Part shown: positions 1 through 64,000 of the stretch, in pieces
How the letters are laid out: every line of letters starts with the position of its first letter
How positions within the stretch are numbered: position 1 is the stretch's first letter
Assembly: GCA_964247055.1 (NCBI GenBank)
Contig: OZ176054.1
Span: forward strand, 10,292,001-10,356,000
Length of the DNA: 64,000 nucleotides
Origin: Paragordius varius
Taxonomy: Eukaryota; Animalia; Nematomorpha
Direction: 5' to 3'
Notes under the pieces: model-generated
Database searches by the model: none
Seen by the model: the letters and a program-made list of their open reading frames with translations, nothing else
What the model was told of the DNA's origin: nothing
Translations under genes and position numbers: made by a program

Positions 1-15
1 ATAATCTCAATAATT

Positions 16-2244
16 ATGGAACAATTAAAATTTGTCACTCCGTTTTTATTATGCAAATATTATTTGAATATCATGTGATATTACAGGGAAGATCAATTTT
101 TTATTTCTTTGACTAAAAGTGCAGCCATCGGTGAAGAATAAATACCATAGTTTTTTACAATCATACAGACATTTAATAATATAATTATTTATATTTAAAA
201 CAGGAATTTCACGACGACCTTCTCACATAGGTATAAATTTATTATTTATGCTTAATTATAATATTTTAAAATTCGGTAAGTTATATATATATATATATAT
301 ACACTGTATGAAAAAAAGAGGGTTAATTATTTAACAAAAAATTTTTTTTATGAGATAGCTTATGACCAGCGAATTCCTTTTCCGCAATTTTTATTTGTTG
401 ACGACCCTTTTGAAATATTGAAAGAAAATCGAAATCGGGCAAAAAGTGAAAATTAATGATATGAGATATTATGGTTTAATATCATTTTATGAGACATTTT
501 CAATATATAAATAACCTAAAATCATATAGTTAGGGTTTCTATAAAATTTCAGCTCAAAAGATAGTTTTTTTTACTGAATAAAATATGAATGTTAAGATTT
601 TAATAGTGAGTGTAGCTAGTAAATAATTATAAAAAATATTAATATAGTTTTTTAAAAAAAATTGTCTTTTAAATGTGTTAAAACGCCATCTGTTGAGCAC
701 ATATTATATAGAAACCCTAATTATATGATAGGCTATCTATATATTGAAAATATCTCCTTAAATTATAATAAACCATAATATCTCAACTTTTCATCATTTT
801 TTGAATTATCCTTAATTTTCACTTTTTGCCCGATTTCGATTTTCTCTCAATATTTCAAAAATTAGGTTGAAAACAAATAAAAATTTTCACTGCAAATGAA
901 TAGTCTGGTCATAAGCTACCTCATGAAAAAAAATTATTTGGTTAAAAATTTTTTGCTATCAGATTATATGTATTTCAACGAGTTATATTTTGTGGACACT
1001 GTGTATAGCAATCATTGGTTTAGTTTTTAACTAAAGGTAAATTTTGTTGGTGATTTTTTTTCTCAAAAAACATTTTGCCGAAAATTAAGATTGGGTGATA
1101 CTTAGCATAATTCCCTTAGACTTGTGTTATTGTATTTAGTAAATACAGCTAAAACCGATATTATTAGCTATAGAGGTATTTATTTAAAGAATAATAATGT
1201 TTTTTAAGCACAAATATCGAAAAGAGTAGCATAGCGAGCTATTGCGGCGCCCGGTGATACTGACTTTATCTTTCAGTTAATTTTGTCAAAAAAATAAACA
1301 ACTTGAGTTAAAGTATAAAAAAAATATTATTTCAGCAAAAATAATGACGCACGGGGCATAAGTATACCCCTTCATCCCACAACCTGGCGAAAAAATATAA
1401 TTTACATAAAAAGCATTTCTCACTAACTCACTGTATCGTCAACCTCTTAATAAATATTTGTTATACATATACACTTCTAAAATTGAGGGTAAAAAAATCT
1501 GATGAAATATATATATTGATAGAAAAATATAATTCAGGATTATCATTATGCTTTTAGTTTTGGCTCTTACGAGTGATATACGAAAGTTTGCACTTATGTC
1601 GTAAGTGATTCTTTATATTACAAAATGGCAAATTTAGATCATTTTGTTAAATAAATTTTGTTGAAAGTTAAATGCTTCATTTCAACAAAATCATTAAATA
1701 TATAAATCATATATAAAAAGTAAAACAAAATTTTATAGAATATGTTTAAGGTGTAAGCCCCTTACCCAATTTTTTTGCTTTCCTATGGGTAGTAGTCCTA
1801 TAAAAAATTTAATTTTTAGCAAAATATTGAAAGCGTACTTTATACTAGCGGCATGATAAAATCGTTATACAAATGTTATAAGATAATATAAAAAAAGTTT
1901 TCATATAATTCGATAATGCTAAACATTTCTATCACATCAGTATTTAAATTATAATATTTATTCATCTTTAAATTTATGTTAAATATAAAATATCATTTAT
2001 GAAAAAATTATTAATTAAAGGCAATTATATACCATTTCATCATGCATCAACATAATATGAAGTAAGCTGCATTTTTTTATAAAAAATTTTATTTGATGTC
2101 AAAATTATAAAATTTAAAATTTTTAACGCGCAATCTCGGCATTTTAGTGTTTTAATTTAAGATTACTAATCCACAGAACGAAAAAATTAGTACTTTGAGC
2201 CCAAATCTAAAAATTCAAATCTTATATTAATTTTATTTTGCTTT

Positions 2245-2294
<50 letters not shown>

Positions 2295-5200
2295 TATGAT
2301 AGATTTTGGTGATTGATGAATAAAGATTTTAGCTTTCATCAAAAAATTTTTATTTAACAAAATAGGTGCAATTGCCATTTTTTGATATAAAGCACTTACC
2401 ACAAAAGTATTAATAACCTCCTTACACTCGTAGGGGTCACAACACACTCTCAATTGGTTACATTTATCTATCAGATATATGTTTCAAGATATTTCTTTTA
2501 TAGACACTATGTATTTAATACATTATTATGATTACAATAGAAGATATTGTTGAGGAAAACCCTCCATTATGGGACTTCGAGGAGGAAATCGAGGAGGAAA
2601 TCGGTAATTACTTTATTATATATAGTTTTTATACCCAATAATTTCTTATGTTTCATACGATAGTTTTGCTTTAAGGTGCTTCAAATTACTTTTTGTTTCC
2701 AAAAATTAGATAATTTTTGAAGTTATCATGCAAACTTTTTGCTGCTAATTTTCTAATTTATCGGCAGCATGTTAATTATAAATTAATATTTTAATTTAGG
2801 TATTTTAATGCTTAATAATCATATTTTAACAAAAGTTAATTATGATAATATAGTATCCTAGTAATAGTATATTAGGGAAAAAATAGGCTTTTTTTATAAA
2901 AAGATTAAGTAGTAATATATCTATATACATATATATTTAGACAGATAGACTAATTTAATATTTTTTTTCTTTTTTTGGATGTAACATCTTTGATTTTTTT
3001 GGATCACGCTCATAATTATAAAGTTTTGTCATCTATATATTTATAAATATAATAGATATCGAAGATGCTGAGGTTGCAGATATAATGTGGGATAATGTCC
3101 TTGTTATGCTAGAAGAATATAGTCCTCCTATGCCTCGTCCCTCCTCTCCTATACCCGAATTAGACGAGTCACTTGATAGTCCGCCTGCTGAATGGAGTAT
3201 TTATTAATGATTTTTATTTTTTTCTATTTACGGTGTTTGGATAATGCACATATTTTGGGTTTTTTCATGAGATTATATCTAAGAAAACAAACAAATGCCA
3301 TATAGTATATAATTTGCAAAAACGAAAGCGCCAAACACCCAACTATTAGTATTAAATTTAATGTAATTATATAAAAATAACGTAATGTAACTCCAATAAT
3401 TATTTTTTTTATAAAAACGTTTTTGAGGTTCTTTTAATTATGACTTATTTAAATTCCTGCAAAAGTTAAATTACAAATTGAAGCTTAAACTATCTTAATG
3501 AGTCGTTGAGCTTCGAAATCGGCCATATGAATAAGCCAAACGAGCCAAATGAATACTGATAAAAAACCAGCTTAACACTTATTAAAAAGAATTTTTACTC
3601 CTTAAATTATATTCAGTTTTTTTTTTTCAATCTTATAAACATTGAGTCTTGCTCACATATATATGGTCCACTCGTTCTGGCTTACTCATCGAAATGCCTT
3701 GCACAATCCTTATTTACATTAAACTTAGATATTATCTTCAAGCAATATTTTGATATTATATACATATATATATATATAATATATTTAACTCTAAACGACC
3801 ATCATTGGGAGCCAAATTATAGTCATAATCGTTTTTTGAGATTGCGGGACAGAATCTTGATATTATGTTACCAAATATGAAACTCAACACTTCATTACAT
3901 TTTTGAGTAGTTAAAGAATATTTAAAAAAGCTGGTTTTTTAGGTGCCTACAGAAAATTTTTTTATAAAAAATAAAATAATCTATTAATATACGTTGTCTT
4001 AAGCTTAAGTAGCTAAAAAACAGTTAAAACATATTTTGTAAAGTAATAAAATTTAGTTTTAAAATACGCTAAGTTCTATTTTATTCATTTTTTTAATATT
4101 AATTTTAAACTGTTTGTTAAATAATTATGGTTAAAAGAAAAATTCAAAAGTACTTAGATATCAGATCTGTACTAACTCGTATTCATTTAAAATTATAAAT
4201 ATATCCTTAAATTGCGCTCATTTGATTTTATGGAACTATGATAAAATTTAATCTAAAATACTAGCATTTGATAACTTTCTAAAAAGCTGAGTGTTGCATA
4301 TGAGGAAAAAACCAAGAAACTGATATTAAGCAGTCGGTCTTTTTATGAATTGTTATATAAAACGTTTATTTATGTATTAGATAGCGTTAACTTTGCAACT
4401 CAATAGAAAAGAGTAAATTTTTTAATATGGTTAAATAAGATTCGATTATATGGGAAAAGCGCCTAAAATGTAACAGATTCTTGAAACAAAATTAAATTAT
4501 AAATTTTAATATGTAAATGGGGTCATCCGTTTTGTTTTAGAATGCTTAGTGTTTGCATAATAGCTTTTAAGCTTTGTGTATTTAAAATGTGATTAACCCG
4601 TTCGGTACCTTACATAAAAAATTATATATTTTCAAATCTTAGTTTTATAAATTCAAGGGCCTTTTTTACATTGAAGATGTAAATTGAATTTTGAATCTTA
4701 TTTAAACACCAAGAAGCATTTAAATTACCATTTTCTATTAATGGAAACCCTAAACCATTTTGATTATTAGATATCAGGACTTTATTTGTGTGTAACTCCA
4801 CCCCATATAATAAACCTCTGGCTGCATTATAATTCTAAATTTGGCACACTATGACATATATACGATTTTAATATTTAAACATTGTTTTCCGCAGTTAATT
4901 AATTAATCATACAGCAAAATATTTAATATTTTATTTGTAAAATTAAATTCTCCTAATTTATAATATATTTATAATTACTTTTAGATCAAGTCAATGAAAA
5001 CGAAGGTAAATTTTTATTGTTAATGGAGACAATCTATAAAAAATAAATAATTTGATTATAATTAATAGAATAGTTATTTGCTATCGATATAAAATAATAT
5101 ATTTTTATCAATGTAAATATAAAATTATCGAGTTTAGAGATATCTTTTTCCTTGTTTTATTATCAAACTTGGACTACCATTATTCATATTTAAATTTTTA

Positions 5201-7970
5201 AAAAATTTTTGCTTATGTCTTATAAGTGGGTAATAGTTTGTTATTGATTTGATGTGACCAAAATCCCCAATGATTATTTTACTTATTTAATGCCAAAAAT
5301 CACACCTTGCAATTTCTTATATATTATTTATATAGAAATTATGAATGCTGAAAATCCGAACGGTATTAAAATAAAAATAATGTAAAGCGGAACTTGAAGC
5401 ATGGTTGGATGATGTATCAAGTATATTTCATTCATATTTAATTTTCAACTTTAAGGCATTTCATCTGACGACTTTAACGCAGGTATATAATTACGTTGGA
5501 ATTTAATATTTTTATAATTTATCAATCCTAATCTATTTTTATTAATTAAAATAACTATTAACTAATATGTAAAAATCACTTTGCGTATAATTCATTAACT
5601 CCTTGAAAAGGATACGACTGAAGGACTGTAGAAATTTGTAGTTAGGAGTTATTATCGGCATCATGACCCTTTTTATCAGATAAACTAAAATTAAGTTTTT
5701 TAATTTATTCAATTAAATAATATCGCAAAATGATCAATTACTTCATCTTTTTTGTATGAGGAATCTATAATACCCACAAACTAGTAATTTTCTGGGAAGG
5801 TATACTCCACAAATTAGCATTTAATTTTTAAGTCGGAAAAATCCAGTATAAGCTTAAGCTAGTTATTTTATAGGCACTGGTTATAAAAAGCTCTACTGTA
5901 GGTACACTATATATATATATCCATTATTTATTGCAATTCACCATTTAGCTGTTGAAGGACTAACATCTGGTAGATAATTATCGCTATTTTTGACTCTGCA
6001 ATATATTTATTTGGGCATACTAACAATAAACAAATTATTTATAATATGGTTAAACAATAAATAAATAATCTAAAAAACTATAAATACAATTCTCTCTTTT
6101 AGGATTAGTAATAATATAGAAAAAAGAGGTTTAAAATTTCAAGTTATTTAAATCCGTTTAAATTATATTGGGAATTAGTTTGAAAGCCATAGGTTACATG
6201 TTATATATTCTTTAAAATGTTGTTGAAATTGATGTTAAAAGATTTGCAGAACATGCCTGATGTTTTAAACAATGAAGATACCGTGGAAGCAGATAGTTTG
6301 ATTCCAGAAGAACAGCCTGGTATAATTTACACTATAATTTTAGGACCATCTAACTCGAATCAAGATAGACCACTTTTTGGGGATACCTCTTCAGATGAGG
6401 AGCCTAGGGAAAAAAGAAGTAATACTTTCATAAATTAATCTAGAAACATTCAGTGGTCTACAATTGATAAAAATATATTTAAAATTAATCTATAATATCT
6501 CTATCAATGTTGTAAATAAACTGGAATATTAAGATTTAATTAACTAATGTTAACCAACAATGTCTGATTTATCCCGTATTTTAATCCGATTGCAATACTT
6601 TAAAAGATTTTTTTACAAATTGTGCAAAATATTTTACGGACTAATTTTCCTATACATTAGTTAAACTCTCGGATAAACAACCCAATGAAAACGTTCCTAA
6701 GGAAGAAGGTATAGATAAATCAACTGATTTCTCTCAACATAAATAACCTATCAAATAACTGTTACATTTATGAAATAGATCATAAACAGGGATCAAATAA
6801 GAATGAGGATAGGAATATTAATCCACCAAGGCCCGGTAATAAAATTTATATCTAAATTTTTATGGTTTACATATAAATTTTGAATAATTTGCTGTTCTAT
6901 ATATAAAGATAGAAATAATGGTAGAAGTGATGGTGGAAGTAATCGTAGAAAAACTAGATTAGATGGTAGAAATACAAGTAATGTACTTTAAGAGATTTGA
7001 CCCTTTAACATTTTTTATCAAGCTACTCAATAACGAGTGTATAAATATACTTTTTCTTCCATGTTTTGCCGTCGTAGGCGTCTTTAAAATCAATTTTTCG
7101 TTCCTTTAAATCTTTTGTGATAGTTTTGTACGTTTTAAAAGGATGACCTAATAGACCTCATGAATCTAATAATGCTCTTATTCAAAATATATCATCATAT
7201 CTTCGCTCAATGCGTCCTAACCAGCTTTTTTGGTTTGGATTGTATGATTAATTGAATATATTTGAAAGATGGTGTGGGCATGAAATTATTATTGAAATTG
7301 TACCCTTAAATTATATCTAACTGCCTTTCAAAAAAATAAATTTATGCATAACCGGTAAATATATCTTTAAAAAGTTTTTTATAATGTCATTAGACTGGAA
7401 CTGCCCTCAAGAGCAGCGACTAATCTTTAATCAAATATTATATTAATTTATTTAGTGCCAAAATCTCTCCCCGAAATTCCAACTGCTCTACAAGGTTCCC
7501 TTTTAGGAGCCATAAGTGGTAAAATAATTATATTATTTGTTTCTTTTGAATTCAAATAAAAAACATATATTTTGAAATATAGCAGAAACAGCTATAGGTA
7601 TGACCTAAAATTATTTTTATAAAATTAATATCTATTATAATTTGTATTTATTAATATTTTATAGTTGGAAAAGGTAGTAGTTTGCATTGTGTTTTTAACA
7701 ATTTTTTATATATTAACCAAACATACATATAGGCGGAATCTTGGCTGGAGGTTTGATTTTTATTGATATAATTTTAATTATTTAGGCATTTTAGCGACCA
7801 CAATTGGAGGTATCTGAAATAGTAAAATTTAAGGTGTAATTGGAGGCCTAGTTGGATCAAAAGGATTATCTTTCTCAAGTGAGGAATTATGTTTGTAGCT
7901 TTAATATTAATTATATTTATATTTGTAATTTATAAAATTTCAATTAAAATAACGCTCAGCCTATATGTAA
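16..7970 (+). CDS. Predicted micro-exon gene: acidic/low-complexity orphan protein with C-terminal glycine-zipper (GxxxG) hydrophobic segment; could be two genes
   Basis: Chain of AG..GT-bounded, stop-free exons; those from 204 onward are phase 1-1 with lengths divisible by 3: 16-41, 87-130, 204-230, 2541-2603, 3056-3196, 4985-5005, 5336-5362, 5388-5420, 5456-5482, 5949-5969, 6242-6319, 6344-6418, 6444-6452, 6661-6708, 6779-6835, 6909-6977, 7456-7518, 7583-7597, 7665-7673, 7733-7750, 7786-7809, 7834-7878, 7960-7970 (TAA). The C-terminus reads ...ALQGSLLGAISAETAIVGKGGILAGGILATTIGGVIGGLVGSKGLSFSTYM*. Exons are GC-richer than their flanks. The 5' exons are least certain; 2528-2603 plus 3056-3207 could alternatively be a separate 75-aa gene. 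Confidence 0.6.
325..950. mobile_element. Non-autonomous inverted-repeat (MITE/foldback-like) element
   Basis: Arms ~325-547 and ~702-950 are reverse complements, e.g. TTTTTTATGAGATAGCTTATGACCAG vs CTGGTCATAAGCTACCTCATGAAAAAA, and GAAAATCGAAATCGGGCAAAAAGTGAAAATTAA vs TTAATTTTCACTTTTTGCCCGATTTCGATTTTC. Confidence 0.75.
1636..2365. mobile_element. Degenerate inverted-repeat element related to 16090-17225
   Basis: 1636-1710 is the imperfect reverse complement of ~2295-2365. The motif GCAATCTCGGCATTTT(A/T)GTGTTTTAA at ~2130 recurs at ~17025. Confidence 0.55.
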
Positions 7971-8229
7971 AACCCCGTCCTCGTTCCTAACCAATTTTTA
8001 ATAATGCGTTTTAAATAAATAGTTGATTAACATTCAAAAGTGGTTAATAGACCGTTTTTTATTAAATATTGATTTGATAGAAAAACATTATTTTGTATGC
8101 GTGTAATATGACTTAAGCATTACACCTATCTAAAATAAGCTTCTTCTTTTGCTTTAGTTTGCCCATGTATAATTGGTTTTTTATAACACAAAATTTTTTA
8201 CGATAAGCATTTCCAACTATATAATTGCT

Positions 8230-8232
<3 letters not shown>

Positions 8233-8286
<54 letters not shown>
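8233..8286. repeat. (TA)n microsatellite, one of many (also ~2247-2291, 11252-11295, 13099-13128, 29143-29173, 31036-31092, 40706-40738, 57252-57284)
   Basis: Directly visible perfect TA runs. They generate the spurious YIYIYI ORFs in the ORF track. Confidence 0.95.
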
Positions 8287-8288
<2 letters not shown>

Positions 8289-9350
8289 CTATAAAGGTCA
8301 TTTTTATCAAACACAACATTTTCCACACAAACGCAACATTTTTTATTCAAACGCACAATTTAAAAAATATATTTTAATTTAAATACAAAACTTTGAAGTT
8401 AACTCATATAAAGAGAGTATATAAAATATTGAATGGGTAAAAAATAGAAATATAAAATGCCTAAATTTTTATTGTCCTATTATGTGATGGTTCTCTAGAG
8501 GAACAATGCTAAACTAAAATAATTTTTTTGGACCCTTTGCCAATAATAACCTATGTATATCAGGTTGGTCCTTAGTTATTCCTTCCATTTCAATAATGTA
8601 TTGAATGATTTAAGTTAATTTTTGACCATTTTTCAAGTTGATCTTTAAATGCCTTAAGTTAGTCTTTAAACATTTTGATATTTATATATTTAAAATTTAT
8701 TTTTTTATATATTTATTTTAACCATTTTAACGTTATTTTTTTCATTCGAAAACATTTCCATATTTTTTATTTTTTTTTCGTAACAATATTGCAATGAATA
8801 AATAACCCAGTTAATGTTTATAACTATAATAATAATTAATATAAAAATAAATAGGACTAAAAATATAAAGGTTATCAGTTTTCTTGAACAAATATATCTC
8901 AGTTAATGACATAAGGTAAAATAAAAGAATGCATAGTTTTGGGCGAAATTAAAATTTTACACCAATGGAAATGTTTAAGAGACTTGCAATGTTAAGGGAA
9001 GAACTCGAAGTGCAAATATTTCGAAAGTTTTCAAAAAATGATTTTTAATCCGTAATTCCTATAAAAAACCATCAGATATTAAGACAATAGAAAATCGAAG
9101 ATTCATCATTTTTACGCATTCAACGCTGAAATCACCTAAAAGCTTATTAACGTTAATTTAAAAATGTTATATTTAAATATGTGCGTTTGAAGGAAATTGT
9201 CGTTAATTAAAATGTTTCTTATTTAAAAAATATTGCGTGAATAAAAAAATGTTGTTGTATTTGGTAATAATGTTGGCGCTTGATTGAAAGGTGTTTGAAT
9301 AAATATAGCGATGATTAAAAAAAATACCGACTAATGTTATTTTTGTGCAG

Positions 9351-11246
9351 ATACCAACCAAAATGTATCAATTTCTAACACAGAAAGTACGTTTTTATCA
9401 TGCATTTTGTCTAATTAAATTGTCTTTATGAGCCAAAACTAATTTTCTTTTTGCCTGTATGTAGCAACTAATAATGGTAAAATTTATATTAAAATCTCCT
9501 AGGCACTAGTTTTATTATAGAAGTTCCCGTAAACTCAGCCCTCCAAACAGGTAAAACTTTTCATGTAACTTAATATGTTTATAGGTACGACAGTAGAGCC
9601 ATATAACGGTAAAATATTATGTGATGAAAAATAGATACTGAAGAAAATATATATTATTCTGATTCCAACGTAACATCAACCATCATCTCACAAAGTGATG
9701 ATTGCCTTTCGATCAAAATTGATGTACCCAATACAGGTTAATGCCATTGATATTTAATGGCTTAATTTCAAATAAATACACTTTATGAAATTGCTTTCAT
9801 AAAGATCCCATATAATTTTCATAATAACTCAGGATAATTGGTTCTTTTTGAAACCAAATATATATATATACCAGAAATTATTAATTCTTACCCAAAAATA
9901 TTAATATCCAGTACATTCTGTGAAATATTTTCGCATTACTTATATATATTTTCTAAATTAAACTTATAGTATTATACTACTTTTAATCATTTTAAACGCA
10001 TTTCTATTTTGGAAGATTTTCAAATGATAATTTATTAATTACCCCTATAATAATTATATAGTGTTGAAGCAAAGTAATTGCTTTAATGGAAAATCATCAA
10101 TTTACGGGATTAAGAGTTATGATATGTGGATGGAAGATGGGGAAAATGGAACAAAATTTATAATTGATTATGAGTTGTCGCGATTATCTGAAAAAAATGG
10201 TTGGGTCGTTTTCAACATGGACGGTTTGAAAAGAGTGACAAAAGTGAATTATGCGGTATGCAGATATTTTATAATATAATATGTTTTATTATAAAAACTA
10301 CTGCTTTATCTAACATATAAATAAAGAAAGCTTTATAAGGCATTTGTTTCTTTGGTTTTTACAAGTGTCGTTTAATAAGAAAGTTTGATTTTAAAATTTA
10401 TTATATAAGAATTGGTTGTGTATTGATTTTATTAGTTATGAGATATGAATATAATAATAAATAGCAGAGATAGTCCCCTTAAAAATACACCCCATTGTCA
10501 TTTACTATTATTAAAAAAAATTTTTAGAGTTACCCAATCTAATATGTTTCCTAGAAACTTGTGTAATTATTGTTTTTGAATATCGAATAGAATGTCACCA
10601 GATTTGTCGTAGAAAATATGGAGCCCGGAGATTACTCAATACAGTTACAAACAGCATATGGCCGAGAAAGGAACATATCTCGTCCAATAGAGACATCTTT
10701 TTACTGTAAGCCAATTATTTTTATAATTACAGTAGAGTATGGTTAAAAACAAATTATACAATTTTTTTTCTATACATTAACATTATTTTTGTTTATTTTA
10801 TTAAGGGCTACCTTTTTTTACCACACAATAAACTAAATTTAATTTACCTTACTAGTCATTTATTTGAACCATTTTATCTATACTCTTCCTAAAATAGCCA
10901 ACATTAAATTATATTTTTGTGATATCTATATTCCAAAAAAACCATTGTATTAAATTTGATTTCTTATGTAGCACCTTAAGCCACACATTTTTAAAATGGG
11001 CTAAGGTCCTTAAAATAAACGAAAGAGAGCCAAGGTTGCTGAAAAAATCAAATACAAATATATAAAATAGTGTGTGTTATTAATAATTTTAGCAAGCTTT
11101 TGTTGAGACGTTCTCAGGGTTATTTTGAAGAATCTGGAAATGGATTAATAAAATATTATACAAAACTTATTTTAAGTAATTCATTGTTGACGATAATATT
11201 TTCAGTTTTAATAATATAAGTCGCACCAATTTCTGTAAATTTTCTG

Positions 11247-11296
<50 letters not shown>

Positions 11297-13094
11297 TAAA
11301 GTGGAATTCAATAGCTATTATTCGAATTCTGTCGCATATACAACTTCGGGATTGAATTAAAGGACCTATGTTTATGTTATATAAGGTGTTAAAAATAAAA
11401 TGCACATCATAATGGCTCATATAGCCAATATAAAATGTCACTAAAATTATATAAATTATTGCTTGATAAGTTTAAAAAATTACGTAGACGATAAGCAAAA
11501 GGCCGGACAGATGTTTTACTATTTCATACAGCTACATCGGTGCAGATGATATTATACAAGCTATATCGACCCTACATCAAACTAAGATAAAAACTGCTTT
11601 TCGCTCAAGAATTTCAAAATATTTTTAGCATATACTAAGGTTTCACAATGGGCTCTATTCACTTCGTTCTGACTTCCAAATATTGATATATCATTTCATT
11701 TACAAATCAAGATCCTATTATAAAAAACAAGGATTTCACAACGCTAAATACTGTAAACTCTTTAACATACATTGGCTGCGTAATTGAGAGGGGCATATGA
11801 AACGAAATAATACCAATCCAACCAAGCTTGGAAAAATACTAATCTATAAAACAAATCCTAAATTTTAAAGTTATAAGCCATAGCTTATGTCAGGAAAATA
11901 TGAGGATTTTTGAAAACGCGGTAGATTTAAAACCCGTTGGGTTTTTTAGAAAAGAAACCAAGCTAACAATGGAAGATTTGTTATCCCTCACTTAACGTAC
12001 GAACTAGTGAATATACACTTACAAAATAGCGACAAATCGACTTCGATCTATAATATAACAACAAAACCAAATCCAAACACCGCAGCGATACGGCCAGCCC
12101 TTACGCATAATTCAAATTGGGTATTGATTGAAATAAAAAGATTTTCACTAACCGAAGATAGAATCGTTAACCCAAACAAATACAATTTAATAATAATTTT
12201 AATCCACCAGCCATCTTATATATAGATCCAATTGATCATAATATTCGAACTAAACGATTTGTCATGGGTCAAATTAAACGAAGATACGGCGAAAATAAGT
12301 GGAAAAACGAAATACTATTAATCAGGTCTAAAAGCTGCACCACCCATCCCCACAGAAAATGGCAGAAAATATAGAGGACCGGGAAAAGTGAAACATTTAA
12401 ATTGAGACCTCTCTGGTCTATAGAAAAAAAAATATATCAACATTTATTTAATGATGACTTTATACCGTCTATCATACTATAAAATATTTTATTTTGAAAA
12501 GTAAATAATTTTTATTCATAAATAAATGAGATTTATCATTAATCCATCAAAATTAGGACCTAACCCATTTTAACTGGCCTCAAATATGTGAAACCTTAAT
12601 CAACTATAAAAAAAATAATTTAAAATTAGAGAAATATATTATTAATCATTTGGTATAAAATATTCAAGAATACTAAGTTAAATTCGCATTTTGACTTTAA
12701 GTAATTACAATTATGATATCTTATCTTTCCAAAATACAGTAACGAGAACTATTAATGGTAGTTTCTGCGTTTTAAATGGCTAAGAGGGTTTGAAATTTAT
12801 ATTTTTTACTAGATATTTCATTAATAAAATTATTGTTAACATCGCATTTCATTGCAAACAGGCACCACAATTTTAATGTAATTAATATAACTAAAAGCAA
12901 AAACATGTAAATGGAATTTTAACTATTCCAAATACTAAAATGACCATTAACAGTTTTCGTTACTGTAATATCCAAAATAGTGATAATTCATTTCATCCTA
13001 TAATTTTTAAATTATTTCAGTGTATATTTTTTGAGTCCATACTCTGTGTTATGGACAAATAATAAGGGAAAGGTCAAAATCATTTAGGGAATTT

Positions 13095-13131
<37 letters not shown>

Positions 13132-15492
13132 CTTAATATTTTTATGTAGACGATCGCATGAGATATGCTGGTAAGTTTTATATTAAAAATTAGTAAATTT
13201 AAAATTTTTTAAATCAAGCGTTATTTAATCTTTAAATAATTTATACATAAGCATCATCTTTTTATAAATTAATAACTTTGGATTAAAATTAACGAATGGA
13301 ATCGATTTATAAATGCATTGAAAATAATAGATTTTACAGTAGCGTAAGATGATAAACAACAAACGGTTTCAATTAAACATTTTTTCCAATATTTTAACAT
13401 GGATTTAGCTTATTTAATTATGAGCACTATTTTTACACAATAAGCTATTGTATATTACACATTATTGAAAGACCATACTATCGATGATGGTAAATAGGAA
13501 ATCATGCTAATATATATGTTAAAAATGGCCACTTAGTATCTGGATTCTATTGTGATTGTGTCCGCTTATATCCTTTAAGTTTTTTAGGCGTAGTTTAAGT
13601 GAAACGTAACAATTCATAATCTTTTAAAAAAACTAAAAAGTATAAATTTTGAGTGTTTGTAAATAGATAAATTCGATAACATTATACCTTATATTTACCA
13701 ATTTTATTTTTAACAATTTTGTAACTTTTTTTCACCAAAAAGGTGAAGAAATGTTAATATAATGTTTCAAAACTGGGAGTTGATTGAAAAGAGCTAATTG
13801 TTAAAAGCTAATATTTTAATTAAGAATTTTGATGCACCAAATAAAATGTAATAAAAATTAAAAAATATTCATTCGCATTCACATTCCTTTTAAAATATTG
13901 CAATCACACATTAGTATTTACCCCTGAAGAGAGAAAAAATATGCTTAAGGATGACTATGGTTGTATTATTGATAATAAAACCTTGCAAGTATGCACAGAA
14001 TATTTGAATATGATCTTAACTAACCAATATCACATATTTTTGGAGTCAGAAAGTAAAGCACTACTGGATACGGTTGTTGAAATTAACCGTGTAAGTTTTA
14101 ATCATTATTACAGTAAAAACTGAAACTATGCGGACAAATATTCTTTTTCAAAAGACAACCATACTTTTTATAATTTTTGATATATAAAACATTTAATTAC
14201 AATCGTAAACTACATATGATCGTGCTACCAATTTACATTTCCATTTTATTTTTGCAGTTTAAAACAATCAGTTATACTTAAAAAAATCAAGATTCAATAA
14301 ATATGGTGTCTTTTAGAAAAAAATATTTGTCTTTATATTTTTACATTTTGTCCGTTTAGATTCAATTTTTACTGTGTATATTATTATAAAATTAACAATT
14401 ATTACTGTTTTGATCAATACACTGGTAAAAAGGATATTTATATAATAAAGAATTTGTCTAGATGTAACTTATGTGATCTATTTACAATAAAAATTTTGTG
14501 AAATATATTTTTAGTTATAGAATTATTTTGTTTCAAATATGATAAATTCGTACTAATAAATTTGGCTAGATTCGATAAATTAATTTAATTTAATAAAAAA
14601 ATTTAATTTTGTTTATAATTTAAGTAATAGTTTTTTTATGCGAAATTTATTTTTTATGTTTTTCATTTGAATATATATTAGGATAAAAATTGTTTTACAT
14701 TGGATTTGAATGGAATTACTTTGGAGGATGATGAATACTCTTTGGTATATAAACCCATACCCAACATTGGCAGTTCTTATGGAATATTGGTATTTTCGGT
14801 TGTTGGATCCAATATATCGCATATTTGAATTAACGAAGCTATTGATTGATTCATTATGCCAAATAAATCAAATTTTAATTTGCATCAAATATTCACAATC
14901 AATAATATATAAATGTATCAATGTTCTTGGTATTTAAACTATTCAACATCATCATTAAATTTACCATAATTTTAAAGCAAAGGGATAACAAGAGTATGCT
15001 TGAACCTGGTTAGATTAAATTAGTAGGTCCAAGTGTCTAAAAATTAATAAAACCCTTAATTACTGAGAACTGGGGACGACAAAGTAAAGGTAATGGTAAA
15101 TTTATTATATGTTGTGTGAATGGTGGTTTATAGTAATGATCTATATATATATATATATATCTAAGATAATTAGGTCTAATGTTTTCACATATATCAAGGT
15201 GAGATGTTTGCTTAAATACATTTATCTCAAGGTATAATAATAATATTCACAAGTGGTGGTGAGGTTATAATAATATAATAATAGTACACAGATAAGTTAA
15301 TAGGTTAATATAATAATATATAACGAATGTTGTTTGTGCGGTTAATCTAATCGTGTAATAAAAGATTCTATTCAAATTAGCCTGTCAGTTACCACTCTAA
15401 CAATTACAAAATAAAATTCAATACAAGGATACCTTAAAAATATTTATGTTATTTAACATTAAACTAAAACACATAAAATTAAGATTGGTGTC

Positions 15493-15527
<35 letters not shown>

Positions 15528-18500
15528 CTAAATATTGTTCTTATTAAAACCTGATATTTTAAATTGTAACTAAATTTTTTTCAATATTTTAAGCAATAGT
15601 ATCCCCATAGGAAATACCTTTAATTGCATTATGTCGTTTCTGTATTTGCGAATTCTTTATTTACTATACAACAATAATGGCAAATTTTAAGAGGTTTATT
15701 TAAGCCGTTAAAGAAATACAGGAATAATTAAACCCCAAACCTAGTACTTTATAAATCACTCAAATACAAAAAACGTCTCGCCCAAAACAGAAAGCAATAT
15801 ACTAAACATTGATAGTTGGTATAAAAATACAGACTGAAACCCCAATTTACGGATTTTAGATTTTATCAATCATATTAACAAATTTTTAAAAAAGTGCACT
15901 AGTTTAAACAGAATTATTATTTTAGGCATTAATATTGCTAAATTTAATTTTCTGCACTTTATGTTTATAGCAAATTTAACTGACAATATTAGGTCTAAGA
16001 TAATAACAAATCATAGTGATATATATTTCATTTACTAATGCCTAGTAATGCGTACTTATTTTGTATTAAAAACAAGTGATTAACCCGTTCGGTTCCTAAA
16101 ATATAAATAAAAAATATAATCTACATACGAAAAGCAAAATAATATTTTTTTTAAAAAGCTCCGTAAGTCCCAAATTTTTTCGCTCTTCGAAATTGAGTAT
16201 CTTAAAATAAACACAAAATGCCGAGATTGGGCGATAAAAATGTTAAATACATGCTAAATTTTGATATCAATCAAAAACATTTTTAAAAAATGCATATTTT
16301 TTCCAAAATTTATTTTTTAGCTAACTTTTGTTGATGCGGGCTTCATACTATTTTTAGACCTGATGGAAAAAATATAATAACGTTTTGAGATAATATAAAA
16401 ACACTTTTTCTATGTAATTCGATGCTGAACATTTCTATCATCTTAAAATTTTGATTAAAATACTCGATTATCTCCAAATTTATGACAAATATAAATTGTG
16501 TTTTATTAAATTTACTAAAATTTGAACGCAAACGAATCTTTAAATTAATTCTAAGCAATAGAGGCATTATCGAATTTTATAGAGAAAGTGTTATTATCAC
16601 ATCTTAAAGCATTTTTAAACCGTTTCCATAAATATGCGAACCAATTTCGCTTAAAATAAATTTTTGAAAAAAGTTTGCATTTTTACAGTAAAAATTAAAA
16701 TTATTCGGACAAAATGTAAAATTATAAAGACAAATATTTTTTTTAAAAGACATCATATTTATTGAGTGATTTTTCAAAATATAACTGATTGTTTTAAACT
16801 GCAAATTATAACATAGAAATGTAAATTTGTAGCACAATCAATTTTGTAGTTTACGAAAATTATATGTTTTGTATATCAAAAATTAAGATATTAAAAAGTA
16901 TGGTTGTCTTTTAAAAAAAATATTTGTCTTTATATTTTTACGTTTTGTCCGCATAATTTCAGTTTTTACTGTATAAGTAAATTTTTAGCTGAAAATTTAG
17001 CATATATTTAAAATTTTTATTGCCCAATCTCGGCATTTTTGTGTTTTAAGAAAACTTGATTTTAGAACAGCAAAAAAAATGGGACTTTTGGAGCTTATAT
17101 CTACAAATTGAGGTTTTTTAAGTTATATTTTGCTTTATATATGTAGTTTATGATGTATTTTAGTGATATTTGGAATGATTCATTTATCTTTCATCAAAAA
17201 AAAATTATTTAACAAAATGTGCGCTAATATTGCAAGAATTATTTTGAATAATGTTAAATTCTTCATCTATTATTGATTGAAAGTTGTTTATTTAATTCTC
17301 AATTCTGTTTGTTAAATTATTTTAAAATTAGTAATTAAGGCATCACAGACTAATCATTTATGTAATTTTTACAAGTCATATTTTTTATTAAACATCAACA
17401 GAGTTAAAAGTGATCAGAGGATTTGATGGTATAGTAGGCAGGGCTCAGGACTGTGTTTTATGTGCCAGAACCGCTGCGCCATTTTTTCATTATTAAAGTT
17501 TTTAAACAAAAGTCTCTATGCTAAAATGAAAAAAACATAAGTTTTCCATTTAACAAGTCTTAACAATGTCAATATGTTTTATTACTTGATAAAATTGGTT
17601 ATCAAAACATTTGAGTATTTTGAAGTGAGATATTCAAGATGGCATTTATTATGCGCTCAATTTTTGAATTTATACATAATGTATATTACTTGTAAACCTT
17701 GTTCTTCTAAAAATGCTGACAGTACAAAATTGATTATTTAAAAGGTCGAATGGCTGATAAGCCTTTACCATTGTTTTAGTTTAAAATAGATGTACTATTC
17801 TTTTTTCATTTCATTCCATGTGTTGGGATATTGCTTTTCAAGTATTATTGTATAGCTTATTTAGGTCTCTTTTCATTGCTTTTGAGACCCAATAATATAT
17901 CAAGTGAGAGTTTTTATATGTCCCCTACTATTAATATCGCTATAATTTTAATAAAAATATAAATATAACAATATTTTAACTCATTTTGCCTCGGTTAAAA
18001 CCACAAAATAACTAATAAAAGAAATTTTATTGTTTATAAATATATATTTTCAACCATGATTTTATCTATAGCTTTTATCCAATTTATATATTTATAAGCA
18101 AATTAATTAATATTTTTAAAATCCCTTGCAACAATTAAAACACAAATCACAAAAAAAATACTTAATAAAGACTAAAATACTATTTCATTTGGTAAAAAAA
18201 ATATTTGTATTAATGGAGAAGTATACTGCTTTAGATGGGTACTTACTAACGAATAATTATCTGATATTTTAATGTAATACTCGAAAAATCTTTTGTGGAA
18301 CTAAACAAACTTTATTTAAAATTGGGTGTACACCCCCTCACCCCATAAAGATCTTAAACCAGCGCCTGATGATCTTAACCTTTTGAACAAATTCCTTAGG
18401 GGTGCTTCTAATAGGCAAAAAGCAAATAAATTAGTTAAAATATCAATTTTATATCTGTAAAATAAACTTTTGATTATCTATAAACAACTAAATAATTATT

Positions 18501-21500
18501 ATAGTTTCTAAAAATATTATCGCCAAAAAGCCTCAAGGTAAGTTTTTCCATAATTAGGGGGACATAGTGAGGTGAAATAGTGTTTTTACAAAAATCTTAA
18601 TAACCTAGTCGTAATAATCCTTTATAAGATCGAATATTATTAAACCAAAATGCCAATTTTGAAAATATACTATTATTTCTCTTGTTATCAAAATTACTGT
18701 AACAAATTAATTGATAATATTTTATTTGTTTTAAATTATAGATAATATTTAACCAGATTTGTTAAAAAACCGTCTGGTCTTTAATTTCTAATGAAATAGA
18801 ATTCACAATAAAACTAAAAAATCGTATTTTTAATGCGTATACACCTAGAATACTGGAATTTATTTTTTAATAAAGGAATCTTTTACCAAAAAATTATACA
18901 AGATTTCGCTAAGAGAGCGGTAAAACAGTAAAATTTAGTATACAACTTCATACAAATCATATTTGTCTCTCAAAATCTAATGCATTAATTTAAATAATCT
19001 AGGCTTTTAAAGCATAAAATATATAACTTAAATAATAGTTTACCAATAAATTTACTATTGCCATAACTTTTTAAAATTATAATTTTTTTATCGATTTTAA
19101 CGTAAGTTAGGACCTAACCAACCTATATATTAGCCTATGGCAAAATAATCTTAAAACTCACTAAACATCAATTTTTGAGTTTTTTGCTATTATGCATCTT
19201 TTACCCTCAATGTGTCGGATTTCAAAGGTTGCTTCGTTTAAAATAACCTCAACATATTTGATTCTTTAAAAATAAAGGTATATTTTTAGATTTATGCCAC
19301 ATAAGATTCAATGTGTCTGTGGACTTTTCAGAAATCTCACAAAGGTAAATCCATTTTTTAGGAGGTTGGAATTTAAGTTTGTAAGGTATTAAATATGCGT
19401 AAGCATTTTTATAATTTTTTATAATTTCCCTTTTTCATATTAAAACTTAGCTATTCCAAAACTATTTTGAAACGGTTTGTTAACTAAAGAACCTAAAGTT
19501 ACGGTGATAACGTTTATACACTTTAGGGAAAATATTTTTAACTAAAAGTATATTTGTACAGTAGCAAAAGCTGTTTTAAACTATCCTGGTATTTGGCTAA
19601 AAGAGATTTAATTTATAGTTTGTTGGTCGGCATTGTTTTTCAATTTTTAAAGTTACATATTTGGAATGATATTTCATGTTAGCAACGCTTTAATGTATAT
19701 AAGAAAAGGGAAAAAATCTGATACATATCAATTAACATTAAATCCTTTTTAGCCAAATAAATGCTGAAATGACGAAGATTAGCTCTAGTTACTGTATAAT
19801 AATATATACAGTATATACTCTTTGGCAACACATTAAAAAGGCCTACTTTCATAAAAAACTATTCAAAGGCCAATATACATTTATGAATTTGACTTTAATA
19901 ATTATAATTTAACGCATCAATAATAATTTAGACTTACTTTTTAATCTTTTTATTGCTATAGCCCAAGTGTGTCATCCTATTATCCGATAGTTGAACGAAG
20001 TGATTTAAATGGATGTACAGGTATATCGTTAAAACCGCTAATAGTTTGGAAAATAATGTTGCTCCCCTTTTCTAACAACGATGAACAATCAATTAATTTG
20101 ATTCCTACAACACCGATGACTCATGTCAAAAAGATATGGATTTATTTACGGACCCAAGTTTGATCAAAAAAAAATAATTTTTTTATACCACAAAATACAT
20201 AATGGGCATAAAATATTATATTCTTAAAAACTTTAAAAATACCCCTTTAACAAAGAGTCGTATTTATAATGTCTTTATTCAACTAGAAACCAACTATGTT
20301 TGACTCCAGAAAATTAAAATTTTTTTCCAAAATTTAATATTACTATTGGAGGCTCATCAAAAAAATAACTAACTAATATCTTTATTGGTATTTTTGCCAA
20401 AGGGGGTTGCTTTTATCACAAAAAAACTCACTACGAAGTATGGGTACGGTAAAAATAAGCCAAAAACGTTGTAGAGAATGGGTTAATACCTAATTCTTTT
20501 ATTTTATTCACATCTTAACTTTGAAATCAAAGGGAGATTTAGGGAGACTAGGGTTTTCCAATTTACCAAACTTTTAATTATAATACATATGTTTATCGCA
20601 ATTTCCCTAATATGTTCATAGATTTTTTTTAATATTATATAGATGTATCTAGAAATTCCAGTAGAAATAATGAGAATCTCCACCATTTGCGGGTATGCAA
20701 CAGGTCGAGTTAGATTTGGCGATTTCGTTAGTGGTCAAGATACCGAAAGAATCGAAAACCAAACGTGCATTTCGCTTTCCCAATACAAACCTAATTTTTC
20801 ATTCTACCCACTTAATGGAGTATTTGTTTAAATTTAAATTATTTTCCAATAACACAATAAAATTAGCCATTTATTTGTATTTAGCTTATACTGTATCATA
20901 AATATCGGACATCACCCTTAAAAGTGTTTGAAAAATATGATGATGGAGTAATATTTACTGCAACTTTAAACAATACAGGGATCCGATTTCTTACACAATG
21001 GATTGTTAATGTAACTCAAAGTGAATTATACATCAAATCTGGGAATATTTTTCATTGGAACGGATCCCAAAATATTCCTAATATGAATCTACTTTTCCAA
21101 GAATGTGTTGAAATGGACTATTTGGGTAAAATATGGTTTTGCCAGTTCTTAATTTCTCAACAATAATTTTATTTTTTATTCATCGAATGATTTGATCGGA
21201 AAAACCTTTATAATATATGGTTTACAAAAGTAAAACATTTTATAGTGGAAACCCATTCGTCATTATATAATATTGGGGGAAAAAGTTTTTTAAATAATTT
21301 TTTCACAAGAAAACATCATTAAATATGAAACTGCTATTGACATCCGATTATATTTACCAACAAGTAAAAACTTACAGAAGATAGTTTTTAATAGATTAGG
21401 GTTTTATTAGGCATGCTAAAGAAATTATATTGATTAAATATTCCCATCATACAGAATGTTTGTTAAGAAAACGGTTAAATAAAATAAGAAAAAAATATTT

Positions 21501-24500
21501 GATGAGACTTTTCTTAAGCGTTGAAGATACAATTTAAATTGTTTTCAAATTCTAACATGGATGGATAAAAATGTTAATATGTTTTTATTATATCTATTCT
21601 AGATTATATGCTTCATTCCACCCTAAATTTGAGTAGAAAAACTATTTTGGGCAAAAGTTTATGAATTTTAATACAGATAGATTTTTATACGCTTGAACAA
21701 CATATATGCGAACATGTAACGAGTGATGGGGTTTACAATCTTTTAATTGATAATCAATTACACAAGTAAATTTATAAAAGTTTCATATCATTACACGTGA
21801 CTTTATTTTTGAAATTACATTAAGAAATGTTTATAATTCTATTTCCGTATATTCAATATTTCAATTTTCTCAATACTATCTCTACTTATAAAAGTCAGCC
21901 AGCTTTTCACGCATGCAAACAGCTGGCTCCTCGCCCCTTTTTGAAAATATAAAATTGATTTTAGTGTTCGAGTAAGCTTATATGTAAATATAGTTTTAAT
22001 ATAAGAATAATAACTTTTTTAATCACCCCGATTATTTCCATACAATATACGATTTTAAAATTCGATTTGCGAAAAATTCACTGAACATCAGTATTGGGTA
22101 AATTAAGTAATATAATAATTAACTATTGATTCAACTCTAAATCTCTAATACATTAAATATTTTAAAAATAAAAGGGTTTAAGGTAAAAAAATTATTCATT
22201 TTTTCATATTGGGTAACAGATTTGCATGCATAAGGTAATTTTTTATTTTTTGATAACTTGGCGCTAGACATCATATATTTTCAATATAAAAAAAAATAAA
22301 TTGCTATAAAATAATTCATAATATTGTAATTTAGCATCTATGTATATTATTAAATTCTTTAAAAGTGCGTGTCGGATTGAAATAACAAAAAGACATATGG
22401 GTTACTCCCAATAAAAGTCTTATCGGCTTTACAGTTTTATCATTAGACCAGGAATGCCTAATACAAATAGCTTCGCGGGCCGATCTAAAAAATCTTGCAG
22501 GCCGCATTTATAATATATATGGGCAATCATAAATAAATTATTGGATTTAAAACATTTTTTCTAGTTTTTGCCAATTGGATGGATATATTTAAAAAATATT
22601 GCTTAGAAAATGTCAATTTTACTATGATCTTGTGTGCATATTTTGCAAACTATAGATTTCCAAAATTTTCACGGGCCGCATAGTCTTGGAGGGCGGCATA
22701 GGCTCGCGTGTAGGGCACCCCTGGTTTAGACTCATAAATGCCTGACTAAATATTGGTAAATGGAAAAACCATCTATTTTCATTTTGACTCCTCCATAAAT
22801 ATATATATATTTAACAATTAATTTTATAGGGTGCTGCCTTTGTTTTTAGTTTATCATAACATAAATGACACTCAAAATAATATCAGTAGTTATAATATTG
22901 GAACTTATGTAATCCTTCGCACAAAAAGTAAATATTCAACGGCTATAATGGATGAAGAAATTGAACATAGTTTATTTTTTTCGAATCCATACATCAATTT
23001 GAATAATATCCTTGAAAAATGGACATCCTTTATGGCCAAAGGAGAGGTTTAAAAAATTATATTTTTACTTTTAGCTTTGTGTTTTTATTTGATATTTCTT
23101 AGAAATTAAATTAATAATAACATTTATAAGAAAATTAGATCCTTTCTTAATTGAATATAGGGTTGTTGGGTTTAAATTATCATCGCTTAAATACAGTCAT
23201 GTATCCTATATTTTATCAAAAATTTATTTTTTGCGTTAAATGGGTATATATATTTAATAAAGAATGGAAAAAAGAGATCTGTGGTAATAACAATATCATA
23301 TTCATTAAAAAAGTATAAGAATTACCATATAGCTCTTGCTTTTTCCATTCTTTACCAAATATATATACCCATTTACCGAAAAAAAATAAATTTTTGATAA
23401 AATAAAGGATACATGACTGTAAATATATAATTGAAAACATTTTCGCTACAAGCTGCTTTACTGCGCTAATATTATTTTTAATAAAAAAGTTTTTAATTTT
23501 TCGATAATTTATTAAAATATTGGTAATACATTCAAGATAAATACCATTTTTTTGGTCATTGTTTTAATTAGTAATTATTATATATTATTTTCATCCAAAG
23601 TTCCATTTTAAAATGGGACAACCAGCTCGAAAAGATTGCTATTTTCGATGGATAAACCTGGATAGTAGTGAGATTCAAGAATACTCAATCGCTCAAAACA
23701 CTCAAGTTCTTATTTAATTATTGAGCGTATATATACCATTTACAATTCAAATTCACCCTTAAACAATTTAAATTCACCCTCAAAAAAATTATGTGTTTTT
23801 TTAACTTAAAAATTTATTTATATTTTAATATATTTTTTTAAAATAAAATTTTGTTTATTAAAATAATACTGACAAAATAATAAACTATGCCATAAAGATA
23901 TATTTCATAATAATAATGAGTTATATTAGTTGAAAAACATATAGTTTTTTAGGGTGAATTTGAATTGTTCAAGGGTCAATTTAAAATGTAAATGGTATAT
24001 TGAATAAGCATATGGTGCGGACACAATTCTATAATAAAGATCCACTGCCTGGGACATCAGATTTTATAATTGTAGCTAGCCTATTTCTCAATTAACTATT
24101 CCATCGTGTGACAATACAACATTAAAAATATGAATTTATGTTTATCAAATATCATTTGATAGCTAACACGCAAAATATAATAAACATATCAAAATAAACA
24201 GTGTCATGCTTAAAAAAACATTTTAAAATTCAAATATTGAAATTTTTATATGTGATTCAACGCAATTAGTTGAGGGAAACAGCTAGATTTATTTGTTGGC
24301 ACAAAATTATCTTTTGAGGATTCGTATTAAAGTCTTTGGGATACTTACGAAAATTGTGACTTGTTTTGTCGTAAAAAACCAAAAAAAATTTAGATTATAT
24401 AGCAATGTTTTACTTTAAACTTTTTTTTTCATTCATATCCATATTTTAACAACGATACTTTAAAAAGTTTATAGCATAGCCAACATTAGACAAATTAAAC

Positions 24501-24836
24501 TCTGCCCTTAAAAATCGGAATTAATCACATAATTTCAATCTATGAAAAAATCACACCTAATATATAGCGTTTAAAAGTATTAATTATAGTGTAACTATTT
24601 TAATACGTTTTTAAAATAACTTATATCCATCAATATAGATTGAATTTCAACAACGAGATGATAAATTACGTTTCTTTGTTCGCGATTCCCAGAACAATAA
24701 ATTGCGACAAACGGTTATAACTAGGAGTGTAATTCACTCGTATTCATGCAAAGGTGCTTATCTCAATGCTCAAAACATTAGTATTTTCGATCCGATATCA
24801 CCATTTTATTTGGAGAAAATTATAAAAAAATGTTGA
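9351..24836 (+). CDS. Predicted large multi-exon extracellular/secreted-type protein with S/T/N-rich micro-exon stalk and an FN3-like domain; 5' end not found; may be two genes
   Basis: Frame-consistent exon chains: 9351-9386, 9465-9476, 9503-9550, 9585-9608, 9635-9736, 10062-10255, 10591-10705 (…ANVTRFVVENMEPGDYSIQLQTAY…, resembling FN3 E-F-G strands). Candidate exons: 12740-12757, 13150-13170, 13472-13489, 13915-14090, 18505-18537, 19180-19227. A second chain runs 19290-19344, 19962-20020, 20045-20157, 20643-20819, 20885-21125, 21603-21656, 21681-21765, 22830-23046, 23601-23705, 24639-24836 (TGA). Many N-x-S/T sequons. The link between 14.1 and 18.5 kb is not resolved. Confidence 0.5.
14111..14374. 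mobile_element. MITE family C (TA-CAGTAAAAA termini), Tc1/mariner-like
   Basis: Termini CAGTAAAAAC…TTTTTACTG with internal inverted AAAGACAA/TTGTCTTT motifs. Reverse-orientation sister of 16686-16971. Confidence 0.75.
16090..17225. mobile_element. Inverted-repeat element hosting a nested family C MITE
   Basis: AAAATGCCGAGATTGGGC (~16217) vs GCCCAATCTCGGCATTTT (~17022); AAGCTCC…GTCCCA vs TGGGAC…GGAGCTT. Confidence 0.65.
16686..16971. mobile_element. MITE family C, 286 bp, TA target duplication (further copies ~25011-25300, ~62600-62905)
   Basis: TA|CAGTAAAAATT…AGTTTTTACTG|TA, with long imperfect TIRs. Confidence 0.85.
22449..22723. mobile_element. hAT (Charlie-like) MITE, 275 bp
   Basis: TIR CAGGAATGCCTA / TAGGGCACCCCTG, 8-bp flanks CATTAGAC / GTTTAGAC, and subterminal GCGGGCCG/GGCCGCA motifs. 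A similar lone right end lies at ~49215-49262. Confidence 0.75.
23194..23419. mobile_element. MITE family A (TA-CAGTCATGTATCCT), 226 bp
   Basis: TA|CAGTCATGTATCCT…AGGATACATGACTG|TA, with arms nearly fully complementary. A second, inverted copy is at 52726-52957. Confidence 0.9.
23731..24000. mobile_element. MITE family B (AATTCACCCT subrepeats); further copies ~42795-43075, ~48423-48713, ~60459-60735
   Basis: Perfect 14-bp terminal inversion ATATACCATTTACA / TGTAAATGGTATAT, with repeated AATTCACCCT / AGGGTGAATT motifs in all four copies. Confidence 0.85.
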
Positions 24837-25315
24837 TTCGTCGTCCCTCTGAACAATATAAATTTATGTATTAATATCGAATAGTGCATTGCTATATAAT
24901 GTGATTATATTAATATATAAAATAAATGAATCATATATAAATAAGAATTATATAATGTGCATTGTAAAATGTCTAATACTTTGGTTTAAATGCAAATACA
25001 GGAGGATATACTGTAAAAATTATACCGACAAAATGAAAAATATTAAGACAAAAACTTTTTTTCAAAAGATCGATAAACTTTTTTAAGAATGATTTTTTCA
25101 AAAAAATAATTATTTGTTTTACATTGCAAAGTAATAAAATAGAAATTTATATTGGTAATACAATATCTTATACATTTTACCATTGTAATTAAATTTATAT
25201 AGGAAAAGTAAGGTTATAAAATTTACATTGTCTTTTGAAAAAATATATTTGTCTTTATGCTTAATACGTTTTGTCTTTCGGATAATTCTAATTTTTACTG
25301 TAATTAAACAACATG

Positions 25316-28300
25316 TCATATTTTTTGTTTTCGCTCAAATTTTGTGACATTTCTATAGTTATTTTCAGTCCTTCCAATGGATTTTTCCCTTTGATGAGCA
25401 GTTTTTATCAATGGACTTTTGTGAATCTTACAATCGAATGTTTGGCCCATATACAAAATTTGCAAAGGTGAGTTTGTTTGCAACAATCGAGTTTTTAACT
25501 CTTTAGATATGTATCCTAATGCAACATGTCTTCCTAGGTCCCAACTATAGGCACCGCTCGTTGTAAATCCGATACACTAAAGTGTTAAAAAATAAGGGAA
25601 TATTTTTTAAAACAATTTTTATCAAAAAAACAAAGAGTCAAAAATACAATCGTTTTACCTTTCATTTTGGTCTATAACAGCTAATTAATATAATGTTTGA
25701 CACAAAATTGAAACATTCATCCTAAATAATTTTATTTGAAAATTATCACTATTCAGTAAAATAAATTACCTCGTTATCGAACCACAAGCTTTCATTACCA
25801 TCCAAATCAATTGCATCTATCCCTATGGACTCATGGTTCAAGAGTTGGGTTGATTGTTTCGAGGAAATGTTTTGCATCGTACTATTATTCTCAATGGTAA
25901 AATAACACAAAACTTTATCGGGAAAGTTTGTTTCAATAAACTTCTTTTTTATCTTTGTAAGGTTTGAAGCCCCATTGAAATTTGTGTTTTCGTTATCTAA
26001 CCGTATAAACATACCTAAGCCAGCTTGATACGGATTTGAGTCCATATTCATCTAATTATGTATTAGAAAAACCATTTTATTTTCCTCACAAATTTCATTC
26101 ATTTATACACTTTTCTAGATATTTCCCACAATGTTTGCTATTTAATCACCCTGAGTTTTTATCAAATTCTTTTAAAAATTTGGAGTTGGTATATTAATAT
26201 ATTCACAGTAATCCCCTAAAAACAGTTTCAGCTCATTTGTCAAAATTTTATCAGTGAAAACATTAATTTCTTAAACCAAAAAAACCAAGTTTAAGCATTA
26301 AAAGGGTCAAAAATAATATTAGATATCTACTTAAATTCATGGTAAAAAGCAAAAAATATGCAGCCTTCTCCAATTCTATAAAGCTTATTGACAAAAGTTT
26401 GATAAAATCGACAAAAAATATTCGAAATATAACGATTATTCAAAGCTTCAATCGCAAATATGAATATGAGAAAAGTGTGATACTAATAATTGATTAAGTA
26501 TAATGCAATAAGTATTAGATAATGTTGAATATTATGCTAAAATAAATTACTTCATGAGACCAGGCACGAAAACCCTTTTCGATACGAAGAGAGTTCATAG
26601 CAAAACTTCCTGCACTTTTAATCCCAAACTCTGCGCCCAGTTCCTCCAATAAACGATAAAGGTTAAGAGAATCCACACAATCTGAATACAATTCCCAACC
26701 ATATTCACCTTCATAATAGGAGAATGTTTTTATTTAGATGGACCAAAAATACATTGCTATTTAATAGCAAAAAAAAGATAAAACACCTGTATAACTAATG
26801 TTTAAGGCAATAATGGGATGTTTAATATCATAGGTCCCCATTGATTTTGGAAACGATATTATACGATTTTGCATATGTTGATTTAATGATGATAAATTCT
26901 GAGCCTGCACTGGGTTTACTTTAACATGCCTTAATAGTTTTTCCATAAGATGTGGTGCCAATTTGCCAGCAAAACTTATGCAATGAAAACTTTCCGTCAC
27001 ATTTTGCAACATTATACTCTCAGCGTAATTGGGTGAATTAGAAATGGAATGTTGCAACCATCTATGACATTTTTTAGAAAAAGTAGATAACAAATAAGTG
27101 TTAGATGATAATACCACATTTGTCAAAAAAATGTAATAAAAATCATCACCTAAAATCGTGAAATTCGGAACCAGAACCCGAAAGTAAGAGATATTCATTC
27201 GGTTTAACTTGGCTAACAGTTAATTCCCCGTACACATTTCCACTTTGGGGTGCTATTATGTGGGATATGACAGTTTCTCCCAACTAATTTATATATTGTA
27301 AATTTATTTGACAAAATTAAAGTAAATTACAAGTATTATTATTTTTATTATTACTTTCGGGGTTTTGTTTGCTAATGTTTCGTTCAAAAATTTTGTCAGC
27401 ACATCAGGTGGTGACAAATCTTTATCGATTGTAGATGAGCTAGTATGGAGGTTATTTGAAAGATTATCACAATGTTCCTCCTTTGTTTGTACTAATCCCT
27501 TCTTTTTGAGGCTTAAATAGTATTTAGCGAACGGTGTTAAATCAAACAACCCTATACGTTCTTTAACAGCAAAGTATTCTTGCCTGACACACGCGTCATG
27601 TATATCAGGTTGAGCATAATAAGATGGTTTATATTTGTTTGCAATACCATAAGATTCGTTGGGAGAAGGAATGATATTTTGATGATCGTAGGCCGTATTA
27701 AAATACAGTGGAGTTTCCCAACCTATTACCCATATATATATATATATTAAAAATAAACAGCAATACCAAATAAGAAAGCGGCGTTTTCTAAACCAGTCAA
27801 TAAAGATATTTGCCAATCAATAAAAACGGTTTCATTTTGGATGAAAAATATCAAAACAAAGTATATAAATAACTTTTAACCATTATCAGCGTAATATTAG
27901 GATATTATTTTTTATAAAAACACAATTATTGAATAACGCTATTATATTCCAATGTCCAATCATGGACTTATTCCTTATGAGTATATTTTTTAACTAAATG
28001 AGTATTTTATGGTTTTAAAATATTATTTAGAAAATATTTAACAATATTATTTTATCGATGGTTTGCATTAATAATCCGGGCTAATCTATAGAATCTATAG
28101 TTTCGGATAAAATAATAAAATTTAAAAAAAATACATTTTCTTCTCAAATTGGTCATTTAACACATCAAATTGGAATTTAAGCATTTGCAACTTTAGTCTA
28201 ATTTGTGTAATTTCCCTATTGAAAACAAGATCCAATGACATCTGAAAAAAAAGAAGAGAGTAGCAAGGTTCAGTTGATTTGGTTCAGCGAATTAAATTTA

Positions 28301-29138
28301 AATAAAGAAGTTATCTATCTAAAATGAACCCACAATAGCAAAATTAAAAGCGGCACTAACGTCTAATAATTGGATTAAGCCCCTGGTTAAACCTTTTATC
28401 GCGATAAAACAAATTGAAGATACATATGGTTAATTATTTCTGGGAGATTGGCTAATAGTTCCGAGGACAAAGAGAAGCCACAAACTTTTAAGTACATACA
28501 TAGTGAACATTTGGGCATATTATGAAACTATTCGGTGAAAAAGGTTTATAAGCCCAAGTTAAACCAAGATCTCAAAAAATGGGTGTGTAAAACTGCGTCC
28601 AAATGTACCCCACCAATAGAATGCTAATATCACTGTCTAGGAACGGCTCCACCTAGATATCGCCAAGCCCATTGACAATTTATACTGGGTGGTACTAATT
28701 GATCATTGCACCCGCTGAGTGGAGGAGAGATGTCAGGAACGGTTAATATTAATATCCTAAAGTTTTTGAAAACATGTTTTTGCCGTTATGGTTACCCGAA
28801 AATGGTAATTACCTATAATGGCTCGCATTTCAAATCGGGGGAACTTGAGAAAACTCTATGGGGTTCTAATATTACACACGTAACCTCCAGTCGCTACCAC
28901 CTACTAACAAATGGGTTGGTAGAGGGAGTAATTTTGTACCTTAAAAAATCACTATTTACTGACTATTAATTCCCCGCCACGGAACAAAGATTGATTCAGA
29001 TTCTTTAGACCTACGGCAACAATTATGACAGTTCAACAAACGGAATTCCAGCGCATCTGTTTACAAAGTACAGAAAGCCCTTTATCATGGATGAAAGCCA
29101 AATGAGTTTATGGATATGCCCAACACTCCACAGGAGAA

Positions 29139-29176
<38 letters not shown>

Positions 29177-31030
29177 GAATAAATTGAGCACTAGAGAGGT
29201 GTGCAGCGTAACCCTCAATGGCAGTTATTCGCAAAAATGCTGACCAATTAAAGATCGCAAAGACTGTTCTGCCGAAGAAAGAAATGGAAGAAAGGAGAAG
29301 AATAAGAATGCCCAGCAATATCACTCAGCCTCACACCTCATCCGCAAATCAAGAAAAAGAGAATAGACCCACGGAGCATGAAATATAACCCCTGAAAACA
29401 TGGACAAGCACACCTAAATCTGGAGATTCAAGTGAGAATCCCCAACAGAAAAGTGAAGAGTTTCTTACTACAACTCATAGGTACCCGTCCGATTCCGATA
29501 ACCACCCGACAGATATCGAGCTTAAAGAAGAAGGTAGGTTAAAGGGTCAATAATCTTAGGACGTAAAAATAAAATGCTTTTGTCCATCCTAGGTTAAACC
29601 TATATATATATATATAAGAAGGAATTGTGGCATGCACAACACATATTAATTGTGTATATCATTTAATTTTAATTATTATACCTAGTAAATTAATATCATA
29701 TATAGAAATAACCAAAAAAATGCAATTTAATTTTTTTTTAAAAAGAGTCATAATGCGAATCATGAAGCTTGTATTTACAATTAAGGACCTTATGATAGGA
29801 CGGCTTCTGAACATACATTCGAATATCACCAAAAATTTACGATTCAAAGATACACTATTATAAAAATAAAATTTTTACCATTGCTAAATCCCATAACTGC
29901 ACCCCGGGCATTTAAATAAGCGGCCAATGATGTAGACCGTGTAACAAAAGGTCGACCGTCATAACGTTGTTCTTTGGGGACAGATTTTGCATTATTCATA
30001 CCGTAGGACTCACGAGCTTTCACGAAAACGAAATCTCTGTTGGTGTTGTGGGAATAAATAATGGTTAATGAATAAGAATATAAAATAAAAATTCGGTAAA
30101 AAAATCACATTTAGTCATTGGACTTAATAGAAAGGATGTAATAATAATATATAGGAAGAATTAGATGTTTTTGTGAGATATCGCTATAACAACTAGAAAA
30201 TTTAAACTAAATATGCAGCAAATATTGAAATTATAACCAACCGCGACTAATACAAATAATTTTTAAAGATTATGTTTAAAACCGTGATTACTATATAGCT
30301 AATCCTTTTAAATAGCAAAATAGGAAAGAAAGGTGTAAATTATTCGAAAATTCAATTATATATATATTTCATAATCGAAATTATATAGTTTATGAAGGCT
30401 AAATCAAGTTTAAGATGGTTGGTTGTCTTTAAAGAAAAACCTAAGTTTTTTAGTTTAATAGTTTATCAATTACATTTTATTATAAGCTAGTCTCTAAATA
30501 ACATATACAGAGAAAATAAAAAGCAAAAATGCAATAAGAAAAGGCTTTACTTGGAGGTCCAATTATAGCGTTCAGAGTCACACTCTATCAAATCATAAGG
30601 TGGTTCTCCATTCAAAATCCATTGAGCCAAATATTTACCCATCCCTCCTGCGTGAACTATGCCATACCTTACAATTTTGTGCACATAAAATAGGATAAAT
30701 TTAGTATAATATCACAAAGGTGAAAACTTTCTTTTTTTTCATTTTAATTGCTAGTTAATTTTTTGGTTTAGGTTCCATACATTTGCTTAAATAATTACGG
30801 TTTAAATGGTTCCGGTTCCAAAAAATTCAAAGATATATTACAATGTCAATAATAGGCAAGAAAATATCAATATATATATATATATATATAAGAGATATTA
30901 TGTTCAACTTTAAACGATTTTAATTTGAAAATTAGGGCCTTATTCAAAAATCCAAAAAGTGCAAAATGATCATCATGGTCCAATTAGTTTTTAGGCGTTG
31001 TTTTTTCTATTAAAACTCCAAAAGTAAAAA

Positions 31031-31094
<64 letters not shown>

Positions 31095-34000
31095 TACCCA
31101 GAACCAGCTGCTATCCAGAGACCTCGACCACCCCTGGGATGTGTTAATGGACCAACCAAGGGTAAAACATCAGGGGAATACATGATAGGTCCATGAACGC
31201 ACACTCTTATACCTAGCTCACGTAGGATGGGAAATCTATCCATAGCAAGTGTGAGGTGAGGCATTAATCGCTCAGTGTCAGGTTCAAAAAGTTCACGACC
31301 AAAATCTAATAAAATTATTTATTATAAAAAGTTTCACACATAAATTTATGTGAAAAATGCCTAAAAATGTGGTAAAAGTATCACATTTTTAATTCCATAC
31401 ATATTTAATTAAAATTAGAGTAATGGTTGAAATTTAATGCATTAAAATTAAAAACGATTAAAATGTCAACAAAAATTTAAGATATTAACAGAATTTTTGA
31501 ACCATCCATTATCATTAAAGTTAATCTAAATCTTATATTGGCATTTAAATTGAATATTTTCTTAAAACTATATAAAAAAATAGAGAAGCTATACTTTTAG
31601 GCACGCCTTGGTTTATCCATTTATCTAGAACGTGCATACTCTTTGACGATTCATACGGTCCAATAAGCAAACAATTTTTTTCCTGTCTTAAATAATAGGA
31701 ATCTATGTATACATAAATGGAATTAATTTAATGCTCCGCATAATGACAAAAAATTATCACATTATACCATAAAAAATTCATAATAATAATAATAAAAATT
31801 TGCTTGAAACTTTCCAAATCTCTCATAACGGCAATCTCAGTCAAATTATTCTGCTTTAAGGATTGAGATAATTCATCACTCGAATCCGTTATAAGGTATT
31901 GATGGCAAATAGGTACCAGAGGTGTATTGTTAATCCCGAACAAAGTATTGACTTCTGAGGCCCAGAGTCCTATATCGAGAAAAATATGGTTGGTTTATTT
32001 TATAAAATCTTTTTTGTTTTTAAAATTGTTTCTCAGAATTTTTGCAAAACATTCTTATTTACATTATAAGTACAATTATTTAGGATAAAACTATCTCATA
32101 TTTAAGTGCATAGCGCCTAAATCATATTCTTATAGCGTTGCGGTTTGAATTAGCACCGATTTGAAATTGGCGGTCATTAAACCCGGTTTCAAACCCAACA
32201 GTTACATAATAAATAATTTTTTTAAAAGGTAAACGATTTATATATTACCAAAAATATAAGTTAATTCGCTTAAAAAGTCATTTATAAGGTGTAGAGCAAC
32301 TTATAAATAGAATTTACCCAAAAAAACTAATTCTTATTTATGATAAATAAATATTAATTTTCCATTTATGTCATAATTTTCAAGGTTGACTAATACGATA
32401 AAAAATGAATTGCTATTTGGCCCTTTTTAGTTTAGGAATGAGAATGCTTTCTCAGATTATCTTTAAAATATCCAAATTATTTCTATGAAACTTGTAGGCT
32501 TCAGGTTATTTGGTTAAAGTTAAAGCACAATTTAATAAAAAACAAAAAAATTATCATCATTGAAAGGTTCAATTCGTTCTGCGTTATTAATAATTTCCAA
32601 TTTTCTTTTTTTTACAAAAAGGCTTTAACCGCATCTAACTATGTTAATATCACATCTTTAAAACACCAAAAAATATATAATTCAATACAATACAGTAAAA
32701 TGATGAACACAATGAAAGTAAGCCATTCTATGATAAATTTTTATTTAGTCAAACCATACTCTATGCATCGAAAAAACCCGATAGTTTCCTTTTTGAAAAT
32801 TTAGTAAATGATATGCTTGAGCTATTATAGCGATATTGCTGCTTAAATGAAACAAATGTAAGCTTTGAGATACTTTTTAAGCCAAGATGAAATTTCAAAC
32901 AAGCTAGGATAGAATATAGAGATAATCATAAAATCTTTTTTAATGGCTAACGAACGAAATTGCGCATGTAGAACATCCAAATAATGTCTTTTATTAATTC
33001 AATTAAAACTTTTAAGTTAAAACTATAAAATGCAAAGTTTTTGTGTGTAAAAAGAAAAATCACAACATACCGTTTACTTTTTATATCATAAAAAATTTGA
33101 GTTATATAATAAGATTATATATTAAAAATTCATATGAAGAATTTCTTAAACCCGATAGCAATTGATAGTTTAGTGTTGTTCAGTATGTAAAAATTATATT
33201 TGGTTTAATAATACATTTGAACAAAATAACTCAGAGAATTTGGCATGAATAGAGTTAGATGTTCATATAAAGAAATTTAAAAAGTATCTCATCATAAGAA
33301 TGCTATATTTAAAATTATTATAATTTCTAAAACATATGGATAAAATAATTATAAAACAAAGTGAAAAATTGTTAGATAAATGTTAAACGTATGCAAAGCA
33401 TATAATATAAAAAATATTTTAAATATAGTGATTTTTTGTTTAACTAGAAATTTCAGATTGCAATAAATATGCTTTACATGAATTAACCGTCAAAGACAAA
33501 TAATCATTATAAAAAACCAATAATTAAATAAATTTGCCATTTAACAGCCTTTGATAATATATTGGACAAATTAAAGTAGAATAGCCATAATTTAATAGCA
33601 ATATAGAATGAAACTATATTTGTATCCGCGTAAGTTCCATTTTCAAAACTAAAAAAACATATAATATGAGAGATTTAACAGTTAGTTGTTATCGACTTTT
33701 TAATTAGGGGTTACCAGTCTGAAATCGCGCGCTCTAAACCTTAACTTTAGGTGTGGATATAATTAAGATTAATAGTTACGTCGCTAATAGGGGAATATAA
33801 AAAATAAAAATAAATTTATTAAAATATCAAATTTTGCACAGAATCATCGTCAGAGTTATTTAAAAAAGTAAAACCAAATAAATTATTAACTAATTTATAT
33901 AATTTACAGTATGAGTAAGCATACATTGCTGGAAAGTTATTAATTATTGCCAAATAGCGTATACAACAAAGGGGGCAGTATTATTGGCTTATAATTATTT

Positions 34001-36068
34001 TTTAACTTTTTCTATTATTAGCCAATAATAATTCTCTTTGCTACATGTGCTATTTGGCAATTAATAGTTATGATTCTCGTAATGAATCAGACTTTGTTCT
34101 ATATAATTAAAGGTTACGATCAAGTGTTGCAAAATTTATAAGCATAGTTTAAACTTTTACTTAATGTTAAATCACAAATAAAAATAATTTTTTAGCCGAC
34201 GCATTAGTGATTGGTTCAAAAAAATTGTTAATAAAAAAGTATGAGATGTTTTTTTTCAGATTTCAGTAGATTTATCTTTGTAAAAATAAATCGGGTCGGG
34301 TTTTAATTGTTTTTTTAGTCGAATGATTCAAATTCGGTCGCCTTTTTTCCAACAATTTACAGACACACAATTAAAAAATGTGATTAGTGAAGCAAAAGCA
34401 TAAATAAATTAAAATATAAGAAATTTATCCAATGGATAATATAAATAAATACAAAAATTGCATACCGTTTTTGGTTTAAAAGGGTTTAAAAAAAGTCGTA
34501 CCAAACCTAATTTAAATATTTGCATATTACCTTATAGACTGTGATCTAAATTGTGGACTTATACGCTTGAGCAGTCATAAGAATGCCTATCTATTCAAAT
34601 ATAAACTCATAAAAATGATTTATTTTTATTTAAACTTTTTCCCGTTTGTCAAAATTTTACAAATATTCTAATTTGATTGAGGATTATGACTTCAAACTAT
34701 AGCTAAATTAACGGTCGAAACATTAGAAGGAATTTTAACATTTTTGATTTATCAAAATGTCGATAGTCATGTAAAAATCGTTTCTATAACAAGAAATGCG
34801 GCTGTATTAGAATAAAGTTAATTTTACTAAAAAGCATACTTTTTACCAAAGATATTATGGTAAATAAATTCAAATGTCCATATATGCAATTTTTTAATAA
34901 AAAACATCAATTAAAATTCATTTGTACTCATATAAATATTAATTATTAATACGGAAATATTTATTTTAATACCTGCACAATTTACTATATGTTTTGTTAC
35001 ATATTCACGATCAAACAATTCTAAACGACTATTTTTGGCATCAGTTGCTTTAATGCCTAAGCGCCAATTGTATCCGTCGAGTTTTTGATCAACTTTGTCA
35101 AACATGACATATTCCAATTGCGAATTCGTGTAAAGTGAAAACGTTTCAGGGCTTTGTTTCTTTGCATAACTTACAAAAAGTTGCGTTAAAGTATTTGGAT
35201 CTATATGACCATCATTTTCAGTTAAAAGTCCGGCATAAATCTAAGAATCGTATAATTTATAAAAAATTAAATCAAGAGAAAGCGGATAATAATATACTGA
35301 GAATAATTTTAAGTATTTTATATCAAGAATGTTAAAGGAGATATGTAAACCATAAAGAGCTTAATACCAAATACTTGCAGGGTTATAAAACCTATAATAA
35401 TGAATAAGTTTAAATATTAACATTTTCGGTATTTATAATGGGGCACATTTTGTGAATTTCATCCACACTGATAAGTCTTTGTTTTATGATAGAATCATCA
35501 ATCCAAATTTCCTGATTGGGTTTTGTCAAAGCTTTCGTTGCAAGCACGCAAGAATAATAACGATTCATTTGATATAACATTTCATTGTACCTTTTTAAAT
35601 ATCATTTTAAACAAATAAAAGTAATCTAAAAAAAATTATTAATGATGTGAGATATAAAAAATACCTTTCTTTAGTTGTAGCGATTCGTATACTATGAGGT
35701 TTATGGTATGCACTGATTACGCTTGGATCTATAAATAAAATATTGTGCAAAAAACCTTCAAAATTTTCAAACATATAATCATAACATTTCAAACTATCGT
35801 AATGAATTTTTTTCATGTTTATCCCAGGGTTAAAATAGGTTATCAATCCTGCCTAAAATATAAATAAAGGGTATTTTACAGCATGCCATGTTGATCCGGC
35901 AGTTAATTCTGTTTTTTCAAAAAGGGCACAATTTAATTCCGGCTTAATTTTGGTTAAATGATAAGCTAATGAAGCTCCAAAACATCCTCCGCCAATAATG
36001 GCCACATCTAATTTATGAACGAAACGTAGATTGGTGCAAGCACTGTAAAACTGAAAATTCCGTAACAT
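25316..36068 (-). CDS. DMGDH: Dimethylglycine dehydrogenase, mitochondrial (FAD-dependent, GcvT family), ~1004 aa
   Basis: 16 exons: 36068-35880, 35852-35756, 35728-35665, 35590-35422, 35240-34973, 31969-31811, 31702-31595, 31305-31098, 30667-30551, 30036-29879, 27722-27355, 27283-27150, 27061-26787, 26708-26551, 26051-25770, 25576-25316 (sum 3015 nt, ends TGA). Motifs: [41 protein letters not shown] (DMGDH-type rather than SARDH-type), [58 protein letters not shown]. Confidence 0.93.
28300..29540 (+). mobile_element. Degenerate Ty3/Gypsy LTR-retrotransposon integrase relic in a DMGDH intron (antisense to host)
   Basis: Frameshifted fragments: LIVP…HSEHLGI…[11 protein letters not shown] (HHCC region), [45 protein letters not shown]…[34 protein letters not shown]. 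Stops and frameshifts are present; no RT, RNase H or LTR seen. Confidence 0.85.
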
Positions 36069-36150
36069 GTGGTAAACCCATACGCAAACTGCAATGCACC
36101 TAAAACATTTGTTCCATATGGAAAATATATTATTATGTGTACAATGTTAA

Positions 36151-36535
36151 CACTTATTCACATTGGGGTATCTAAATACCCCAGATTAATATGAGTTAGG
36201 ATTTTTAAAAACTACTGTAGGAAACGGTACCGATTTAAGTTTATGCTTCTATTTTAATAAAAATTATAATATTCCAATCTAAATAAAATTTTATATTGAA
36301 AAAACAATTCCATGTCAAACTACTTCGACGCCATTTTTATTTTACAAAATTTTTGCAAAATATCGTCTTCTTTAAATTTTAAAGGTAAAATTAAAGCTAA
36401 TTTTTTATTTAAATTACATTTAACATATAAAAATAAAAAAAGCGGTTTATTTTTATTTTTCAATTTCACCGTTGCACACGTGGCACGTTGACTAAATTTT
36501 TACCTTTAAGTTTTAGCTTAGAATAAGTAATATTA
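36151..36535. mobile_element. Partial inverted copy of the TTAA-flanked element at 41643-42152
   Basis: Reverse complement of ~41822-42152 (e.g. GCACGTTGACTAAATTTTTACCTTT vs AAAGGTAAAAATTTAGTCAACGTGAC). Starts TTAA|CACTT. Confidence 0.75.
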
Positions 36536-39500
36536 ATTATTTTTGAATAAATATTTTTATATATTTCGGTTTATTAATGTTATATAAGTGCAATATTTTG
36601 CCATGGTATCGATTCCTTCCACATAAGTCAAGCGAGAAAATTTGATTTGGAGGTGATAAAATATCATATGATCAAGTAAAACTTAAAGATTTTGCAAGTA
36701 TGGTGTAGGTCACACTTGACAGATTTAAAAATATGGATAAAATTATTTTGGATTTATGTATAAAATTTAGGTTTTTTATGTAATTCAAACCTTTGTTATA
36801 TAAATTGTTAACCTGATATTTTGGCTAATTAACCTATTCATTGGGTGGATACAAAAGGGGTTAAATTTATAGAAAAACTCTGCTAATTAAGAACATGGCA
36901 TATAAAAATATGCTAAATATATCAATGAACGCAAAAAAAATTGATTATCGAAAATTTCTTAAAATTAATTAAATATAATCTTGTAAATTTTCAAATCGTT
37001 TTTTAAACGTTAAAGGTTACTTCACTATTAACTAATGTAAAGAATTTATTTCATCATAAATTTATTTCGAATGTAAGGTTGATAATTAATTAAAAATAAT
37101 AATATGTTCATTGTAATAAACATCATCCAATTATATTTGCAAATGGACTCCAAACACAATGAGTAGTGTGGTAAAATAATGCAAAGTGTTTTAAGGGCGA
37201 ATGGTTTCATCACTCTAAAAATTAATACTAGGCGCAATATTTAAAAAACTCTACAATATTAAATAAGATACATGCCAGTGAGTTTGAAAAACTTCAATAA
37301 ATGCATATCGTATCCTTATTTCATAAATTGCTGAAAATGGTCAAAATAATTTCCGTAAAATTCGAATTGGGTGGAAAAAATGTTACATTCCTAAGCAAAG
37401 ACTTGACTTAAGTGCTTTTTTTATCACCGATCTTCAAGTGTGCACTTGCTGGCTTAAGTAAACTTGCTCAACTTGCCACACTTGGCTTACAAGTCAAGTG
37501 CGACTTTTTTATCAGTCCACCCATTATATTCAATCCAGTCCAGTAAGAAAAAATTAATGTATATATAGAGAACATAACTCGCAAAAATTCCCTTTGCTTT
37601 TATTTTAAAGTTCCTTTATTTTAGACCTATTTATTATAAAGAGATGAGCAAATACTACAAAACTGTTGTTGTTTATTCCGCTTAGACGTCTAATATACAA
37701 ATAGATTAAATTTTAAACAATTAAATGTGGTTCGTCACCAGTTATCGGTGTTGTGCCTACGCTATAATAAAGGAAATGACCGTTTAATATTACAGAAAAT
37801 TTATTTTATTAAAGATATTATATATGAATTCGAAAACTTGATAATGTATTGGGAAATCGATACTCACCCTATTTTTAATAATTGGTTAATAATAACTGTA
37901 TCAACCATTCAATATTTAAAATATATACATTATATGTCGAAGCTTTTTTTGCTTAGTCCAATAATTTATCCAATCTTTAAATTTAAGTTTTACCAAAAAG
38001 GTAATAATTCCTCATTATTTTGCGCTATTTTATCATGCTTTAGCTATTTTCTTCCTCAAAATTTTATTGATAAAATTAGAAGATTATTTTTAATTATATA
38101 ATAAAAATTTTGGATGAAAAGCGTTCGAAAAATTAGGTACTAATTTGGAAACCTTTTCCAAATATCTGGCGACTGCAGAGCCATAAAAGTTTTAATGAAC
38201 TACCCAGGTTAAAGGTCCCAAATTTTGGGACCTATACTCATCGGTTCTGATTACTGTGCAGGAACGGTCTTGTTGCGGTTTCCTTTTTTTTCAACCTAGG
38301 TCGAAGTCCTGATATATTTATCAATTAATTTTTGTGTTATTCTGTGTTAAAGACTGAATACCGAATCTAATCATTTGCATATTAACTAATTTTCATATTT
38401 TATAAATATCCCTCCGTTTCTTATCATTGTCCTATTATAAATGCCGTTCCCCCGCTTTTATAATAGCTCATGTTTAGGAGTACGCAATGATATTAACAGC
38501 CCCACATTTCACATTTTTTGTAAAGTAATATGATTGTCGCATAAAATATTTTAAATTTTCTGACATCTCAAGGCTAAATTTTTCAATAAACAATATTTTA
38601 TTATGGATTATAGTTATTAAAATATTGTACATATGAAACAAAAATTAAAATATACATTAAAATCTCTCTTATTTGCTTTCAAGCGCCGCATTTAAGCAAT
38701 AGTTATTGTGTCTATTAATATACATTCAGTAAAAATCAAATTATCATCGACTAAAATTCCAACCGATCCCCCACCTCTTTTGAAATTAATTTCGCCCATA
38801 TACGCTTAAAGAATTCCCTATCTAAGTCATATATGTCACCGATTACACAAACTGAATTTAAAACAAACTTAAAATAAAATATATAAAATACATAGCAAAG
38901 TAGTATCGATATCCTATATACATTTATTGGATTTATCTAAGGTAGACCATAGTCATAAATATTTTTCTCCAAGCCAATTTCATGTAAAAATATTTAAACA
39001 TGTCCGTGTTAAACACTAAATATGTTTCGTACTCTGTTTAAATTTGAAAAAAACCTTGTATCAGAGGTCTTCAAAACGTTTTAATGTAAAATATCAAATT
39101 TTTTATGATTCACAGCTAAGCTTTAATAAATAAGCTCTTGATATTTACCTCATACTCATAGTAATTTATCCAATATGGCCATAAAAGATTTATTTTTTTG
39201 TATAGCGTTGTGGACACGGTTAAAAAACTGATATTACATAATTTGTTACATAAAATGTCTTTGATAAAATTTAAACATTGCTTATAAAGTATGCATTTAA
39301 CACCCAAAATGGATATGATTAATGAGTTAATATTACATAATATATAGTAAGTAATATTTATACAATAAATTGAATAACATGACCTTTGTCAGAAAGAGTG
39401 TTTACATAACGAAGAACCTCTCTAAAGAACGGCAATTTATAAATACATACACTTTCAATTAATTGCACCCGAAAACGACAGTTTGAGTCAAATTTTATTT

Positions 39501-40121
39501 ACATTGACACAAATCGTTATAAGATGGCAAATATTTGCAATTAATCATATATATTAAATAACTGGAGAATTTTAAAATATTGCAGTTATTTTTCGATTCT
39601 TCAAACATGTTTTTTTTCAATCACTATTTCACAGCTCTTGCTAATTCTTATTGGAATTTGGATTATTTTCCCGGAATATGGTAATATGTTCGGAATATTG
39701 CAATTTTTATGTTATACCTATCTTAATTTTCTACTTCACAAATAATATTCTGTTAAAATTTTGGATTATTTTTAATTTTTATCATCGTTTATCTGCCACA
39801 ATTTTTCTAATATAAAGTAGAGTAATAATTTTAGTGTTACGATGATTTAAATTTTAGCGAATTCAAAAAAATTGCAGAAAAAATTGATGTCGAATACTTT
39901 GATTCTAATACCTTTGTTTGCAATTGTATTTTGCCAACTATGACTTTATTTAACCACTATTTATTTAAATTTTATTATAAGGTATACTTTACTCTATATT
40001 AAAATTTCACTTTCTGCTATATGGCAAAATTAACTGTTGCGCAAATGGCTACATTCAAAAACATAAAATCAGTTATTTTTGTGAGTAAAACACCCTATAT
40101 ATATATATATTTTTAAACTTA

Positions 40122-40700
40122 ATGCCGATTGAATATCATGGTATACTTTTATATTATTATATTTAAAATTTGGGAAATATAAAACTTTAAATTTTGAGAT
40201 TATAATCAATTCATATATTATAATAATAATAATTTAAATTTCCTTTTTTTAGTCAAAATTTTTTGTGTGTCATGTATTAGAAATGTGTGGTAAATCATGG
40301 AATAGAATTAGTGTTCCTAATTGCACTCGAGAGGGACAATGGATTGTACAGGGTCAAAAATCAAAACCCGGTACTTGGCCGTGGCAGGTTTCGCCTAAAC
40401 AACACCTAAATTTATTAATAATTTTCTTAAATGATTCGGATATTATTTTAAAACCCCAAAAGAAAATCATAATATACTTATAAATAGAAAAATGAAACAG
40501 AAATTTGCCCAAAATTAGAATTTTGCACATTGTTTTTCTAAATTTTTTAAAAGTTGTAAGTACATATAATTGATATTAATTTTTTGAGTTTGACTGCGCT
40601 AATTATATATTTCAAATTATGTATTTAAAAGCTAATCAGAATTAAATTTATAAAAAATAAAAATTATATATTTATAAAATGTTACCTATAAAAAATCTAA

Positions 40701-40740
<40 letters not shown>

Positions 40741-43700
40741 TATCGGTTGGATATTCTTGTGGAGGTTCACTCATACATCCAAAATTTGTTTTAACTGCAG
40801 CCCATTGTGTGACAAATGAGTAATAATTTATATAATTTTTGTTAAAAAAATTATAAACGAAAAACCCTCTTGATTTTTAGATTTGAAATTTGTGAATACA
40901 AAGTATACTCCTAAAATTACAGTAAATAAAGTTTAAAGAGAGATAGAGATTCAAAAATTGATATTTTCAAGCAGTCAAAATTATTAAAATCGATTTTCGA
41001 AAATGGATTAATATCTAAAACGATAGATACTATAGATTCAAAAAATTTTCCAATAGAAATATCCTTTGAGCCGGATATATTTCTCTAATTAAAAATGAAT
41101 ATCATATAATATATTATAATCAAGGCTACCATAGGGCCATTTTTCTTAAAACTAAAAAACACTATTTAAATTTAGGCTTTATTGGCCATTAATTATTATG
41201 GAAATATCTTTTAAAATAATCACAAATGATATAAGAGAAAATAATTATACTTACAACTGGTAAAACAATTTTTTTCCAGGTAATTTCTTTTTTTAAAAAT
41301 AGGTTAATTATTAATCGACTTAACCCATGTCTTAGTTTTAAAAAGTGTGAGGGACTAGCATAATAGCATTATCAAATATTCATAATTGTATAAATGAGGT
41401 TTTTTCCATGAAAAAGCTTTAAAAAAACAAATTTGGTGGTTTTGAACAAAAACGCATACATTAATAAGCATGGGTTAGCGGTGCGGTAAATTTATTGCAA
41501 TTTGGTTAATTTATAAATCTAAAATAAAACATTAAACAGGCATGATGGCATCCACCCAAAAAATATTTTTTTGAAAAGTACTGCCAATTTTAACAAGAAC
41601 AGATAAACAGATGAAAATTTCTCGATATTTTTTCATTGTTAACACTTGGATACAACAGATTCATTTTAGTCCTTCAATTCGAATTGGGGTAGTTAAATAC
41701 CCAATGCCTATTTAAAATTAAATTCTTGAAAAAATATGGAAGGAATCGAAACCATGACAAAATTTTGCACTTGTATAACATTAATTAACCAAAATATATA
41801 AAAAAAATTTATTCACAAATTGATATTACTTATTTTAGGCTAAAACCGAAAGGTAAAAATTTAGTCAACGTGACATGTGTGCAATGGTAAAATTGAAAAA
41901 TAATACAATAAACCGCTTGCCCTTAAAATTAAATGAAGACGATATTTTGCAAAAATTTTGTAAAATAAAAATGTCGAAGTAGTTTGACATGGAAATTTTT
42001 TTTAAAACAAAATTTTATTTAGATATTTTGTCATATTTATATAATTTTTATTGGCTAGAAGCATAAATTTATGGGACCGTTTTTTTCAGGAGCTTTTTAA
42101 AAATCCTAACTTAAATTTAGTCTATTTAGATATCCCAATTTGAATCGAAGTGTTAAAGATCAAAATAGTGTTAAAAATCAATTTAATTTACATATAATCT
42201 TGTAGTCTGGTCTTATAAAACGTTAATGTTTAAACATAATAGTTAGCCAGTTTATGCAGAGAAGAAATATAAAATTTATTACTTTAGCTATATAATTTTA
42301 TATATGACCATCAAAATATTCAAATAGGAAGGCAATTTCCCAAACCATTTTTGGCCCAAATAGAAGGATTAATTTAATAAATCTTTCACAAAATACACTC
42401 ACTTAATTTATCAATATTTTAGTACAGAAAACGATTTAACCATTTATGCCGGCCACACTAATCCGTTAGAGGGGGAATTATTTGAAGTTAAACGAATATA
42501 TCAGCATCCTGGTTTCAATTATAATTATACCTATGATCATATACCACTCAATGATATTGCCCTGATTGAACTCAAGCAAATTATCCCTGAAACTAACCTG
42601 ATAAACACAATCTGTTTACCTTATGAAGAGGATGTTGTTCAACACCAGCAAGATTGTTATGCCACAGGCTACGGATACAATACCTTTACAGATGGTTTAT
42701 TACTTTATATTAAATGTGTTTGAATGTATTGATGAAGCACTTAAGACGGAATTGAAATTAATTAATTTAGAGACGGTTTTAATATATCATTTATTCAAAT
42801 TCACCCTTGAACAAATCAAATTCACCTTAAAAATAAAATAGGTAGGTGTTTTTGGCTAAAATAACTCATTTATTGATAATGAAATATCCCTTTATGGCCT
42901 ATTTTATTATTATTTTCTGTGGTATATTAATTTTATAAAAAACTTCATTTTTTGAAAAATATCAAATGTAGACTTTTATTTATAATAACATTTTAGGGTG
43001 AAATTATATTTAAGGGTGAAATTAAAAATTCAAGGTTAAGTTTGAAGATTCAAGGATAATTAGAGGTGAAACATAAAGGTTATATTTTTGAACAGGTGTA
43101 ATTAGTATATAATTGAAATAATTTGTTAATAATTCATTTTCAGTAATTTATTGAGTACGCTTTGCTATTTTTAAATTTCTCGTTATTTTTGAAACGAGGG
43201 CATTTATACAAATAAAAAAAATAATTTTCTACTAATATATTTTTATCTATTGTTTCGTAGGGTTTGCATTATTATTCGACATAACCCAATATTAATATTA
43301 TACCTAGGACTTATGAATAGATCTGTTCTTCATGAAGTATGTATGCCTTATTAGGATAACTCATTATGCCAAAAGTTGTATGCAGAAAATAATGAAACCG
43401 CAGATGGAGTCGTGTGTGCCGGCTACCGAAATGGTCTTAAAAGCATTTGCTTTGTAAGTACAGTATGCATTTTAATGTATGTTCAGTAATTTTATTGCCA
43501 GTCGAATAAGATAAATGGTTTATCCAATGCGTAAAATACTGACCCACGAAATTATTTCGTAGTATACATATGAAAGAGGATTGACGTGAGAATTAACATA
43601 GGCTTTAATTTGATGGATATTTTGTAATGTTAAATTTTGAGAATATTATAGCAATTTATGTTAACATTTGTAATATTGTTGTTACGCATTTAGATGCGGA

Positions 43701-46700
43701 ATTTGTGGGTTTTTATCTTTGATAAATTAAAAATACGTATTTTAAAGTTTTTTATGTTAATTATTCCTAAATTTAATAATAAATATTTTTCAACATGCTA
43801 AATACCTGTATTAATCAATATTGGTATTATAATTTTATATAGTTGTTATTACTAATTAAAAAACACAGGTAAATATATATTTGTGAAAATTTAAGTAGAT
43901 TTTAGATTTTTGTCTTTTATGTATTGCATTGTTAATTATTAATAATTTTTAAGTATTCAGACATTTATTAGGTAAAAATTCGGTTGTTTTTTTTATGTAA
44001 CATTGTTAATTGTAATCAATTACTACATATTTTGGACATTTTAATAAATACAGGTAAAAATTGCGGTTTTTAACAAATTTAGTAAAAATTAGTTTTTTTT
44101 GTTTTTAAGGTTTTGCATTGTTAGTTGCAGTTAATTACTACAATTATTGGACATTATAAAAAATACAGGTAAAAATTGCGGTATTTAACAAATTTAGTTA
44201 TAATTTAGTTTTGATTTTGTTTTTTAGGTTTTGCATTGTTAATTGTAATTAATTACTACATATTTTGGACATTTTAATAATTACAGGTGAAAATGGCGGT
44301 TCTTAACAAATATCAAATTTAACACTTTTTGTATTTTGTATCATTGGTATTAATTACTAAATATTTTGGACATTTAAAAAACAGGGGAAAATTGCGGTTT
44401 TTATTAATTAGTAAAATTTTTAATTTTTTGTTCAACCTTGCTAATTTATTAATTACTATATATTTTTTATACATTGTTATATACAGGTAAATATTACTAT
44501 GATTTGCGGTTTTTCAAATTTTTAGGAAAATTATTTTTTTTGTTTTACATTGATTACTAATATACAAATATAGTTATATCTGAGCATACAGGTAAAAACG
44601 CATGTTACGGTTTTAGGTTTGACATTTTATTTTCCAAATCCAACGATGTATATTTTAACAAACGCCTTATGTCACCAAAGATTGAAAAAAATGATCAAGA
44701 TATATAAAACAGCTTTTAAAGTATCTGAATATCGCCAAATATAAATAAATTTATTTAAATTATAAATGTATAATTATACAAAATTCATAATATTACGTTT
44801 AAAATTAGCATTCTTCTTATTGATATTACAGGTAATTTGTTTCCAATATTGATATACGATGCGGTGTGCGTTCATGATGATCTTATCTTAGATTGAAGAA
44901 TATGAGATTCAAAAAATAATTAAATGCAGATTGAAAATTCAATCACCATCATTTTCTGGGTAGATTCTATCAACTAAAATATAAGATAGAAAGGTATTTA
45001 TTAATATATTAGAAAATTGACACCTGGATTCTAGAAGTATTTTCAACATAATTTTAACTATTGGGGGCTAAAACATTTAAAGTTTGAAAGGGATCTAAAT
45101 AAGGTTGACTTGGCTTTTTAACAACTAAATTTGCAAAAAATATTTTCTTCACGATAAAAAATTCAAAAATGATACTTTATGTTTTTGCGTTTTCGTTCTA
45201 CTTATCTAAACAATAAATATGAAAAGGCTTTAATGATTATACCAATGACGTCAAATAGAAAATAGAAACAAATATTTTTTTTCAAAAGCTTTGAATGCAA
45301 CAGCACTCCAAAAACTAAGCAGGCAACACTAACATTGTTCGCTTTGGTGAAGAATAGTTTTTCATATTTATAGTTTAGATAATAGAACGAAATTGCAAAA
45401 ACATAAAGTATCATTTTTGTTTATATCATGAAGAAAATATTTTTTGCAAATTTAGTTGTTAAAAAGCCAAGTCAACTTTATTTAGTTCCCTTTAAAACTT
45501 TGAATGTTTTAGCCCCCAATATTTAAAATTATGTTGAAAATACTTCTAGAATCCAGGTATCAATTTTCTATATTAATAAATACCTTTCTATCTTATATTT
45601 TAGTTGATAGAATCTACCCAGAAAATGATGGTGATTGAATTTTCAATCTGCATTTAATTATTTTTTGCATCTCATATTCTTCATCTAAGATAAGATCATC
45701 ATGAACGCACACCGCATCGTATATCAATATTAGAAACAAATTACCTGTATTAATATCAATAAGAAGAATGCTAATATTAAACATAATATTATTAAATAAA
45801 TTTATTTATATTTGGCGATATTCAGATACTTTAAAAGATGTTTTATATATCTTGATCATTTTTTCAATCTTTGGTGACATAAGGTGTTTGTTAAAATATA
45901 CATCGCAGGATTTGGAAAATAAAATGTCAAACCTAAAACCGTAACATGCGTTTTTACCTGATATATAACTATATTTGTATATTAGTTATCAATGTAAAGC
46001 AAAAAAATAATTTTCTTAAAAATTTAAAAAACCGCAAATCATAGTAATATTTTCCTGTATATATCAATGTATAAAAAATATATAGTTATTAATAAATTAG
46101 CAAGGTTGAACAAAAAATTAAAAATTTTACTAATTTATTAAAACCGTAATTTTCCCCTGTTTTTTAAATATCCAAAATATTTAGTAATTAATAACAATGA
46201 TACAAAATACAAAAAATGTTAAATATGAAATTTGTTAAGAACCGCCATTTTCACTTGTAATTAATAAAATGTCCAAAATATGTAGTAATTAATTACAATT
46301 AACAATGCAAAACCTAAAAAACAAAAAAAAAACTAAATTTTTACTAAATTTGTTAAATATCGCAATTTTTACCTGTATTTATTATAATGTCCAAAATATG
46401 TAGTAATTAATTACAACTAACAATGCAAAACCTAAAAAACAAAAAAAAACTAAATTTTTACTGAATTTGTTAAATACCGCAATTTTTACCTGTATTTATT
46501 ATGTCCTAAATATGTAGTAATTAATTACAACTAACGATGCAAAACCTAAAAAACAAAAAAAACTAAATTTTTATTGTTAAATACCGCAATTTTTACCTGT
46601 ATTTATTATAATGTCCAATATATGTAGTAATTAACTACAACTAACAATGCAAAACCTAAAAAACAAAAAAAACTAAATTTTTACTGAATTTGTTAAATAC

Positions 46701-48064
46701 CGCAATTTTTACCTGTATTTATTAAAATGTCCAAAATATGTAGTAATTAATTACAACTAACGATGCAAAACCTAAAAAACAAAAAAAACTAAATTTTTAT
46801 TGTTAAATACCGCAATTTTTACCTGTATTTATTATAATGTCCAATATATGTAGTAATTAACTACAACTAACAATGCAAAACCTAAAAAACAAAAAAAACT
46901 AATTTTTACTTAATTTGTTAAAAACCGCAATTTTTACCTGTATTTATTAAAATGTCCAAAATATGTAGTAATTGATTACAATTAACAATGTTACCTAAAA
47001 AAAACAACCGAATTTTTACCTGATAAATGTCTGAATACTTAAAAATTATTAATAATTAACAATGCAAAACACTAAAAACAAAAATCTAAAATCTACTTAA
47101 ATTTTCACAAATATATATTTACCTGTGTTTTTTTAATTAGTAATAACAACTATATAAAATTATAATACCAATATTGATTAATACAGGTATTTAGCATGTT
47201 GAAAAATATTTATTATTAAATTTAGGAATAATTAACATAAAAAATCTTAAAATACGTATTTTACTATTTATTAATTTATCAAAGATAAAAACCCACAAAA
47301 TTCCGCATCTAAATACGTAACAACAATATTACAAATGTTTACATAAATTGATATAATATTCTCAAAATTTAACATTACAAAATATCCATCAAAATAAAGC
47401 CCATGTTCTCACGTCAATCCTCTTTCATATGTGTACTACGAAATAATTTCGTGGGTCAGTATTTTACGCATTGGATAAACCATTTATGTTATTGGACTGG
47501 CAATAAAATTACTTGGAAACATATAACCCATTTCCTTTGGAGATTTTTTCCCCCAGAACGATTTTTAAATTTCAATAAAGTATTGAATAGGGTCAACTTT
47601 AAAAATATGCATTTATGTTTTTTTGATTTAAATTTTTTACGCTACTCTTTCTTTTTTAGGGAATTTTTGGGATTATATTAGAAGAGGTGAATGTTAAAAA
47701 TGTAAATAATCAACTTTTAAAGGATTTTAGAAACAGTGAAGCAGCAAATTTATTTATTTAATTTGTATAATCAGCTGTTTATTTTACGGATTTTAAACCA
47801 TCCCGATTTCGGACAAATATAAGTTTTTATTATCCAAAAACTAGTATATCGATTCATTTTATAATATTTGCTTTTTTTTCATGACATTCATAGGGGGATT
47901 CTGGTGGTCCTTTAGCTTGCAAAGTTAATAATACATGGAAAATATTTGGAATAGCTTCATATTTGATGGGCGAAACTGGTTTTAGTGTTGGGATTCCGCC
48001 TGTTTTTACTGATGTAAAAACCTATTTACCATGGATTCATTCGATAGTTTATGCAAAACAATAA
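40122..48064 (+). CDS. S1 family (trypsin/chymotrypsin fold) serine protease with intact His-Asp-Ser triad; one in-frame TAG (pseudogene allele, sequence error or 18-nt intron)
   Basis: Exons 40281-40387 (CG…W-IVQG…PGTWPWQV), 40740-40819 (CGGSLIHPKFVLTAAHC), 42423-42694 (NDIALIEL…ICLP…CYATGYG), 43308-43453 (LHEVCMPY*DNSLC…VCAGYRNGLKSICF), 47894-48064 (GDSGGPL…VFTDVKTYLPWI, TAA). The first exon is uncertain (40122-40140, or 40021-40080 spliced to 40253). Confidence 0.88.
41643..42152. mobile_element. TTAA-flanked non-autonomous element (piggyBac-like target site), 510 bp
   Basis: TTAA|CACTTGGATACA…TGAATCGAAGTG|TTAA (termini match at 10 of 12 positions). Related fragments at 36151-36535 and ~50150-50290. 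Confidence 0.6.
43478..47523. mobile_element. 4-kb foldback element: two long inverted arms with an internal ~110-118-bp tandem array
   Basis: Left arm ~43478-45228 and right arm ~45354-47523 are reverse complements around a ~125-bp spacer. Unit core ACAGGTAAAAATTGCGG / CCGCAATTTTTACCTGT; the right arm has four more units than the left. No coding capacity. Confidence 0.92.
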
Positions 48065-51018
48065 ATTATATTTACCCCATAACAATATTGCATGAATGAA
48101 ATATATATTTTATGTGACCCGCTAAAAATTCTAGGTTAAAATTGGTATATCAAAATAATCAATAATATAAATCGATTGAAATATTTGTCAAAATATCTTA
48201 CATCGAAAATTTTTGGAAATTTATTTTAATAAATGAATATGTATGTATAAATACCACGGCGCATAAGAATGGATTATTAATTTATACACCATTTAAATTG
48301 TTTTATCTTGGTTTAAATTAAAGAAATTAACTCAAAAAATATTTAGTTTTGGATAAATAAGCCTTATATCCTTTTATTAATTAAAAAGGTAAGAAAATTG
48401 TAATTGTTGGTAGTATAAACCTATATACCATTTATACCACGAATTCACCCTTGAATTCGAATTTACCTTCTAACATTCAAATTCACCCTAAAAATAAATA
48501 TGTATTTTCAGACTAATATATTACATCATTAATATAAATTAATTCTTTATAGAATGGTCCATTATTTTTTCAGTATTATATTAATAATAAAACAAATTTT
48601 ATTTTTCATTATGAAAAAATATAGGTAATTTTAATATTTGAAAATAGATAATATATTTTTTATTTTAGGGTGTTGAATTGTTCGAGGGGGAATTTAAGCT
48701 GTAAATTGTATATTATAAACTGCAATAACAATCGATAGATATGGCAATATATATCCTTTTTTAATAAGTGGTCAACTGATTACGTTTTTATTCGGTTAAA
48801 TTTTTTTTGTTGTTTATGAAAAATGGCGAATTCAGTCCACAGTATATATTGTTTTATTAGAACAGCTATATATGCCTTTTCAATGGTAAATTCAAATGAC
48901 AATACATAGATTTTAAAAGTCTTAAGTTTAGCTAAAATGATATTGTGTACCCAATTATATTGCGGAATAGTTATGAAAATAATAAATAAAAAACGCATAA
49001 GTTGTTAAATATACAAGAAATTTAGTTAAATCAAGCCGTATTTCTATTTCTAAAAACCGTCAGTCTTATATTATATATGATCATTGATAATTTTCAATTT
49101 TTCTAAGCAAAACTCTAAATTTTTACGAACACCATATGGGTCGTTTTTCTGCGAGTTTATCGCCAAAATTTTTGAATACATTTTTTACTAAATTTTGTGA
49201 TGGATACTATATTTAACCCATGGGCCATAATATTTCGGAGGGCTGCGTGTCGGAAACCCCTGATCTGGCTATCAAAATGGTTATCGAATAATTCCCTTTT
49301 GTTCAAGAAATTAGCCCTTCCAAATATTTAAGAGTTTTGGAGCCCTAATCTAAAAATTAAAACATAATAATTTTTCTTTCTTTGATTTAAATGGTTTCGA
49401 TGATGAATGAGAAATTATTACTTTTAGAGATTCACCTAATAGGTGCAAATTTTGCGATTTATTTATATTAATATACGATTTGTAGTAGGCAGACCATAAA
49501 TTAATATTAAAATGCGAATTCGGGTAACTAGCGACAAGCTGTAAAAATTAATAATAACATAAAACTACTGTAAAAGACAATTTTTACTTAAATTTAGGCT
49601 TCTCTGCCATAAAAATTATTACATAAGCCTTTGATATCTAGTTTTCTTAAAATGGTTGATATAAAGTACTTCGATGTCTTTTTTTTGTAAAATATCGTGT
49701 TTTTCATTCTAACGCTGAAACTAAACTTAATTTTTGCTCGTATCTTATCAACAAAAAAAAGTTTATTATCAAACCTTTAAGCTCTATTTTCTTAACAACC
49801 TTTTCGCAAAAAATTTAATTTTCGATTCTAAAGTTAAAATAAATCAAATGTTTTAGCACCGAATAATCAATTACACACTTCACCCAAAATATTATCCGGA
49901 TGATTATAAGAATAAAAATATAAAAATGGAATGATTCTCTAGATTAAATTGTACAGTTATCTTGCTATTTCTTGTGGTTCCTCCATATAATTTATATTAA
50001 GTCATTGAATCATTATTATAAATAAAATTTCATATTTAAAAAATATTTTATTTTTAAGAGGGATCGCCAACTACCCAATTCTAATCACAGAATATGTAAA
50101 CATGATTTTATTTAAATGATAAAAGCGCGTGCAACAGATTCATATCAGTCATCCGATTCGAATTGGGGTATTGGGACCCCAGGCCTGTTTAAAATTTGAT
50201 AAAATGTTATCCAGCTACTTCAACATCATTTTTATTTCATAACATTTTTGCAAAATATCGTGTTTTTTTGTTTCTAACGCTAAAAACTACATTTTTTTTA
50301 TAAAATCATATCTCTCATTGATATAAATTAAAAAAGTGGTTTATTTTGCAATATTAATATATTGCCGAACACAGTTCATCCAATTTTTTACCTTAAGTTT
50401 TATCCATAAATGATTAATTAACTTTTTTAAATTTTTCTGCTTCGGTACATTAATGTTATATGAGTGGAATGCAATGGTTCGATTTGTTTCATATTCATAT
50501 TTGATTTATACATTATTTTCTACCCCAATCACAAGAGGACTGAAATGAATGTGTTGGTGTTAATACAATGTTGTAAACATGAAATGTGTGAATTACTATT
50601 TCTGTTTATATCAATGGATATAATTTAAATAAAAATATAAATTAAACAAACGCCTTTGAAAAAAGGTTTTATAACGGGTGTAACTTTTTTTACTAAATTT
50701 TAATATATATTTTGGCTTATTTTTTTAAAATATAAATTTTATTTTAATCCAATTATTTATTAGTTTTTTAAACTAACAACTCAAATATAGTCTGGAATTC
50801 GATGCCTCGATTTGAATCAAAGTGCTAAATATATGGTGTGGTATTTATTAAATAATTTGATTTTCTTTATTCAGCATAGATATTCTTTTAAGAAACGCTA
50901 ATATATTACATTTTGGGTATTAGTCATCATAAAATAAAATATAACTTATTGGGTTTTTAAAAAATATTTTATTATAATCAGTGAAACTTAGTACAACTTA
51001 GGATTCATTCACTTCAAG

Positions 51019-63975
<12,957 letters not shown>

Positions 63976-64000
63976 GTATATATATATATATATATATTAT

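Follow-up and report, generated by a model that had tools for sequence, protein, structure and literature searches.

When a gene contains a long run of small exons that could each be removed without a frameshift, is the run a device for producing protein variants by exon skipping, or a trace of how the gene has grown? This question is raised by a locus of the nematomorph Paragordius varius, at the beginning of a 64,000-nt window (contig OZ176054.1, positions 10,292,001 to 10,356,000, forward strand) that was the stretch of DNA analysed here. A preliminary description had proposed a gene between positions 16 and 7970 of the window, with 20 small internal exons laid out like those of the micro-exon genes (MEGs) of schistosomes. 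All 20 exons were located at the lengths and in the order described, with AG/GT ends and open in the frame of intron phase 1. The gene is real, and so is its long series of small symmetric exons, all in phase 1-1 without a break, but the span described is only the middle third of it.

Extent of the gene

The exons at 204-7878 belong to the centre of a single 36-exon protein-coding gene of ~21 kb (Table 1), which looks unannotated. It starts at C5:10285990, 6,010 nt upstream of the window, where exon 1 is signal-peptide-like. The first exon previously placed near position 16 finds no support, conservation being absent upstream of ~190, and neither does the last exon placed at ~7961-7970, the gene running on to 14828. 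Conventional domain-coding exons of 84-194 nt lie at both gene ends, and ~30 consecutive exons, from U2 to D5, are in phase 1-1. The joined exons give a single frame of 776 codons with one stop, the terminal one, or 773 codons without a 9-nt exon that is rejected below; in the introns, 8.3% of triplets are stops. Sixteen of the 36 exons are no longer than 36 nt and together carry 357 of 2,322 coding nt (15%), or 222 of 861 nt (26%) in the span first described alone. Two micro-exons have lost their acceptor AG in the window copy, which therefore has 35-36 exons. Several introns are very short (those after R5, R9, R19 and D4). The genome as a whole measures 110 Mb, with 25% GC and introns of 22-27 nt.

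Table 1. Exons and repeats of the locus in window coordinates (A to J, other copies of the gene)
Feature	Position	Strand	Remarks
R1	204..230	+	27 nt, phase 1-1, ~8th exon of gene; 3' boundary ambiguous
6-nt micro-exon relic	270..275	+	acceptor AG mutated to AA at 268-269 in window copy
dispersed repeat, two inverted arms	287..956	.	in R1/R2 intron; several copies, both orientations, near B, C, E, F
repeat element	1445..2516	.	in R1/R2 intron; matches C5:10284516-10285560 and other places
R2	2541..2603	+	63 nt, acidic, fast-evolving; unique in genome; holds 12-nt tandem duplication
R3	3056..3196	+	141 nt; 141 nt in B, 144 nt in C, AG/GT kept; recognisable in distant copy H
R4	4985..5005	+	21 nt; 0.95 identity to B and C vs 0.40-0.45 in flanks
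R5	5336..5362	+	27 nt, then 25-nt intron; maps to B and C
R6	5388..5420	+	33 nt; 0.91 identity to B and C
R7	5456..5482	+	27 nt; in B and C ~190-250 nt 3' of R6, within otherwise unalignable introns
R8	5949..5969	+	21 nt; maps to B and C
R9	6242..6319	+	78 nt, then 24-nt intron; 87 nt in B and C (difference 9)
R10	6344..6418	+	75 nt; conserved Lys-Arg at its end
9-nt exon first described (rejected)	6444..6452	+	AG and GT missing in A, B, C
R12	6661..6708	+	48 nt; 0.92 identity to B and C; 80% amino-acid identity in distant copy H
R13	6779..6835	+	57 nt; 54 nt in B
R14	6909..6977	+	69 nt, basic, conserved R-x-T-R motif; 54 nt in B
dispersed repeat, ~290 nt	7009..7302	.	in R14/R15 intron; at least 30 copies, many contigs, 70-85% identity
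R15	7456..7518	+	63 nt; Gly-rich hydrophobic segment begins; aligned in seven copies
R16	7583..7597	+	15 nt; length and AG/GT kept in copies aligned there (A-E); sequence variable, still hydrophobic
R17	7665..7673	+	9 nt; TAG acceptor and GTA donor in all seven copies, plus distant copy J
R18	7733..7750	+	18 nt; 0.94 identity; joined with R19 as one 39-nt exon in copy J
R19	7786..7809	+	24 nt, then 24-nt intron; maps to B and C
R20	7834..7878	+	45 nt; hydrophobic segment ends; not last internal exon
D1	9351..9386	+	36 nt, phase 1-1; conserved in B, C, E, F
D2	9465..9476	+	12 nt
D3	9521..9550	+	30 nt; 27 nt in B and C
D4	9585..9608	+	24 nt, then 26-nt intron
D5	9635..9736	+	102 nt, closes phase 1-1 run; normalised match score ~0.9 to B and C
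D6	10062..10255	+	194 nt, phase 1 to 0, C-terminal domain; 14 matches in genome, 11 paralogs aligned
D7	10591..10705	+	115 nt, phase 0 to 1
D8	13150..13170	+	21 nt, phase 1-1; AG/GT kept in B and C
D9	13930..14090	+	161 nt, phase 1 to 0
D10, terminal exon	14682..14828	+	stop codon TGA at 14826-14828; AATAAA ~35 nt 3' of it

Scans of the window for tRNAs and Rfam families gave no matches. The U2/U3 intron contains a 65-nt conserved block; a structured RNA was considered for it and dropped, given no Rfam match and no covariation. The micro-exons were also considered as exon-edge copies that lie unused in introns; this was abandoned, since no exon of the gene was found to have an intronic copy.

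Paralogs, reading frame and selection

The gene belongs to a family of at least 13 copies in the genome, mostly clustered on contig C5. Copies B and C are intact, with AG/GT ends at every mapped exon and ~640 stop-free codons, whereas A and D have decayed, showing frameshifts, stops and a loss of splice sites. Of the 20 internal exons first described, 19 hold. Seventeen (R3-R10 and R12-R20) do so firmly, being present one-to-one in B and C with their splice dinucleotides kept; for R9, the upstream acceptor, already chosen in the preliminary description, is the conserved one. R1 and R2 hold more weakly. For R1, B and C show AG/GT ends and an open frame in the corresponding position, with an identity (0.65-0.68) no better than that of its flanks. 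R2 has no alignable DNA copy; acidic exons of 48, 51 and 33 nt occupy the same position in C, B and A, respectively, and its GC content of 0.44, against an intron mean of 0.24, is reached by 0.7% of 63-nt non-exon windows. R2 was also considered as a duplicate of the 5' part of R3, and this was dropped because the local alignment score was at noise level. Near R1, the other copies still carry a 6-nt exon where the window copy has a relic: the site reads TTTTAG or TTCTAG in A, B and C, followed by the exon (AATTGG in A and C, AATTCA in B) and GTAAGT. Further downstream, D5 has 31 of 33 residues identical to C and is also present in the distant copies H and J.

The remaining 9-nt exon at 6444-6452 is unsupported, with neither AG nor GT kept in any paralog, and it is of a kind easily found by chance. 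The introns of 1-7970 contain 45 further AG..GT segments with a length of 9-27 nt, a multiple of 3, and an open phase-1 frame; the opposite strand contains 59, and chance segments of at least 57 nt are likewise common. The preliminary description had itself warned that its exons were picked partly by these properties. Because so many chance segments have them, AG/GT ends and a length divisible by 3 are weak evidence when taken alone.

The paralog comparison supplies stronger evidence. Exon identity is 0.79-0.81, compared with 0.54 for flanking introns and 0.31 for random sequence. Where exon lengths differ between copies, the difference is a multiple of 3 in all 12 cases; among introns this is so in 19 of 58. 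The dN/dS ratio is 0.30 between the window copy (W) and C, 0.30 between W and B, and 0.17 between C and B, and no region reaches 0.45; exons of up to 36 nt have values of 0.32-0.46 (Fisher p = 0.0007-0.007). Purifying selection thus acts on the gene and on its micro-exons. At a dS of ~0.5, 34 of the 36 exons are retained one-to-one between copies. It is scarcely conceivable, then, that the exon chain consists of chance AG..GT picks in AT-rich DNA or that the locus is a dead pseudogene. The abundance of chance candidates, one of which entered the original exon list, and the decay of copies A and D lend these readings what plausibility they have, but the window copy keeps 773 codons free of stops and frameshifts, the frame, paralog, indel and dN/dS evidence all oppose them, and a chance origin of the whole chain is refuted by the paralog mapping, the dN/dS values and the multiple-of-3 length changes.

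The boundary between R20 and D1 deserves separate consideration. Two adjacent genes duplicated as a unit might meet here, one encoding a protein with a signal peptide, an acidic stretch and a Gly-zipper and ending just after R20, the other encoding the C-terminal domain. Readthrough of the R20 donor would meet a stop within 2-7 codons in W and A, so a short isoform is possible, and the R20/D1 intron of the window copy is 1,472 nt long. In B and C, however, this intron is merely 179-254 nt; the R20 donor GT is present in all copies but the degenerate D; and the phase-1 frame continues stop-free through D1-D5 into the C-terminal domain, D1 having neither a start codon nor a signal peptide. Moreover, an N-domain exon and a C-domain exon recur jointly in the same orientation at at least 11 loci, one of them on another contig, and a dispersed copy on contig C6 has both halves collinear within 16 kb. 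That the two halves recur together and the distant copies H and J are collinear throughout speaks for one gene rather than two, and the two-gene arrangement is very doubtful.

The preliminary description had recognised no homologue, and in searches with single exons none is recognisable outside this genome. Ten exons searched singly against Pfam gave nothing above threshold, D7 alone yielding sub-threshold hints of an Ig-like or transthyretin-like fold. A D6 profile built from 11 paralogs had no match below 1e-10 among 1.84 billion proteins. Seven weak matches to this profile were rejected as relatives; they are bacterial Ig/FN3-like or collagen-like repeat proteins, matched over short repeated stretches only. 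The ESM Atlas returned nothing usable for exons U2 and D6.

Predicted protein

The product is probably a secreted or membrane protein, as judged from the sequence of the 773-aa model, whose domain calls rest on hydropathy and single exons. It would open with a signal-peptide-like start: exon 1 contributes a hydrophobic start of 13 residues (Kyte-Doolittle 1.93), which B and C conserve. The next part would be a basic N-terminal domain of ~190 aa, closing with a conserved R-S/V-K-R motif of the kind cleaved by furin-type convertases, followed by an acidic, Pro-rich and probably disordered stretch of ~170 aa. After a short basic stretch, a Gly-rich hydrophobic segment of ~45 aa may serve as a membrane anchor or hairpin, and a Thr/Asn-rich linker would lead to a C-terminal domain of ~250 aa with five cysteines, probably a beta-sandwich. 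Hydropathy peaks occur at residues 1-19 and 459-490 only, and basic motifs at 199 (R-S-K-R), 374 (R-E-K-R) and 426 (R-K-T-R), the first two being kept in distant copies. Secretion, convertase cleavage and membrane anchoring are predicted features.

The small exons of the span first described encode the disordered middle and the hydrophobic segment, the latter rich in Gly-x-x-x-Gly and spread over six exons of 9-63 nt. Gly-zipper families in Pfam represent a glycine-zipper two-helix membrane hairpin. A cleaved signal peptide combined with one membrane span would place the C-terminal domain, with its cysteines and sequons, in the cytoplasm; the charge around the hydrophobic segment, positive on its N-terminal side, favours the opposite orientation.

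Splicing and comparison with known systems

We consider it the most probable reading, albeit one held with reserve, that this is one 36-exon gene whose exons are constitutively spliced and whose phase 1-1 run is an evolutionary legacy. Both the splicing itself and its constitutive mode are inferred. Purifying selection together with the retention of 34 of 36 exons points to exons that are always spliced in, and not to a means of diversification. The ~30-exon run may have originated from a phase-1 signal-peptide exon followed by a disordered region that grew by symmetric exons; alternatively, introns may have been gained at AG|G sites. In either case the layout would make the gain, loss or resizing of exons harmless on an evolutionary timescale. 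Such flexibility is seen directly in the two micro-exons inactivated without harm in the window copy and in copy J, which has one fused exon pair (R18 and R19) and a duplicated exon. If splicing is constitutive, the locus would be an ordinary though extreme case of modular growth of a disordered region.

Variation of the MEG kind would imply that ~25 central symmetric exons are skipped in many combinations, each of ~13 genes yielding many secreted or exposed variants. Exon skipping is arithmetically possible: none of the ~30 consecutive phase 1-1 exons ends in T, and any subset can be removed without a frameshift or a junction stop. The signal-peptide-like exon 1, the tandem family without outside relatives, the disordered nature of the region in question and the undamaging acceptor losses in the window copy are also in keeping with it. 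The absence of junction stops, however, is a by-product of the donor consensus and not a design, because this consensus makes every such exon end in G or A; and the micro-exons are themselves under purifying selection and matched one-to-one across copies. We therefore regard MEG-type variation as unlikely. It seems quite improbable that a lineage of animals related neither to flukes nor to aphids has independently added a device of similar effect to a conventional two-domain protein, with combinatorial skipping of the ~25 frame-neutral exons for the acidic spacer and Gly-zipper in ~13 genes; if this were true, variation would fall on the middle, exposed or processed, of a secreted glycoprotein that is cleaved by convertases.

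Genes in which dozens of small exons follow one another in a single phase are rare; the known cases, micro-exon genes of flukes and bicycle genes of aphids, encode host-interaction effectors and are often missed by gene finders and sequence searches. In MEGs, variation through exon skipping is documented at the RNA and protein level. The locus resembles them in its runs of small symmetric exons divisible by 3 with longer end exons flanking, in its putative signal peptide, in its lineage-restricted tandem family and in its long introns with transposable elements, so the layout noted in the preliminary description is indeed a shared one. Schistosome MEGs, however, are genes for small proteins, with symmetric exons of 6-36 bp making up ~80% of the coding region (PMC5825161), whereas here exons of 36 nt or less hold 15%, the protein has 773 aa with large structured domains at both ends, and the copies are under purifying selection. 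On these measures the gene is not a schistosome-type micro-exon gene.

Aphid bicycle genes have many small internal exons, nearly all starting at codon position 2, and form a large, rapidly diverging family with signal peptides that is undetectable by sequence search; genes of this type can be very large, as in the 'megacycle' gene, and Stern and Han describe many same-phase exons in one gene as rare in most genomes (PMC9168663). Exons that begin with the second base of a codon follow an intron in phase 1, the phase of the run found here, and the locus shares this layout with them. Unlike bicycle genes, the 773-aa model contains no CYC (paired Cys-Tyr-Cys) motif, its exon sizes are mixed (9-194 nt), and its central region is acidic and disordered, while theirs is Cys-patterned. 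The genome, in its size, GC content and intron length, also seems unlike a hemipteran one.

Phase 1-1 predominates 3' of signal-peptide exons, as in exon shuffling of the Patthy type, and the locus shares with these class 1-1 exons the encoding of disordered or extracellular modules by symmetric exons. Symmetric exons preferentially encode disordered regions, and these exons frequently originate through internal tandem duplication (Schad et al. 2013, PMC3632108). For this class it is unusual to find an uninterrupted same-phase run of ~30 exons and so many exons no longer than 27 nt, and on our analysis the ordinary class 1-1 mechanism would nevertheless be enough for the locus. To these systems the locus adds a further animal, with a family of at least 13 members that selection maintains and that joins the same exon logic to ordinary domains, introns of 24-26 nt and exons of 9 nt. 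For annotation pipelines it offers a hard test case, and it lends itself naturally to the question of whether splicing makes use of phase symmetry or the symmetry is only an evolutionary by-product.

Extent and coordinates of the gene

The preliminary description placed a gene at 16-7970 of the window and read it as a locus resembling the micro-exon genes of schistosomes, with about 20 symmetric phase-1 exons (here R1-R20, 204-7878). We found that the gene is real and much larger than described, and that the original observation is largely right. The actual gene is three times larger, and both proposed bounds were wrong: the sequence before about 190 shows no conservation, and the supposed last exon near 7961-7970 is unconserved. 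Matches to paralogs in the same genome run downstream to window 14830; sequence reading and a phase check added ten exons (D1-D10) on this side, and the duplicated unit begins ~6.3 kb upstream of the window. One of the upstream exons, of 12 nt and lying 364-375 nt before the start of the window, no longer has an acceptor AG in the window copy (W). This brings the total to 36 exons (35 should the 12-nt exon be dead), ~30 of them in a row in phase 1-1; the long run of symmetric small exons reported earlier is confirmed. The joined frame comprises 2,331 nt (776 codons) with the 9-nt exon R11 included, with its sole stop at the end, and encodes 773 residues without R11.

Features of the gene, its predicted product, its repeats and its copies (window positions unless a contig is named; C5, contig OZ176054.1)
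Feature	Position	Strand	Remarks
Exon 1	C5:10285990-10286029	+	40 nt; ATG in AAAATG context; 13 hydrophobic residues; ends in phase 1
Six exons after exon 1		+	183, 87, 57, 84, 156, 12 nt; all phase 1-1 (alignments)
D1	9351-9386	+	phase 1-1
D2	9465-9476	+	phase 1-1
D3	9521-9550	+	phase 1-1
D4	9585-9608	+	phase 1-1
D5	9635-9736	+	phase 1-1
D6	10062-10255	+	phase 1 to 0
D7	10591-10705	+	phase 0 to 1
D8	13150-13170	+	phase 1-1; kept in copies B and C
D9	13930-14090	+	phase 1 to 0
D10	14682-14828	+	terminal, TGA stop; AATAAA ~35 nt beyond
Ultra-short intron R5/R6	5363-5387	+	GT..AG
Ultra-short intron R9/R10	6320-6343	+	GT..AG
Ultra-short intron R19/R20	7810-7833	+	GT..AG
Ultra-short intron D4/D5	9609-9634	+	GT..AG
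Dispersed repeats in long introns	287-956, 1445-2516, 7009-7302		genome DNA matches
Conserved intronic block	C5:10288470-10288545		U2/U3 intron, ~3.5 kb upstream of window
Repeat unit, ~480 nt	C5:10289070-10289660		U3/U4 intron, ~2.4-2.9 kb upstream of window
Enzyme-like ORF fragments	25700-30000	-	motifs by eye only
Copy A	C5 9.979-9.989 Mb	-	genome DNA search
Copy B	C5 10.001-10.024 Mb	-	genome DNA search
Copy C	C5 10.263-10.283 Mb	+	genome DNA search
Copy D	C5 about 9.947 Mb	+	genome DNA search
Copy E	C5 about 10.22-10.25 Mb	-	genome DNA search
Copy F	C5 about 10.10-10.125 Mb	+	genome DNA search
Hydrophobic start	residues 1-19		Kyte-Doolittle 1.9
Basic domain	residues 14-203		net charge +23; four N-x-S/T sequons; ends R-S-K-R
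Acidic segment	residues 207-378		28% Asp+Glu; net charge -42; 18 Pro; no Cys, no sequon; ends R-E-K-R
Mixed basic segment	residues 378-436		R-K-T-R present
Gly-rich segment	residues 436-494		13 Gly; only other hydrophobic peak, 1.98 at 467-485
Linker	residues 494-528		Thr/Asn-rich
C-domain	residues 528-773		five Cys, six sequons

Conservation of the small exons among paralogs

All 20 described exons were located with their lengths reproduced, each preceded by AG, followed by GT and open in phase 1, the frame in which the first two exon bases complete a codon. The accompanying caveat, that the search criterion inflates the pattern, was well founded. Another 45 AG..GT segments of 9-27 nt with a length divisible by 3 and an open phase-1 frame occur in the introns of 1-7970, the opposite strand contains 59 of the same type, and dozens of chance segments of at least 57 nt are also present. 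Since such segments are abundant, sequence inspection alone cannot validate micro-exons, and independent evidence is required.

Paralogs were therefore used, with a genome DNA search for collinear copies followed by block alignments and an automated mapping of the exons to intact copies B and C. By both methods R3-R10 and R12-R20 correspond one-to-one in B and C with AG/GT kept, and the introns around them differ freely in length and sequence among copies. Exon identity over the described span is 0.81 (W vs C) and 0.79 (W vs B), and flanking intron identity (20+20 nt beyond the splice consensus) is 0.54, as compared to 0.31 for random 20-mers. W differs from B or C in exon length 12 times, always by a multiple of 3; for introns this holds for 19 of 58 differences, the third expected by chance. 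The 9-nt exon R17 (7665-7673) is kept in seven aligned copies, and its 15-, 18- and 24-nt neighbours in the copies aligned there. For R9, the upstream acceptor at 6242, originally chosen over a more obvious CAG at 6249, is favoured: its AG is kept in paralogs, the 8 nt in between are conserved as coding sequence, and indels are multiples of 3. R11 (6444-6452) was rejected as an exon because copies A, B, and C preserve neither the AG nor the GT there.

R2 (2541-2603) has no DNA match elsewhere in the genome, and a proposed kinship with R3 was dismissed because the resemblance is at noise level. Between R1 and R3 there is an acidic exon of 48 nt in C and 51 nt in B, and a 33-nt remnant in A, all with AG/GT ends and open in phase 1, and the R2 donor and downstream intron are alignable between W and A. 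The GC content of R2 (0.44) is matched by just 0.7% of 63-nt non-exon windows, and a 12-nt tandem duplication lies inside it. We accept R2 as a real, fast-evolving exon. R1 (204-230) is conserved in position and AG/GT ends, with sequence similarity no higher than that of its flanks. Downstream of R1, copies A, B, and C have a 39-nt intron and then a 6-nt exon; in W the acceptor of the latter is AA (268-269), and because read-through of 204-275 (72 nt) is also open, the 3' boundary of R1 is ambiguous, its length being divisible by 3 either way.

Genome searches with U2, an upstream exon of the N-domain, and with D6 of the C-domain gave 14 matches each. At no fewer than 11 loci the two occur as a pair, both in one orientation and separated by 11-47 kb; these loci comprise a cluster at C5 9.69-10.31 Mb and one locus at C6 7.668-7.679 Mb; additional U2-like exons are found on C2 and C4. 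The closest relative of W is copy A (74-78% identity, introns included). The distant copies H (C6) and J (C5 9.835-9.870 Mb), 30-45% identical in D6, keep the full order of N-domain, acidic exons, hydrophobic micro-exons, and C-domain in exon-by-exon tblastn, which favours a single gene over two adjacent ones. The hydrophobic part of J consists of exons of 63, 15, 9, 39, and 45 nt, so R18 and R19 form one exon there, a difference in intron presence, and J carries an additional R12-like exon. Copies A (C5:9979400-9989300) and D (C5:about 9947500-9949600) are decaying pseudogenes that show in-frame stops, missing AG/GT sites, and indels of lengths not divisible by 3. In copy A, R6 contains an in-frame TAA, the R1 donor is lost, and R3 lacks its acceptor, its donor, and 10 nt; copy D has stops, TGG replacing an acceptor, a 2-nt deletion, and a TAA in D6.

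W, B, and C contain zero stops over ~640 codons. Nei-Gojobori analysis of codon alignments of their common exons gave dN/dS values of 0.30 for W-C (dS 0.50, dN 0.15), 0.30 for W-B (dS 0.52, dN 0.16), and 0.17 for C-B (dS 0.42, dN 0.07), with 0.25-0.44 in the originally described central region and 0.18-0.37 in the Gly-rich part. When only the interior codons of exons no longer than 36 nt were taken, the value was 0.32-0.46 (Fisher p = 0.0007-0.007), and the described exons of equal length gave 0.20-0.33 (p down to 5e-8). The low dN/dS of the micro-exons argues that they are translated in the inferred frame and maintained by selection.

Predicted product, introns and surroundings

Protein features were computed by script on the joined 773-residue model only. 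The R-S/V-K-R ending the N-domain and the K-R ending R10 recur in H and J. Of the C-domain Cys positions, four are shared by H; J has Ser at the D5 position, keeps the other four, and shows a fifth (D10) as well. Weak, sub-threshold Pfam and library matches of D6-D7 to Ig-like, transthyretin-like, and FN3-like repeats point to a possible beta-sandwich. We infer that the product would be a glycoprotein of the secretory pathway, cleaved by furin-type convertases, and it may either be secreted or stay anchored through its Gly-rich segment.

The four introns of 24-26 nt have near-fixed lengths across paralogs (25/25/25, 24/27/25, 24/24/24, and 26/26/25, in the order of the table). The ~290-nt repeat in the R14/R15 intron (7009-7302) is SINE- or MITE-like; contigs C1-C11 carry at least 30 copies of it, 70-85% identical. 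A search for intronic pseudo-copies of the exons of this gene found none. The U2/U3 block (~65-75 nt) is 80-85% identical among W, B, and C within an otherwise unalignable intron; it is closed in the frame of the gene, matches no Rfam family, shows no structural covariation, and may act in splicing or regulation. W has a single copy of the ~480-nt unit, and the corresponding region of B (C5:10014774-10017267) has about five in tandem, with more near A and D.

The host genome is 110.6 Mb in 44 contigs, and GC content is 20-34% across the window and ~25% over 16-7970. tRNA and Rfam scans of the window gave zero matches, and the window contains no long bacterial-style ORFs, as expected of intron-rich eukaryotic DNA. 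The ORF fragments at 25700-30000, which by eye resemble an enzyme of aminomethyltransferase or dimethylglycine-dehydrogenase type, lie in the GC-richest stretch of the window (0.30-0.34) and belong to an ordinary neighbouring gene with no relation to the 36-exon gene.

Exon skipping and comparison with known systems

No homologue had been recognised initially, and this is borne out for the larger exons: a Pfam scan of ten exons one by one gave no family, a D6 profile gave no match below 1e-10 among 1.84 billion representative proteins, and an ESM Atlas search gave nothing usable. The search was made exon by exon and the micro-exons are too short for it, so the absence of homologues applies to the larger exons only.

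It is arithmetically true that any subset of exons could be left out with no stop arising at the new junctions; this follows from every phase-1 exon ending in G or A, the donor consensus. The exon set is flexible over evolution, as two acceptors are lost in W, R2 varies from 33 to 63 nt among copies, and J has one exon pair fused and one exon duplicated. Purifying selection and near-perfect one-to-one exon retention at dS ~0.5 lean towards constitutive use of the micro-exons. On this indirect evidence, diversification by exon skipping seems less likely than plain constitutive splicing.

In schistosome micro-exon genes (MEGs), ~80% of the coding region lies in symmetric 6-36-bp exons, and their secreted or exposed proteins vary via exon skipping (PMC5825161; PMC3961193; bioRxiv 10.1101/2023.06.21.545858). 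In contrast, only 15% of the coding sequence here is in exons of this size, so the gene lacks the defining feature of MEGs and is by definition no MEG. In the bicycle genes of aphids nearly all internal exons begin at codon position 2, and the authors who described them note that few genes have many exons of the same phase (PMC9168663). The internal exons of the present gene share this phase, whereas the CYC motifs of bicycle genes are absent from the model. Symmetric exons favour disordered regions and often arise from tandem duplication (PMC3632108), and the acidic centre of this protein fits the link to disorder.
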